Source: Oculatellaceae cyanobacterium bins.114 (GTDB taxonomy: Bacteria > Cyanobacteriota > Cyanobacteriia > Elainellales > Elainellaceae). Taken from it: a stretch of DNA of 64,000 bases. Where the stretch lies: the NCBI GenBank assembly GCA_033764315.1, contig JANRJA010000187.1, positions 1 to 64,000 of the forward strand, read 5' to 3'. Position 1 is the first letter of the stretch, and each line of letters opens with the position of its first letter. Under the pieces are notes generated by a model. It made no database searches. It was not told where the DNA came from and worked only from the letters and a program-made list of their open reading frames with translations. The position numbers and the translations under genes are program-made. Positions 1-64,000 of the stretch are shown here, in pieces.

Positions 1-211
1 AAAAAGTCCCACCACTAACCAAAATGTTCCTAACTGCCAATTCTTTGAATGAAAAACACGCTGGAATTGCAGCATTTGGCTCCTTTAAGACAGGAACGAT
101 GTCATTGAGTCCGTCCTGTTCTCAAAAGTTTAGCGATTTTCTAGTAAAATCATCTGAAAATGAAGCACAGTTTTCATACAGATAAAAACTTCTATTTACA
201 GGCATAGAACA

Positions 212-244
212 TCTCTAAACACTCTCTAAACGCTTTCTAAACGC
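212..244. promoter_or_regulatory. three 11-bp direct repeats (TCTCTAAACAC/TCTCTAAACGC/TTTCTAAACGC) upstream of kdpA; candidate regulator site
   Basis: Repeats seen directly; an 11-bp period is typical of OmpR/PhoB-family sites (inference). Confidence 0.35.
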
Positions 245-330
245 TCTGTCTTCGGGACTATATCAGTGATCTAAAAATCTGTCTAAGTCTTGTCCTATAC
301 CTTGTATTTCTTAAAGTTAAGCTTCACTAT

Positions 331-440
331 CAATAGTCAGTCATTGGTCATTCGTCCTTTGTCACTAGTCCTTCGTACACAACTATTGACCAATGACTAT
401 TGACCAATGACTATTGACCAATGACTATTGACCAATGACC
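331..440. repeat. STRR-type heptamer arrays: degenerate GTCATTG-like run followed by (ACTATTGACCAATG)x4 in opposite orientation
   Basis: 14-bp unit at 382-437 repeated four times; complementary heptamers at 340-374. Confidence 0.85.
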
Positions 441-481
441 AGTAACTACTACTCCATCAATGTCGGAGTTTAATTCGAGTT

Positions 482-2227
482 ATGTTGCAAGGATGGATTC
501 AGATTGCGTTGACGCTGCTGATTGTCGTGACGCTCACCCCCTTTTTTGGGCGATATCTGGCAAACCTTTTTAAGGAGGAGAGAACCCTGCTTGATCCAGT
601 TCTCAATCCAGTTGAGCAGGTACTTTACTCACTGATTGGGGTGCGATCGAAAGAGAATATGACAGGCTGGCAATATGCCCGTGCAATTCTCTACAGCAAT
701 GGGGTGATGGGCTTGTTGATTTTCGCCATCATTATGTTCCAGCAGGCTTTGCCATTTAACCCAACGGGGCTTCCGGCTCCTACCTGGGATACGGCACTCC
801 ATACCACGATTTCGTTTATTACCAATACTAACCAGCAGCACTATTCGGGTGAAACCTATCTCAGCTATGCCAGCCAGATGTGGGGGCTGGGCTACCATAT
901 GTTTACTTCTGCCGCAACGGGTTTAGCGGTTGGCATTGCGTTCATCCGAGGGCTGACGGGCAGACCGTTGGGTAATTTCTATGTGGATTTAGTCAGGGCA
1001 ATTACTCGCGTCTTGTTGCCCATCAGTATTGTGGGGGCGATCGCCCTGATCATTGCAGGTGTACCTGAAACGCTGGCGGGTCCGGTTGTGGTGCCCACGC
1101 TGGAAGATCCAGCCATTAGTCAGGCGATCGCGCGGGGTCCTATGGCTCACTTTGAAATCATCAAAGAACTGGGGGAAAATGGCGGCGGCTTCTTTGCGAT
1201 TAATTCCGCCCATCCCTTTGAGAATCCGAATGGGTTTACTAATTTGCTGCAATTAGTCGCAATTTTGGCAATTCCCAGTTCGTTGATTTACGCCTACGGA
1301 GTATTCGCTAACAATATCAAGCAAGCCTGGTTAATTTATCTGATTCCGTTGAGCCTCCTGATTGGCTTTATCATCATAACTGCGATTGGGGAGTACAACG
1401 GCAATCCAGCAGTCAATAGCCTGTTAGGGATGGCTCAAGCTCCCAACCTGGAAGGCAAGGAAGTTCGGTTTGGTTGGGCACAGTCTGCCCTGTATGCAGT
1501 CGTGACAACGGGCACGATGACCGGAGCCATCAATAGTTTGCATGACTCGTTCATGCCCGCAGGCGGATTTGTCACCCTGTCGAATATGCTGCTACAAATC
1601 GTCTTTGGTGGACAGGGAACCGGAACCGCTTACCTGTTTGCCTACCTGATTCTGGCAGTCTTTGTAACGGGATTGATGGTGGGACGCACCCCCGAATTTT
1701 TGGGACGCAAGATTGAGAAACGGGAAGTGGTGCTGGCAAGCTTCTTGATTCTGCTGGTTCACCCGATCGCCATCCTGATTCCCAGTGCGATCGCCCTGGC
1801 ATTCCCAGATCTTCAGGGCATCAGCAACCCCGGTTTTCATGGTTTAACTCAGGTCATTTACGAATACGCTTCCGCTGCCGCCAACAACGGCTCTGGGTTT
1901 GAAGGACTGGCAGATTCGCAACCTTCACCGATCGCGATCGCCGCAGGGGCAACCACCAGTCCAACCGCGCTCTGGTGGAACTTGAGTACCTGTTTTAGCT
2001 TGCTGGCGGGGCGTTACATCCCCATCACCGCTTTACTCTTCTTAGCGGATAGTTTATCTCGCAAGCAACCTGTCCCTGAAACGGCTGGCACGCTACGAAC
2101 TGATACGGGACTGTTTACCGGGGTAACGGCTGGTGTGATTCTGATTCTGGGCGCACTGACCTTTTTCCCCGTCTTAGCACTGGGTCCGATTGCAGAAGCT
2201 TTTCAAATTGTCAAAGGAATTGGGTAG
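482..2227 (+). CDS. kdpA: K+-transporting ATPase subunit A
   Basis: [34 protein letters not shown] and [10 protein letters not shown] motifs; operon context. Confidence 0.98.
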
Positions 2228-2242
2228 GAGTTTTGAGCATTT

Positions 2243-4393
2243 ATGGGAAGTAAAAACGGATCTTCTACATCCTCTCGCCCGATTCGGGTTCCCGGTCGTC
2301 GCCGGGACGATCGCAAACACACTCCCAAAGCCGATCGCAAAGGGCTGTATCAACGCGCCATTCGAGAATCGTTCGTCAAACTCAATCCCCGTGTGGCGGT
2401 GCGAAACCCCGTCATGTTCGTGGTGTGGTTGGGTACGATCGTGACTCTACTGGTTACGATTAATCCCAATCTGTTTGGTACGGTTCAGGCAGATATTGGA
2501 CAACAACGATTACTCAACGGCATCATTACCTTTATTCTGTTTTTCACGATTCTATTTGCCAATTTTGCCGAAGCGGTGGCAGAAGGCAGAGGGAAGGCAC
2601 AGGCAGATGCGCTGCGATCGACCCGCAGTGACACGGTTGCCCGTAAACTGTTACCCGATGGCACGATTCAGGAAGTGAGTTCTACCGAATTGCGCCGGGG
2701 CGATCAGGTGAAAGTGATTGCCGGAGATATGATTCCGGCGGATGGTGATGTGATTCAGGGAATGGGATCGGTGGATGAGTCAGCCATTACGGGAGAATCG
2801 GCTCCTGTGTTGAAACAGCCGGGTACCGATATTGCCAGTTCGGTGACGGGGGGAACTCGGTTGCTCTCCGATGAACTGACGGTGCGGATTACCTCTGATC
2901 CCGGTCAGGGCTTCATCGATCGCATGATTTCCCTGGTCGAAGGAGCCGAGCGCACCAAAACCCCAAACGAAATCGCGTTGACGGTGTTGCTAGCCGTACT
3001 AACTCAGGTGTTTTTGATTGTCGTTGCCACAACACCTTCGATTTCTGGATATATTGCAAACTTTCTAGACAGTGTAACAGGAACCGCAACAGGCAACAGC
3101 TTACGGGCTGGAACCAGCATCGCCATTCTCATTTCCCTGCTGGTGGCTCTGATTCCCACGACGATCGGGGGGTTGTTGAGTGCGATCGGCATTGCTGGGA
3201 TGGATCGAGTCGCTCAGTTTAACGTGATCGCCACCTCTGGACGAGCCGTAGAAGCCTGTGGTGACGTGAATACACTGGTTCTAGATAAAACGGGCACGAT
3301 CACGTTAGGAAACCGTTTGGCGGATGAATTTATCCCCGTCAATGGTCATTCTGTTGAGGAAGTCGCCGATGTTTGTTTAATTGCCAGTGTGTTTGATGAA
3401 ACTCCAGAAGGGCGATCGATTGTTCAATTAGCCCAAAAGCTAGGAGCAAAATTTGACCTGGATGGGCAACCCGCTGAAGGAATTGAGTTCTCGGCGCGAA
3501 CCCGCATGAGCGGCACTGACCTTGATAGTAAGGAGTACCGTAAGGGGGCTGTGGATGCAATTAAAGGATTTGTGCGATCGCGTGGTGGTCAGGTTCCCAC
3601 AACCCTGGATGAAGCCTACGAGCGGGTATCTCGCTTGGGTGGAACGCCTCTTGCTGTCTGTCAGGGCAATGAAATCTACGGTGTAATCTACCTCAAAGAT
3701 ATTGTGAAACCGGGACTGCGAGAACGGTTTGACCAACTCCGACGCATGGGAGTCAAAACCATTATGTTAACTGGAGACAACCGCATTACGGCATCAGTCA
3801 TTGCCCAGGAAGCCGGAGTTGATGACTTCATTGCCGAAGCCACTCCCGAAGACAAAATTGATGTCATTCGCCGTGAACAGGCTCAAGGCAAACTGGTCGC
3901 CATGACCGGAGACGGCACGAATGACGCGCCCGCCCTCGCTCAGGCAAATGTGGGAGTAGCGATGAACTCCGGGACACAAGCCGCCAAAGAAGCCGCCAAT
4001 ATGGTGGATCTGGATTCTGACCCCACTAAGCTGATCGACCTGGTGACGATCGGTAAACAATTACTCATCACCCGTGGCGCATTGACCACTTTTTCGGTTG
4101 CCAATGACATCGCCAAATACTTTGCCATCATTCCCACCATCTTTGCTGCTGCCGGAATTGGTGCGCTCAACATCATGGGCTTAAAGAGTGCCCAGTCTGC
4201 GATCGTCTCTGCCCTGATTTACAACGCTTTGATTATTCCTGTTCTAATTCCACTGGCTTTGAGAGGTGTGCAATTCCGTCCCCTCACCGCCGATCAACTG
4301 CTGCAACGCAATATTTTGATCTTCGGGTTGGGTGGCATTATTGCCCCGTTTATTGCAATTAAGGCGATCGATTTAATTTTGCCGTTTTCTTAG
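2243..4393 (+). CDS. kdpB: K+-transporting P-type ATPase subunit B
   Basis: TGES, DKTGT phosphorylation site, [11 protein letters not shown] motifs. Confidence 0.98.
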
Positions 4394-4418
4394 TTATTCC
4401 CTACTCAAACTCAAAACG

Positions 4419-4610
4419 ATGAACCGCAAACACTCCATTTATTTATTTCTAGCAATTTGTTTCAACCTGGTGGTTGCCCCTGTTGTTTATGCTGCCAGCG
4501 GCAATGAATTTTCTCGCTCTCAAGCCTGGGCATTAGGGCTATTGGGTTTGGGAACCGTTGCACTTTCCGTTTATTTGTTCTTTGTCATGTTTGTACCGGA
4601 GAAGTTCTAA
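4419..4610 (+). CDS. kdpF: KdpF-like small membrane subunit with N-terminal extension (cyanobacterial KdpF/KdpG type)
   Basis: C-terminus LSVYLFFVMFVPEKF matches the KdpF pattern; lies between kdpB and kdpC, stop overlaps the kdpC start. Confidence 0.8.
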   Translation: MNRKHSIYLFLAICFNLVVAPVVYAASGNEFSRSQAWALGLLGLGTVALSVYLFFVMFVPEKF

Positions 4611-5248
4611 TGAGTTTTGCACGCGAGGCAGGTAGAGCCATTCGATCGACCCTGGTACTCTGGGTCATTACCGCTCTGATTTATCCGTTAATCATGGTTG
4701 CCATTGGACAACTGGTTTTTCCCTTTCAGGCAAACGGTAGTATTCTAACCAACGCTCAAGGTCAGCCTGTCGGATCGGCTTTGATTGGGCAGCCCTTTAC
4801 GAGCGATCGCTATTTCAACAGTCGTCCCAGCACCACCAGCTACAGCACCGCTGATCCGACTGATGATGCAGCAGAGATTCTCCGAACAGGGGTTTCTGGG
4901 GCAAGCAACCTGGCTCCCAGCAATCCAGCCTTAATCGACCGCATCAAGGGCAAACCTGATCCTGACCCTGAACAGGCGATCGAGGGCGAAATCCCTAGAT
5001 TGCAAGCCGCAGGAGTCACCCCAACTGCCGACTTAGTTTACACCTCCGGTTCCAGCCTTGACCCCCATATCACACCCGAAGCCGCTAGAGCGCAAATTAC
5101 ACGAGTGGCAACGGCACGGGGATTGCAACCCAATCAACTAGAAGACTTGATCAACCAAAATACAGATGGTCGATTCTTGGGCATCTTTGGCGAACCCGGG
5201 GTGAATGTGTTGAAACTCAACCTGGCTCTTGATGCGGTCGGCAGCTAA
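4610..5248 (+). CDS. kdpC: K+-transporting ATPase subunit C
   Basis: GSALIGQPF, YFNSRPS, SGASNLAPSN, SGSSLDPHIT and VNVLKLNLALD motifs. Confidence 0.97.
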   Translation: MSFAREAGRAIRSTLVLWVITALIYPLIMVAIGQLVFPFQANGSILTNAQGQPVGSALIGQPFTSDRYFNSRPSTTSYSTADPTDDAAEILRTGVSGASNLAPSNPALIDRIKGKPDPDPEQAIEGEIPRLQAAGVTPTADLVYTSGSSLDPHITPEAARAQITRVATARGLQPNQLEDLINQNTDGRFLGIFGEPGVNVLKLNLALDAVGS

Positions 5249-5275
5249 ACCATCCAACTCACAAACCTTTAGCTT

Positions 5276-5596
5276 ATGTGCGCGGAAAGAATCATCGAAC
5301 CCGCCTTGTTTGGAGTCATTATTCAATCAAACAGTCGCCATTGCGGTCTTCGATTATTGGCAATTCAAATCCCAGAACAATGTGCGATTCTGGGGGTAGT
5401 TAGACAAAAACGAATTATTCCAGTCAGTGAAAATCCTTCTGTTTCAATTGGAGATGTCGTTCTGGCGATCGCCCTCCACCCCATGTTTGTTCCTGCCCTC
5501 AAAGTTGCTCTCAAGCGATCGCACCCAGCGTACTATTCGCTCAACGATTGCTTGCTAGAAACACCTGTTGTTCAAAAGTGCTGCCAACTGTCCTGA
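5276..5596 (+). CDS. stand-alone TrkA-C/RCK_C-like domain protein
   Basis: NSRHCGLRL..IQIPEQCAILGVVRQKRIIP..NPSVSIGDVVLAI resembles the RCK_C pattern; tightly packed between kdpC and kdpD. Confidence 0.65.
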   Translation: MCAERIIEPALFGVIIQSNSRHCGLRLLAIQIPEQCAILGVVRQKRIIPVSENPSVSIGDVVLAIALHPMFVPALKVALKRSHPAYYSLNDCLLETPVVQKCCQLS

Positions 5597-5606
5597 ATTC
5601 TAATTT

Positions 5607-6743
5607 ATGTATCACTCATCCAATCCGTCACCTGACAGCACCTACATTCGTCCTGCCTACCGGGGAAAGCACAAAATCTTCATCGGCATGGCTCCCGGTG
5701 TCGGCAAAACGTACCGAATGCTGGAAGAGGGACATCGGCTACGGCAGGAAGGCATTGACGTAGTGATTGGGCTACTTGAAACCCACAATCGACAGGAGAC
5801 TGCACAGCGGGCAGAGGGGCTAGAAATCCTTCCCCGACAGAAGATTGATTGTTCTGGGATCATTCTGTCTGAAATGGACACGGATGCGATCCTGGCTCGC
5901 CAACCGCAACTAGTTCTAATTGATGAACTTGCCCATACCAATGTCCCTGGTTCTCAACGAGAGAAGCGGTATCAAGAAGTAGAAGTCGTTTTGGCAGCCG
6001 GGATTGATGTTTTTTCAACCGTTAATATTCAGCATCTAGAGAGCCTAAACGATCTCGTTGCCCGAATTACAGGGGTAGTAGTGCGAGAGCGAATCCCCGA
6101 TCGCCTGCTGGAAGAAGCCGATCAGGTCGTAGTGATTGATGTTACGCCAGAAACACTAGAGGATCGTCTGAAAGACGGTAAAATCTACGCCCCCGAAAAG
6201 GTTGATCAATCCCTGCAAAACTTCTTCCAGCGACGTAACTTGATTGCTTTAAGGGAACTGGCATTACGAGAAGTCGCTGACAATATTGAGGAAGATGCGC
6301 TTGAGCAAGCATCGAATGGAAGTAAAGCCGATGCACCTTTCTGTAGCATTCATGAACGAGTGTTAGTGTGTGTCTCAACCTATCCCAATGCAATTCAACT
6401 GATTCGACGAGGTGCTCGAATTGCGGGTTATATGCACGCTCCTTTTTACTGTCTATTTGTCGATGACCCCGATCGCTTCTTGACCAAAGCCGAAAGTTTG
6501 CATATTGAAACCTGTGAAAGACTATGTAAAGAGTTTGGTGGAGAGTTTATCCGAGTGAGCGATCAGGATAAAGCAAAAGCGATCGCAGAAGTCGCTAGAG
6601 GCTATTACATTACTCAAATTGTCATTGGTGAAAGCCAACGATCTCGATGGAAGCTGATGTTGAGCGGTTCACTGACTCATAAACTATTGCGATCGCTCAG
6701 AAACATTGACGTTCATATTATTTCAACAGATAAGGGAATCTAA
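5607..6743 (+). CDS. kdpD: short KdpD (KdpD N-terminal domain + USP domain; no TM or kinase domain)
   Basis: GMAPGVGKTY, DELAHTN, STVNIQHLESLND, NLIALRELALR; USP-like C-terminus; no H-box. Confidence 0.93.
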   Translation: MYHSSNPSPDSTYIRPAYRGKHKIFIGMAPGVGKTYRMLEEGHRLRQEGIDVVIGLLETHNRQETAQRAEGLEILPRQKIDCSGIILSEMDTDAILARQPQLVLIDELAHTNVPGSQREKRYQEVEVVLAAGIDVFSTVNIQHLESLNDLVARITGVVVRERIPDRLLEEADQVVVIDVTPETLEDRLKDGKIYAPEKVDQSLQNFFQRRNLIALRELALREVADNIEEDALEQASNGSKADAPFCSIHERVLVCVSTYPNAIQLIRRGARIAGYMHAPFYCLFVDDPDRFLTKAESLHIETCERLCKEFGGEFIRVSDQDKAKAIAEVARGYYITQIVIGESQRSRWKLMLSGSLTHKLLRSLRNIDVHIISTDKGI

Positions 6744-6857
6744 AATCTGTTCTGAGCACTCTACCCAACACTCTAATCTTAGGAAAAAAGAACATTGGGA
6801 AAACGGCTCCACTAGTTGAGTCAACATTGGAGCCTGTGAACAATCGGGAGAAGATTG

Positions 6858-7463
6858 TTAGAACGCGATCGCCTCTCCTAAAATGTCTGCAACGGTGACG
6901 TTGAGTTCACCCAACTGGGGCGATCGCACTCTATCCGCCATCGTAAACGTTTGCACGTCTCGGTAAACTGATTCCACCAGTTCTAATACCAGAATGGTTT
7001 GTGTTTGAGGATCAATAATCCAATATTCAGGTATTGCAAGATCCTGGTATTGCGATCGCTTGGCAATGTAGTCGCGACCCTTGCGGTATCTGCAAAGCAG
7101 TGCGCGCTGAATTTCTCCAGGGCTAACGACTTCCACAACTAACAGAGGCGGAGCCATACTCAGCCGAATGGTGTTTCGCCGTTTTAAAAGCTGAATATGC
7201 TCCTCGCGAATAATGGTTAAGTCAGGATAACGATTTTTAGGCTCTCCTCGAACCTCCAGTTCTAAATTGTGCGCTCTTAATCTGCGATATCCAACCAACG
7301 GCAGAAGAACGGACAATAAAAAACTAACTATTTCGGCATTTTCTCCCGATTCTGGCGGCACTTCGACTAATTCTCCATTAAACAGCTCGTACAGGCTATC
7401 TGTCCCATCGTCGTAAGATAGGTACTCTTCAAAGTTGAGGAATCGTAGTTTGGATTGAACCAT
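6858..7463 (-). CDS. Uma2 (DUF820) family PD-(D/E)xK endonuclease-like protein with an 8-aa insertion
   Basis: YELFNGELVEVPP, RYPDL, LVVEVVSPG, IPEYWIIDP. Confidence 0.9.
   Translation of the reverse strand: MVQSKLRFLNFEEYLSYDDGTDSLYELFNGELVEVPPESGENAEIVSFLLSVLLPLVGYRRLRAHNLELEVRGEPKNRYPDLTIIREEHIQLLKRRNTIRLSMAPPLLVVEVVSPGEIQRALLCRYRKGRDYIAKRSQYQDLAIPEYWIIDPQTQTILVLELVESVYRDVQTFTMADRVRSPQLGELNVTVADILGEAIAF
7074..7105. mobile_element. small dispersed repeat inserted in frame into a HIP1 site
   Basis: GCGA-[CCCTTGCGGTATCTGCAAAGCAGTG]-CGC; net +24 nt relative to GCGATCGC; two mini-hairpins. Confidence 0.65.
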
Positions 7464-7644
7464 GAGGGTGAGGAGAGAGGAGAGGGGCGATCGCGTTCCA
7501 GTGCTTTTATTGTATAACTCTCTTTTTTACCGTTGCTGTTTACGAAAGTGTTTGCAACCCAATGTGAAGACTCCCCCTACGTTATAACCTTTGCACCGTC
7601 TGGAGCTTGTGCGTATGATGGAGAAAATTCTTTGAGCAACCGAT

Positions 7645-8109
7645 ATGTTTGGTAAAAAGCCCCCCTCTGAGCCATCTAAATCGCAACCACCCAATCAATC
7701 GCAAAGCCTCAGCAATGTATCGGTCACGGGTGGCATGGTGCAATTGGGGCAGGCAGGTGGCAATCTCCAGCAAAATCAGAGTGGAGAGTTGCAAACTCAG
7801 CAGCAAGGGATTATAGCAACCGAGGTAGTCTCGCTGTTAGAACAGTTAGAATCTGCAATCAAAGGATCTGCGCTCAGTTCCGCTCAGCAAGAAGAACTGC
7901 TCGACTATCTGCGACCTGCTAAGCGGGAAGCCGCGAAGGAAACCCCTCAAAAGGAACTGGTGGGGCAAAATTTGAAGCAGGTGAGTGAAACGATGAAAAC
8001 GCTGAAAGACACCACCGAGGCCGGGAAAAGCTTGTGGCAAACGGGAGCCGAAATCTTTAAAACGGTTGCACCCTGGGTTGGCGTTGCTGCTGCATTTTTT
8101 GGGCTTTAA
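7645..8109 (+). CDS. small protein with N-terminal RHIM-like/amyloid motif and C-terminal helical domain ending in a hydrophobic helix; putative NLR effector
   Basis: QSQSLSNVSVTGGMVQLGQAGGNLQQ, then amphipathic helices, then WQTGAEIFKTVAPWVGVAAAFFGL. The function is inferred. Confidence 0.75.
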   Translation: MFGKKPPSEPSKSQPPNQSQSLSNVSVTGGMVQLGQAGGNLQQNQSGELQTQQQGIIATEVVSLLEQLESAIKGSALSSAQQEELLDYLRPAKREAAKETPQKELVGQNLKQVSETMKTLKDTTEAGKSLWQTGAEIFKTVAPWVGVAAAFFGL

Positions 8110-8153
8110 TCGCGATCGGGATTTAGGCATACGAATAAAATGCGATTTGTTGG

Positions 8154-8182
8154 ATAGGGGCTTGGCAGTGCCAAGCCCGTAC
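8154..8182. repeat. REP-like palindrome between the putative effector and NACHT genes
   Basis: GGGCTTGGCA-G-TGCCAAGCCC inverted repeat, flanked by ATAG and GTAC. Confidence 0.65.
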
Positions 8183-8231
8183 AGAGGAGGCGATCGCTCT
8201 ACAAGAGTGATATTCAAAATAGGCGTAGAGC

Positions 8232-10250
8232 ATGGCATCTCAAGATCAAAATATTGATGGCAGCAGAATTGATCATAGTGACCTGCGAATGGGGCAGGCA
8301 GATGGTGATTTAATTCAAGGCGATCGCAATACAATCACCAAGATCTATGTCGATCTCGTTGGGCAACAGCAACCCCAATGGACGGAAGGACAACAGCGCA
8401 TTTTGCAACGGATACAGCAGGATGTAAAGACACGGCTAGAGTTCACCCTGAATGACGATGAGGTGTTGATTCCGTTGCAGTTGCGAGATCAGGGCAAGCA
8501 GATCAGCCGAGGTTCCTTAAGACTGCGACGCAAACTGATAACGCCCCAGACGCAAGTAACCGATCTCAAACAAGAAATTTTAGAGGTATTTTGTCGCGCT
8601 GATGTTCAGGGGAAGCTACTCATTCTAGGCACGCCAGGAGCCGGAAAAACGACTACTCTGCTAACACTCGCACAAGAATTGTTAGCTGAAGCTTTGAAGA
8701 CACCCGGTACAACGATTCCGGTGATCTTTGAACTATCGACATGGACACCACAACATCGATCGCTTCAAGATTGGTTAATTGCCCAACTTAAGGAGCTATT
8801 CAACCTATCGCCCCAAGAAGGTGCTCAATGGCTAGAGAACGAGTTACTGTTGCCCTTACTGGATGGGTTAGATGAATTGGGCATGGAACGGCAACAGCAG
8901 TGCATTGCTGCGTTAAATACCTTCGCTCAACACTATCCGCGAGTGGTGGTGTGTTGCCGTGAGCAAGAATACCGCGAGGCAGGTGCCACTCTTGATGCGT
9001 TGCCGGGGCAGGTGTGTCTGGAACCCCTCACCGATCAGCAAATTGAACAGTATCTGCACGATCTGGGATTGGAGGCACTGTGGCACGACATCCAAACCTC
9101 TGCGACGATGCGCCCGATGCTAGAACCTGATGATGATGGCAATCTTGGCATTCTGCGGGTGCCCTTGCTGTTGAGCATGGCAGCCCTGACGTATGAGGGG
9201 CAACCGTTTACCAACCGAGCCGAGTTATATGAGGCGTATGTGGAGCAGCGGTTGCACTATGACACCCGCAAAGATGAGCGAGGCTGGCGGAGCAACCAAA
9301 TGCGAGAATGGGCATACAAAACCTCTGCCCAAGAACCCGATCGACAACAAACCCTACGAACGTTGCGGTGGATAGCGCGACAATTGCAGGACAATAACGC
9401 TGTAGAACTGCTGATTGAACGCATCCAACCCCGTTGGTTAGAGAAACCCCAGGCACGACGACATTATCGGCTGATTTTTGGGCTGATTGGTGGGCTGATT
9501 GGTGGGCTGATTGGTGGGCTGATTGGTGGGCTGATTGGTGGGCTGATTTTTGGGCTGATTGTTGGGCTGATTTTTGGGCTGATTGGTGGGCTTGATAATA
9601 TTGCACCTGTTGAGTCATTCAAAATTTCGATGTCGCACGACGTGCGACGAGAAATTTTTGCGAGTTTAAAACAGTATTTGATTGGTGGGCTGATTGTTGG
9701 GCTGATTGTTGTGCTGATTGTTGTGCTGATTGGTGGGCTGATTGGTGGGCTGATTGGTGGGCTGACTGGTGGGCTGATTGGTGGGCTGATTGGTGGGCTG
9801 AAGCAAGATTTGCAACTGCGATCGCGCCCTAACCAGGGCATCTGGAATTCACTGCAAAGTATGGTGTGGACAACTGCCTTCAGCTATCCTCTCGGCATTG
9901 TTTTTATCTTTGGACTTACAGAACTTCCCCGCATTGTTGCTCAAGGCGTTAGCCAAAAAGACAGTGTAGGAACAATTCTCGATGCTCTCTGGGCAGCTTT
10001 CCCACCCTTTTTAGTCACAGGCATCTTCGGGGCGTTGCTCTTTGGCTTTGCGGCAGGAGGTGGGCTTGCCTGCATTCAGCATCTCTGCCTCCGGTTCGTT
10101 CTCTGGCAGAGCGGCATTGCCCCCTGGAATCTGGCGCGGTTTCTCAACTATTGCGTCGAGCGGCGTTTGCTGCAACGGGTGGGGGGTCGCTATCGCTTCT
10201 TACACCGTGAGTTGCTCGACCATTTTGCAGTTCAGAACACGACAATTTGA
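8232..10250 (+). CDS. NACHT (STAND/NLR-like) NTPase with N-terminal Q/G/D motif and multi-pass membrane region containing GLIG repeats
   Basis: Walker [10 protein letters not shown], Walker [16 protein letters not shown] motif, C-terminal [13 protein letters not shown]. Confidence 0.92.
9468..9593 (+). repeat. 12-bp coding tandem repeat GGGCTGATTGGT (GLIG), array 1, about 10 units
   Basis: Read directly from the sequence. Confidence 0.95.
9675..9800 (+). repeat. 12-bp coding tandem repeat ([12 protein letters not shown]), array 2, about 10 units
   Basis: Read directly from the sequence. Confidence 0.95.
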
Positions 10251-10582
10251 CCGTTGCACTAGATCATTTGAGTGCGGAACACAACGCTTCGAGTTCAGAA
10301 CACGAATCATGCAGTTCAGAACACGACGATTTGACTTCTGAGGTTGACCCGTTGAGTTCAGAACCTAAATCATGCAGTTCAGAACACGACGATTTGACTT
10401 CTGAGGTTGACCCGTTGAGTTCAGAACCCAAATCATGCAGTTCAGAACACGACAATTGGACTTCTGAGGTTGACTCGTTGAGTTCAGAACCCAAATCATG
10501 CAGTTCAGAACACGACAATTGGACTTCTAAGGTTGACCCGTTGAGTTTACAACTCAAACCGTGCTGTTTATAACACAATGGT
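10226..10582. repeat. 21-bp subunit array organised into 63-bp higher-order repeats
   Basis: Units TGCAGTTCAGAACACGACGAT / TTGACTTCTGAGGTTGACCCG / TTGAGTTCAGAACCCAAATCA; four near-identical 63-mers at 10310-10561. Confidence 0.93.
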
Positions 10583-10626
10583 TGAAGATTTCTAGTTGGA
10601 GGTTGCGATTTCAGCACGATATTCAA
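10264..10626 (-). CDS. possible heptad-repeat (coiled-coil-like) protein encoded by the 21-bp array
   Basis: SELHDLG-SELNGST-SEVKSSC heptads. The opposite strand is also open (10247-10573), so coding status is uncertain. Confidence 0.3.
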   Translation of the reverse strand: MNIVLKSQPPTRNLQPLCYKQHGLSCKLNGSTLEVQLSCSELHDLGSELNESTSEVQLSCSELHDLGSELNGSTSEVKSSCSELHDLGSELNGSTSEVKSSCSELHDSCSELEALCSALK

Positions 10627-10974
10627 CAGATGATTCCCGATACGCTCACGCTTAACGAAATGGGGCGATCGACGTTTAATCTAATTCTATCGTTTTGTTT
10701 TGTGGGTGATATTGGCTACGACCCACACGATTTTTCAAAAACACTGGAGTCAGACTCAGAAATAAGTAACTGATCCATTCAAACAATAGAAATCAACTCT
10801 AAGAATAAACACACGCAGAATGCAGCATTTTAGTAAAAACGTAGAACAGCAACAGAAACTTCTATGAGTTCGTCCACCGTCTGTAAACTCATACAAATTT
10901 GCACTACAGCCATACGATTCAGCTATCAAAATATATTACAAAATTCCTTTCAATTGAGACAGGAATGTAAAGGT

Positions 10975-11613
10975 TCAAACTCCTGCAAATCCTTTAGCCG
11001 CGAGGGAGATTTCATGCCACGAAGGAGGGCGATAATCGCGGTTCACCCGTTGGTCTACATAACCGACCAGATCAGGCAGATCTTCGCTGCGAATTTCTCG
11101 ATTGAGAAACTGTTGCAGTTTGCTTTCCCAACCACTGGGATAATCACGAATGACAGGATGTTTGACAAGAACGGGCTGATAGTTTGCCTGTTGCATATCC
11201 ACAATGATGTCAAGCTTGAGAACTGCCAGCGATCGCACAAAAATTCCGGTTGCTGCAACGTTAAAGCCATCGTTTAACGATTTCTGTTTCAGCACAACCA
11301 CAAAATGTCCACCCGGTGGAATATCGTAAGGAACGTAGCTGTGCTCTTGGATGGGTTTAATCTCAACGTTGTAGCCCTTTGTGAGTCCTGCTTCTAGGGT
11401 TAACCCGTCATATTCTTGCTCAGGATGAGGAACGAAGATGGTGAATTGGTGTGGCGTTAACCACGGTGTTGTCATCGGTTCGTTAGTGTCATCTTGCTGC
11501 ATCTTATAGAGCTTGCGTAATTCTTGCCCCACATAGCTTTCCTGATTGCACAAATTAATCAGCGAGATGTTGAGTACACATTGGTCAAACTGAGTTGCGC
11601 CTAAGATTCTCAT
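10975..11613 (-). CDS. conserved hypothetical protein, likely cotranscribed with the NafY/NifX-like gene
   Basis: 212-aa ORF 10 bp downstream of 11624-12355 on the same strand. Confidence 0.75.
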   Translation of the reverse strand: MRILGATQFDQCVLNISLINLCNQESYVGQELRKLYKMQQDDTNEPMTTPWLTPHQFTIFVPHPEQEYDGLTLEAGLTKGYNVEIKPIQEHSYVPYDIPPGGHFVVVLKQKSLNDGFNVAATGIFVRSLAVLKLDIIVDMQQANYQPVLVKHPVIRDYPSGWESKLQQFLNREIRSEDLPDLVGYVDQRVNRDYRPPSWHEISLAAKGFAGV

Positions 11614-11623
11614 GATGATTCAC

Positions 11624-12355
11624 CTATACCAGAGATTTGTAGTTCTTAACGCGATCGCCTGCTGCAACACCCAAAATCTTGGCAAGCCAGGGGGGTGGTG
11701 AGATAGCGATCGCTTGCTGCAATTGCTGCAAAACCTCTCTCGCTGCGCCCCCCGCTTCTTGTTTCATGGGATAAATGCCTGCCTGAACCACTTTTGCCGC
11801 AGCGGGGCCGCCAATCGCCACAATGTAGAGCACATGACAATCGCGAATTAAGCTAACGCGAAACGCATTGCGATCTTCTGATAAATCAGCTTCTAATGCA
11901 GAGCGAATATCCACCAGTCGCAGTTCAGTTGCCGACAGTTGATAGATCAGATAACGCAAACAGGAGCCAAAATGAGCATCTAGCTGCTCTTGGTTGTTAG
12001 ACGCAACCGCAACTCGAATGGAACCCGGTAATTCACCTTCCTGGTATGGCTCAATAGGTGGCAACTGGTCTCTCTCATCCGTTTCTCCCCAAAGGATTCT
12101 CACCGCTTTTTTAAAGGCTGCAATGTCTTCAGCATTCGCATCTTCACCGTCTTCTTCGCCATCTAGCTCATAGGTTTGTCCTAGACCCGTCTTTAATTTA
12201 GTAACAGTAATTTTAGTTAACGCTTCCTCATCAATTTCATCTCCCAAATTGTCTTGTAACATCTCAATCATTTCACTGATAGAGACTCCCGTTAAAGCTC
12301 GGGTTGCTAGCGCAATCCTGAGGGCGACTTCATTTGAAATCCGCTGTTCACTCAT
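11624..12355 (-). CDS. dinitrogenase FeMo-cofactor carrier protein, NafY/NifX/NifY family, with N-terminal extension
   Basis: IRVAVASNNQEQLDAHFGSC, DCHVLYIVAIGGPAAAKVVQAGIYP, PPPWLAKILG. Confidence 0.85.
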   Translation of the reverse strand: MSEQRISNEVALRIALATRALTGVSISEMIEMLQDNLGDEIDEEALTKITVTKLKTGLGQTYELDGEEDGEDANAEDIAAFKKAVRILWGETDERDQLPPIEPYQEGELPGSIRVAVASNNQEQLDAHFGSCLRYLIYQLSATELRLVDIRSALEADLSEDRNAFRVSLIRDCHVLYIVAIGGPAAAKVVQAGIYPMKQEAGGAAREVLQQLQQAIAISPPPWLAKILGVAAGDRVKNYKSLV

Positions 12356-12494
12356 GGCTCATCCTTGCTATCTATACTCTTTCACGACAAACATTTAGAG
12401 ATCTGATTGTTTGTTGAGCCATGCTTCAGGATTGCGATCGCCATCCATCAAAAATATGGTTCATATTCACTATTAGCTGGGAACCCCTAGAACA

Positions 12495-12516
12495 TTTCGT
12501 ATGCACCAATACGAAA
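12495..12516. promoter_or_regulatory. NtcA-type site GTA-N8-TAC within extended palindrome TTTCGTA-TGCACCAA-TACGAAA
   Basis: GTA 12499-12501, TAC 12510-12512; about 140 bp upstream of the NafY-like gene. Confidence 0.6.
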
Positions 12517-12667
12517 CATCTCCACTGAGGTAATTTATTTTTGTAAATAAATATTCCGTTTTTTTTAGCTTTATCTCAAAATTGCAGATTCACTAAAATC
12601 ACCCTTTTAAGACCTTTTAAGATCTATGTCTCGATCAGACAGGGTTTAATTAAAGTCCTTATCAATC

Positions 12668-12706
12668 ACCCTAGATCAGACCCCTAGATCAGACCCCTAG
12701 ATCAGA
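12668..12706. repeat. 13-bp tandem repeat CCCCTAGATCAGA x3
   Basis: Read directly from the sequence. Confidence 0.85.
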
Positions 12707-12933
12707 CGATGTGCAACTCATTTGCACTCATTCCAACTCTATCTTTAGTCAGAAATTAGTTTAGATCATGACATCGTTGAGCCTGTCACAAAACACCCTA
12801 CTGTAGAAAAATTCTTTGCGGCGTGTCAGAAAAAGTAGAAGCTCTACCCCAAATCATCTTGAGTTTAGTTGCACCCACTGACTTCAATAACAACATGCAT
12901 AAATATTCTTGAAGCTTGTAGGCTAAAAGAAGG

Positions 12934-14145
12934 ATGTTCTTAAAGCCCACAGATATGACTGATTTTGGTGAACTTTTGAGGCACAAAATTGAAACCATCA
13001 CAGAAAGCTGGGTAGAAGCCGTCCAGCATGATAGTGACATCAAAACAACTCAAGAATTGACGTATAAATCAATTCGAGATAGTTTACCGAGAGTGCTGGA
13101 AGCGATGGCAACCATTTTGTCTCAAGCAGAGTCAAATGATGTCAAAACCTTAGTTGATGCTAGTTTAGAACACGGCGTACTGCGCTCAAATCAAGGATTT
13201 GAACCTTCGGAAATTGCTCGTGAATATCGCATTTTGCGCTCAGTGCTATTTTCCATGTTGGAAACAGATCTGATGTCGGGATCTCCTACAGAACTGCTGC
13301 GAGCCGTCAGGCTCATTGACACCGTTATTGATGAGGCGATCGCTCGTTGCTTTGACAGTTATACTCAAGGGCGGTTGTGCGAATTAGAACAACTTCAGAG
13401 CGAGTTAAAGTTGACCAATCAGGAATTGACTCGTTTAGTGCGGGCTAATCAATCAAGTCTGGCAGAGTTGGCTCACGAACTAAAAACGCCGCTCACCTCG
13501 ATCATTGGTTATTCAGATCTGTTTTTGCGCCAACATCGTCAAGATGATTCCACTAAAGACTCAATGCCCAATTTAGAAAACATTGAGCGGGTTCTGCAAT
13601 CGGGGCGACAACTCTTGCGATTGATCAATGACTCATTAGAGATCTCGCGATACGAGACGGGCAACATGCAATTTCAGTTTACGTCCGTTGAGGTTACACC
13701 CTTGATCTACTCCGTGATTGAGATGGTAAAACCGTTGACATATGGGAAATCACTGGATTTACAAGTAAATTGCGATCGCGCCCCTCAACAGGTTTCCACC
13801 GACCCACTCCGGTTACAGCAAGTGCTGACCAATCTGCTGAGTAACGCCATTCGCTATACCCAGCAGGGAACCGTGCAGTTAACCTGTGAAGTGACTTCTG
13901 CACAAGAGTGGGCCATTATCGTTGCCGATAGCGGCATTGGCATTGCCCTAGAAGACCAACAGACCGTATTTGAGCCTTACAAAAAAGGACAATTGGGCGA
14001 TCGCGCTAATGTAGTTGGCAGCACTGGACTGGGGTTAGCGATCGTCGATCGGTTAGTCAAACTGTTGCATGGCAAAATTTCTCTCATATCAGAACCCAAT
14101 GTAGGTTCGACGTTTAAGGTGATACTACCTTTGACAAAAGAGTAA
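12934..14145 (+). CDS. soluble sensor histidine kinase with RsbRD_N-like N-terminal domain (start may be 12955)
   Basis: H-box LAHELKTPL, N-box QVLTNLLSNAIRYT, G1 DSGIGI, G2 GSTGLGLAI; N-terminal EHGVLRSNQGF. Confidence 0.9.
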   Translation: MFLKPTDMTDFGELLRHKIETITESWVEAVQHDSDIKTTQELTYKSIRDSLPRVLEAMATILSQAESNDVKTLVDASLEHGVLRSNQGFEPSEIAREYRILRSVLFSMLETDLMSGSPTELLRAVRLIDTVIDEAIARCFDSYTQGRLCELEQLQSELKLTNQELTRLVRANQSSLAELAHELKTPLTSIIGYSDLFLRQHRQDDSTKDSMPNLENIERVLQSGRQLLRLINDSLEISRYETGNMQFQFTSVEVTPLIYSVIEMVKPLTYGKSLDLQVNCDRAPQQVSTDPLRLQQVLTNLLSNAIRYTQQGTVQLTCEVTSAQEWAIIVADSGIGIALEDQQTVFEPYKKGQLGDRANVVGSTGLGLAIVDRLVKLLHGKISLISEPNVGSTFKVILPLTKE

Positions 14146-14272
14146 ACGAACAAGATCTGAGGGCTGAGCCACCTCTTTACCCCTGTTCTCGTCATCGCCT
14201 AATACCCATTGAAACAGTCTTTACGACAGACCGTCGCCCCGAACTGATCCCCCTCAGTCCCCCTTATCAAGG

Positions 14273-14555
14273 GTACTGTGTACACAGATCTCTGTTTCCT
14301 TCCAAATGAGGTGCAGGGGTGTTGCATGCGTTTGGAACCCAGGCATTGGGGGAGTCTCCCCCAAACCCCCATTGGGGGACGCCACTGCCTCCCCCAAACC
14401 CCCTAGCAGACAGTGTTTCGGTTCATCCAAAGACGCGCTTCGCATCGGTTCCAAGTCCGGGTGTTTTGGGTGAGGACAAGCCCCTTAGCAAAGGCTCAAA
14501 GTCTCCCAAAGTTAGGAGATTTAGAAGGCTAAAAGGACTTATGTGTACACGGTAG
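14273..14555. mobile_element. 283-bp MITE with 14-bp imperfect TIRs and 10-bp target duplication CTTATCAAGG
   Basis: Ends GTACTGTGTACACA and TGTGTACACGGTAG; CTTATCAAGG at 14263-14272 and 14556-14565. Confidence 0.85.
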
Positions 14556-14713
14556 CTTATCAAGGGGAGGTTGGGAGGGGTCGCATTTGCAGCATTTGCA
14601 CTGGTTTCAAATCAATTTGGGGCTTATCCACTTAAGTTTTCATCGTTAATTCAAGCCGTCTTAAACTTCAGCCTGTAGAATGAAACAGCCTGTGTTTGCA
14701 CTAGGAGGTTGTC

Positions 14714-15226
14714 ATGCGTCTGACTCGTTGGCATCGAGTTTTAGCCCCTATTTTGCTCAGCCTATTGCTGTTAGTCTCGGCGTGTCGCTCTCCCGCAGAA
14801 CCGTCTCCCTTTGCTCAAACGCAACAAGAGACCACCCAACGCGATGCTCCAGCAGCGGTATCGGCTGAGGCTCAAGCAGGAGGTCAATTCAACCCATTCT
14901 TTCCCCGATCGGTAGAGGGGTATGAAATCGTGCCCGCTCAAGAAAAACAGGGCTTTGCCGAATATAAGGTGAATCAAAATGGCGTTAACGTTGCGATGTT
15001 AGCGATTAGCGACACAACTGGCACTCCTGCTGCCGCCAAATTTGAGGGAACTCCATTGGCGATCGCAGGTTACCCAGCGGTTGAGCAAGGACAAAACGCG
15101 ACTGCTATTCTGGTGAGCGATCGCTATCAGGTCAAAGTGCTCTCTCGCGACCCCTCTTTCACTAAAGAAGATCGCGCCGAGTGGCTCACCAAGTTTAATC
15201 TGGATGGTTTAGCAGGCTTGTCTTAA
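14714..15226 (+). CDS. putative lipoprotein of unknown function
   Basis: Signal peptide with lipobox LVSAC; AGGAGG RBS. Confidence 0.85.
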   Translation: MRLTRWHRVLAPILLSLLLLVSACRSPAEPSPFAQTQQETTQRDAPAAVSAEAQAGGQFNPFFPRSVEGYEIVPAQEKQGFAEYKVNQNGVNVAMLAISDTTGTPAAAKFEGTPLAIAGYPAVEQGQNATAILVSDRYQVKVLSRDPSFTKEDRAEWLTKFNLDGLAGLS

Positions 15227-15249
15227 AAAGGTGAGACGGTAAGAGGAGC

Positions 15250-15380
15250 AAACAGCTACTCATCTCATCACCCCATTCCCCATCACCTCATCGACTCGTC
15301 ATCCCGTCATTCACCCATCCTCTACATCAGCAACTGACCATTGACCACTAAACCATTGACCCATTGACCACTGACCCAAC
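15250..15380. repeat. degenerate short tandem repeats (CCCCATC-like and TGACCAT-like)
   Basis: Intergenic low-complexity 7-8-mers. Confidence 0.6.
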
Positions 15381-15394
15381 ATAAGGAGAAACCC

Positions 15395-16282
15395 GTGAGC
15401 AAACCGATTTATGAATTGATCGATCACTTGCCAACTGGTGGTTTAACGGTGATGGCGTTGCGATCGCTCGATTTCGTCATTCCGGGGCAGTGGCAAAACC
15501 TCACCGGATTTGAGAACACAATCCGCACGGTGACTGGAGAGAGTGACCCCCAACTGATCAAGCAAATTGGCGATCGCGCAATTACTCTGTTTAACGATAA
15601 ATCTCAGGGCTATCAACGGGCACTCTGGCTTTATCAAACTGTGGACTCGGCATCAGGGGCGATCGGCACAGCGGCTCTGGCAAACAAAGTCGGCCAGGAC
15701 ATTTCTTTCTTAGGGTTTCTTAAAAACCTCACCCCCAAGCCCGAAAAAGCTCAAACCATTGATCTGTGCGTCAAGTTAGTGGTGGAGTTAGTTGCCTTCT
15801 GCCAAATTAACGGCATCCCCGGTGACAGCATTGGCGATTTCTTAGCTGCCCTCAAAGATTATGGAGGCGAATCTTTGATGCGCATGGCAGCCCTAGTTTG
15901 TTTTGATGGCTTAATTCCCTTGGGGCCTGACTTTGCCCTCAAAGCGTTGTCTGCAATTAAGCAAATGACCCCCTCTGACCTGGAGCATAACCCAACCTTT
16001 AAAGCGGTGAATTCTCTGATCCCAGGGGGCAACTCAAAAGGACAACAGAGTTTTATCATCCAAAGTTTTGAATCAACCAAAGGCTGGATTGATAATTTTG
16101 TAGGCTCTCACAACCTGACACCCGACCAAGTAGTAGACCACTTAGTCCGCTTTGTAGAAGTCTCTAAAGATAAATTAGATTACCTGGGTGCCTACCTGGA
16201 TGTCGTTGTGAAATATTATGAGCACACGGGGGTTCAGACCTTGGCGCGGCGTTTGACTGAACGGGCAGTTGCCGAAATTTAA
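15395..16282 (+). CDS. conserved hypothetical helical protein
   Basis: 295-aa ORF, GTG start with AAGGAG RBS. Confidence 0.85.
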   Translation: MSKPIYELIDHLPTGGLTVMALRSLDFVIPGQWQNLTGFENTIRTVTGESDPQLIKQIGDRAITLFNDKSQGYQRALWLYQTVDSASGAIGTAALANKVGQDISFLGFLKNLTPKPEKAQTIDLCVKLVVELVAFCQINGIPGDSIGDFLAALKDYGGESLMRMAALVCFDGLIPLGPDFALKALSAIKQMTPSDLEHNPTFKAVNSLIPGGNSKGQQSFIIQSFESTKGWIDNFVGSHNLTPDQVVDHLVRFVEVSKDKLDYLGAYLDVVVKYYEHTGVQTLARRLTERAVAEI

Positions 16283-16380
16283 ACTCACATCCTAGTGATT
16301 TCATTAAAACCTCGCAGTCCCCCCCTTTCGCTAGGCTGATTCTCTTGCAAGAATAGAGTAGTGGACGATGCAACACAACT

Positions 16381-17880
16381 ATGCCAGCGGAACAGCCAGA
16401 CGAATTTATTGACAATTGGACTTACTTAAAGACTGAACTGAGCTGGTTAGACCGCGTGTTAATGGTGGCAGTGGCGCGTCAACGCAAAGACACCAAGGAA
16501 GTCGATCGCATTGCCCAAAACCGGGCAGACCGGGCAACTAGCCATTGGTGGAAGGGGTTAATCTCGACGGAAGGCAAGGCGGTCTATGACGAATATCGCA
16601 AGCCCACCACACAAACGGCGATCGCCTCAAAACAAACCTATCAGCAGCAACTCGAAACCAAAATTCAGGCCAGTCAGCAAAAGGGCATTGTTTTAGGGCT
16701 ACCCGCTCTGTGCGATCGCCTCAAGCTGACCGTGTTTGAAAAAAATTTGGTGCTGATGAGCTTGGCTCCTGAAATTAATCGTCGCTATGCTCGCATTTAC
16801 CGCTTTCTACAAGGGGAAGAGATCAGCGTTAAAACCGATTTACCAACTGTCGATCTGGTATTGCGGTTGCTCTGCCGCAGCGATAAAGAATGGCGCATCG
16901 CTCGTAATCGTTTGATGTTTGACTCGCCCCTAGTACACCACAACCTGTTAAAGATTTTGCCTCGACACGAAGACACCCTACTCAACTATCCCCTCAAGCT
17001 AAATGACTCGCTGGTGGATTATCTGCTGGCTGAACAACCGCCAACAGAAGCCCTGGATGACCTGCTATGTCTGGCACCCAGTGCCTCTTCATCCCGTAGT
17101 TTTTTAACGTACACAGACCCCCTGGTAGACTGGGATGACTTAATTTTGCCCACTCCACTCTTACAGGCGTTGCAATCGCTCAATCAGGCTGTGCAGTTTG
17201 AAGGAGACTCGTTGGGGGTTGTATGCCTATTTGTGGGGGCAGCGGGCAGTGGTAAAACAACAGCGGCTGAAGCGATCGCCGCTACACTCAACACCCCTTT
17301 GGCAACCGTGGATCTGGCAACGGTGAATCCAGAACACTATGACCCTGTTTTTCAAGAAATTGCTGTGCGATCGCCCAGTGTTTTGTTAGTCCAGTCGGCT
17401 CAACACTGGTTGCGGCGTTCAACCGTGGCATCTGATATTCAAATTCACCAGTTCTTCAAGCAGCGTCGCCAAGTCGCAGGGATTACGTTGTTGACGGTAT
17501 CGCTGTTGCCCTCGGTCAAGATCCAGTGGCAACATCAAATGGATCAGGTTTTGACCTTTCCTCATCCTGACAAAAGCGATCGCCTCAAGCTTTGGCAACA
17601 AGCCCTTGGCTCCCTGATCGAAATAGACTCCCTTGACCTGACTGTAGACTGGGAGGTGTTAGCCAGTGCTCGTCTAACGGGGGCCGAGATCCGAGCGATC
17701 GCCCGCACTGCCATCTCACTCGCTGCAACTCAACAAACGCAAATTGAGATGGATCATCTCGTGCAAGCCTTTCAACAACAAGGCAAAACCTTGAGATTAA
17801 AGCCTGTCGGCAGGCTATCACCCGCAAAACGGTCTACCCGCAAAACCGCTAAACTGGGGCGATCGCAAAAAACTCTGTAA
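16381..17880 (+). CDS. AAA+ ATPase-like protein with winged-helix-like N-terminus and degenerate Walker B
   Basis: Walker A GAAGSGKT; FPHPDKSDRLKLW and LTGAEIRAI lid motifs; Walker B position reads VLLVQSA. Confidence 0.8.
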   Translation: MPAEQPDEFIDNWTYLKTELSWLDRVLMVAVARQRKDTKEVDRIAQNRADRATSHWWKGLISTEGKAVYDEYRKPTTQTAIASKQTYQQQLETKIQASQQKGIVLGLPALCDRLKLTVFEKNLVLMSLAPEINRRYARIYRFLQGEEISVKTDLPTVDLVLRLLCRSDKEWRIARNRLMFDSPLVHHNLLKILPRHEDTLLNYPLKLNDSLVDYLLAEQPPTEALDDLLCLAPSASSSRSFLTYTDPLVDWDDLILPTPLLQALQSLNQAVQFEGDSLGVVCLFVGAAGSGKTTAAEAIAATLNTPLATVDLATVNPEHYDPVFQEIAVRSPSVLLVQSAQHWLRRSTVASDIQIHQFFKQRRQVAGITLLTVSLLPSVKIQWQHQMDQVLTFPHPDKSDRLKLWQQALGSLIEIDSLDLTVDWEVLASARLTGAEIRAIARTAISLAATQQTQIEMDHLVQAFQQQGKTLRLKPVGRLSPAKRSTRKTAKLGRSQKTL

Positions 17881-17997
17881 TATCCAGTTGCCAAAACTGT
17901 AACCAAAGCAACCAACTCAGCCTAAAAATGTCAGATTAGAGACATCAGTCTAAAGCGTTCTGTTTGTCAGATGCTTGTTTCAGTGAGGAGAGAATTT

Positions 17998-18729
17998 ATG
18001 AAATCTATGCTGTCATCCCGTCACCTGTCCAATTTGGTTAAGGTCTGCTGCATCGCCCCTTTAACCCTGGGTGTGTTTGGTCTGGCCCCTATGCAAGCCG
18101 CCTTTGCCGATGAACCCCGCGCCAGAACTGTCACGGTCACTGGGCAGGGAGTTGAGGTCATCGATACAACCTTGACCCAGGTGCAGTTGGGAGTAGAAGC
18201 CCAAGGCGACACAGCTCAAGACGTTCAGCAAGAGGTGGCGCGTCGTTCGGCTGCCGTTGTGGAATTGTTGCGATCGCGCAACGTGAGCCGTTTGCAAACC
18301 ACAGGCATCAACCTAAACCCCGTTTATAGCTACACCGACAACCAACAACGAGTCTCAGGCTACTCAGCCGCTAATATCGTCAGTTTTCAACTGGCAACCG
18401 CGCAAGTTGGCACTCTGTTAGATGATGCTGTGAGAGCCGGAGCCAGTCGCATTGATAGCGTTAGCTTTATTGCCTCAGATGAGGCGATCGCCGCTGCCCG
18501 TCAAGAAGCCCTGCGAGAAGCCACCCAAGACGCACAACAACAAGCTGATGCCGTGCTGGGTACGTTAGGACTAACCCGCCGAGAGGTCGTTAGCATTCAG
18601 ATTGGGGAGGGTCCGATCTTCTCGCCTCCCATGCCGTATGCTGCTGCCGATCGAGCGGCTAGTGCCACCCCAGTCATCGGAGGTGAACAACAAGTTCAGG
18701 CCAATGTCACGCTAGAAATCAGCTATTAA
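17998..18729 (+). CDS. SIMPL (DUF541) domain periplasmic protein
   Basis: Signal peptide; RTVTVTGQG, TTGINLNPVY, GEQQVQANVTLEISY; GAGGAG RBS before ATG 17998. Confidence 0.9.
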   Translation: MKSMLSSRHLSNLVKVCCIAPLTLGVFGLAPMQAAFADEPRARTVTVTGQGVEVIDTTLTQVQLGVEAQGDTAQDVQQEVARRSAAVVELLRSRNVSRLQTTGINLNPVYSYTDNQQRVSGYSAANIVSFQLATAQVGTLLDDAVRAGASRIDSVSFIASDEAIAAARQEALREATQDAQQQADAVLGTLGLTRREVVSIQIGEGPIFSPPMPYAAADRAASATPVIGGEQQVQANVTLEISY

Positions 18730-18784
18730 CCCCCTGTTGAATTCGCTAGAGTAGAGTCAGCAGTTCGCTTTAAGAGAATTGGTG

Positions 18785-19357
18785 ATGCGTACTTCAACCT
18801 GGCTTGCAACAACCCTGGCTGCGATCGTTGGCACCGCAGCCTGGATCACCCTACCTGCTGAAGCGGTAAGGCTCTCCGACGGTAAAGTCTATTTTGTTCA
18901 GCCCCCTCGGCTGACTTACAGTGCCACAACCCAGAGCTTAACAAACGCTTCCGGAGCTACCTACTATTTCACGTTAACCGTCCCTGAGAATGCTGGGGAA
19001 CCGCTGCAACGTGTGGCGATCGCCCAACGAGATGGCTCCACTAGTGCTCGTTTGGTGCGCTATGAACTCGATGATACTCGCGCCTTTACAGGCACTCGCC
19101 ACAATCGGGGCGAAGCCCTGACCCTGGCAGAAACCACCTTCGATCGGGACACCCAAACGGTCACGGTCACATTTGATCCGCCTGTTCCTCCAGGCACAAC
19201 CGTCACCATCGGGTTGCGTCCAGACCGCAATCCAAACGCAGGTGGAACCTACTTATTTGGCGTCACCGCTTACCCCGCTGGCGATACTCCCTATGGGCAG
19301 TTTCTCGGCTACGGACGATTTCAGTTTGACGAACCCAATCACTTCCTGTCTTTCTGA
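18785..19357 (+). CDS. DUF2808 domain protein
   Basis: Signal peptide; YFVQPPRL, YYFTLTVPENAGEPL, FDPPVPPGTTV, GTYLFGVTAYPAG. Confidence 0.85.
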   Translation: MRTSTWLATTLAAIVGTAAWITLPAEAVRLSDGKVYFVQPPRLTYSATTQSLTNASGATYYFTLTVPENAGEPLQRVAIAQRDGSTSARLVRYELDDTRAFTGTRHNRGEALTLAETTFDRDTQTVTVTFDPPVPPGTTVTIGLRPDRNPNAGGTYLFGVTAYPAGDTPYGQFLGYGRFQFDEPNHFLSF

Positions 19358-19382
19358 TCGGCAATGGGAATGGTTAAGCATC

Positions 19383-20375
19383 TCAATCATGCATGCTGCC
19401 ATCCGGTAAAACCGCCCCCTTCAGATTGGCTCCCATCAGGTTGGTGCTACTTAGTTCGGCCCGCACCAGACTGGCCTCCTGTAAATCTGCATCCATCAAA
19501 TCAGCCCTGGCCAGATAAGCATCTGTCAGGTTGGCTTCCCGCAAAATCGCCCCTTGCAGACTGGCCCGACTCAAATCAGCCCGAGACAATTTAGCCGCCG
19601 TCAAGTCTGCCCCATTCAACAGGGCTTTAGTGAGCCGCACATCGGGCATGACGGCTCCTTGTAATTTAGCTGTCATCAAATTTGCCTCGGTCAGGTCTGC
19701 CCGTTCTAACTTGGCATTCCACAAATCAGCCCCCTCTAGCGTTGCCTCCAACAAATTGGCTTCCGTCAGAAATGCGCCTCTCAAAATAGCACCACTGAGA
19801 TCAGCCCCGCTCAGATCCGCATTCCTCAAGGTTGCTTCACTCAAGTTGGCACCCCGTAGATCGACCTTAGCAAGATCGGCTCCGGTCAGGTTAGCTCCTC
19901 GTAAATCAGCTTTGTGGAGGTTGGCTCCGCGCAGATTAGAAGTGTATTTGCGGTTTTCTTCCCGCAGATTGGCTCCCCGTAAACACGCCCCGGTCAGGTT
20001 AGCTCCCCCCAAGTTGGCATTCCGCAGATCGGCATCAATCAAATTGGCATCTAAGAGGTTTGCCAGCGTTAAATCAGCACTCCGCAAGTCAGCCCCTTGC
20101 AACGTGGCTCCATGCAGGTCAGCGTCTTGTAACTTGGATGCAATCAGATTGGCCTGACTCAAATTTGCACCACTGAGCTTGGCACTGATCAAGTTGGCCC
20201 GACTCAAACTAGCGCGGTTGAGATAGGCAAAGACTAATATCGTATGGCTCAAGTTGGCTTCGCCCAAGTCAACCCCAATCAAGTCAGCCCCAGTCAGATC
20301 GGCTCCGCCTAAATTTACGCCATTAAAATCTATTTGCCCAGTGGCATATCGTCTTAACAATTCACTCACATCCAT
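19383..20375 (-). CDS. pentapeptide repeat protein
   Basis: Continuous A(D/N)LxG repeats. Confidence 0.95.
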   Translation of the reverse strand: MDVSELLRRYATGQIDFNGVNLGGADLTGADLIGVDLGEANLSHTILVFAYLNRASLSRANLISAKLSGANLSQANLIASKLQDADLHGATLQGADLRSADLTLANLLDANLIDADLRNANLGGANLTGACLRGANLREENRKYTSNLRGANLHKADLRGANLTGADLAKVDLRGANLSEATLRNADLSGADLSGAILRGAFLTEANLLEATLEGADLWNAKLERADLTEANLMTAKLQGAVMPDVRLTKALLNGADLTAAKLSRADLSRASLQGAILREANLTDAYLARADLMDADLQEASLVRAELSSTNLMGANLKGAVLPDGSMHD

Positions 20376-20475
20376 AGCGATGACCTCTGATCCGGGAGCG
20401 TTGCTGACCTTTGGGAAGATCCCACTCGATACACTTTAAACCGTCATGCTTCTGTGTTGACCCATCTTCTGCTGA

Positions 20476-21918
20476 TCAAGATGGGTTGGGTGGCGTGTTG
20501 TCTCGTGGAGCGTTAGACGGATGAGGGAGATGTTTATCGGCTTGAGAGGAAAATGCACCCGGATTTTTGGGCAGTGCTAGGGTGTCGTCGTTGTGAATAG
20601 ACGGTGGGCTGAGATCTAGTGTGCGATCGCCCTCAGTCAGATCGGGTGTTTGTGGAGTCAGAGGTTTGCTCTGATTGCCATCGGCCTCTGCGGCTTGAGT
20701 TGACGGGGGAGTCGGCAAAAATGAACAGGTATCATCCAGGTTTTGCGGCTCAGGAGCGATCGGCAGAATAGGTGCTGTATTGGGTAGTCTGGGGGGTTGG
20801 CTCACCTGCGTCGGCGATGGAGAGTTTGATCGAGGCTTTGCCCCAGAGTCAGGTAATCCGGCTTTATAGGTGTACCACGTCCGCACTGCTCGCAATACAG
20901 CCCCCGCAGCTTGCAAATATTGCTTTGCATCACTCAATGCCTTTGCCACATCTTTGAGGGCAATTTCTAACGATTCATACGTGGGATAACGATTGACTGC
21001 GGTTTGCAACAATTCATCAAGGTCGTGCGATCGCACCACAGACCATCCTTCATCCGTGGCATCAATCGAGCGATATAACACTGAGAACAGCAGTGCTTTA
21101 GCTCTTAAAGGGCTGGTGTATTTCATCACCTCTATCCGCAGGTCAAACATATCAGGCGGATGTTTAGGAAACTCAACCGGGGTTTCATCGGGGCCAGAGG
21201 CGATCGCCACCTGCTGCGTTGGTTGAGAGACCATCATCGAGGGGAGGGGCGATGGCATCTCAACTGCACCCAAGTTGGACTCAGAGAAAATGATCCGAGT
21301 TGAGACAGAAGCCGTGGAATAAAGCTGGGTAAACGTTTCCACAATCGTATTGGCAACCAACGTGTATTCTGTCTGACGGTTTAGCGTTTTAACAATGCTA
21401 TAGAGCACAGCACTCAACTCGTTCAAAGAAGGGGTGAGCACATGCAACCGTTCAACCAGGTCACTTAAAGGATAGTTGTTGAGCACAGCGGGGTCATTTT
21501 CCCAACGACCATTGCAGGCACAAAATAAAATTTTTTTGATGCGAATGTGCTGAGGATTTTGCTCTAATTGAGCAACCGTCTCAGCATAATTGCCATGTGG
21601 AGAGATAACTTGAGTCGCTTCTTCGGAGGTATAAAGCGGCTTGAGATGATTAATAATCGTATTTGCCACCAGAGCATACTCAGCAGGCTTGTTGATGGAC
21701 TTTACAACTTTGTTTAACCTGGCTCTCAATTGGTCTAGCTCTGGCGCAATTTTTAATAGCTCTTGAACCAACGGATAAAGATTGACCTCATTTAACCGAG
21801 TAGGATTGCTCTCCCACTGATTTCGACAAAGATAAAGCAACAGCTTTTTAATGCGCGTTAGGCTTTGATCCTGCGATAGACCCTGAATAACCGCATCAAA
21901 ATGGGTTGGCGCTGTCAT
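20476..21918 (-). CDS. hypothetical protein with three ~80-aa helical repeats and a Pro-rich tail
   Basis: RIKKLL..C.NQWE / RIKKIL..CNGRWE / RAKALL repeats, each ending in EYALVANTII-like helices. Confidence 0.85.
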   Translation of the reverse strand: MTAPTHFDAVIQGLSQDQSLTRIKKLLLYLCRNQWESNPTRLNEVNLYPLVQELLKIAPELDQLRARLNKVVKSINKPAEYALVANTIINHLKPLYTSEEATQVISPHGNYAETVAQLEQNPQHIRIKKILFCACNGRWENDPAVLNNYPLSDLVERLHVLTPSLNELSAVLYSIVKTLNRQTEYTLVANTIVETFTQLYSTASVSTRIIFSESNLGAVEMPSPLPSMMVSQPTQQVAIASGPDETPVEFPKHPPDMFDLRIEVMKYTSPLRAKALLFSVLYRSIDATDEGWSVVRSHDLDELLQTAVNRYPTYESLEIALKDVAKALSDAKQYLQAAGAVLRAVRTWYTYKAGLPDSGAKPRSNSPSPTQVSQPPRLPNTAPILPIAPEPQNLDDTCSFLPTPPSTQAAEADGNQSKPLTPQTPDLTEGDRTLDLSPPSIHNDDTLALPKNPGAFSSQADKHLPHPSNAPRDNTPPNPS

Positions 21919-22332
21919 TGGTTCCTTGGAAGAGAGGTTTTAGCAGATTGTGAGCAGCCTACAGCACGGTAGATGCCACAGGATGGTATGCCCACCAGAA
22001 TAAATGGGATTGAGGATGTAGCCCAAGAATTTTTCTTAAAATTATTATGAAGTCAATGCTAAAACTCAGCCAATATGAGTGCACAGAAATTTTTGACCAA
22101 CTTCTAACCTATTTTAAGCTGCCATTTTGGGATTTTTAATTCAAATCTCATTTTACAAAAGATGAATAACGGTTTTATCAGAAAGCTAGCGGATTTGAAC
22201 CCAGGGATTTAAGCCAAATCGCTGCTTTTTTTAGTTCAAAGAACAAATTTCACGTCCTTTGAAAAACCATCTGCTTGAATCCGGCTCTCATCAATCTACC
22301 CATCCATCAAGGTCACATAGCAATCCCATCAC

Positions 22333-22425
22333 ATAGCAATCCCAAATGGGTTGTGAGAGGCTTACTTCTTAGAGGTGCGCCTCTTACAACCTCCCCATCC
22401 CACACATGATTTAAGACTGCTATAT
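22333..22425. mobile_element. MITE-like element with TATAGC-type ends (degenerate copy)
   Basis: ATAGCAATCCCAAAT...ATTTAAGACTGCTATA; homologous to 49817-49910; the left end is duplicated at 22313-22328. Confidence 0.75.
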
Positions 22426-22705
22426 CAATTTTCTAGAATAGAGCAATCACACCGTCAGGAAGCTTTTGTAAAACGGTCTTATAGAAACTTTTAGCTGTTC
22501 TCTAGAGCGAGAGCATTCATATTAAACCACTCGTCTGATCAAATTTGACTCGATCCCGTTTCAGATTTGTTGCCCATTCATTTGATATTAAACAGTTCCC
22601 AATCTATTAACCCGATAAACTGCGGTCAGGTTGTCATCCAAGACATTCTGTTAAGGTCAATAAGTGGATCTATAGCCGCCGGTTTTTTCTCTGAGAACAA
22701 ACGAT

Positions 22706-23038
22706 ATGGAACAGTATTACAAGCCAGAGCATTTAGCTCAATTTAGCCAGGTAGCCGAAGGTAACCCTGAGCTAGCTCGCAAGTTTTTTGACTATTACGG
22801 GGCGGTGTTTGCCGATGGCGCACTATCGGTCAGAGAAAAAGCCTTGATTGCTTTAGCCGTTGCTCATACGGTGCAATGTCCTTATTGCATTGATGCCTAC
22901 AGCAAGGAATGTTTGCAGCAGGGGTCTGATTTAGAGCAAATGACTGAGGCGTTGCATGTCGCAACCGCCATTCGTGGAGGGGCATCCCTGGTTCATGGAA
23001 TGCAAATGTTGGATCACGTCAAGCAGTTGGCAATGTAA
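22706..23038 (+). CDS. AhpD/CMD-family protein of the arsenosugar-biosynthesis-associated type
   Basis: ALSVREKALIALAVAHTVQCPYCIDAY (CxxC), AIRGGASLVHG; immediately upstream of arsS. Confidence 0.88.
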   Translation: MEQYYKPEHLAQFSQVAEGNPELARKFFDYYGAVFADGALSVREKALIALAVAHTVQCPYCIDAYSKECLQQGSDLEQMTEALHVATAIRGGASLVHGMQMLDHVKQLAM

Positions 23039-23055
23039 GGGGAAGGAAGCGTTTA

Positions 23056-24177
23056 ATGTTTGATGAGACTGTAACGACAGACTTAGATCTGTCAAGCCTG
23101 GTTGCCGGACCTAAACCGACTACCTCACTTCAAAAGCGGCGATCGCCTCTAGTAGACCCCCAAGAACAACTAAGCCTCTTGGCAGCCCTTGACTTGTCAA
23201 AGACCCGCAACCCTGGCGACTTTGCGACCACCCTACAACAGCAGGGGTGGCAGGCGTTGCAACCCGCTCAACTTGAGATTTTTCAGATCAACGTGGGCAA
23301 GCTCTGCAACATGACCTGTCGCCATTGCCATGTGGATGCTGGGCCCGATCGCACTGAAATGATGGATCGAGAGACCGTTGAGGCGTGTTTGCGAGCACTC
23401 GACCAAACCTCAGCCCATACTGTCGATATTACAGGGGGTGCACCCGAACTGAATCCTCACTTTCGTCATCTGGTCGATCAGTGTGTGGTTCGTGGCAAAC
23501 ATGTGATCGATCGCTGTAATTTAACCGTGTTGTTGTTGCCCCGGCTGCAAGATTTGCCAATGTGGTTTGCTGAGCGAGGGGTCGAGGTGGTGTGTTCATT
23601 GCCCCACTATCGCAAGTTCAACACAGACGCTCAACGAGGGGATGGCACCTTTGAGCGATCGATTGAGGCATTGCGACGGTTGAATGCGGCGGGTTATGGG
23701 CAGGGTGACCCAAAGCGTTGTCTGACATTGATGTCTAACCCAAATGGGGCGTTTTTAGCCAACGGTCAGGCCAAGATGGAACAAGAATGGAAAGCCGGAC
23801 TGTTGAAGAATCATGGGGTTCACTTCGATCGCCTGATTGCCCTGAATAACATGCCGATTTCTCGTTTTTTGGAATGGCTAGAACAATCAGGCAACCTGCA
23901 CCGCTATATGGAGGTGTTGGTCAACTCCTTCAATCTTGCGACTGTGAGGGGCTTGATGTGTCGCAACACACTCTCTATCTCGTGGGATGGTCGTCTCTTT
24001 GATTGTGACTTTAACCAGATGCTCGATCTAGAGGTGCAATTACCCGATCGCCATCCGGCTCACATTCACGATTTTGACCCACACCTGTTAGCACAGCGGC
24101 AGATCGTCACTGACCGACACTGCTTTGGTTGCACGGCGGGTGCTGGCAGTTCGTGTGGTGGGGCGATTGATGAGTAA
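23056..24177 (+). CDS. arsS: arsenosugar biosynthesis radical SAM protein ArsS family (Cys form)
   Basis: QINVGKLCNMTCRHCHVDAGP (CxxxCxxC), DITGGAPELNP, DCDFNQML, C-terminal CFGCTAGAGSSCGG. Confidence 0.85.
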   Translation: MFDETVTTDLDLSSLVAGPKPTTSLQKRRSPLVDPQEQLSLLAALDLSKTRNPGDFATTLQQQGWQALQPAQLEIFQINVGKLCNMTCRHCHVDAGPDRTEMMDRETVEACLRALDQTSAHTVDITGGAPELNPHFRHLVDQCVVRGKHVIDRCNLTVLLLPRLQDLPMWFAERGVEVVCSLPHYRKFNTDAQRGDGTFERSIEALRRLNAAGYGQGDPKRCLTLMSNPNGAFLANGQAKMEQEWKAGLLKNHGVHFDRLIALNNMPISRFLEWLEQSGNLHRYMEVLVNSFNLATVRGLMCRNTLSISWDGRLFDCDFNQMLDLEVQLPDRHPAHIHDFDPHLLAQRQIVTDRHCFGCTAGAGSSCGGAIDE

Positions 24178-24209
24178 GGCAAGCTTCACACAAGCCATGC
24201 CTTACATAA

Positions 24210-24254
24210 GAGGTGTCTTATACAGATGTGTCTTATACAGGGGTGTCTTATACA
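24210..24254. repeat. 15-bp tandem repeat G(A/G)(G/T)GTGTCTTATACA x3 overlapping a stop codon
   Basis: Read directly from the sequence. Confidence 0.8.
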
Positions 24255-25465
24255 AAGTGATGCGTAAACTCGCCAATCAAATCAACTCGCCCTTTTCGCA
24301 ACACGGCTGGGTCTAGCCGCTCAGTGGTGTTGCAAGTCATCATCACCACCAGGCGTTGACGGGCTTGAATCTCCATCTCATCCACCACACTTTGATAGAG
24401 GGTGCCATCCAGCAAACTGAGAATGTGTTCAGTCTTGTTGTTGGTTTGAGCCATCTCAAACGCCCGATTCTTGGCCAAATTATCCGCCTCATTAATAATG
24501 ATGCAGATGCGTTCTAGATAGCCTGGGGGAATAAAATTCTCTACGGCATCATGATCGAGGATAAAAATGACATAGCCCAGAGGTGCCAGGATTTCTTGAG
24601 CAACCGCTTGAGTCCAGGCTGTTTTGCCTGTTCCCGGTTCACCTTGCACCAACACCGCCAGTTGATTTTGGTTGAGAATGGCTTGTTGCACCGCATCGGT
24701 AAAACTTTGAATCTCTGGGGGAAAATCTCGAATTGAAAATTGGCTATTGACTTTTCCGACACGGCTTTGATAACCGCTCAACATCACCGCCAAATTAAAA
24801 GTGGCTTTGTGAATCAGGGGTGCTAAATCGTCAGCAATCAGCGTATACCACCGCTTGCCCTGGCGATCGCCCGGATCAATCTGCAACCACATTTGATACT
24901 TTGCCCAATAGGCATACGCCGTGCCAATGACCTCTAGCCGTTCCCAACTGGTAAAGCGATCGACAGGGTAATAAAAATATCGATCCATGCAGTATTGGGT
25001 AATGATGTCAGGGCGACCCAAAAATTCCAAAATTTTGAGAATGGTAATTTCTTGCAATCGTCGCAACACATAGTCAACCGGAATGCTATCTCGGCTAACG
25101 GCTTGTTTGATAGGGGTTTCAGTACTTAAAACATCTTTAAAGCGGCGATCGGGGGCGGGGGGTTCTGGCGTGACATAATTCCAGAATTGATCGACGGCAT
25201 AGCGAGTATTTTCTGAAAACACGTTTAAAATGTTTGCCCACCACGCAAATTCATTTCGCCCCATTGCGTTAGCAACACTGCTCGTAACATCCATGACTTT
25301 ATAGGAGAGTTCCCAGGTGTCATGGAGCACCAGTTGTCCCAAAAAGCTCAAATCAAGTTGACGCACCAGCGGTCGCCACCCTGACGCTAGTAACCCCTTA
25401 GCTTGTGGGCTGCTGTCAGGAGAACCATAATCGTTCCAAGGATAACCTGAACTCATGAGGTGCAA
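24248..25465 (-). CDS. AAA family ATPase with BCS1-like C-terminal module (start may be 25456)
   Basis: Walker A GEPGTGKT, Walker B IIINEAD, TCNTTERLDPAVLRKGRVD. Confidence 0.85.
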   Translation of the reverse strand: MHLMSSGYPWNDYGSPDSSPQAKGLLASGWRPLVRQLDLSFLGQLVLHDTWELSYKVMDVTSSVANAMGRNEFAWWANILNVFSENTRYAVDQFWNYVTPEPPAPDRRFKDVLSTETPIKQAVSRDSIPVDYVLRRLQEITILKILEFLGRPDIITQYCMDRYFYYPVDRFTSWERLEVIGTAYAYWAKYQMWLQIDPGDRQGKRWYTLIADDLAPLIHKATFNLAVMLSGYQSRVGKVNSQFSIRDFPPEIQSFTDAVQQAILNQNQLAVLVQGEPGTGKTAWTQAVAQEILAPLGYVIFILDHDAVENFIPPGYLERICIIINEADNLAKNRAFEMAQTNNKTEHILSLLDGTLYQSVVDEMEIQARQRLVVMMTCNTTERLDPAVLRKGRVDLIGEFTHHFV

Positions 25466-25629
25466 AGACTCATTACAACTGATCGAAGACGTAGCTCGAA
25501 AGAGAACGAGAAGACAACAACGATAGAGCAGATTTGTGTATCCGCTATTCTAACGCTCTGCTCTAAACTCGCGAGAGCAACTCACCAGTTATACTACAAA
25601 TACTACACATAATACAAGTATTACCCGTT

Positions 25630-26397
25630 TTAGGAGGCGGCTTCTAGCAATTGATGGGCCAACGCCAGATTAAAATATGAGGCAGAATGGGGGTTTCCAG
25701 CGATCGCCCGAAATGGCAGATCAGGCTCCCCAAACTGATCGATCACCAATTCTGCACCTGTAAAGTTGTGGTTTTGAGTGTAGCCATTGACCGTAATCAC
25801 CGTTGGCAGGTTTGCCCCTAGAGATGATTTCAAGCCTTGCTGTGAGTCTTCAAAGGCCAGACAAGCTCTGGGATTGAGATCCAGTTTTTGTAATACGTAG
25901 TCGTAAATGTCAGGGGCAGGTTTCTTCGCAGGGACAATGTCACCTGCGGCGATGATTTCAAACCAATCGGCACTATCAGCCGCTAATGCGTTTTCGAGCA
26001 GAGCAGTGACATTAGCAGGGGTGGTGGTGGTGGCGATCGCCAATTTTATCCCCTGCTGTTTTGCCTCCAGCAGCAGTCGCCGCACCCCAGGTCGCAAGGG
26101 AATCTTGCCCTCACTCAACAGTTGCGTGTAGTGCTTGGTTTTTGCCGCATGGAGTCCGGCAATCCACTCTTTGAGGTTAGCCGGAGGTTCTAAATCAGGC
26201 TGATGGCGATCGATATAAAACTTGATGCGCTCTTTGCCACCCGTCACCTCTAACAGTTCACCATATAATTCCACTGACCAGTCCCACGATAAGCCCGCAT
26301 CTGCAAAGGCACGATTAAACGCAATGCGATGTCCATCTCGTTCGGTATCCGCCAGGGTGCCGTCCACGTCAAAAATCAAGGCTTGCAGTTGAGTCAT
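25630..26397 (-). CDS. cbbY: CbbY-like HAD hydrolase
   Basis: FDVDGTLADTERDGHRIAFN, GGKERI, KKPAPDIY, FEDS. Confidence 0.9.
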   Translation of the reverse strand: MTQLQALIFDVDGTLADTERDGHRIAFNRAFADAGLSWDWSVELYGELLEVTGGKERIKFYIDRHQPDLEPPANLKEWIAGLHAAKTKHYTQLLSEGKIPLRPGVRRLLLEAKQQGIKLAIATTTTPANVTALLENALAADSADWFEIIAAGDIVPAKKPAPDIYDYVLQKLDLNPRACLAFEDSQQGLKSSLGANLPTVITVNGYTQNHNFTGAELVIDQFGEPDLPFRAIAGNPHSASYFNLALAHQLLEAAS

Positions 26398-26779
26398 GGT
26401 TAGAGTTTGGTAGAGAAGCTGGGATAACAGGCGTTAATAATCTCAGTTGCAGTCAAAAAGATTATTAGTTTAATGTACTTTTTGTAGGTTGACCGAGTCT
26501 ATAGCAAACCGATCAGGTGATCAGGTCATGACCTCCTAGAGAAATGGCTGATCTGTGAGGAAGAGCTGAGTCATAATTAACGCTTGATCTGACGTAGAAC
26601 GATGCCAGTTCATCAGGTTATGAAGAACCGGGGAGCTCAACCCCTGAGTTGCCCACCGCGTTATTGATCGCCTGTCATCTGCGATCACCCCTCACCCTAA
26701 AACGTCTAAATCGATGCGGCAAACACCACGACTTTTCCCTGATGGTTAATAATGGCAATAGAGTTTTGGGAAATGTGCC

Positions 26780-27661
26780 GTGTTTAACAAGCGATATCGT
26801 TGGCTGACAGTAACCATATTGGCGATCGCCACCCTCGCTTTTTCAGGATTTTTGCTCCTGTCGATCTTTGCGCCTTTGTTTCAAGGTGGTCTAGCCGGAT
26901 CTCCGTCTCCTGAGGCTTCGACGACCGCTTCGCCTCAGGCAGATTTAGAAGCGCAAGCAAAAGGATATGAACTAGTCTTACAACGAGAACCCGACAATCA
27001 GACGGCTCTCAAAGGATTGATCGATACTCGCATTCAACAAGGCAATATTGAGGCCACGATCGCCCCACTCGAAAAGTTAGCGGCGTTAAACCCAGGACAA
27101 CCCGAATATACGGTGTTGCTGGCACAGGCAAAACAACGAATTGGCGATCGTGAAGGAGCCGCTCAAGCCTATCGCAGCATTTTGTCGTCTCGTCCGGGTG
27201 ATCTGAACGCGCTGCAAGGATTGGTGGATTTAATGCTAGAGCAGGAGCGACCACAGGCCGCGATTGGTTTGTTGCAAGACACCCTCAAAACCGCTGATGA
27301 AGCCAATCGAATTCAACCGGGCAGTGTTGATGTCACCTCAGTGCAACTGTTGTTAGGACGGGTCTATGCTGAGGAAGGACGCTTTGACGAGGCGATCGCA
27401 GTGTATGACCAATCGATTGAGAGCGATCGGCAAGACTTTCGTCCGGTGTTAGGCAAAGCTCTCGTGTTGCAAAGTCAGGGCAAAAACGAAGAAGCACAAC
27501 CCCTATTTGTTAGCGCAGCCGCCCTGGCACCCGCCCAATACAAAGATCAGATTAATCAAATTGCATCGAGTGCTTCTCCAACCCCAGCCGCATCTTCGGC
27601 TCCTGAGGGTAGCCCCGCTCCTGAAGCTAGTCCTACTCCAGCCGCATCATCCACTCCCTAA
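26780..27661 (+). CDS. membrane-anchored TPR protein
   Basis: N-terminal TM helix, multiple TPR-like helices, ASPTP tail. Confidence 0.88.
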   Translation: MFNKRYRWLTVTILAIATLAFSGFLLLSIFAPLFQGGLAGSPSPEASTTASPQADLEAQAKGYELVLQREPDNQTALKGLIDTRIQQGNIEATIAPLEKLAALNPGQPEYTVLLAQAKQRIGDREGAAQAYRSILSSRPGDLNALQGLVDLMLEQERPQAAIGLLQDTLKTADEANRIQPGSVDVTSVQLLLGRVYAEEGRFDEAIAVYDQSIESDRQDFRPVLGKALVLQSQGKNEEAQPLFVSAAALAPAQYKDQINQIASSASPTPAASSAPEGSPAPEASPTPAASSTP

Positions 27662-27664
27662 ACC

Positions 27665-28720
27665 ATGAATTTTGCTAGCGATAACGTCACCGGAGTTTCT
27701 CCAGAAATTATGGCTGCCCTCGTTGCTGCCAATCAAGGCAGTGCCATGCCCTATGGCGCAGACTCGGTCAGCCAGCGTCTCAATGCTCTTTTTTCAGACC
27801 TGTTTGAAACTGAGGTTGTGATGTTTCCAGTGGCGACTGGTTCTGCTGCCAATGCCCTGGCTCTGTCGGTCATGTCGCCACCGTTTGGGGCGATCTACTG
27901 CCACCCAGAGGCACACATCAATGTAGACGAGTGTGGTGCCCCCGAACTGTATACAGGGGGAGCCAAATTAGTCTTGCTGCCCGGTGCCAATGGCAAAATC
28001 ACAGCGGACACGTTAGAGGCCACCGTGAGCAAGGCTGGGGCAGGCGTGGTGCATAGCGTTCAACCTGCCGCCGTGAGCTTGACTCAGGCAACCGAAGCCG
28101 GAACAGTCTACTCGATTGCAGAAGTGCAGGCGATCGCTCAGGTGGCTCAGGCTCATCATCTGTCATTGCACATGGATGGAGCACGCTTTGCCAATGCGGT
28201 CGTTAGCCTGGGGTGTGCTCCGGCAGATATCACCTGGCGCGCCGGGGTAGATGTGCTCTCCTTTGGGGCGACCAAAAATGGGGCAATGGCAGCCGAAGCG
28301 GTCATTTTCTTTAATCCTTCATTGAGTGAGTCCTTTGGTTATCGGCGCAAACGAGGGGGTCACCTATTCTCAAAAATGCGGTTTCTCTCGGCTCAACTAG
28401 AGGCTTACATCACGGATGATCTCTGGCTTAAAAATGCGACTCACGCCAACCAGATGGCCCACAAATTGGCTCAAGGATTAGCCGCTATTCCAAAGGTTAA
28501 GCTGTGCTATCCCGTTGAGGCCAATGAGATTTTTGTGCAATTTCCAGAGGCGATCGCTAACGGCTTGCTATCCAGTGGCTTTCAGTTCTATCATCAACCC
28601 ACTCCAGATCACACCATCACTGCACGGCTCGTCACCGCTTTTAACACCCGCGCCGAAGACGTCACCGCTTTTGTTGCAACGGCTAATCGCTATGCCGCGC
28701 CTGTTGGAAGTCAGGTTTAA
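27665..28720 (+). CDS. ltaE: low-specificity L-threonine aldolase
   Basis: MNFASDN, LHMDGARFANA, SFGATKNG (PLP lysine), SKMRFLSAQ. Confidence 0.92.
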   Translation: MNFASDNVTGVSPEIMAALVAANQGSAMPYGADSVSQRLNALFSDLFETEVVMFPVATGSAANALALSVMSPPFGAIYCHPEAHINVDECGAPELYTGGAKLVLLPGANGKITADTLEATVSKAGAGVVHSVQPAAVSLTQATEAGTVYSIAEVQAIAQVAQAHHLSLHMDGARFANAVVSLGCAPADITWRAGVDVLSFGATKNGAMAAEAVIFFNPSLSESFGYRRKRGGHLFSKMRFLSAQLEAYITDDLWLKNATHANQMAHKLAQGLAAIPKVKLCYPVEANEIFVQFPEAIANGLLSSGFQFYHQPTPDHTITARLVTAFNTRAEDVTAFVATANRYAAPVGSQV

Positions 28721-28821
28721 AGATTATTCAATTCTATCAACCACATATTTAGTAGTGGACTAGACTTAAAAGCGTGGTTAAATAGCCAAGTATAACCATA
28801 TCTGGAGGTCTAGATAAGGCT

Positions 28822-31170
28822 ATGGGGTTTTGGGAATTTCTCATCCAAAAAGAAGGCGATCGCTCCTGGCTGCCTCTAGAGTCTCCAGATGTTGAGATTT
28901 TAGAAGGACGCTATCGAGTAGTGGCTCGGTCAAACCGGGTCAACACGCCTGTTGAGATTCAAGTGACACACATTGCGATCGCTGAGAATCCGCCCAAGCG
29001 TCGCACTCAAAAGCGATCGGGTCAGACCAATCTAGATGGGTTGGTTGTGGTGATTCCTTTTACACGATTGCAACCCGGCATTTGGGAATTGAGCTGTGCC
29101 GGAGATTTAATGGCAGACTTTGCTGGAGAAGGGTGGCACTATACAGTGAAGTTGCAGGTGCTATCTCATGCGAGTGAAACAACAGAGGAATGGGAACCCG
29201 ACTGGCAAACCGATGCATCAGAGTCACCATCTCCCCTCCAGACTGCCCCTCCACCTCCTGAGAGTACACCACCACCACCACCACCAATTCCTCCTAGAGG
29301 CTCGGTTGAACCGTCCTTTGACCCGCCTACAGCAGTGTCACCAGAGCCAGAGTTAGAAAGGCTGACTGTTGTGCCACCGCCTCCACCAGCGATCGCCCCA
29401 CCCGTTGATCCAGTGTTAGAGGATGAGCCAGAGGAGCCTAGAGCCAAGATCAGTGAGGCGATAACCACATCTGACATTTTTCAGATGGCAAAACGGCTCT
29501 CTCAAGAAGTCGTCGATGCGGTGTTTCAAGATCTTGAGGCGACTCCCGAATCTAGATCAGAAGCTGAAACCAGCCAGCCTCCAACCCTTGAATCTCCCCT
29601 AGCAGACCCTCCCATAACACCCGTTGCTGCGGTTCAGGAGACTCTTATACCGCCGTCAGAGGTGTCTTCTGCCCCCATCACCGATTATCCAACCGTACGG
29701 CTGACCCTCAATCGCGACACCTACACCGCTCGTCGAGGCGAAACCTTAACCCTGTCAGGACAAATCGAACGATTACCGATTAATTTAACGCCCATTGCTA
29801 TCCCTAAAGTAGAGCTACGCATCCGCTTAAACGATCCTCAAACCGCTCAAGTCTTGGTCGATGTGGGGCGATCGCTGCCGATTCAAACCGTGCCGTCGCC
29901 GTTTGAGTGCACGATCACCATTCCCAGTGGCTATCAAACTCGTCTGCTGTTAGGAGACATCACGCTAGTCGGTGGAAAAAGCAAATTAGCCACTCAATCC
30001 TTTAGTGTCACAGCCGACCTCACAGAATTGCTAGAAGCTCTTGCAAATGCCTATCCAGAATCTGACTTGGTGCAACCCCCGTTAGAGTTCACAACGCCAG
30101 CAACTGTTGCTGATCTGGATCTGACATTTTTGGAGTTTTTACAAACTCCTAAGCCCATGTTGCAGTTTCAGCCTTCTGATCAGCAAGCTATTCCCCCTCA
30201 ACTGAGTTCCACAAAATCGTCTCATGCCGCTCAACGCACCTCGATTGCCGCACCTATGACCGTTGGTGTCACCGGAACGGCCCCTGCCACTCATAGTGTG
30301 GCTAATGCGACCTCAGACTTAGAGTTGCCCTCATTGCCCTCATTATCCGCACCGCCTCCTGATGCCGTCCATCCTCCCCTCACTGAGCCAGATTCATCCC
30401 CAGCAGATTCATCCACAAGTGCAACACCGCCGCAACTCACACTCTCTGACCTTGTGTTGGATGACGACAACATTCCAGCGCAAGCATGGCAAACCCTATC
30501 CCAGCCTGCACCCTCTCCACCCCCACCTCCCAAGCGATCGCCCTCTCCAGCCGATCAAGCCTTTCAATCGCTAAATCTGCAAAATCGCTTTTTATCACGG
30601 CTCAATGCGTTAGCCGGAGATGCAGAACTGTCGAGTTCATTGCATCAACACCCCATTGAGGCGTTACCTGTCAATGAGGCTCCACTCGGCTTAGACACCG
30701 ATTTGGCAGCGCATGAAGTGGTGGTTGAAGACGAACCTCTCTCTCCTGCCTATGCTCGTCAAACAGCCCCAGTTGAGCCTCCAGCGGCTCTTGTCCTCTC
30801 TGATGAAGAGTCTGTCCCAGAACCTGAATTGAGCATCCCCAGCGGAGAACTAGTGTCGGGTCGTTCTATCTTTGTCACGGTCAAGTTGCCCGATGTAAAA
30901 TCTCGGATTTACGTCAAAATGTGGGTGCTCGATCGGCAAACTCGGTCTTTGCTCGATGGCCCGCGTTGGTTCATGGCATTTGTACCGGATGGATTAGGCT
31001 ATTTAGAAACTCGAACCCAAGTAACCGTGCCCTATGGTTGCCTGGAAGTGGTATTTGAAGCGATCGCCATTGAGATGATGACCAAACGCGAAAGCCATAA
31101 AGTCGTGATTAACCGTAAAATCATCCCTCCTGATCTACCCTCGCTGACAGAAGAGGATATAGAAATCTAG
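28822..31170 (+). CDS. conserved hypothetical protein with three globular segments joined by Pro-rich linkers
   Basis: N-terminal WEFLIQKEGDRSWLPLE; long open frame; GGAGG RBS. Confidence 0.85.
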   Translation: MGFWEFLIQKEGDRSWLPLESPDVEILEGRYRVVARSNRVNTPVEIQVTHIAIAENPPKRRTQKRSGQTNLDGLVVVIPFTRLQPGIWELSCAGDLMADFAGEGWHYTVKLQVLSHASETTEEWEPDWQTDASESPSPLQTAPPPPESTPPPPPPIPPRGSVEPSFDPPTAVSPEPELERLTVVPPPPPAIAPPVDPVLEDEPEEPRAKISEAITTSDIFQMAKRLSQEVVDAVFQDLEATPESRSEAETSQPPTLESPLADPPITPVAAVQETLIPPSEVSSAPITDYPTVRLTLNRDTYTARRGETLTLSGQIERLPINLTPIAIPKVELRIRLNDPQTAQVLVDVGRSLPIQTVPSPFECTITIPSGYQTRLLLGDITLVGGKSKLATQSFSVTADLTELLEALANAYPESDLVQPPLEFTTPATVADLDLTFLEFLQTPKPMLQFQPSDQQAIPPQLSSTKSSHAAQRTSIAAPMTVGVTGTAPATHSVANATSDLELPSLPSLSAPPPDAVHPPLTEPDSSPADSSTSATPPQLTLSDLVLDDDNIPAQAWQTLSQPAPSPPPPPKRSPSPADQAFQSLNLQNRFLSRLNALAGDAELSSSLHQHPIEALPVNEAPLGLDTDLAAHEVVVEDEPLSPAYARQTAPVEPPAALVLSDEESVPEPELSIPSGELVSGRSIFVTVKLPDVKSRIYVKMWVLDRQTRSLLDGPRWFMAFVPDGLGYLETRTQVTVPYGCLEVVFEAIAIEMMTKRESHKVVINRKIIPPDLPSLTEEDIEI

Positions 31171-31320
31171 GGTTCAGGGGTCTTGCCGTCCTGATCAGCG
31201 ACAACATCCCTGACCCTCAATTGAGTGATGATTTGTTAAAAATCTTTAGCAATCCACAAAATGTTCTCATTTCGCAGTAGATTCTGTTCTGACGACTCTT
31301 TTAGATAGGAAGTTTTGGTT

Positions 31321-31437
31321 ATGGCAGCCTCGTTCTTGCCTTCGATTTTCGTACCTATTGTCGGATGGGTTTTTCCTGCTGTGACAATGGCATTGTTGTT
31401 CATCTATATTGAGCGGGAAGACGCAGACGGTATCTAA
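31321..31437 (+). CDS. psaI: photosystem I subunit VIII (not in the ORF track)
   Basis: [38 protein letters not shown]. Confidence 0.95.
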
Positions 31438-31513
31438 TTTCCTCGCTAATTTTGATCTTCTTGACTTTGGAATCAGTAGTAGGCGTTACAAAGAATTTTG
31501 GAGATACCCAACA

Positions 31514-31996
31514 ATGACAGTAGATGTAGTCAAAGCAGCAGATGATCCTCAAATTGGTAATCTCGCTACTCCGATTAATTCCTCCCCTTTCACAAAAGCC
31601 CTGATTAACAATTTGCCCGCTTATCGAGCAGGTCTATCTGCTCAACGGCGTGGGTTAGAAATTGGCATGGCTCATGGCTATTTGCTCTTTGGACCCTTCG
31701 CGTTCACCAGCCAATTCCGCAATTCCTCTGTGTCTGATGTCGTGGGTCTAATCGAAGCTGTAATCTTAGTCGTGATTCTCACCGTTTGCCTGTCCCTCTA
31801 TGGCGGTGTCGGTGTTCAAAAGCCCATCGCTACGATCACAACTCCCAACCCTCCTGAATCACTTGGCACCTCTGAAGGCTGGAGTGAGTTTGCTGGAAGT
31901 TTCTTGGTCGGTGGCATTGGTGGAGCAGCCTTTGCCTATATCGTGTATGAAATCTTTAAGTCTGGTGTCATGGAAACCTTTGGCAACTTGCTGTAA
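31514..31996 (+). CDS. psaL: photosystem I subunit XI
   Basis: DPQIGNLATPINSS, NLPAYRAGLSAQRRGLEIGMAHGYLLFGPF; ATG 31514 preceded by GGAG. Confidence 0.95.
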   Translation: MTVDVVKAADDPQIGNLATPINSSPFTKALINNLPAYRAGLSAQRRGLEIGMAHGYLLFGPFAFTSQFRNSSVSDVVGLIEAVILVVILTVCLSLYGGVGVQKPIATITTPNPPESLGTSEGWSEFAGSFLVGGIGGAAFAYIVYEIFKSGVMETFGNLL

Positions 31997-32039
31997 GTCT
32001 GCCAAGTTTTCTGTTTAGTGATATCCATTCAAGTGATTG

Positions 32040-32072
32040 CCGGAAGTATGACTGTCATGCTTCCGGTTTTTT
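32040..32072 (+). terminator. intrinsic terminator after psaL
   Basis: CCGGAAGTATGAC/GTCATGCTTCCGG stem followed by T6. Confidence 0.8.
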
Positions 32073-32185
32073 GCATCTCTCTAGACAGAGCAACTGATCC
32101 CAATTTAAACAGTAGACCTTACACTTGCCCCTACTGCGGCGTGGCTGAGGTTTGTGCCGAAGGCTGGGATTTCCATTGCTAAGTA

Positions 32186-32348
32186 ACGTCAGTTCGGTTT
32201 AAGAGCCTGGCGAATAAATTCGCGGCTATCAGAGCGTAGTTCGCCTTCGCGAACTACAGAAAATCAAGGGTTGAGTGAACCGACGCAGGTCGGTTTTGCT
32301 CCTGTAGTTGCGGTTTCAACCGCCAAAATCCTTATCCCGAATTCACGT
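32186..32348. mobile_element. 163-bp MITE with ACGT(C/G)A(G/A)TTCGG ends and TAAGTA target duplication
   Basis: Ends ACGTCAGTTCGGTTTAAG and CTTATCCCGAATTCACGT; TAAGTA at 32180-32185 and 32349-32354; several internal hairpins. Confidence 0.75.
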
Positions 32349-32422
32349 TAAGTATAAAAGATGGGTCAGGCAGCCAGATGCAGTACTTTCCTGATCAGCT
32401 TCCCGTCCAATTCAAGCCACTT

Positions 32423-32457
32423 AAAAAGGTTGACTATTTGATCAAACAGTCAACCTT
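32423..32457 (-). terminator. hairpin terminator after psbJ
   Basis: AAGGTTGACT...AGTCAACCTT stem with a T-run on the minus strand. Confidence 0.65.
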
Positions 32458-32522
32458 CTTTCAATGATATGAAATGCGTTTCAAAGAAGCATTTTTCAGT
32501 GAATTGCTAAATCAAAAAAGGC

Positions 32523-32642
32523 TCAAATAGAAGAACCAAGACCTGCATAGGCACCGTAGAAAAACAAACCTACAACGGTAATCACTCCTAACCCTGCAAC
32601 CAATCCCACAATCCACAGGGGAATTCTGCCACTTCCAGACAT
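32523..32642 (-). CDS. psbJ: photosystem II subunit J (not in the ORF track)
   Basis: [39 protein letters not shown]. Confidence 0.97.
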
Positions 32643-32751
32643 GATAGTTAGCTCCTAACGACTTTAAGAGATGATTTGCTTGAACTTACAACCTCAACAG
32701 AAAGCCGCTCTACAAGAACAGCATTTCTATGGCTAGAACATCTGATTTCAG

Positions 32752-32877
32752 CTAGTTGAAGAAATAACTAGAAAATAGAATTCCTAGAACGAAAACTAGA
32801 AGCAAGCCTAGATATAGGGAAGTGCGGTTAAGCTCAACAGGCTGCTTGTTTGGATTTGAACTTCTATCTAATGGCAC
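32752..32877 (-). CDS. psbL: photosystem II subunit L (not in the ORF track; GTG start)
   Basis: [42 protein letters not shown]. Confidence 0.96.
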
Positions 32878-32887
32878 GAGACTGCTC

Positions 32888-33022
32888 CTATCGTTGAATA
32901 AACTGCATTGCAGCGATCGCCCCCAAAAAGAAAATCGTGGGGACAGCGAGAGTGTGAACCGCCAACCATCTAACGGTAAAAATAGGATAAGAAACAGGTT
33001 GATTTGGAGTGTTGCTCGTCAT
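32888..33022 (-). CDS. psbF: cytochrome b559 beta subunit (not in the ORF track)
   Basis: [44 protein letters not shown]. Confidence 0.98.
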
Positions 33023-33044
33023 AACTTTTAGTTACCAAATAACG

Positions 33045-33299
33045 TTATTTAACCTGGGTCACAAAATTGTCAATTTGCTGCTTGCCTTCATAGCGATCGC
33101 TCACAATAGGCACTTCTTGACGCTCTTGCGAATAATACTCATTGGGTCTTGGAGTACCAAACACGTCATATGCCAAACCAGTGCTGACAAAGAGCCATCC
33201 TGCGATGAACAAAGCAGGAATGGTGATGCTGTGAATCACCCAATAACGAATGCTAGTAACAATGTCTGAAAATGGACGCTCACCTGTGGTGCCAGCCAT
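33045..33299 (-). CDS. psbE: cytochrome b559 alpha subunit
   Basis: [39 protein letters not shown]. Confidence 0.98.
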
Positions 33300-33513
33300 T
33301 ATGATTCCTCCCAATCAAAACAGTAATCGTCTCGTTTTCTATCATACGAGAGTGGTGAAACAGTCACAAGCAGAACCAATTAACTAATTCACTAGTACCT
33401 ATCGTCTGCCTGTCAATTGCTAACAATCACTCTTTTCAATTTAGTCAATAGCAACTTGCAATTTCTCAAAGTAGGTCACACAAACCATAGAAGACCCTCT
33501 GAGACATTGCCTA

Positions 33514-34554
33514 TTAACTATTAACGGCTTTAGCAGAGTCAAGTGTTGCCTTCTCTGAAGGCTGATATTTCAACAACGTTCCCCCTTGACCCAATACAAA
33601 TCCTTTGTCTGGAGAGACGAACACAACTTTATAGAAGTTAGAAGGAACGTCTTCAACCGCTTTATCTTTTTGCCAGGTCTTGCCTCCATCAGCACTCCGA
33701 AGGAGATTTCCACTGCCCCCAGAAACCCAAACCTCATCGGGAGTGCGATAGGCCAAATCCAGTAAACCCCAACTGGTAGAAAACTCAGGCGTAACTGGAT
33801 CTTGCCACTGATCGACGCTGCCAGCAGCACTTAATTGTAGACTGCCGCCCCGTGCCAGCAACCACAGATCTCCCTCAGGGCTAAAGCCCATACTCTGGAG
33901 TCGTCGTGAACTGGTGCGGTTGTGTTGCTCCCATGCCGTTTGCCCAGGAGCCCAGGTTGAGTAAAAGTTTCCTCTAGATGAGACAGCAACATAGCCACCA
34001 TTGGGCGATCGCGCAATAGTTCGCACCACACCAACTGCCTCTTGCACAAGGGCTTGCCAGGTTTTACCCCCATCTACTGTTTTGTAGATGGCCCCAATAT
34101 CGGTCGTCATTTCAGCCGTTTTAGGAGATAAGGCAACCACCGTATTTGGAGAACCAGGTAATTCTTGACTCAACGGCACCCGCAACCAAGATTGACCTCC
34201 ATCCAGAGTGTGCAACAGAATGCTAGGCTGACCGGCAATCCACCCCTCTTGCCCAGTAAAACTAACAGAGGTAAAGGTGTAAGGCAACTCGTCTTCTAAA
34301 TCAAGCTGGCGTAGTTCCCAAGATTGGCCTCCATCAGAGGTTTCTAATAACGTCGAATTTTTGCCAACTAGCCAACCATGATCGCGATCGCCCGTAAACG
34401 CGATATCTGAAAGAGTCGCATCCGTAGGCAATGACACCAATTCCCAAGGGCTATAGTCTAGAGATGGCAAAAAGCCACGAGTACACCCAGTACATAAAAT
34501 TAGGGCAACCAAAACTATAACGATTTGTTTCAGTGATTTCAGAATTGGATACAT
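33514..34554 (-). CDS. ycf48: photosystem II assembly factor Ycf48/HCF136
   Basis: Repeated T-DGG-SW boxes, VSSRGNFY, NRTSSRRLQSMGF; rubA-ycf48-psbE synteny. Confidence 0.96.
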   Translation of the reverse strand: MYPILKSLKQIVIVLVALILCTGCTRGFLPSLDYSPWELVSLPTDATLSDIAFTGDRDHGWLVGKNSTLLETSDGGQSWELRQLDLEDELPYTFTSVSFTGQEGWIAGQPSILLHTLDGGQSWLRVPLSQELPGSPNTVVALSPKTAEMTTDIGAIYKTVDGGKTWQALVQEAVGVVRTIARSPNGGYVAVSSRGNFYSTWAPGQTAWEQHNRTSSRRLQSMGFSPEGDLWLLARGGSLQLSAAGSVDQWQDPVTPEFSTSWGLLDLAYRTPDEVWVSGGSGNLLRSADGGKTWQKDKAVEDVPSNFYKVVFVSPDKGFVLGQGGTLLKYQPSEKATLDSAKAVNS

Positions 34555-34605
34555 TGATACTTTTTTCTTTATTTAAAAAATGACAACACGGTTAGAGCAA
34601 TATCG

Positions 34606-34941
34606 TTATTGCAATCCATAGAGACTCAGGAAGAACAGCACCCCTAACGCCAAAGCACCAAAAATCAAAATATTTTTTTGACCTGAGGTTAGAGTGTTCA
34701 CTCCCAATCCATATTTCAGGTTTTCCTTGAATCCAGAAGGATTGCCGACAGGCCCAACGTTCTGAAACTGCCCCTGACGAGCACCACAGACAGGACATCG
34801 CCAATCTTCAGGCAAATCGGGAAAGTCAATACCAGGCGGAACATTACGTGTACTATCGCCCTTTACCGGCTCATACATATAACCGCAAGCACTGCACTCG
34901 TGCCGATCGAGGCTTTTAAAATCAACAACTTCGGTGCTCAT
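34606..34941 (-). CDS. rubA: membrane-anchored rubredoxin
   Basis: CSACGYMY and WRCPVCGA; C-terminal TM helix. Confidence 0.95.
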   Translation of the reverse strand: MSTEVVDFKSLDRHECSACGYMYEPVKGDSTRNVPPGIDFPDLPEDWRCPVCGARQGQFQNVGPVGNPSGFKENLKYGLGVNTLTSGQKNILIFGALALGVLFFLSLYGLQ

Positions 34942-35031
34942 GGTAAGGTTTCTGAGATCTGGAACCAGTAATATTAAAATATCTGTTAAAGATTATGACA
35001 TAAGCTTAGTTCAGAAAAAGCAATGTCTGGG

Positions 35032-35520
35032 TTAAGAGAGCGATTCTTCCCCATTCCCGTTAGACCGCTTTGGCCCAGCTAACAGAGAAATCAGCAAGCA
35101 AATAATACCGACATTAATAAATACATCTGCCAGGTTAAACACGGGAAAGCGGATAAGGCGAAAATCTAAGAAATCAACCACTTCCCCAGCTAAAAAGCGA
35201 TCAAGCCCGTTCCCCAATGCGCCCGATAAGATAAATCCATACCCTATTTCTTCCCAGCGTGTCATTTTAGGGCCTAAGACAGCCAGTGCCATTAATGCCA
35301 AGCTAACGATCAATGAAAGCCAGCGCAGCCACCACACCCCGCCACTAAATAAACTAAAAGCCGCTCCTTTGTTAGTCACAAACGTGAGATGAAACACCCC
35401 TGCCCAGAGGGGAATGCTTTGCCCCAACTCAAGACTTTGAACAATCCAATACTTAGTTACCTGGTCTAGTGCTAAACCAATGAGGGTAACAATCCAAAAG
35501 GCACGATTTTTGAAAGGCAT
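35032..35520 (-). CDS. lspA: lipoprotein signal peptidase
   Basis: DQVTK, NKGAAFS, GALGNGLDR, VVDF, FPVFNLAD. Confidence 0.96.
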   Translation of the reverse strand: MPFKNRAFWIVTLIGLALDQVTKYWIVQSLELGQSIPLWAGVFHLTFVTNKGAAFSLFSGGVWWLRWLSLIVSLALMALAVLGPKMTRWEEIGYGFILSGALGNGLDRFLAGEVVDFLDFRLIRFPVFNLADVFINVGIICLLISLLAGPKRSNGNGEESLS

Positions 35521-35570
35521 GACAAAGGGCAAGCGTAAAAATTAAGCACAACACAAAATGCGTCTTGGAT

Positions 35571-36143
35571 CTAGTAGAACATGAGATGGCGCAGGGCGAA
35601 AGAAATAACCGTGACCGCACAGACGATCGCCAATTGCCCTGGCAAAGGATTAAATGAGTAAGTGGCGATCGCCTGCCAAAGAGTGAGATTAGGAGCGTTT
35701 AACCACCCTCCGTTGTAGCCCAATATCATATAAGCCACCCCAACCGCATGAATCGACAGCAACCCAGAGATACAGCTAAACGCCAACGACTCCAAGCGCG
35801 GGGGCAAGCGAAACGCAAACAGACCACAGATCCAGGCACCAGGAATGAACCCTAACAAATAACCAAACCCAGGTCGGTGAATATAATCGACTCCACCTCC
35901 TTGAGTAAACACGTTAAACCAGGTCAACCCTAAGAGCAGATAAGCAATTTGTGAGATAGCCGCTGCCGTTTTGCCACCCATGCAGCCAACCAAGAGCACT
36001 GCCCCAATCTGGTAAGTGACTCCGAGAGACTGGGCTTGCAATCCTTGCTGCCCCCAACTCGTAATAAACGCTTCTAGAAAAGTGCCACCAATCGTTAGGA
36101 TTAAGCCGATCAAAGCCCACAATAGTTCAGTGGGAGAAATCAT
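35571..36143 (-). CDS. bioY: biotin transporter BioY
   Basis: SQIAYLLLGL, VFTQGGG, PGFGYLLGFIPGAWICG. Confidence 0.88.
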   Translation of the reverse strand: MISPTELLWALIGLILTIGGTFLEAFITSWGQQGLQAQSLGVTYQIGAVLLVGCMGGKTAAAISQIAYLLLGLTWFNVFTQGGGVDYIHRPGFGYLLGFIPGAWICGLFAFRLPPRLESLAFSCISGLLSIHAVGVAYMILGYNGGWLNAPNLTLWQAIATYSFNPLPGQLAIVCAVTVISFALRHLMFY

Positions 36144-36276
36144 TTCACTAACAGGGCTATGTTGCCCTCATAACTTAACTGCAAATATGCGTAAAAATTT
36201 TCCCACATTATGGTTGGGGAATAGCATTCCGACTCAGCAGGTGTTTCAAAACCGCTTTTGAATGAAACTTCATTTT

Positions 36277-36308
36277 GTAGGATGCTGTTAGTGAAGCGTA
36301 ACGCATCC
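36277..36308. repeat. REP-like palindrome starting with GTAG
   Basis: GTAGGATGCTGTTAGTGAAGCGTAACGCATCC imperfect hairpin. Confidence 0.55.
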
Positions 36309-36343
36309 ATGACGCAAAAGTTTTAACTTTATGTAAGAACCCA

Positions 36344-36486
36344 GGTTGCCAAGTGCATAACGTCTATGGCGATCGCCATAGCTTTTGAATTAGGACAGAG
36401 CAGGAGTGCCACTCTTTCCACTCTAATGAGAGGCATCATTCCCACACTCCCTCCCAATGTCCTAAGCAACTTGGCAACCGCTATAG
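36344..36486. mobile_element. MITE-like element with GCTATAG end and nested inverted repeats
   Basis: GGTTGCCAAGT/ACTTGGCAACC and TTAGGACA/TGTCCTAA pairs; HIP1-centred palindrome CTATGGCGATCGCCATAG. Confidence 0.55.
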
Positions 36487-36509
36487 CCAATCAAACAGCC
36501 AAATTTGGG

Positions 36510-37376
36510 TCACAAACGAGTAGGAATAGAGTGTCTTACCTCTAAGGGCAGGGATGACAGATTGAATCTCTCTTGAATCTCTGGCTTGTCAACCTTGCTG
36601 TCGTACGATAGACCAAATTTAAGCCCTACCGTTTCTGATAACCTTTCAGATGTAAACGTTTTATAAAGCTTTTTAATGCGAGAAATCAACTCTTTGTAAT
36701 CAAACCAGTCTTGTAACGGACGATTACCCCGAAAATAAAGATTCTCTCCATTGTCAATCACATAGACTGCACCTGGGAAAGGAAGTAGTTCCAGATGGTA
36801 CCCCTTGTCACTCATCATCTTCTTCATCGTTTTATGATTGGTTGAGTAAGCTGCAAGATCATCATTTCTAGGATCTTCAGGTAGATCAATCAAGTCATAT
36901 TTAAGAATGTGAGAGGAGCCACAGAAAAGATGGAATTTCTCTTTTCTCAAAAAAATGCGATCGCTGCCATCTTTATATTCATATCCTTGCCCAAAAAACC
37001 AACCGTGGCTATCAGGTCGGTGATTGACAAACTCTGCTAAATCCTGGCTCACGCAATCATCTGCATCAACAACCATGACATGAGAGGGCTCAAACTCTTG
37101 AGCTGCAACTAAACCAGTGAATGCTTTGCGTTTGCGATCTTGCCTTTTTTCTTTAATATCAGAGTTGCGATTGGGTGCTGGAAAATCAACTTGAATGTAG
37201 GCAAGATTAGGGTGCTGAAACTGGATTTCTGGTATCTCGTGACAGACAACAATCACCCTAAAATCAATAGAAGTTTGATTGCAAATTGAGCGAACACATC
37301 GGTCAAAGAGTTGCGAAACCGTTTTCCACGAAGCTGAAACTTTCGCGCTCTTAAGAGGAACGACAAAAACTATCAT
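36510..37376 (-). CDS. GT-A fold (family 2-like) glycosyltransferase
   Basis: MIVFVVPLKS, RSICNQT..FRVIVVCHE, VMVVDADD (DxD). Confidence 0.8.
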   Translation of the reverse strand: MIVFVVPLKSAKVSASWKTVSQLFDRCVRSICNQTSIDFRVIVVCHEIPEIQFQHPNLAYIQVDFPAPNRNSDIKEKRQDRKRKAFTGLVAAQEFEPSHVMVVDADDCVSQDLAEFVNHRPDSHGWFFGQGYEYKDGSDRIFLRKEKFHLFCGSSHILKYDLIDLPEDPRNDDLAAYSTNHKTMKKMMSDKGYHLELLPFPGAVYVIDNGENLYFRGNRPLQDWFDYKELISRIKKLYKTFTSERLSETVGLKFGLSYDSKVDKPEIQERFNLSSLPLEVRHSIPTRL

Positions 37377-38252
37377 ATTTACCTCTGATAAAGCTCTTGA
37401 AAAGAAATCAAGGCGGGCTAAATGCATTAACCCTGAATGGAGTGCACCTTGTCTAAGTAAAGGGACGTCGATAAAGAGATTAATAGGTTGCTAAAAGAAT
37501 TAGCTAAGCGATCGCTCTAATCTCATTTAATTTTGTCCTTCTACTGAATACCCTTACTTATTTACTAACGTATTCAATCTGTATCCGGAATAGGTAAATT
37601 AACCGTGAAGAAAAGTGCCAACACAAAAACTTGCCGCGAAGATAGCATGCACTCAAATAATCCCTACTTAATCTAATAATGCACTAATAATTACAACGTA
37701 TTTAGAATTACGCAAAAAGCTGCGCCATTCTAATCGAAACGATACAGCTTTCTCCAATGATGTATCTATTTCTCTGGCTACTAAAAGTAGAGCTGATAGT
37801 CCTAATACCAATTCATTGTGAAGTTGTATAGAACTGAGTCTGAAAGCTTTATAGGGAAGGCGTTTCAAGCTTCTTGGTCGTACAGCTTTATACAAAATTG
37901 GTATAAGCAAGTAAGGATGTGCCACACTCCACACGGCACATCCTTCCTCAAAAGCTATTGTTTTTAGAGCATTACCGTAAAGTTTTATCTTTACGTTTAT
38001 TTCCTGCTCTTCTGATCTTTATTAGGCATTAAAAATCGCTCGTGAAAAGGGCATCTCTAGAGCCACTCAATTTATATCCATAGCATTATTTACGAAAGGC
38101 TGAGAATTCCTAAAATCAACACGATCGCCATCCCCGCTAACATCCCATAAGACAGTTTTAACCAGGTATAACGCCAGAGTGGACGGTGACGATCATTCAT
38201 AGGAGTGTCGTTTATTTCTAATTGGTGGACGTAGATTACTCAAAAGATTGGA

Positions 38253-38513
38253 TTAACCTTGCTCGTCAGGCATAGCTTCTGCTGCGATCGCCTCTTGAAT
38301 AAATAACTTAGCAAGGCGATCGTACATCCCTGCCCCAATGTATTGCGGGTATTTGTGTAATCGACTATAAACCCACACTAACTCATCAAAGAGAAAAATA
38401 CGGATGTCTTCGGTCAAGCTTTTGCATTGCGGAATTAACGATTTAGCGGCTTCTAGCGCATCAGTCCAACGCTCAAACTCTTGAGATGATCGGGGTGTGA
38501 CTACTTTGAACAT
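38253..38513 (-). CDS. small conserved hypothetical protein
   Basis: 86-aa ORF downstream of acnB. Confidence 0.7.
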   Translation of the reverse strand: MFKVVTPRSSQEFERWTDALEAAKSLIPQCKSLTEDIRIFLFDELVWVYSRLHKYPQYIGAGMYDRLAKLFIQEAIAAEAMPDEQG

Positions 38514-38534
38514 AAGTCAATTGTAAAAATTATA

Positions 38535-38612
38535 ACCCTCTCCCCAAGCCCCTCTTCAAAACGAAAAGGGGCTTCCGGTTCTCCTTGTTTGCAAGGAAGG
38601 GGTTAGGGGGTT
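38535..38612. repeat. C-rich/G-rich multi-hairpin intergenic repeat
   Basis: AAGCCCCTCTTC..GAAAAGGGGCTT and CCTTG..CAAGG stems; AACCCTCT..GGGGGTT ends. Confidence 0.55.
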
Positions 38613-38630
38613 GGGTTCTTCCTCATCTAT

Positions 38631-41243
38631 TTAGTGACCTGCGGCGGTTGGCATCCCCAGAAGGTCTTCAATTCGAGGCATTTCATCCAGTGGAATCACT
38701 CGTCCCTCATCCTCAAAACCAGCAATTTGGTCAAAGTTGAGATAGCGATAGAGATCCGCCGCAAACGGATCAATTTTGCTCTGGACGATCGCCATATATT
38801 CTTCCACCGTTGGAATGTGTCCTAACAGCGCACAAACCGCTGCCAACTCAGCCGATCCCAAATAAACTTGTGCATCTTTGCCCATACGGTTATTAAAGTT
38901 GCGTGTCGAAGTCGAAAACACCGTCACACCATCAGCGACTCGTGCTTGATTGCCCATACAGAGCGAACATCCTGGCATCTCGGTTCTAGCTCCAGCCGCC
39001 GCAAAAATCCCGTACATGCCTTCTTCCCGCAGTTGTTTTTCATCCATGCGAGTCGGTGGACAAATCCACAGGCGCACCTTCACCGGACCTGCTCCCTCTA
39101 AAATTTTGGCAGCAGCACGATAGTGACCAATGTTGGTCATACAAGAGCCAATAAAGACCTCATGAATTGGATCTCCTGCACACTCTGACATCAGTTTGAT
39201 GTTATCAGGATCATTAGGAGCCGCCACTAGAGGTGCTTTAATGCTATTGAGATCAACCTCAATGATCTCGGCATACTCTGCATCTGGATCAGCCTCCATC
39301 AACACCGGGTTAGCTAACCACTGCTCCATCTTGGCAATTCGCCGCAAGATAGTACGAGCATCGCCATAGCCCCGTGCCACCATGTTCTTCATCAGTGCCA
39401 CGTTCGATCGCAGATATTCCGCTACGGTGTCCGTGCTGAGTTTGATCGTACAGCCCGCACAGGATCTTTCTGCCGTCGCATCCGTTAGCTCAAACGCTTG
39501 CTCTAGCTTCAGGTCAGGCAAGCCTTCCATCTCCATAATGCGACCGGAAAAGACGTTCTTTTTGTTTTGCTTTTCAACGGTCAGCTGCCCCGACTGAATA
39601 GCGACATAGGGAATAGCGTTGACCACATCCCGCAGCGTAACACCGGGTTGCAAGGTGCCCTTAAACCTGACTAACACCGATTCGGGCATGTCGAGCGGCA
39701 TCACCCCTAACGCCGCCGCAAATGCTACCAAGCCAGACCCTGCCGGGAAGGAGATGCCTAAGGGGAAGCGTGTATGAGAATCGCCACCTGTACCTACCGT
39801 ATCGGGCAACAGCATGCGATTCAACCAGGAATGAATAATGCCATCACCAGGACGCAAGGAAACGCCCCCCCGTGAGTTGATGAAATCGGGTAAATCTTTG
39901 TGGGTTTTGATATCAACTGGCTTGGGATACGCCGCTGTGTGGCAAAAGCTCTGCATCACCAAGTCAGCACTAAAACCAAGACAGGCAAGCTCTTTCAATT
40001 CATCACGAGTCATCGGTCCGGTCGTGTCCTGCGACCCAACTGTTGTCATCAACGGTTCACAAGAGGTGCCCGGACGAACTCCCGGCAGACCACAAGCCTT
40101 GCCTACCATCTTTTGAGCCAGGGTAAAGCCTTTGCCCGTATCAACTGGGGCCTGTGGACGAATAAACAGGGTACTGGGTTCCAAACCCAATGCCACACGA
40201 GTTTTGTCGGTTAAGGTGCGCCCAATCAGCAAGGGAATACGTCCACCTGCCCGCACTTCATCCAAAATGGTGTCAGGTTTGAGGCTAAAGGTAGAAATGA
40301 CTTCTCCAGCTTCATTGGTGATTTCCCCTTTATAAGGGTAGATCGTGATGACATCGCCCGTTTTCAGGTGAGTCACATCGCACTCAATCGGCAGCGCACC
40401 AGAATCTTCTGCCGTGTTGAAGAAAATTGGAGCAATTTTGCCACCCAAAATAAAACCGCCCGATCGCTTATTGGGTACAAAGGGAATGTCTTGCCCGATA
40501 TGCCACAACACCGAGTTGATTGCAGACTTGCGAGAGGAACCCGTTCCCACAACATCGCCCACATAGGCCACGGGGTGTCCTTTCTGCTTCAATTGGGTAA
40601 TGGTGTCTAACCCTCCAGGCATCCGCGTTTCCAGCATCACGAGGGCATGCAGCGGGATGTCAGGACGAGTCGTGGCGTGGGGAGCCGGGGAGAGATCATC
40701 AGTGTTGGTCTCACCTGGCACTTTAAAGACAGTGACGGTAATGGCCTCTGGCAGCTCAGGGCGAGTTGTAAACCATGCTGCATCTGCCCACGCCTGCATC
40801 ACCTGCTGAGCATAGGAGTTGCCACTCTCGGCTAACTCCTGGACATCGTGAAAGGCATCATAAACTAACAAAATTTTGCTCAGAGAATCGGCCGCATGAC
40901 CCGCAATCTCTGCATCAGACGAGTGCAGCAGATCAATCAAGGACTGCACGTTATAACCGCCCATCATGGTGCCTAAGAGTTCTACCGCATCATGGGGAGA
41001 AACAAGGGGGCTAGTCGCCTCACCTTTGGCGATCGCTGTTAAAAATCCGGCTTTGACATAGGCTGCTTGATCGACCCCAGGTGGCACGCGATCGCGCAAC
41101 AACATCAGTAAAGTTTCTGCCTCATCAGCAGGAGGATTCTTGAGCATGTCACATAGATCTGACATTTGCTCAGCAGTTAATGGCAATGGGGGAATTCCTA
41201 ATGCTGCTCGCTCAGCAACATGATTACGGTAAGCATCCAACAT
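38631..41243 (-). CDS. acnB: aconitate hydratase B
   Basis: [56 protein letters not shown]. Confidence 0.98.
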
Positions 41244-41717
41244 CTTCAAAGGCTCTCTAGAGGACGGTATAAAACTTTTCACTCAGGCTTAATTTTTGCT
41301 TTAACGAGTATATTTCTACGGTAACGTGCTGCACAGTTCAATGGTCGTTATGAAACCAGGATGCCAAACCATCATTTCCCATCTCAAAAACGAGTCAAAT
41401 CCTAAGAAATATGCATATTCTTTGCAGACAATACACAGTTTCTTGATATTCCGCCCCAAATTTCAGGTTAACGTTTGAATTGACTTGAGTATTTTCTCTG
41501 TCTCCGGGGCAGACTCAATCTAAGCGTAAGTTAAAAAAGTAAGTGAATATCAGCATGATGGATTCAGTTAATAAAAGCTAGCTATAGATAGTGTCAAGTG
41601 TTATAAGGTAGTCTGATTGCAATTGCATTCGCATCCCAGCACAGCTCTAGCAGGCTTTATTAACCCATCATCAATTATTACGGTTGGCTCTATTCAGCTC
41701 AAAAAGGATCAACGAGG

Positions 41718-42797
41718 ATGACGCAACGGAAACGAGCATTAATCACTGGAATTACAGGTCAGGATGGGTCCTATCTCAGTGAACTTTTGATGGAAAAAGG
41801 ATATGAAGTTCATGGCATCATTCGCCGAACCTCAACCTTTAACACCGATCGGATTGACCACATCTATGAAGATCCCCATAACGAAGGTGCTCAGCTGTTT
41901 CTCCACTACGGTGATCTAACAGATGGCACGACTCTACGGCGCATCTTGGAAGACGTGAAACCCGTTGAAATTTATAATTTAGGCGCACAATCCCACGTGC
42001 GAGTCAGCTTTGACTCACCTGAATACACCGCAGACTCAGTCGGCATGGGTACTCTGCGTTTGTTAGAAGCCATTCGCGATTATCAGCAACGAACGGGTGT
42101 TGAAGTGCGGTTTTACCAGGCAGGTTCCTCTGAAATGTTTGGTAAGGTGCAAGAGGTACCGCAAAAAGAAACCACTCCTTTCTATCCACGTAGTCCTTAC
42201 GCCTGCGCCAAGCTCTATGCTCACTGGCAAACCGTCAACTATCGCGAATCCTACGGGTTGTTTGCTTGCAATGGCATCTTATTTAACCATGAGTCTCCTC
42301 GTCGGGGTGAAACGTTTGTAACGCGCAAAATCACCCGTGCCTTGGCTCGCATCGTGGCAGGCCAGCAGAAAAAGCTTTATATGGGTAATCTCGACTCCAA
42401 GCGTGACTGGGGTTATGCCAAAGATTACGTTCGTGCGATGTGGATGATGCTGCAACACACCGAGGCTGACGATTATGTAATTGCCACAGGTGAAACTTAC
42501 TCCATCCGGCAGTTCCTCGATTTGGCATTTGGCTATGTCAACCTTAACTGGCAAGACTATGTTGAGTTTGATGAGCGATATTTGCGTCCGGCAGAGGTCG
42601 ATTTGCTGATTGGTGACCCGACTAAAGCCAAGCAAAAGCTGGGGTGGGAACCCTCTGTCACGTTTGAGCAGTTAGTGGCGTTAATGGTCGAAGCCGATCT
42701 CAAAGCACTAGGATTGGTTCCCTTAAATGGGCACTCCGTTCAAACGGTTACAGACACTGCCACAATTCGCCAAAGCACTGGCAGCTACGCATCCTGA
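41718..42797 (+). CDS. gmd: GDP-mannose 4,6-dehydratase
   Basis: [37 protein letters not shown]. Confidence 0.98.
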
Positions 42798-42986
42798 GCG
42801 ATGCCTCCTCGTGAATTTCCCACTTAACATTTAACTCGCTCATTTGAATAGAGTCAGCCCGCAAAATTGAGTTGAATCATCAAACCAGTGTTGTGCCTGA
42901 CTCTGCTCAAGCCCGACTTTGTCTGGATGTTAGAGTGCTGCTAACAGACTCAGGAACATCACTCAGCAAAAGTAACCCTCAACCCT

Positions 42987-43934
42987 ATGACTACACAACT
43001 TAACCTTGCCGATAAGCGTATCCTGGTGACTGGTGGAGCAGGCTTTCTTGGCCGTCAAGTGGTCGATCAACTCTGCAAAGCTGGGGCTGACCCTGCCAAG
43101 ATTACAGTGCCGCGATCGCGCGATTATGATTTGCGTCAGATGGAAAGCTGTCAGCGGGCTGTTGATCAACAAGATGTCGTCATTCACCTGGCCGCTCACG
43201 TCGGTGGCATTGGCTTAAACCGCGAAAAGCCAGCTGAGTTATTTTATGACAACTTAATGATGGGGACTCAACTGATCCACGCTGCCTATGAAGCAGGTGT
43301 TGAGAAATTCACCTGCGTTGGAACGATTTGTGCCTATCCCAAATTTACGCCAGTGCCGTTTAAAGAAGACGACATTTGGGATGGCTATCCAGAAGAAACC
43401 AACGCCCCCTACGGCATCGCTAAAAAAGCCTTGCTAGTGCAACTGCAGTCCTATCGAATGCAATATGGCTTTGATGGCATCTATTTACTGCCTGTCAACC
43501 TGTATGGCCCTGAAGATAACTTTGATCCGCGCAGTTCTCACGTTATTCCAGCGTTGATCCGCAAGGTTCACGAAGCTCAAGAACGGGGAGACAAGCAAAT
43601 TCCAGTATGGGGTGATGGCAGCCCAACTCGTGAGTTCCTCTATTCCACTGATGCGGCTCGTGGCATCGTCATGGGAACTCAATCCTATGATGAGCCTGAC
43701 CCGGTGAACCTGGGAACAGGCTATGAAATCACCATCAAAGACTTGATTCACTTGATCTGTGAATTGATGAACTATGAGGGTGAAATTGTCTGGGAAACGA
43801 ATCAGCCAAATGGTCAGCCTCGTCGTTGTTTAGACACTCAACGTGCCAAAGAAAAATTTGGCTTTGTTGCAGAGGTTGAGTTTAAGCAAGGGTTAAAAAA
43901 TACGATTGACTGGTATCGCCAACATGCGGCTTAG
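42987..43934 (+). CDS. fcl: GDP-L-fucose synthase
   Basis: [42 protein letters not shown]. Confidence 0.95.
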
Positions 43935-44103
43935 TTGCGCTGTAAGCCTCATCGCCAGTCGTTGATCCCGATCTAGCCACTAAAGCGTTGCTCAAGGGGT
44001 GCAGGGATGTCAAGGACTAAACCGTCCAATCGGCATCCCTGCTGTGTTTTCTAGGGTTAAGGGTGGAGTAAAATGACCCATTGAAGACCGTTTTGGCAAA
44101 TTT

Positions 44104-44697
44104 GTGAACGCGACTGACTCTCAACCCGGTAAAGCAGAACTGAGGCGATCGCTTTTAAAGGCTAGGCAAGCACTCCACCCAGATCTGTGGCGCGAAAAGA
44201 GCGATCGCATCTGTGCCCACTTGCACAACTGGTCCGTGTTTAGCCAAGCTCAAACCGTCCTCGCCTATTTTAGTTTTCGGCAAGAACCTGATCTCAGCCC
44301 TCTGTTCACGCCCTCTCGCATTTGGGGTTTTCCACGCTGTGTTGACAAGTCAATGGTGTGGCATCAGTGGATACCCACCGCGATCGGAGCACGACAATAT
44401 CCGTTGCAAGCAGGAGCATTTGGGATCTTAGAACCTCATCCTTATGCGCCTCAGATCCAACCATCTGACGTAGACCTAATTCTCGTGCCTGCGGTAGCGT
44501 GTGATGTCTGGGGCTATCGTTTGGGTTATGGGGGCGGTTTCTACGATCGCATGTTGAGTTCACCCCAGTGGATTGGCAAGCCAACCATCGGCATTGTCTT
44601 TGAGTTTGCCCGCTTACCGCGATTACCCATTGATCCCTGGGATCGCCCCCTTCAAGGCATTTGTACTGAGGCAGGGTTGTTTCTCAAGGAAGAATAG
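44104..44697 (+). CDS. 5-formyltetrahydrofolate cyclo-ligase
   Basis: FGILEP, DLILVPAVACD, RLGYGGGFYDR. Confidence 0.95.
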   Translation: MNATDSQPGKAELRRSLLKARQALHPDLWREKSDRICAHLHNWSVFSQAQTVLAYFSFRQEPDLSPLFTPSRIWGFPRCVDKSMVWHQWIPTAIGARQYPLQAGAFGILEPHPYAPQIQPSDVDLILVPAVACDVWGYRLGYGGGFYDRMLSSPQWIGKPTIGIVFEFARLPRLPIDPWDRPLQGICTEAGLFLKEE

Positions 44698-44817
44698 TGA
44701 ATACAAAATCCTTCATTGAGTTTAGCGATCGCCCCTCACAGCTATTCCTAACTGGAGATATCCATTTCCAGATGGTTAAGGTATAGTTAAGGGCTTAGTG
44801 ATTTCAAGTGTAGAACG

Positions 44818-45405
44818 ATGGCGAAAAAGAAAATGAAAAATAACCAACCTCCTGATACAGGACATTCTATACAGGATGTGCAGGATGTACAGGATGTACA
44901 GGAGAAACAAGGGGTTATGGGTGCTCTAGGTACGAATGCAAAAACCATTGGCACGACGATTGCAGGGGTGCTCATTGGAGAAATCATTGAAGCAGCGGTA
45001 GAGCGGCTCGTTCAAAAAGCTGGCAATGGTAGACAAGACCACACCTCAGATGAGAATGGCGATACTGTTAAAGGCGATCATGACAACAGCCCGATTCAAA
45101 GTGCAGCCGTCAGCGTGCAAGACAATTTGAATGATGTCAAGCTGACCATGCAGGATGCGATCGATGCTGTTAGGTCAGCTGTGGGAGATGTCGCCCCTAA
45201 ATTAGTCGATGCCTTAAAAGCTGTTCCAGAACGCTCACAACAATCCGTACAACGGTCAGCCAGTCATGTCGGCAATACGACGAAAACAGCGGTGCGAGAG
45301 GCAGTTGATACGGCTAAAAGTGCAGTCGCCGAACTTGTTCCCAACTCCTCTGATAAGCCCTCCAAGAAAGGGAAAAAAAGCAAAAAGAAGCACAAAAAAT
45401 CGTGA
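44818..45405 (+). CDS. hypothetical hydrophilic protein with Lys-rich ends
   Basis: Open frame with a short QDV 9-bp repeat; no recognisable domain. Confidence 0.7.
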   Translation: MAKKKMKNNQPPDTGHSIQDVQDVQDVQEKQGVMGALGTNAKTIGTTIAGVLIGEIIEAAVERLVQKAGNGRQDHTSDENGDTVKGDHDNSPIQSAAVSVQDNLNDVKLTMQDAIDAVRSAVGDVAPKLVDALKAVPERSQQSVQRSASHVGNTTKTAVREAVDTAKSAVAELVPNSSDKPSKKGKKSKKKHKKS

Positions 45406-45438
45406 TTTGAGCATGGATGTTTGCACGGAAAACAGAGT

Positions 45439-45470
45439 TGGTAGGGATTTCGGTTGCGAAATCCCTACCA
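45439..45470. repeat. perfect REP-like hairpin between convergent genes
   Basis: TGGTAGGGATTTCG-GTTG-CGAAATCCCTACCA. Confidence 0.75.
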
Positions 45471-45519
45471 GAAAACTATCTGTTGGCGATCGCTCCGTTA
45501 TACGCTCAAACGAGTTGAG

Positions 45520-46866
45520 TTACGCCACTTCGTGCAACACGTCAGACAACATCTCAATCAACTGATCAATGTGATGTTTTTCGATAATCAATGGCGGTGA
45601 AAGAGCGATGATATCACCCGTTGTGCGAACGAGTAACCCTTTCTCATAACACCGTAAAAAGGCATCAAAAGCACGAGCCGTTGGCTTTCCAGGAATGGGT
45701 TCTAGCTCAATACCGGCCACCAATCCCAAGTTGCGGATGTCGATGACATGGGGCAATCCTTTCAGCGAGTGAACGGCATTCTCCCAATAACCCGACATCT
45801 CCTGTGCCCGTTGGAACAAGCCCTCTTCTTCATAGATCTCCAACGTGGCTAGACCTGCGGCAGACGCAACTGGGTGCCCAGAATAGGTGTAGCCATGAAA
45901 CAACTCGATTGCATTGTCAGGAGCATTCATAAACGTGTCATAAATGCCTTGTCGGACAAACACGGCACCCATAGGAATGGTTCCATTCGTAATGCCTTTG
46001 GCAACTGCCACCATATCTGGAATGACACCAAAATGCTCAAACGCAAAGGAACTGCCAAGCCGCCCAAACCCAGTAATCACCTCATCAAAAATCAACAAGA
46101 TGCCGTGTTTATCACAAATTTGGCGGAGGCGTTGTAAGTATCCTTTTGGGGGAACGAGCACCCCGGTTGAGCCTGCAACGGGTTCTACAATCACAGCGGC
46201 AATGTTTGAGGCATCATGCAGAGCGACAATCCGTTCCAGTTCATCAGCTAAATGAGCACCCCATTCCGGTTGCCCTTTGCTGAAAGCGTTGTGTTCTAGG
46301 TTGTGGGTGTGAGGCAGGTGATCAACGCCATTGAGCAAACTGCCAAAAAACTTGCGGTTAGGACCAATGCCCCCGACTGAGATGCCCCCAAAACCGACCC
46401 CATGATAGCCCCGTTCTCGCCCAATCAACCGTTGACGAGTACCCTGACCGCGTGCCCGTTGATAGGCGATCGCGATTTTGAGGGCACTGTCCACAGCTTC
46501 AGACCCAGAATTGGCAAAGAAAACATGGTTTAAATCTCCGGGTAACAGCTTGGCTAACCGATCAGCCAACTGAAAAGGCCCCGGATGCCCCATTTGAAAC
46601 GTAGGAGCAAAGTCAAGCGTTGCGACTTGCTTGTGCACGGCTTCCACAATTTTGGTGCGACAGTGCCCCGCATTCACACACCACAACCCCGCTGTGCCAT
46701 CTAAAACCTGTCGCCCATCTTCGGTGGTGTAGTGCATGTCTTTGGCAGACACGAAAATCCGAGGGTTTGCCTTAAACTGCCGATTTGCCGTGAAGGGCAT
46801 CCAAAAGGCGTCTAATTCGGGTCGCAGTCCTACGTCAGTTGTGGGATGGGTCAGTTCTTGCACCAT
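45520..46866 (-). CDS. omega-amino acid (beta-alanine):pyruvate aminotransferase, class III
   Basis: FWMPFTANRQFK, DGTAGLWC, FDEVITGFGRLG, AKGITNG, HGYTYSGHP. Confidence 0.93.
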   Translation of the reverse strand: MVQELTHPTTDVGLRPELDAFWMPFTANRQFKANPRIFVSAKDMHYTTEDGRQVLDGTAGLWCVNAGHCRTKIVEAVHKQVATLDFAPTFQMGHPGPFQLADRLAKLLPGDLNHVFFANSGSEAVDSALKIAIAYQRARGQGTRQRLIGRERGYHGVGFGGISVGGIGPNRKFFGSLLNGVDHLPHTHNLEHNAFSKGQPEWGAHLADELERIVALHDASNIAAVIVEPVAGSTGVLVPPKGYLQRLRQICDKHGILLIFDEVITGFGRLGSSFAFEHFGVIPDMVAVAKGITNGTIPMGAVFVRQGIYDTFMNAPDNAIELFHGYTYSGHPVASAAGLATLEIYEEEGLFQRAQEMSGYWENAVHSLKGLPHVIDIRNLGLVAGIELEPIPGKPTARAFDAFLRCYEKGLLVRTTGDIIALSPPLIIEKHHIDQLIEMLSDVLHEVA

Positions 46867-46959
46867 AGGTTTAACTTGCTGCTCAGCAGAGTGAATTGTG
46901 GATGGATTGGAGACGGCTCAGTTTCAACATTCTAGCCTAGCCCTCCCTGTCCCATCACA

Positions 46960-48600
46960 TTACCACTCTACCCAGTTCAGCAGGGCATCCCATTGAGTTT
47001 CAGCCGTAAAACTAGCAGCAATTTGGTCGTAGTCGCTGAGGGGGTAATAGCCTCTAGGAGACATGTAGATAGACAACCCACTGGCTCGACCTGGTACAGC
47101 CGTAAAGTTTTCTAAAACAACGTCGCTATAGGCATTGAGTACTGCTTGGGCGGCGGTGCGAATGGTAGAAGAGATGACCCAACTGTTGACAATATCTGAG
47201 AAGAGATTGCCGATATCGATGTAGCTAGGCGCACCGCCCTCTCCATAGGCGTTGGAGTAGCGATCGCGAGCACGACCAATCCCACTGAGATCAGCACTAG
47301 TAGCACTGCCCATCACAGAGCCGACGAATTGGCTCAACGCGTTGCCCAGGTTGTTAGGGTTGCTGCTACGCAGAGCCGTCAGGTCGATCGCCGACAGCGT
47401 TTCAATATTAGAAGGATAGGTTTGAGCGTAAGCACTAACGATGCTAGATCCAAATTGAGTGACGGTCATCGTAGGGTTGGCCGACAAATTTTGAAAGACG
47501 CGGGTATAGTCCCACCCAGTACCAGGGATATTTTCTTGAGAACCCACAAACACAGAGGCTTTGTCACGAATGGCATGGGCAAACTCGACCGTACCCATGA
47601 GGCAGGCGTCAGACCCCACCAGATCAATATCGGTCGTGCTCAAAACACTGTTGAGTTCATTTGTGGTGATGCCGTCATTGGTCAGGTCATCAAAGGACAC
47701 TTCAAAGCCAGAGCCATGTCCCCATAAAACCAGTGCATAGTTGTCTGCTTGATACGTGGTAGTGCCCCAGGTGACGAAGTTTTGTAGGGTAGTGGCATCC
47801 CCCATGTTGACTTCCCCGATGCTGGTGCCCCAGTTTAAGCCGGGTGTGCTGCCATAGCTGACCAGCCCTCGACGGGTATCAGTCCAGTTGCCAAAGCGAG
47901 CATCATCTTGAGCTGCACCTGAGACAAAGCTGGGGTGATTGGCAGCAGTGCGATCGAGTTGGACAACAATGTTGACGTTGTTATTGGAACCAACCGCCGC
48001 CATTTCTTGAAAATCTTGAATGCTGAACTGTTCCAGGTTGTCAGCCGACATGTAGACCATCACCGTCCAATCGGCGGGCTCAGTCGGGGTTGGGGGGTTA
48101 TCGGGGGGTAAGAGGGTGGTGGCTCGGCTTGAGAGACTGAGGTTGTAATTGGTTCTGCCGTTCTTGGAAAAGACCCGAACAAAGTACGTTCCGGCTTGCA
48201 AGTCGCAGTTAATGCGTTCGATCGCAGTGCCACTGCGGTAAGATCCGGCGATCGCCACTCCAGCTTGATTCAACAATTGCACATCTGCATCAGCGCGTAA
48301 CCCTCTCATCGAGACTCGCAAATTTTGAGGATTCGATACCGTGAAACGGACATAATCGTTGCGATCGCTAGCCATATCGATGGCGTCACGTAAGGTGCGT
48401 GTCCCTGCTAGAGCACCAATATTGTGGGCACTCGCCCGCGTGTTGCCAAAATCACCGATAAGCGATGACCGATGCACCCGGTTGCGTGAGGCACGAGTAA
48501 CATCAGCATGAAATGGGGTATCACGATCCAATCTAGTCGTGACCGATGCATGAGCATTGAGATTAGACCGTTGAAATCGAGGGGCTGACATAAGAATCAC
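46960..48600 (-). CDS. clostripain-like (C11) cysteine peptidase with N-terminal PPC-like domain
   Basis: WTVMVYMSADN, EVNMGD, LVLWGHGSG (His), SDACLMG (Cys); PPC-like DADVQLLN..GTYFVRV. Confidence 0.88.
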   Translation of the reverse strand: MILMSAPRFQRSNLNAHASVTTRLDRDTPFHADVTRASRNRVHRSSLIGDFGNTRASAHNIGALAGTRTLRDAIDMASDRNDYVRFTVSNPQNLRVSMRGLRADADVQLLNQAGVAIAGSYRSGTAIERINCDLQAGTYFVRVFSKNGRTNYNLSLSSRATTLLPPDNPPTPTEPADWTVMVYMSADNLEQFSIQDFQEMAAVGSNNNVNIVVQLDRTAANHPSFVSGAAQDDARFGNWTDTRRGLVSYGSTPGLNWGTSIGEVNMGDATTLQNFVTWGTTTYQADNYALVLWGHGSGFEVSFDDLTNDGITTNELNSVLSTTDIDLVGSDACLMGTVEFAHAIRDKASVFVGSQENIPGTGWDYTRVFQNLSANPTMTVTQFGSSIVSAYAQTYPSNIETLSAIDLTALRSSNPNNLGNALSQFVGSVMGSATSADLSGIGRARDRYSNAYGEGGAPSYIDIGNLFSDIVNSWVISSTIRTAAQAVLNAYSDVVLENFTAVPGRASGLSIYMSPRGYYPLSDYDQIAASFTAETQWDALLNWVEW

Positions 48601-48783
48601 CAGAAAATTGGGGGTTCATCCCTACCTATTTCTGGCATGTTTGGAGGTATGCAGAACGAGAAGAATTTTGCTGGCTTCAGGACATACAACTTCAGTGCTT
48701 GCAAAAAGAGCAATAACATTCAAGACCCAAGCGATCGCCCTCTTATAACCTGAAACACAGGGTTCAAGTTCATTGAGGTTCAC

Positions 48784-49482
48784 ATGAATGATTTCTTGAA
48801 AGGGGCGAGTCACGTCATTGGGGTTGTGGTTGGTTTCTTCCCAATTGCCATCAGTTTTGGAGCAATCTCAGTACAGGCAGGCATTCCAGCGATCGCCACG
48901 GTTGCCATGTCAATGGGGGTGTATGCCGGAGCATCTCAATTTGCGGCGGCTGAAGCGGTGCGCCAAGGCTTGCCCTGGCTGAGTATTGTCCTGACCATGT
49001 TGATCATCAATCTGCGACACATTCCCATGAGCTTGGCAGCAACCCAAAAAATTTACACTCGCTTTCCCTGGGGCAAACGCTGGATGTTGGCGCATGGTCT
49101 AATCGATGAAACCTTTGCCCTCAGCATGACAGACGAGCCACACTCATTTCTCTATTACCTGGGCATGAATCTGAGCTGTTGGACAGCTTGGGTCTTGGGC
49201 ACCTGGATGGGAGCCGCTGTGGGACTGCAAATCCCAGAACGCTGGCTGCAATTTGCCCTACCTGCCATGTTTCTCTATCTGCTCACTGAGAATGTCAAGC
49301 GACTGTGGGGGCGCGAAGTTCTAATCGTTGTTAGCATCGGCATTGCCCTCGTGTTGATGACCCAAAACCTCGGTTCTACAGGTATCTTAGTTGCCATTTT
49401 GGGGGTGGCGATCGCGGCCACCCTGTTGCTCAATAAACCCTCTCCTCCTTACACCCCTGACGCTAAAGAAGGCTCCCTATGA
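48784..49482 (+). CDS. azlC: AzlC family branched-chain amino acid exporter
   Basis: YAGASQF, INLRH, LIDETFA, FALPAMF. Confidence 0.9.
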   Translation: MNDFLKGASHVIGVVVGFFPIAISFGAISVQAGIPAIATVAMSMGVYAGASQFAAAEAVRQGLPWLSIVLTMLIINLRHIPMSLAATQKIYTRFPWGKRWMLAHGLIDETFALSMTDEPHSFLYYLGMNLSCWTAWVLGTWMGAAVGLQIPERWLQFALPAMFLYLLTENVKRLWGREVLIVVSIGIALVLMTQNLGSTGILVAILGVAIAATLLLNKPSPPYTPDAKEGSL

Positions 49483-49769
49483 TCTGGTTAATTATCGTAT
49501 GCGCTGGCATCGGCACTTATCTAATGCGGAGTTCCGGCATCTGGATCTCTCCTAAATTCTTTCCCACCCGCTGGCTGACCCATCTACCCCTCGCCGTTAT
49601 TTTGGTCATGACTGTCGGCAGTATTGTCAGTTTTGCAGGCACCCCCCAAAGCACTCTGGGTGCGATCGCCGCCACCCTGGTAGTCATTTTCGCCAGCCTC
49701 AAAAAACTACCCATCGTCGTTGGCATTGCGATCGGCTGTGTCGTGTTTGGAGCATTTTCAGGAGAATAG
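49479..49769 (+). CDS. azlD: AzlD family membrane subunit
   Basis: IGTYLMR; 4-bp overlap with azlC. Confidence 0.85.
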   Translation: MIWLIIVCAGIGTYLMRSSGIWISPKFFPTRWLTHLPLAVILVMTVGSIVSFAGTPQSTLGAIAATLVVIFASLKKLPIVVGIAIGCVVFGAFSGE

Positions 49770-49816
49770 GAAAACAGAAGAGAGAAAAAAGAAAAAACCT
49801 GAATGGACTATTGCTA

Positions 49817-49910
49817 TATAGCAATCCTAATTGGGTTGTGAGAGTCGCACCCCTCCGGGGTGCGACTCTCACAACCTCCTAATTTCACAAATGATTTAGG
49901 ACTGCTATAT
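49817..49910. mobile_element. MITE with TATAGCAATCCTAA/TTAGGACTGCTATA ends and a 20-bp internal hairpin
   Basis: GGTTGTGAGAGTCGCACCCC-TCC-GGGGTGCGACTCTCACAACC; second copy near 22333. Confidence 0.85.
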
Positions 49911-50032
49911 ATCCAGACTTTAATTTACATAATCCCATTCAAGAACTTGACGCAAGCATCATTTCAGGCAGTAGCAGCCGCCAATTTTGCTCTTTTTCCT
50001 CTTCTTTTTTCCCTCTTCTTTTTTCTTTTTTC

Positions 50033-51628
50033 CTAGCTCAACCTCACGACAGGTTTATTATCAATCAACGTATCGTTCGCTAGCAGGTCTTCAACAGTAA
50101 TCCGCAAGAAGCGATCGCCATCGACCCAAAACAACACTTTGATGCGATCGCTGCCAGGATAGCCTGGAGGCACTAATTTCGCGATACTGCGAGCTTCGGG
50201 AGTGTCATTGAGCGGTTGTACTTGGCTTTTGCCTCCGGTGATGCTGCGGGTCACAAGGCGATCGCCCTCAAAATAAACTTCGGTTTGACTGGTTTCTGAT
50301 CCGAGTTCTCCAATCACCAGTTCAATACTGGGTTGATTGTCAATCGAAGCCCCTAACAACAACTCGACGGGTTCGGGCATGGGGTAAGGCTGTCCGGCTT
50401 TGATGATGGCATGCCAACCATGACCATTATTGCGGCGATCCCAATAGCGAATGCCATAGCTGTGATACAAAAAATCTTTCACCTCAACACCCTGATGCAG
50501 TTGCAGGGCACCGTGGGCGATCGCCTCAAAGGGACGTTCAAAGCGAATTTTTTCGGGCGAAAAGTATTGCTCAATCCAGGCTTTCACCGCTGGAATTTGG
50601 GCTGTTCCGCCTACCAAAAGCACAGCATCCACATCGGCGGGTTCTAAGCCCTGTCGCCGAGCTTGTCGCAACACCTGAGTCATCAACTCATCTAATCGGT
50701 CAAAAAAATGATGCTCTTGCAAGATCTGTGTGAAGCGATCGCGATCGAGCGTTAACTCATAACTCTCCAGAGTTTCATCGTTAAAGTAAGCTTCCGTTGC
50801 CTCTGTCTGGCTAGAGAGTTGAATCTTGAGCCGCTCTGCCAAGCGCAGAGTGACAGGAGTTACCGCTAACCCTTGAGTTGCCGCAAAGTAGTCAACCAAC
50901 CAGTTGTCAATGTCTGCGCCCCCCAAACTTTGTCCAGCTTTGGCCAACACTCGCGCAATCTTGGGACGCTGCGCCGACGAATCCACACTTTTGTGACCCC
51001 ATTTGAGAATAAAACCCAGGGGTTTGCTACCTGCCTGAGTACTTTGCTCCAGTTGCACCAGCGACAAATCCAGCGTGCCGCCCCCAAAGTCAACCACCAG
51101 CAACGTTTTTTCTTGGGCTAAGTTATACCCCAGAGCCGCAGCAGTGGGTTCGTCAAGCAGTCGAATTTGCTCGATTTGAACCGATTGAGACACCTGAGCC
51201 AGCCAGTTGCGATAGACCTCAAAGCTGTCTACAGGAACTGTCAAGACCAGGGAATCGAGTTGGGGATCGATCGCCTGGAGTTGCTGAATCAAGGTTGTAA
51301 GAAACCACTGCCCCACCTGTTCAAAGGTGATAATGCGCCCATCCAATTCTGGTAAATACCCTTGAATATCTGTGCCAATGCCCCGTTTAAAGTTCCGAAA
51401 GAATCGGGGATCGGTGCTCAGATCAAAGCCGCGATCGCGCACAGCTTGACCCAGACACACTTTATCTTGGGTGGCATCGGCAACATATAACAAACTAGGA
51501 ATCAAAGGCGGATTAGCCGCTAATCGCAGAGACAAATCGGCTAACGCCACTGTTTCGGGTTGTCCTGTGGCGGCATTCCACCGGGCAATCACCGTATTAC
51601 TGGTTCCAAAGTCGATCGCATACACCAT
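50033..51628 (-). CDS. Hsp70-family protein (short, atypical DnaK-like)
   Basis: AIDFGTSNT, DEPTAAALGY, DFGGGTLD, LLVGGTAQIP. Confidence 0.92.
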   Translation of the reverse strand: MVYAIDFGTSNTVIARWNAATGQPETVALADLSLRLAANPPLIPSLLYVADATQDKVCLGQAVRDRGFDLSTDPRFFRNFKRGIGTDIQGYLPELDGRIITFEQVGQWFLTTLIQQLQAIDPQLDSLVLTVPVDSFEVYRNWLAQVSQSVQIEQIRLLDEPTAAALGYNLAQEKTLLVVDFGGGTLDLSLVQLEQSTQAGSKPLGFILKWGHKSVDSSAQRPKIARVLAKAGQSLGGADIDNWLVDYFAATQGLAVTPVTLRLAERLKIQLSSQTEATEAYFNDETLESYELTLDRDRFTQILQEHHFFDRLDELMTQVLRQARRQGLEPADVDAVLLVGGTAQIPAVKAWIEQYFSPEKIRFERPFEAIAHGALQLHQGVEVKDFLYHSYGIRYWDRRNNGHGWHAIIKAGQPYPMPEPVELLLGASIDNQPSIELVIGELGSETSQTEVYFEGDRLVTRSITGGKSQVQPLNDTPEARSIAKLVPPGYPGSDRIKVLFWVDGDRFLRITVEDLLANDTLIDNKPVVRLS

Positions 51629-51667
51629 ACTGATTCAGTCGTTCTGTACTACTGTCCTGTACGACCC

Positions 51668-53713
51668 CTAAGGTTGAGCAGATCTAGGGCTGAACAAGAG
51701 AGAGGTAGCATCGGCGATCGCCCCCTCGACAGCACTACTTCGCTTCGCATCAACTGATGTGTGGGAGAGAGAGACAGGCTCTAAAATGGACGGATTTTCT
51801 TGAAACACCGCCAAATCAAACCAGAAGGTGGTTCCAACTCCAACCTCACTGACAAGATGCACTGCGCTGTGATGCTTTTCAACAATATTGCGCACGATTG
51901 ACAACCCCAACCCCGTTCCTTCTAGCGTGTGAACCCGATTTTCAACCCGAAAGAAGCGTTCAAAAATCGCCACCTGGTCTTCGGGATCAATGCCAATGCC
52001 GGTGTCAGCTACCTCAATTCGCACTAGACCCGACATATAATGACTCGTCATCTCAGGCTCTAACACATAGGCCCGAATGGCAACCCGTCCGCCAGCCTGA
52101 GTAAATTTCAAGCCATTGCCCACCAGATTGGCAAACACTTGCAACAGCAAATCATAGTTGCCTAACACCGGAGGCAAATCAGGTTGAATATCTTGAACCA
52201 GTTCAATTCCTTTATCTTTGGCATTTAACTGATAGGTTCGCAGGGTTTGTTCGACCGCCTGAGAGATATAAACCGCATCAAAGCTATAGCGTTTATTTGA
52301 CTCCAGTCGAGAGAGATCTAAGACATCGTTGACTAAACGGGTCAGGCGATCGGTTTCTCGATTAGCGGTGTCTAAAAACTCGCGTCGCTCTTCATCACTC
52401 AAGTCTTCTCCATATTCGTGCAGCGTTTCGATAAAAGACTTGATGTTAAATAGTGGCGTTCGTAACTCGTGCGACACATTACTGATGAACTGGCTTTTGG
52501 CTTCGTTTAGCTCTACCTCACGCGTAATATCTTGAACGGTAATCGCAATTCCTTTGAGGCTTTCGCGGTACTGATCTAACACCGTTGTCAACAAGATTCG
52601 CACTGTGTGATGGATCGGCTCTGGAATCGTAATCCGAAACTCTGACCACTCTCGTTCTCGCAAGGTTTCAGGAGAGGCTGTTTCAGAGACAATTTCCGTC
52701 AGGGGTCGTTTTAACTCTTGTCTAACGGGCACTGGCAAGTGCTCTAAGACGTGCTCCCCAATCATTGCATCATTACTTTCCCAGCCAAACAACCGACGAG
52801 CCGTAGGATTCACCAAAATGACATGCATGTTGGCATCCAGCAGCACAGCTCCATCAGCGATCGTTGAAACCAGGGTTTCCAGCTTTGCTTTCTCAGCCGT
52901 CAGTTCTTCAATGTTTTGCTCTTCATAACTTTCGAGCCGCTCTGCCATTTCATTGAAGTTGAGAATCAGTTCCCCCAGTTCACCCCCTAATGGCAAATCA
53001 ATTCGCTGCTTAAAGTTTCCAGCAGCAATATTTTTGACCCCAAATAATAATTCTTTAATTGGCTTTGTGATCGTCAGGGCATTAAATACAGCTCCTAAAA
53101 TCACCATGACCCAGATCGATACAAATACGGCGATCGTCACATCGCGTGTCAGATGAGAAGACGTGACCACAGTCGGATTGGGATTAGTGCCCAACGCCAA
53201 CACCCCCAGATATTTGCCCTCCTGCAAGATAGGCACAAACACATCTGTGACCTCTCCATCGGGAGTCAGGTGTTGCCGCACCATCGGGTAATCGATGTTT
53301 TCGGCGTAGTTATCAGGGAGTTGAATCCGCCGCCGAATCGTCAGAGAGTTTTGTACCTCTGACTCTGAGAAGGGAATGCCAAAAAAGATGTTGCCATCTT
53401 CATCGGCATAGATCATGTAACGAATGCTAGAGGTGCTGCTGTAAAAGCGATGGGAAAATCGAGCTAACTCAGTGCGGTTGTTTTCAGCCACTAGAGGAGC
53501 CACATTGGCAGCTAATAACAGCCCCAGATCACGCCCAAACCGGGTGTCGTTCAGTCGGGCGTCTTGCTGAATTGAGTTGACTGCCCAAAACGTCAGACTA
53601 CTCATCACCAAAGAGACGACGAGCGTTGCAGCCGCCATTAGGCGAGTCTGGAGTGTGAACTCTGACCACCAACGACGAATGATTGCTCTGAGCTGCGTTA
53701 GGAAAGTTAGCAA
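51668..53713 (-). CDS. nblS: sensor histidine kinase NblS/Hik33/DspA
   Basis: WWSEFTLQTRLMAAATL, HAMP, PAS, SHELRTPLFNIKS, VENRVHTLEGTGLGL. Confidence 0.95.
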   Translation of the reverse strand: MLTFLTQLRAIIRRWWSEFTLQTRLMAAATLVVSLVMSSLTFWAVNSIQQDARLNDTRFGRDLGLLLAANVAPLVAENNRTELARFSHRFYSSTSSIRYMIYADEDGNIFFGIPFSESEVQNSLTIRRRIQLPDNYAENIDYPMVRQHLTPDGEVTDVFVPILQEGKYLGVLALGTNPNPTVVTSSHLTRDVTIAVFVSIWVMVILGAVFNALTITKPIKELLFGVKNIAAGNFKQRIDLPLGGELGELILNFNEMAERLESYEEQNIEELTAEKAKLETLVSTIADGAVLLDANMHVILVNPTARRLFGWESNDAMIGEHVLEHLPVPVRQELKRPLTEIVSETASPETLREREWSEFRITIPEPIHHTVRILLTTVLDQYRESLKGIAITVQDITREVELNEAKSQFISNVSHELRTPLFNIKSFIETLHEYGEDLSDEERREFLDTANRETDRLTRLVNDVLDLSRLESNKRYSFDAVYISQAVEQTLRTYQLNAKDKGIELVQDIQPDLPPVLGNYDLLLQVFANLVGNGLKFTQAGGRVAIRAYVLEPEMTSHYMSGLVRIEVADTGIGIDPEDQVAIFERFFRVENRVHTLEGTGLGLSIVRNIVEKHHSAVHLVSEVGVGTTFWFDLAVFQENPSILEPVSLSHTSVDAKRSSAVEGAIADATSLLFSPRSAQP

Positions 53714-53859
53714 GGGAAACCCATGATGTATGAGGAAAGGAATGAGTCAAAGAGTGGCAATGCGAAGCCGTTTCCCTGGAGGGAGCGATCGGCGAACCGA
53801 TCACAATACGTTACAGCATGTAACTCTTAATCATAATTCGTTTTTATTGTTACATATCC

Positions 53860-55140
53860 TTAACTTTGCTGGAGGACTTGATACCCAATATCTCGGCGAT
53901 AGTACATCGACTCAAATTGGATCAGGCTGATTGCTTCATAAGCTTGCGCGATCGCCCCCTTAAAGTCCTCGGCGATCGCCGTTACCCCCAATACTCGCCC
54001 TCCATCAGTGATCAGTTGATCCGATTTGACCTTTGTACCCGCGTGAAAAATCACAGCACCAGACGTCTGGGCTGGCTCAAGTCCAGCAATGGGCAATCCC
54101 TTTTGATAGGCTCCAGGATATCCCCCTGCCGCCGCAATCACACAAGCAGCCACGCCTGCCTTCCACTCTAGCGGAGGTAACTGATCGAGCCGTTGTTGAG
54201 CACAGGCCAGCAACACTTGATCGAGGGGTGTCTCTAACAGGGGCAACACAACTTGAGTTTCTGGATCACCAAAGCGGCAATTAAACTCAATCACTTTCGG
54301 GTCGCCCTGCGGGGTAATCATTAACCCGGCATACAACACCCCCCGATAGTCAATGCCCTGTTGACGCAATGCGGCGATCGCAGGTTCAAGAACATCTCGC
54401 TGAATTTGCTCCATTAACGCTGGTGTCATGAGAGGTGCCGGAGCATAGGCTCCCATGCCCCCGGTATTGGCTCCCGTATCTCCATCACCAATGCGCTTAT
54501 GATCTTGAGCCGGAAGCAAAGGACGAATGCTGATGCCATCTGTGACGGCTAAGACAGAGGCTTCTTGTCCGACCAGGCACTCCTCAATCAAGACTCGTTT
54601 ACCGGCTTCCCCAAATTCTCCAGCAAAGGCCGATTCTACTGCCGCCTGCGCCTCATCCAATGTGGCAGCGACTGTGACACCCTTACCTGCGGCTAAGCCA
54701 TCGGCTTTGATCACAATCGGGGTAGGTTGAGTTTTGAGATAGGCGATCGCGGCTACCGCTGAGTCAAACGCAGTTGCCTGAGCAGTGGGAATTCCTGCCA
54801 CTTGCATCAGGTTTTTTGCCCAAGCCTTGCTGGACTCAATTTGGGCACCTGCCTGCGTTGGCCCAAACACCGTCAATCCTTGCCCGTGTAAATAGTCTGT
54901 GATGCCTGCCGCCAGCGGCACCTCTGGACCAACCACAATCAACCCAATATTGTTCACCAGAGCAAAACGCCCAATGCCCTCAAAATCAGTCACCGACAAT
55001 GCCAAATTATGACATCCCGGCAAGGTTGCTGTGCCACCATTTCCAGGTACGCAAATGACCTCTTGTACCCGCGATGACTGCAACAGCTTCCAGGCAAGAG
55101 CATGTTCACGTCCCCCGTTACCAACCACCAAAACCTTCAC
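53860..55140 (-). CDS. purD: phosphoribosylamine-glycine ligase
   Basis: GNGGREHALAW, KADGLAAGKGV, QDHKR, EFNCRFGDPETQ. Confidence 0.98.
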   Translation of the reverse strand: MKVLVVGNGGREHALAWKLLQSSRVQEVICVPGNGGTATLPGCHNLALSVTDFEGIGRFALVNNIGLIVVGPEVPLAAGITDYLHGQGLTVFGPTQAGAQIESSKAWAKNLMQVAGIPTAQATAFDSAVAAIAYLKTQPTPIVIKADGLAAGKGVTVAATLDEAQAAVESAFAGEFGEAGKRVLIEECLVGQEASVLAVTDGISIRPLLPAQDHKRIGDGDTGANTGGMGAYAPAPLMTPALMEQIQRDVLEPAIAALRQQGIDYRGVLYAGLMITPQGDPKVIEFNCRFGDPETQVVLPLLETPLDQVLLACAQQRLDQLPPLEWKAGVAACVIAAAGGYPGAYQKGLPIAGLEPAQTSGAVIFHAGTKVKSDQLITDGGRVLGVTAIAEDFKGAIAQAYEAISLIQFESMYYRRDIGYQVLQQS

Positions 55141-55312
55141 GCCACTATCACCTTTCGAGATAACTCAGACTCTAAAAAAGCACTTCATTATCTCATGGAG
55201 ATAGGGATTCATTAGAGTACAAATTGTAGATTCCTCTCATTATTTGAGAGGCTCCTGGTGAGATAGCTGGGAATGTCAATAACCTCTCCTTCGAGGTAAT
55301 TACCATTCTGGC

Positions 55313-55945
55313 TCAAGCCTTGACCTTGACGTGCATCTGACCGAGCGGCGGACGTCTTGCCATGCGAACGGTTTGGGGCAATACACCAACTAACATGGCA
55401 AATGATTCGTCTGGCAACCCAGCGATCGTATTGGCATCAAAATAGTTTTCAAACTGATTGAGAATCATCTGTGCCCGTTGCAGTGGCACCGAGTTATCGG
55501 TGAATTGTTGCGTTAACCGAATCCACTGTCGCCGAATGAGATAAGCTTTTTGCCGTTCTTCATGCGAGTCAGGCACCAGCAATGATAAGTTGCCGACTGG
55601 AATCACCTGCTGACAATCTTCATCAAAGAAACCACCGACCGCTGCTCCAGGGCCTGCAAATTCTGCATGAAACTGTTTATATAAAATCAACCCATTGCGG
55701 CGTCTGCTGTTGACCATCAACAAACGTCCACTACGGAGGTGTTTCAAAATCTCATCTGAACTGGAGCACTCAATCATGGGTGAAAGGCAGCCATGCAACT
55801 GCTGAAGGCGGAATGGGGGTTTGGGGCGTTTTAAGGTGTCTCGGCGCGATCGCTCTACTATCGCTCTACTGGAGATTGACGACGAGTTAACAACCATCAG
55901 TGAGAGCAAATCAAAATTGAGACTCAAAACGAGCAGATTAACCAA
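55313..55945 (-). CDS. conserved cyanobacterial protein with a possible divergent Crp-like C-terminal HTH (start uncertain)
   Basis: HAEFAGPGAAVG; C-terminal LPDESFAMLVGVLPQTVRMAR resembles the Crp HTH spacing. Confidence 0.65.
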   Translation of the reverse strand: MVNLLVLSLNFDLLSLMVVNSSSISSRAIVERSRRDTLKRPKPPFRLQQLHGCLSPMIECSSSDEILKHLRSGRLLMVNSRRRNGLILYKQFHAEFAGPGAAVGGFFDEDCQQVIPVGNLSLLVPDSHEERQKAYLIRRQWIRLTQQFTDNSVPLQRAQMILNQFENYFDANTIAGLPDESFAMLVGVLPQTVRMARRPPLGQMHVKVKA

Positions 55946-56074
55946 TACAAGCTTACCGAACTCTCATCCGGGTCTAACTGAAATTCAAAAGTTTTACACT
56001 TCCTTTACAAACCCTTCAAAGGGTCTTTTGGTAAACCTTTGAGCTATCCTGGCTGATTTTGTGACCATTAAAGT

Positions 56075-56090
56075 CGTGATTTAGATCACT
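56075..56090. promoter_or_regulatory. CRP-type site CGTGA-N6-TCACT
   Basis: 8/10 match to TGTGA-N6-TCACA in a divergent promoter region. Confidence 0.45.
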
Positions 56091-56256
56091 CTAACACCTG
56101 GTTTAAATCACGTCTGATCAGCGAGATCAATCACCTAAAGCGTTGAGCATAATCACTCAATACCAGGGCATTCGATCACTTCAATAAATTGGGGCAGAGG
56201 TGATGATAAATAGCATTGGAGTTCCTTAAATCGTTTATTTCTCTCTGCCTGCCAAT

Positions 56257-56475
56257 ATGCGCTTTCAACTAAGGCTTTTACCGTTTGCTCTGTTTGACCT
56301 CTATGCTCAGGTTGCAACCTCTGGACACATCACCTTGGCTGATCGGTATGGTTTAATGGCAGCTATTTTGGAAGATTCCTTGAGTGATGACGAGCGATCG
56401 GTTCTCGACCGCATTTTGTGGACTATCTATCGTGGCAGGATGAGAGTTTTGGATGAGCTATCAGCGATTTCATAA
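56257..56475 (+). CDS. small conserved hypothetical protein
   Basis: ITLADRYGLMAAILEDSLSDDERSVLDRIL pattern. Confidence 0.75.
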   Translation: MRFQLRLLPFALFDLYAQVATSGHITLADRYGLMAAILEDSLSDDERSVLDRILWTIYRGRMRVLDELSAIS

Positions 56476-56609
56476 AAATGGAATCGGCTAAAAAAGCTGA
56501 CTCAATCCGTCATTCAACTCAAATTTAAACAACTTAAGCCCCCAGCATCTTTTGAGATCCTGGGGGTTTTTGCAGATTGGCAACACCAAACACTTCAGCA
56601 AAACTGAAC

Positions 56610-57176
56610 TTAAGCAGAACAGAGCGTCAACGCTTCACTGCGCTGTTGGAGTTGTTGCATGTGATGAAACAGATTCCAGCAATATTGCTCTGGCAAGCCA
56701 CATGTCACCGCTCCTCGAAGCACCACACCGGAATACCAATCATTGGGGGCGTGTTCTTCCGTTAATTTCTCAATCACCGTGTAAGTCCGAACATTCAAAA
56801 ATGACTGCCCCTGGCGATGAACGGTGATGGTTTCATGACAATATCCTTCTTCCCGATCATCCAGGCGATCGCTCAAGCGATGCGGTAAGCGATAAAGCAC
56901 GCCTTCTACAGTAGAAGTCGGGTCTTTAACGATATCAAGCACCCCACAATTGCGCCGTTGAGACCGCCGAAAAAATCCTAAGCGATAGCCCTTGAGGGTA
57001 GCAGGCCCCACCACATAGGAGTGAGTGTGCTCTCCTAGCGATCGCTTCAAATCTACAGGACACATGCAAGAGCCGTAAGCAAAGTAATAGAACATTGGCT
57101 CAATCACTGACTCAGGATGTGTTTGAGGGTGGATTTTGGCTAACTCAACCCGATGAGAAGGAGGGCGATCGCTCAT
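56610..57176 (-). CDS. gamma-glutamylcyclotransferase family protein
   Basis: YYFAYGSCM, LKGYRLGF, VEGVLY, LDDREEGY. Confidence 0.88.
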   Translation of the reverse strand: MSDRPPSHRVELAKIHPQTHPESVIEPMFYYFAYGSCMCPVDLKRSLGEHTHSYVVGPATLKGYRLGFFRRSQRRNCGVLDIVKDPTSTVEGVLYRLPHRLSDRLDDREEGYCHETITVHRQGQSFLNVRTYTVIEKLTEEHAPNDWYSGVVLRGAVTCGLPEQYCWNLFHHMQQLQQRSEALTLCSA

Positions 57177-57348
57177 GGCTGGGATAGGGGGATAGAAATT
57201 TTGGTTACTAGGATTTTAGCAGATCGGATCAGAGAATGTCACATAATCCGATGTGTGTACCGTAGTTTTATAGGTATGTCATTGAGTTCACAACACAATA
57301 TTCCAATTCAGCTAAGATTTGCAAAACTTAACGCTGTAAAATCGGGGG

Positions 57349-59850
57349 ATGACACATCAACACTCTCTTCCCAACATTCCCTCGTGTGCCTGGAAACGAC
57401 CTATTGGCTTAGGTTGGGGCAATCCTTACACGGTTCGTTATGCCAGCAATTTAGATGATGGTCCCTGGCATGGGGCACCGCTAGGGGGGTTTGGCGCAGG
57501 GTGTTTGGGGCGATCGCATCGGGGTGATTTCAATCTCTGGCACATGGATGGCGGTGAACACCTGTTTCAATCCATGCCAGCGTGTCAATTTAGCATTTTT
57601 GAACAGGTGGAAGGGCAACCCGCTCATGCCTATGCCCTCTGCACTGAAGCCCCTGACGATGGCACATTAAGCACCTGGCAGTGGTATCCCTCTAAAACAA
57701 CTGACTCCGATACTGGCACCTATCACGCCCTTTATCCTCGCAGTTGGTTTGCCTATCGCAATGTCTTTGAGGCATCACTGACCTGCGAACAGTTTTCCCC
57801 CATTTGGGCAGGCAATTATCAAGAAACCAGCTATCCCGTAGGGGTATTTGTCTGGACGGCACACAACCCCAGCGATCGCCCCATCACTCTGAGCATTTTG
57901 TTGACCTGGCAAAACATGGTGGGCTGGTTTACCAATGCTTTGAAATCGCCAGAGGTGAAAGTGCGGGATGATGGTAGCCCCGTGTATGAGTATCAACCTC
58001 GTCTGGGGGAGAGCCAGGGCAACTTTAACCAGTGGGTGGCTGAAGCTGGATGGGCAGGCTGTGTATTAGATCGAGTGGGTCAGTCAGACACGCCAGCAGA
58101 AGGCGAAGGACAATGGGCGATCGCCCTGGCAACGTCTCCCGATGACACCGTGTTTTATCACACCCGATGGAACCCAAGCGGAGATGGATCGGATATCTGG
58201 CAGACCTTTGCAGTGGATGGTTCTCTGGCTAACTGTGAGGATCAAACTCCAGCAGAGGCTGATCAGGTTGGAGCCGCGATCGCCATTCGGTTTACCCTTG
58301 CCCCTGGTGAAACCCGTCAGATTCCTGTTGTTCTGAGTTGGGATCTGCCCGTGACAGAGTTTGCTGAGGGAATCAACTATTTTCGCCGTTACACTGATTT
58401 TTTTGATCGCAGTGGACGCAATGCCTGGGCGATCGCCCGCACTGCCCTAGCCCAGTACAGCGAATGGCAACAGCAGATTCAGATCTGGCAAACTCCAATT
58501 TTGCAACGGGAGGATTTGCCCGACTGGTTCAAGATGGCTCTGTTTAACGAGCTATACGACTTGACCGATGGCGGCACCCTATGGTCTGCCGCGACGGAGG
58601 CAGACCCGATTGGCCAGTTTGCGGTGTTAGAGTGCATCGACTACCGCTGGTATGAAAGCCTGGACGTGCGGCTCTATGGCTCTTTTGCCCTGTTGATGCT
58701 GTTTCCAGAGTTAGACAAGGCAGTGCTGCGAGCGTTTGCGAGAGCCATTCCGACCGCTGACACAAGAACTCGACTGATTGGTTATTACTTTACCCAGGGG
58801 GTTGAAAGCCCGATCGCCACTCGCAAAGCCCTTAATGCCACACCACACGACCTCGGCGCACCCAACGAACATGTCTGGGAAAAGACCAATTACACCAGCT
58901 ATCAAGACTGCAACCTCTGGAAAGATCTAGGTTCCGATTTTGTGTTGCAGGTTTACCGCGACTTTGTGCTGACGGGCAGCACCGATACAGCTTTTTTGCA
59001 AGAGTGTTGGACTGCGATCGCCGCGACTCTACACTATCTCAAAACCTTTGATTTGGATGGCGATGGCATTCCTGAAAATTCAGGTGCTCCTGACCAAACC
59101 TTTGATGACTGGCGGTTACAGGGCATCAGTGCCTATTGTGGTGGCTTGTGGATTGCGGCACTAGAGGCAGCGATCGCCATTGCTCGTCATCTGCAAACCC
59201 ACGCTGTCACCGCATTGACCCCTTCTCTGAGCGAGGCGGATACTCCACAGTTCCCTGACGGGGTAATCGCCACGTTTGAGCAGTGGTTAACTCAATCTCG
59301 CTCGGTCTATCACAAGACGTTGTGGAATGGTCAATATTATCAACTCGACAGTGGCAGTGGCTCTGATGTGGTGATGGCCGATCAACTCTGTGGACAGTTT
59401 TATGCCCGCCTGCTAAGGCTGCCTGATGTTGTGCCTCCAGGGTGCGATCGCACAGCTCTGACCACGGTGTATGAATCGTGTTTTCTCAACTTCAACCAAT
59501 TTATCGCTCACCAAAAAGCTGCAAAATCGCCAGACTCAACCACTTATGCCTTACTGGGAGCGGCTAATGGAGTCCGGTTGGATGGCTCTCCCCTTAACCC
59601 CAACGACACCCATCCCTTAGAGATTTGGACGGGCATTAACTTTGGTATTGCCGCTTTCCTTTTGCAATTGGGTATGCGAGACCAAGCCTTTCAACTCACC
59701 GAAGCCGTTGTTCAGCAAATCTATGAAAATGGCTTGCAGTTTCGCACTCCTGAAGCAATTACTGCTTTCGGCACCTTTCGTGCCAGTCATTATCTGAGAG
59801 CCACAGCGATTTGGGCAATCTATGGAGTATTAACAGGGTTTGAGTCGTGA
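57349..59850 (+). CDS. glycoside hydrolase family 116 (non-lysosomal glucosylceramidase-like beta-glucosidase)
   Basis: GAPLGGFGAG, YHALYPRSW, LECIDYRWYESLDV, PHDLG, PDQTFDDW, FRTPEA. Confidence 0.93.
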   Translation: MTHQHSLPNIPSCAWKRPIGLGWGNPYTVRYASNLDDGPWHGAPLGGFGAGCLGRSHRGDFNLWHMDGGEHLFQSMPACQFSIFEQVEGQPAHAYALCTEAPDDGTLSTWQWYPSKTTDSDTGTYHALYPRSWFAYRNVFEASLTCEQFSPIWAGNYQETSYPVGVFVWTAHNPSDRPITLSILLTWQNMVGWFTNALKSPEVKVRDDGSPVYEYQPRLGESQGNFNQWVAEAGWAGCVLDRVGQSDTPAEGEGQWAIALATSPDDTVFYHTRWNPSGDGSDIWQTFAVDGSLANCEDQTPAEADQVGAAIAIRFTLAPGETRQIPVVLSWDLPVTEFAEGINYFRRYTDFFDRSGRNAWAIARTALAQYSEWQQQIQIWQTPILQREDLPDWFKMALFNELYDLTDGGTLWSAATEADPIGQFAVLECIDYRWYESLDVRLYGSFALLMLFPELDKAVLRAFARAIPTADTRTRLIGYYFTQGVESPIATRKALNATPHDLGAPNEHVWEKTNYTSYQDCNLWKDLGSDFVLQVYRDFVLTGSTDTAFLQECWTAIAATLHYLKTFDLDGDGIPENSGAPDQTFDDWRLQGISAYCGGLWIAALEAAIAIARHLQTHAVTALTPSLSEADTPQFPDGVIATFEQWLTQSRSVYHKTLWNGQYYQLDSGSGSDVVMADQLCGQFYARLLRLPDVVPPGCDRTALTTVYESCFLNFNQFIAHQKAAKSPDSTTYALLGAANGVRLDGSPLNPNDTHPLEIWTGINFGIAAFLLQLGMRDQAFQLTEAVVQQIYENGLQFRTPEAITAFGTFRASHYLRATAIWAIYGVLTGFES

Positions 59851-59965
59851 GAGATAGGTGAATGAATGGATAAGAGCCTATTCATTCCCTGAAAATTCAA
59901 AACTCAAAACTCAAAATTTAGAATTTTCTTACCCATCCACCCATCTCCTCATCCACTGCTTACCC

Positions 59966-60919
59966 CTACTCTCTACCCCTGACCCTTAGCGATTGTTCCC
60001 TGGCCTCTGACCAGACTCCACTTGCCAAGTCGTCCTTAAATCGCTGAAGTTTATCGTCTAATCGCGCCAACAACTCATCCGATCGCCTCTGCTCACTCAA
60101 GACAGGTTTTGACACTTTGGCAATGCGAGCTAATTGGGCGGCAACCGATTGATAGTCTGCTTGCCGGGTTTGGCGAATTGCCTGGAGTGGGGCTTGCATA
60201 GCCCATTTACTCCAATAGCCCAGAGACGATCGCACCCCTGGCCCACACCGATACAGATCTTGAGAAGGCATGACATAGCACGGTTGATACTCGATCCCAA
60301 CGGTTAAACACCAATCCTGCCACTTAAAGGGCAAGATCGCCGTGTTGGTGCACACCGGAATCCAAGGCACTCGCAAAGCATCCGCCGCGATCGCCCCATG
60401 CATTGCCTCCGCCAAAACCACCTCTGTCTGGCTAATTGCAGCAAGCACCTCCTCAGTTGATCCACGTGGATCGATAAATCCCATGCCTGCTTGCTCACAA
60501 ATCCGTTGCCAGTCAACCCCACCTCGCATGACGTTAGAAACATGGGGAATGTAAGCAAAGCGTTGTGTCTTGCGAGGGGAAGCAGGTTGATAGACACGTC
60601 GCAGCAGCAATGCTCCATCTGTGATGGCTAAGTCCGGATCTAGACCCAGTGCTTTAGCCGAAAGAGGGCCTCTCAAACAATACACTGTCCAAGAAGAATC
60701 AATGCTGGGTAATCCTTTGCCATAACCCACACCAGATCCAAAAACAATTGTTTTTCGGGCAGTTGGAACATACTCATTTAACAAAGTCCCAATACCCACA
60801 AATAAAACTGTTTTCTCATCATCAAAAACATTTGGCAATAATCGTTCCCACAACCAGGGATTGAGATCATCTCCAAAATTGTTGACCTTCTCGCGAAACT
60901 GAAAATAGTATAATTTCAT
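59966..60919 (-). CDS. polysaccharide pyruvyl transferase (ExoV-like)
   Basis: NFGDDLNPWLW, GIGTLLN, LRGPLSA, EAMHGAIAADALRVPW. Confidence 0.88.
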   Translation of the reverse strand: MKLYYFQFREKVNNFGDDLNPWLWERLLPNVFDDEKTVLFVGIGTLLNEYVPTARKTIVFGSGVGYGKGLPSIDSSWTVYCLRGPLSAKALGLDPDLAITDGALLLRRVYQPASPRKTQRFAYIPHVSNVMRGGVDWQRICEQAGMGFIDPRGSTEEVLAAISQTEVVLAEAMHGAIAADALRVPWIPVCTNTAILPFKWQDWCLTVGIEYQPCYVMPSQDLYRCGPGVRSSLGYWSKWAMQAPLQAIRQTRQADYQSVAAQLARIAKVSKPVLSEQRRSDELLARLDDKLQRFKDDLASGVWSEAREQSLRVRGRE

Positions 60920-60966
60920 GCATTTCTTGAGGTTATTTGCCAGGAAAACAGGTGGAGCTGTGTCAT

Positions 60967-62079
60967 TTATTGACCGCTTTTAACTAACACCTTTTTGGTA
61001 TCTTTTTTAACCACTTCAGCATCTAAATCATTCGCAGGAAATGCGTATGGCAAAAGCTCTTTTTGCCGGTGTTGTGAAATCAGTTGAGCTGTTTTGTGCC
61101 CTAGTTTTTGCAAGTGACGGCTTACTTTAAGTAACACAGAGGGTTGTTTTAAGACCGTAGGCTTTAGTTCAGGTTGTTTAAGAAATCGGTAGTGCAAAAA
61201 CTCTGATTTATACCGCATAGGCATATCCTCACCTTTTGTCAATCGAGCAAAATCTTTGTAGGAATAGCCCATGTAGTGAATTCGATGAATTGGTTTCAAC
61301 CCCTGCTTGTTGTAAAGAACATGATTGATATTGACAAACGGATCTGCATTAGCACAATTCCCCGTCCGCTCTTCACTATTAGGACTCAACGTAAAGTTGA
61401 ACAAAGGGCGATCGCTGCGTAAGGTCATATAGGTAAATAGAAATGCATCATCCCACCAGCGAGGCACCCAGGTAATCTCATTGTGGTCGATCAATCTTTG
61501 TCTGAGATAGTCTAGCTCTAAAGCGTCAAAAATCCCTTTTTTAGAGCCAAAGAAACTTGAGCAATGTAACTTGGGACGAATCTGAGCTTCAGTGTAAGAA
61601 CCGCTTTCTTCGATCAATGAAATATTGAGTGCTGCAACTTCTCTTGATTTTTTGTGTTCCCAATCATCAAATACAAAATCGTAGGTTTGAAGCCGCTTAA
61701 AAACATCATTGATTGGCTTCATTGCCAAACTATCAGCATCATAAAAAACAAACTTGTCAAACATTCCATCAAACGCCACTAATTTGCGGTGATGTCCTAA
61801 TCCCCAATGTTGGCGACTTGTAGCGTTTTGAGCGATCGGATGAGCAGCCCAGATCGCTTGAGCAAATTTCTCCCAACGAGCGATCGCTTTTGTATCTTCA
61901 AATAAAACAACATTCGCCCTAGAGCTAATTTCATGCTTGACCCGTTCAAGGCGATCGTCAAACGGAATAATACAAACAGGAATATCTAGACCAACATTCA
62001 TTTCAATGCTATTAAGCAGAGCAACCAATTGGTCATAAACCGCATCGTTCGCCAAGGTGTAGATACCATAGGAATGCAT
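60967..62079 (-). CDS. Npun_R2821/R2822-like putative glycosyltransferase
   Basis: GIYTLANDAVYDQLVALLNSIE, FVFYDADS (DxD), PIHRIHYMGY. Confidence 0.75.
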   Translation of the reverse strand: MHSYGIYTLANDAVYDQLVALLNSIEMNVGLDIPVCIIPFDDRLERVKHEISSRANVVLFEDTKAIARWEKFAQAIWAAHPIAQNATSRQHWGLGHHRKLVAFDGMFDKFVFYDADSLAMKPINDVFKRLQTYDFVFDDWEHKKSREVAALNISLIEESGSYTEAQIRPKLHCSSFFGSKKGIFDALELDYLRQRLIDHNEITWVPRWWDDAFLFTYMTLRSDRPLFNFTLSPNSEERTGNCANADPFVNINHVLYNKQGLKPIHRIHYMGYSYKDFARLTKGEDMPMRYKSEFLHYRFLKQPELKPTVLKQPSVLLKVSRHLQKLGHKTAQLISQHRQKELLPYAFPANDLDAEVVKKDTKKVLVKSGQ

Positions 62080-62727
62080 GAAAGAACCTCACGTTATTGT
62101 TTGCAAAACGAGTTGCAGGATTAATTAGAAGAACTTGATGCCCCTTTCAAAGCAGCGGTTTGATGTGTTGTCAACTGTGTTATTACAACAAGTCATTAGT
62201 AACAGTTTTATGGTCTTATAACTCCATCTTTTGAGTTTTGCAGGTCAAGCTAGAGTAATAGATGCAAACATCAGAAAAGTGTTCCTGAGGTTTAAGAATG
62301 GACTATGTTTTCGGAAATAGATGTATTGGGTTGAGCCATTCCTAAAGGGTGTCCAATAGCACTTCCACTCAAATTAATTCCTGTGTGTCCCAGCCCCTCA
62401 TTTCAGATTTTCCTTACCCCATCTCTACGCTTTAGACTTGTCAAAAAAAAGACCATAAACCACACATGAGGTAGCGAAAAATTAGATCATATGGCTTCGT
62501 CTCAGCAAATTTTTGTCTTTGCTAATTATTCTTGCTGGCTACATCCCGTTGGCAACTGAGAACAAGCCCTTTCAAAGGCACTCTAACCTCATCTCTTAAC
62601 CAATATTTAAGAATCAGGCTGTAGGCAACAAATGCAGATTCTACCGGAGTCAAACAAGGAGCTACAGCGTTTTCTAGAAGAATTTATCCCTGATGCGCTA
62701 GGGAGTCACTAAACCTGGTAGATTTAG

Positions 62728-63909
<1,182 letters not shown>

Positions 63910-63946
63910 CCCACAGACTGCATCTCGTCGTGTACCCTGAGCTAAG

Positions 63947-63968
63947 ACAAGGGGCTTAAGCCCCTTGT
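63947..63968. repeat. 22-bp perfect palindrome ACAAGGGGCTTAAGCCCCTTGT
   Basis: Read directly; lies just after sqdB. Confidence 0.8.
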
Positions 63969-64000
63969 TTCACCTAGCGTTTTGGTTCAAGCAGCCGTTA

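Follow-up and report, generated by a model that had tools for sequence, protein, structure and literature searches.

Two genes on the forward strand make up the locus described here: a small gene (7645..8109, +) for a protein of 154 amino acids, in the following called the partner, and a larger gene (8232..10250, +) for a NACHT protein of 672 amino acids. All positions refer to the window, i.e. the whole 64-kb stretch of DNA that was analysed. Both open reading frames had been reported in an earlier note on this DNA and were recovered at the same positions. A promoter-like site (TTTGCA-18-TATGAT, 7590..7619, +) is located 25 nt 5' of the small gene; it agrees with the consensus at 9 of 12 positions, which is weak evidence, and the same consensus scan revealed no terminator-like site between the small gene and the NACHT gene.

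Architecture of the two proteins

The partner is predicted to be composed of a disordered arm that carries a motif, followed by a confidently modelled four-helix bundle and a hydrophobic tail. Its motif (residues 18–47; 7696..7785, +) is rich in Q, N, G and S and matches the N-terminus of the NACHT protein in register. AF2 yielded pLDDT values below 50 over most of residues 1–53, indicative of disorder, and placed helices at residues 58–74, 79–96, 103–123, 125–145 and 149–152 (23 sequences). The bundle (AF2, residues 58–154; 7816..8106, +) has pLDDT values above 90 over residues 61–140, and in the final 14 residues the values drop from 86 to 77. The hydrophobic tail corresponds to the last ≈15 residues (APWVGVAAAFFGL; hydrophobic stretch 140–154) and, at ≈13–15 residues, is shorter than a transmembrane helix usually is. 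Conservation among the homologues of the partner (212 at E ≤ 0.01 among 308 candidates) spans the whole length of the protein; P..K, W144 and G146 are almost invariant among 40 distant family members. The partner matched no Pfam or NCBIfam family, and no significant fold match to its bundle was found in the PDB. The PADLOC candidate PDC-M14B matches residues 35–141 (E = 2.3e-9); assignment to the PDC-M14 system was rejected, since only the C-terminal 100 positions of the model are matched and the NACHT protein matches no PDC-M14A model. Among 32 longer relatives of the partner that were scanned for fusions, the module of motif and bundle follows pentapeptide repeats in 12, a CHAT domain in five and a TIR domain in three; one has an HTH and TRADD-like_N fusion, one a PMT fusion, and ten are without a Pfam domain. 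In the fusion proteins the motif occurs as an internal segment.

The larger protein is recognised by the Pfam NACHT model (PF05729; E = 1.1e-7, 32.3 bits at a cut-off of 26.7), and its P-loop NTPase core covers residues 130–276 (8619..9059, +). Walker A (GTPGAGKT, residues 133–140) and Walker B (LLDGLDE, residues 209–215) are present, and 25 orthologues show no variation at G133, P135, G136, G138, K139 and T140 or at D211, G212, L213, D214, E215 and R243. Judged by these signatures, it is a NACHT STAND NTPase with intact ATPase motifs; of 7999 candidates that were scored, 2262 are homologues at E ≤ 0.001. Kyte-Doolittle windows at residues 412–460, 475–521 and 585–620 define a hydrophobic block of GLIG(G) repeats (residues ≈412–620; 9465..10091, +) with several predicted membrane segments, so that the protein is predicted to be membrane-embedded. 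This block is partly encoded by a 12-nt tandem repeat (9469–9801, 26.5 copies), differs in length among orthologues and occupies the place of TPR or WD repeats, neither of which was detected by Pfam. The C-terminal tail (residues 621–666; 10092..10229, +) is strongly conserved in the 25 orthologues, with numerous invariant columns between L620 and F656, and presumably resembles the winged-helix end of STAND modules.

At its other end the NACHT protein begins with the second copy of the motif (residues 4–33; 8241..8330, +). The earlier note had remarked on the lack of an effector domain at this N-terminus, and Pfam and the orthologue alignment bear this out: the motif alone precedes the ATPase domain. 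A motif HMM matches 80 of 120 listed NACHT homologues, and in 79 of these 80 the match begins within the first 25 residues. Precomputed Pfam annotation of the same 120 listed relatives contains EAD10 in 13, TIR in four and CHAT in one; in those whose first 75 residues were inspected, the extra domain is N-terminal and replaces the motif. The motif occupies a slot equivalent to that of TIR, CHAT and EAD10 in related NACHT proteins.

Co-variation of the shared N-terminal motif

The earlier note had aligned partner residues 18–43 with NACHT residues 4–29 without gaps and with 8/26 identities. Register and identities were reproduced; with a BLOSUM62 score of 38 this is the top-scoring ungapped segment pair of the two proteins. 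In composition-keeping shuffles the score was not reached once in 500 trials when the N-terminal 60 residues of both proteins were compared, but in 6/500 for the whole partner against the first 100 residues of the NACHT protein and in 8/100 for whole against whole protein. These counts make the match within the window moderately significant, and the window's own pair is among the weaker examples of its family, with 8/32 in-register identities as compared to an average of 10.7/32 columns over 37 unique gene pairs. As far as sequence comparison goes, homology of the motifs is settled by the comparative data beyond this one pair, which strengthen the original match. Alignment of the two N-terminal family profiles by hhalign gave a probability of 92.9% (P = 3.7e-7) and paired partner residues 17–45 with NACHT residues 3–31, i.e. 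in the same register; NACHT homologues that adjoin the small gene carry the motif as well.

Columns Q1, Q3, V15, Q16, Q19, A20, G21 and D23 of the motif are invariant. The conserved core reads VQxxQAG(R/G)D and the broader pattern QxQxΦ...VQxxQAG(R/G)D; register and co-changes hold across cyanobacterial orders. The composition of the motifs is distinct: Q, N, G and S together account for 61% of the partner motif and 52% of the NACHT motif vs 20.5% elsewhere, K and P for 0.4% and 1.2% vs 11.9%, and L for 6.5% and 4.2% vs 14.4%. Motif likeness is kept at the protein level. Codons are identical at 190 of 401 identical motif residues, near the expectation of 168.9; codon identity at identical residues is elevated in three loci (L032 8/8, L033 10/12, L037 11/17).

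The motifs of a partner and of its adjacent NACHT protein change together and in a pair-specific manner across cyanobacteria. True pairs scored higher than shuffled ones in that none of 5000 partner shuffles reached the observed score, also after removal of three deletion loci (L037, L038, L041); these shuffles ignore phylogeny, and the independent co-changes are therefore few, from about six lineages. At motif column 17 the two proteins agree, with either Q or L/M on both sides, in 25 pairs vs 12.6 expected. The three deletion loci lack the same three residues at the same motif position in partner and NACHT protein and have GQQxQAGRDAIA common to both. Further private matches are NSKL (L032), VQ[VI]AQA (L033) and RDA[MI]V (L036). 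Deep plasmid paralogues have their own motif version for each gene pair, and when chromosomal and plasmid systems were compared in a 6 × 6 matrix, no more than 2 of 720 permutations of the partners attained the sum of the diagonal. At plasmid loci the motif, or chains of motifs, is common to up to five adjacent proteins: pCC7120epsilon has the same kind of motif on five adjacent proteins, and on other plasmids motifs are found at N- or C-termini or internally. When the motif HMM was run over the 64-kb window and, in 42 loci, out to 10 kb from the pair, it detected no further ORF with the motif, the sole extra carrier being a second NACHT protein in locus L014.

Conservation and inheritance of the gene pair

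A NACHT homologue was found by tblastn directly 3' of the small gene and on the same strand in 36 of 42 cyanobacterial loci. Three more (L032, L033 and L036) have N-terminal NACHT fragments at contig ends, which brings the total to 39/42. The remaining three loci lack a NACHT gene, and two of them (L040, L042) have a small gene that is itself damaged by truncation or frameshift. The two-gene NACHT module proposed in the earlier note is thus genuine and conserved, and it withstands the sequence-based refutations named there: adjoining NACHT homologues lacking the motif, motifs that fail to co-vary, and an alignment that composition shuffles equal. The intergenic gap has a median of 75 nt; 29 of 38 pairs have one that does not exceed 150 nt. 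Other neighbours in the window do not travel with the pair: the Uma2 gene, the 10975 ORF and the NifX-like gene were found in 0/42 loci each and KdpC in 1/42.

The pair is surrounded by housekeeping genes (kdpABC, psaL, ycf48, acnB, purD), and the partner is 60–95% identical across cyanobacterial orders. The tree of the A-type NACHT proteins mirrors taxonomy, with the Nostocales as a single clade; the NACHT protein of the window is of paralogue type B and groups with that of L009 and the second NACHT protein of L014 (SH-aLRT 99). Judged from the tree, the pair is inherited vertically, and its placement is atypical for a mobile defence island. Plasmid paralogues adjoin relaxases, integrases and IS elements. 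Conservation, tree and housekeeping setting are no less compatible with a constitutive role in the cell than with a switch for suicide or defence.

Known systems and possible mechanisms

In fungi, amyloid signalling between NLRs and effectors encoded next to them is an established principle. The core tetrad of the RHIM follows the pattern [IV]Q[IVLC]G. RHIMs (RIPK1/RIPK3; PF12721) and the RHIM-like BASS3 are short amyloid-forming homotypic motifs with a hydrophobic-Q-hydrophobic-G core, and the partner of the window indeed reads VQLG, the tetrad on which the earlier note had based the term RHIM-like. Family-wide conservation of the tetrad did not hold: it is present in 10/38 partners and 1/38 NACHT proteins, i.e. 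not conserved on both sides. Neither protein of the window matched the Pfam RHIM or another amyloid-motif family at E ≤ 1, nor did 23 partner homologues match PF12721 or such families at E ≤ 10, with the reservation that HMMER filters may miss very weak RHIM matches. We therefore do not retain the label. The available BASS3 examples (G[VI]Q[VI]GDHNTQTNTF) diverge from our motif downstream of the tetrad.

By eye, the motif looks closer to BASS1 and BASS2 than to RHIM. The cores given in the published supplement (PMC8086366) are ...YQAGRD... for BASS1 and ...ISGG...V[IV]Q[AG]RD... for BASS2, and on inspection by eye our motif seems to resemble the former in a QAGRD core and the latter in ISGG...VxQ[AG]RD. 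The strings GQAGRD, TQAGRD, AGRDAVSF, IGGIAGRD, GQAGGD and VQQGQAG do not occur in the searched part of the BASS data file. According to Dyrka et al. 2020 (10.1101/2020.01.06.895854), BASS1 forms ordered amyloid fibrils, BASS1 and BASS2 are specific for Actinobacteria, and bacterial amyloid signalling motifs show an excess of Q, N and G (V, I) and a deficit of K, P and L. That screen, as described there, covered the C-termini of Bell proteins only, so that the family of the window would have escaped it.

Bell/BASS-NLR pairs resemble the window pair in several respects. They are adjacent collinear genes (as here in 39/42 loci), have a motif of ≈25–30 residues both on the N-terminus of a NACHT or NB-ARC protein and on a small helical partner, have motifs that are rich in Q/N/G and poor in K/P/L, occur also in cyanobacteria and are found beside TIR and CHAT domains too; motifs are more alike within a pair than between pairs, which holds for our family. 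The build of predicted disordered motif plus bundle, together with the composition, fits what has been published on bacterial amyloid signalling motifs. In contrast to those descriptions, however, our partner carries the motif at its N-terminus rather than at the C-terminus and has a bundle with a C-terminal hydrophobic tail instead of an N-terminal hydrophobic helix, the NACHT protein has a membrane block where Bell/BASS NLRs have TPR or WD repeats, and the pair is vertically inherited and highly conserved. A Bell domain was accordingly rejected for the partner, which has the inverted AF2 layout with its hydrophobic stretch C-terminal and no Pfam family, as judged from the description of Bell.

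In HET-S the HeLo domain is N-terminal and the prion-forming domain C-terminal, and fungal NLRs carry WD, TPR or ANK repeats. The NWD2/HET-S system resembles the window pair in that the motif is present on the N-terminus of an NLR and, beside a helical membrane-targeting domain, on the product of the neighbouring gene; its proposed logic of oligomerisation, templating and effector activation is the one proposed here. The two have no sequence relation, and the fungal systems are polymorphic allorecognition loci whereas the window pair is conserved. As the partner is not a Bell protein and its layout is inverted, the analogy to HET-S and Bell activation is a loose one.

For bacteria, amyloid signalling has been proposed for Bell/BASS pairs (10.1101/2020.01.06.895854) and shown for one antiphage system of E. 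coli, the two-gene system Bab/Agp with BASS11 (bioRxiv 10.1101/2024.11.07.622273). As described there, one terminal amyloid motif occurs both on a cell-death protein that is small and helical and on a sensor of large size, which resembles the build of our pair and provides an experimental precedent for such pairs as abortive-infection defence. The Bab motif is C-terminal, unlike that of our partner, and Bab/Agp resides in a prophage defence island whereas the window pair stands among housekeeping genes. The EAD systems of multicellular bacteria (Kaur, Burroughs, Iyer, Aravind 2020, PMC7159879) have an adaptor on an NTPase and on neighbouring effectors, with the copies in adjacent genes being mutual closest relatives; TIR, CHAT and TRADD-N are named there as characteristic of conflict and cell-death systems. 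Coupling logic and effector pool are the same as for the window family, but EADs are folded alpha-helical domains, and our element is a short Q-rich motif that is predicted to be disordered. Neither protein of the window has an EAD Pfam family (EAD10 is present only on related NACHT proteins, 13 of 120 listed), and an assignment to the EAD systems was rejected. EACC1, which was also checked, differs as well: it has a single TM segment and caspases as its partners.

With modest confidence we favour the reading that the pair is a motif-coupled two-gene switch of NLR and effector with a new architecture. The NACHT protein would be anchored in the membrane through its GLIG-repeat block and, on a presumed trigger, take up nucleotide and assemble into oligomers. 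Brought together in this way, the N-terminal motifs could then co-fold to a beta-rich, amyloid-like nucleus, which by direct contact of motif to motif would recruit the partner and template its matching motif. Partner bundles would assemble or be released and act on the membrane via their hydrophobic tails; such a putative membrane-damaging output would end in cell death or growth arrest.

The same data can be read differently. Partner and NACHT protein may form a stable, non-amyloid heteromer, with the motif as a homotypic or beta-augmentation interface, the partner bound at all times to the NACHT N-terminus as a subunit that regulates, inhibits or serves as adaptor and the NACHT protein as a membrane-associated housekeeping ATPase, e.g. 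in membrane or thylakoid maintenance; neither templating nor cell death would take place. We regard this as unlikely but take it seriously: the vertical inheritance and strong conservation (partner identities, a tree close to taxonomy) and the neighbourhood of kdpABC, psaL, ycf48, acnB and purD instead of a defence island suit it well, the tight operon-like spacing suits co-assembly, and co-variation is expected from any specific interface. It accounts less readily for a motif that has the length and composition reported of amyloid signalling motifs and lies outside the fold on an arm predicted to be disordered, for TIR, CHAT and EAD10 in the equivalent slot of relatives and fusions of the module to TIR, CHAT and TRADD-N, and for plasmid paralogues beside relaxases, integrases and IS elements.

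Quite improbable, in our view, is that the motif is a common tag for a third factor such as a protease, chaperone, kinase or targeting machinery, with the two proteins not touching. A shared third partner can produce co-variation of two proteins, and the motif looks portable, with five motif proteins on pCC7120epsilon and plasmid motifs at either terminus or internal. However, motif versions are pair-specific even among paralogous systems, so that each would need its own third factor; the pair alone is conserved in its neighbourhood, where no third motif ORF is encoded except for the second NACHT protein of L014. Strictly N-terminal signals (secretion signals, N-degrons) are excluded because the motif is internal in fusions. 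We give hardly any credence to a lack of functional coupling, i.e. a Q-rich low-complexity by-product or a leftover from an event between the neighbouring genes, be it duplication or gene conversion. Such an origin draws on the modest 8/26 identities of the window, on the 8/100 whole-protein shuffles that reach the score, on two Q/S/G-rich segments and on the raised codon identity in L032, L033 and L037. Against it stand the N-terminal shuffles (0/500), the profile-profile P value of 3.7e-7, register, invariant columns and co-changes that persist across orders, an overall codon identity near expectation (190 vs 168.9 of 401) and a gene order retained in 39/42 loci, and it is already largely refuted; nor can it be revived by near-identical copies, since the NACHT proteins are 36–73% identical to that of the window.

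If the switch operates as we favour, the partner would represent a new effector family of inverted layout, motif first and helical bundle with hydrophobic tail last, and the NACHT protein a new kind of NLR in which the C-terminal part is a predicted membrane block and not a repeat sensor. A BASS1/2-like motif (by eye) in cyanobacteria would widen a range reported as specific for Actinobacteria, and vertical inheritance across cyanobacterial orders among housekeeping genes, not scattered in defence islands, is unusual. Natural specificity variants (pair-specific motifs, the co-deletion, two NACHT paralogues with one partner) make templating testable by motif swaps. Regulated cell death in bloom-forming and filamentous cyanobacteria is poorly understood, and the pair offers a concrete candidate for it. 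A wider picture, which we offer tentatively and consider somewhat unlikely, is that of a membrane-integral NLR switch, ancient and passed on vertically, in the core gene set of many filamentous and colonial cyanobacteria, where prion-like templating of a BASS1/2-like motif would fire a new four-helix-bundle executioner, which would also form the common C-terminal end of TIR, CHAT, TRADD-N and pentapeptide proteins that motif relays connect. If true, it would be a first candidate mechanism for cyanobacterial regulated cell death and the first membrane-seated amyloid-signalling NLR. At plasmid loci the motif, or chains of motifs, is common to up to five adjacent proteins: pCC7120epsilon has the same kind of motif on five adjacent proteins, and on other plasmids motifs are found at N- or C-termini or internally.

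A conserved pair of genes

Two ORFs on the plus strand of the window, separated by a gap of 122 nt, encode a small protein of 154 amino acids (7645-8109) and a protein of 672 amino acids (8232-10250). The latter, taken for a NACHT protein in the earlier note, indeed matches the Pfam NACHT family at residues 130-276 (32.3 bits vs. a gathering threshold of 26.7) and carries no other domain. For the small protein we obtained 212 homologues at E <= 0.01 (308 candidates), which are conserved end to end, including the N-terminal motif, in Oculatella, Leptolyngbya, Nodosilinea, Crinalium, Microcystis and others. A genome scan with the small protein, restricted to one genome per species, yielded 42 loci. 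A NACHT homologue is located immediately 3' of the small gene in 36 of these (tblastn), and three further loci (L032, L033 and L036) are linked through an N-terminal NACHT fragment at a contig edge. At L040 and L042, which have no NACHT, the small gene is truncated or frameshifted, and at L026, a low-coverage bin, the small gene is intact and a NACHT is absent within 2 kb. The median intergenic distance is 75 nt, and 29 of the 38 pairs have a distance of at most 150 nt.

The surroundings of the pair are not conserved in this way. The kdpA-kdpB-kdpC cluster with a following KdpD-N/Usp protein that lacks the kinase part (482-6743, plus strand), the gene of a Uma2-family endonuclease (6858-7463, minus strand) and that of a NifX/DIMCO_N-type protein (11624-12355, minus strand) showed no linkage to the pair in other genomes; across the 42 loci, Uma2 and the two downstream ORFs were found near the small gene in none and KdpC in one.

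The start of the small protein, MFGKK (7645-7659), is near-invariant in an alignment of its orthologues (F2 and K4 invariant, K5 in at least 90%) and is missing from the wider family. At L005 (6875-9001) both genes are broken inside or beside the motif-coding part, and at L002 and L031 the NACHT is shortened (303 aa; split ORFs); pseudogenes or errors of the metagenome bins are possible in each case.

An N-terminal motif common to both proteins

The earlier note had aligned the N-termini of the two proteins without gaps, and this alignment proved exact: it comprises 8 identities in 26 positions, has a BLOSUM62 score of 38 and is the best segment pair of both proteins. Composition-preserving shuffles reached this score in 0 of 500 cases when only the N-termini were used, in 6 of 500 for the small protein against the first 100 NACHT residues and in 8 of 100 for the whole proteins. 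On the data of the window alone the match is thus suggestive at best.

The motif was therefore followed through an alignment of 38 pairs, i.e. the window and 37 loci; left out were L005 (both genes interrupted), L026 (no NACHT), L036 (a 59-aa fragment only) and L040 and L042 (degraded small gene). Both N-termini share one register (Q1, Q3, hydrophobic 5, V15, Q16, Q19, A20, G21, R or G at 22, D23, Q28), and a profile-profile comparison aligned residues 17-45 of the small protein with residues 3-31 of the NACHT at a probability of 92.9% (P = 3.7e-7). The two copies also vary together, as the earlier note would lead one to expect: true partners outscored shuffled partners in 5000 of 5000 trials, with a mean BLOSUM score of 42.4 vs. 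34.1 ± 1.4 and a mean identity of 10.7 vs. 9.7 ± 0.2, and omission of the three most striking loci left this result unchanged. Since partner shuffles ignore relatedness, independent co-changes carry more weight. In the Nostocales/Microcystis/Chamaesiphon group and in the L037 group both proteins have Q at column 17, and elsewhere both have L or M (25 concordant matches vs. 12.6 expected). L037, L038 and L041 have an identical deletion of three residues in both proteins together with GQQxQAGRDAIA in both, and private matches between partner and NACHT occur at L032 (NSKL), L033 (VQ[VI]AQA) and L036 (RDA[MI]V). Gene conversion could produce such likeness, and L032, L033 and L037 are possible instances of it. 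As a general cause it was rejected, because identical residues use the same codon in 190 of 401 cases vs. 168.9 expected, so that the likeness is preserved on the level of the protein rather than through continuing conversion. A third motif-bearing protein near the pair was found neither in the window nor at the 42 loci, except for the second NACHT of L014.

Q, N, G and S make up 61% of the motif in the partner and 52% in the NACHT vs. 20.5% elsewhere, K and P only 0.4% and 1.2% vs. 11.9%, and L is depleted. The RHIM label of the earlier note did not hold: there is no Pfam RHIM match, and within the 38 pairs 10 partners and 1 NACHT contain the tetrad. The composition fits the description of bacterial amyloid signalling sequences (BASS) in the part consulted of Dyrka et al. 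(2020, bioRxiv 10.1101/2020.01.06.895854). Judged by eye, the motif of the pair, ...ISGG...VQxGQAGRD...Q.Q, resembles BASS1 (...R[VI]YQAGRDxxITER) and BASS2 (...NTISGG.....V[IV]Q[AG]RD[IF].G) as given in the consulted part of PMC8086366; six motif strings of the pair family had no occurrence in the examined part of the BASS data of that paper. According to the sections consulted, the 2020 screen covered only the C-termini of Bell proteins and thus could not detect partners with an N-terminal motif, and the consulted part of a 2026 review still assigns BASS to the C-terminus of the helical domain. Searches of the literature by system, and of full texts by motif string, gave no description of the family; the supplementary tables and figures of the 2020 paper, for instance its TIR and CHAT cases, may include related examples. 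EACC1 was considered and rejected, since the consulted part of Kaur et al. (2020, PMC7159879) describes it as a domain with a single TM segment whose partners, in Actinobacteria, are caspases.

Layout of the two proteins, their relatives and plasmid paralogues

In the partner, residues 1-53 are mostly predicted to be disordered (AF2 with 23 sequences; pLDDT below 50), and residues 58-152 are predicted to form a four-helix bundle, with a pLDDT above 90 at 61-140 and lower values, from 86 down to 77, in the C-terminal 14 residues. The last 15 residues or so are hydrophobic, and their P-W-x-G is near-invariant across 40 distant relatives. Neither Pfam nor NCBIfam holds a matching family; in PADLOC the small protein matches only PDC-M14B, a protein of a candidate system, and only across the C-terminal 100 positions of that model (E = 2.3e-9). 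The profile found nothing closer than E = 0.27 in the PDB by sequence, and the bundle had no match by fold at E <= 0.001, the top rows being non-significant generic helical bundles (among them the N-terminal bundle of clostridial glucosyltransferase toxins, E = 0.55, and DGR Avd, E = 0.88). In the ESM Atlas the closest clusters are unnamed cyanobacterial proteins, and TCAD2 (PF19971) scored 0.88. At E <= 0.001 the partner profile retrieved 310 proteins from 1.84 billion representatives. Many have the layout of the partner and stand alone, at a length of about 140-150 amino acids; many others are longer and carry the motif and bundle as a C-terminal module. The N-terminal part of 32 scanned longer relatives consisted of pentapeptide repeats (12), CHAT (5), TIR (3), HTH with TRADD-like_N (1), PMT (1) or no Pfam family (10). 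A separate search for longer homologues returned one protein only and is weak evidence. In one relative, P0134 (268 aa), the first 100 or so residues of the small protein continue into the middle of a family NACHT, which looks like a gene-fusing deletion or an assembly error.

Among 25 orthologues of the NACHT, Walker A, Walker B and one conserved arginine do not vary, and searches of the PDB by sequence gave P-loop matches only. Residues 412-620, approximately, are hydrophobic with GLIG(G) repeats and are followed by a highly conserved tail. Part of this block is encoded by a 12-nt tandem repeat, GGCTGATTGGTG (9469-9801; 26.5 copies, 71% matches); its length and copy number differ among orthologues, and it is N-masked in L012. 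The block might be a fast-changing membrane segment. The NACHT family comprises 2262 proteins at E <= 0.001 (7999 scored). Among 120 listed relatives, an HMM of the orthologue motif matches 80, in 79 of them starting within the first 25 residues, and the remainder includes TIR (4), EAD10 (13) and CHAT (1) according to precomputed Pfam assignments. Wherever the first 75 residues of the latter NACHTs were read, the extra domain was N-terminal, which indicates that the motif fills the slot that an effector or adaptor domain has in related NACHTs. In the NACHT tree the window, L009 and the second NACHT of L014 form clade B (SH-aLRT 99), sister to the commoner type A, whose tree agrees with taxonomy. 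L014 (61-4561) has, in tandem, the small gene, a type A NACHT (876-3095) and a type B NACHT (from 3143), both NACHTs with the motif; the window and L009 retain only type B beside the small gene.

A tblastn search of plasmids gave 16 records. On plasmid2 of Nostoc sp. HK-01 the partner has the sequence ...VQIGGMAGRDINVTQNQ, and the gene that follows encodes ...VQIGGIAGRDLYVNQIQ. The partner on Acaryochloris pREB6 reads ...VQIGGIAGGDQTVTQTQ, and ...VQIGGVAGRDLEVTQIQ is encoded in the frame immediately 5' of the start annotated for the NACHT; as an in-frame stop precedes the latter sequence, the true start of this NACHT is ambiguous. When partner and NACHT N-termini of three chromosomal and three plasmid systems were compared in a 6 x 6 matrix, proteins matched their own partner best in 5 of the 6 rows and in 5 of the 6 columns, and only 2 of 720 permutations reached the diagonal sum. 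On pCC7120epsilon of Nostoc sp. PCC 7120 (L043, 1569-11427) a GG.Q.AQGN.N.Q motif is common to five adjacent proteins: it lies near the C-terminus of a pentapeptide protein and of a 1302-aa P-loop protein, and at the N-terminus of the NACHT, of a 144-aa protein with motif and bundle and of a 325-aa protein. Between the pentapeptide protein and the 144-aa protein the motif hardly differs. Comparable relays are present on p057_H of Nostoc sp. C057 (L046, 5225-14041) and on pANACY.03 of Anabaena cylindrica (L047, 5297-8107), where the end of a pentapeptide protein consists of a (QGDNNxAV)n repeat and the bundle module and the same repeat starts the next gene. At L046 a second motif (QF..G..NAD.V...QIGG.I.N) joins two pentapeptide proteins to the NACHT N-terminus. 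Further along pANACY.03 (8899-10602), the C-terminus of a 145-aa protein reads ...LGKLAEKIGLVVQSGGRVSIQNF, and MTKNIEGIANKIGIYAPQGQISIEN opens the gene that follows; this couple resembles BASS5 examples in the part consulted of the PMC8086366 supplement and is likely a classical Bell/BASS-type pair.

Possible mode of action

The best-supported reading of the pair is a motif-coupled switch between an NLR and its effector; the common motif of the earlier note was confirmed, and its interpretation stands in part and without the RHIM label. A membrane-anchored NACHT would oligomerise upon a trigger, its clustered N-terminal motifs would recruit or template the motif of the partner, and the output would come from bundle and hydrophobic tail, probably at the membrane. 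We infer that the two proteins are in direct contact, that this contact is of amyloid nature, and what the output is. Specific coupling through the motif seems to us quite probable, amyloid-like templating has about an even chance, and membrane damage as the output is a tentative proposal. The main alternative is that the two proteins form a constitutive complex that is not an amyloid and has a housekeeping role, which would be in line with the vertical inheritance and strong conservation of the pair and with its housekeeping neighbourhood (kdpABC, psaL, ycf48, acnB, purD). An inverted effector layout, a predicted membrane-embedded NACHT, a BASS1/2-like motif in cyanobacteria and conservation across orders are four features that are new in combination.

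Two further sequence features accompany the genes. From sequence reading, the 122-nt spacer contains a perfect 9-bp inverted repeat, GGCTTGGCA G TGCCAAGCC (8150-8175), which has no T-run behind it and is flanked on both sides by HIP1-like GCGATCGC sites. A little past the NACHT stop codon lies a 63-nt tandem repeat (10291-10576; 4.5 copies, 92% matches), and the ORFs that cover it on both strands are apparent repeat artefacts.
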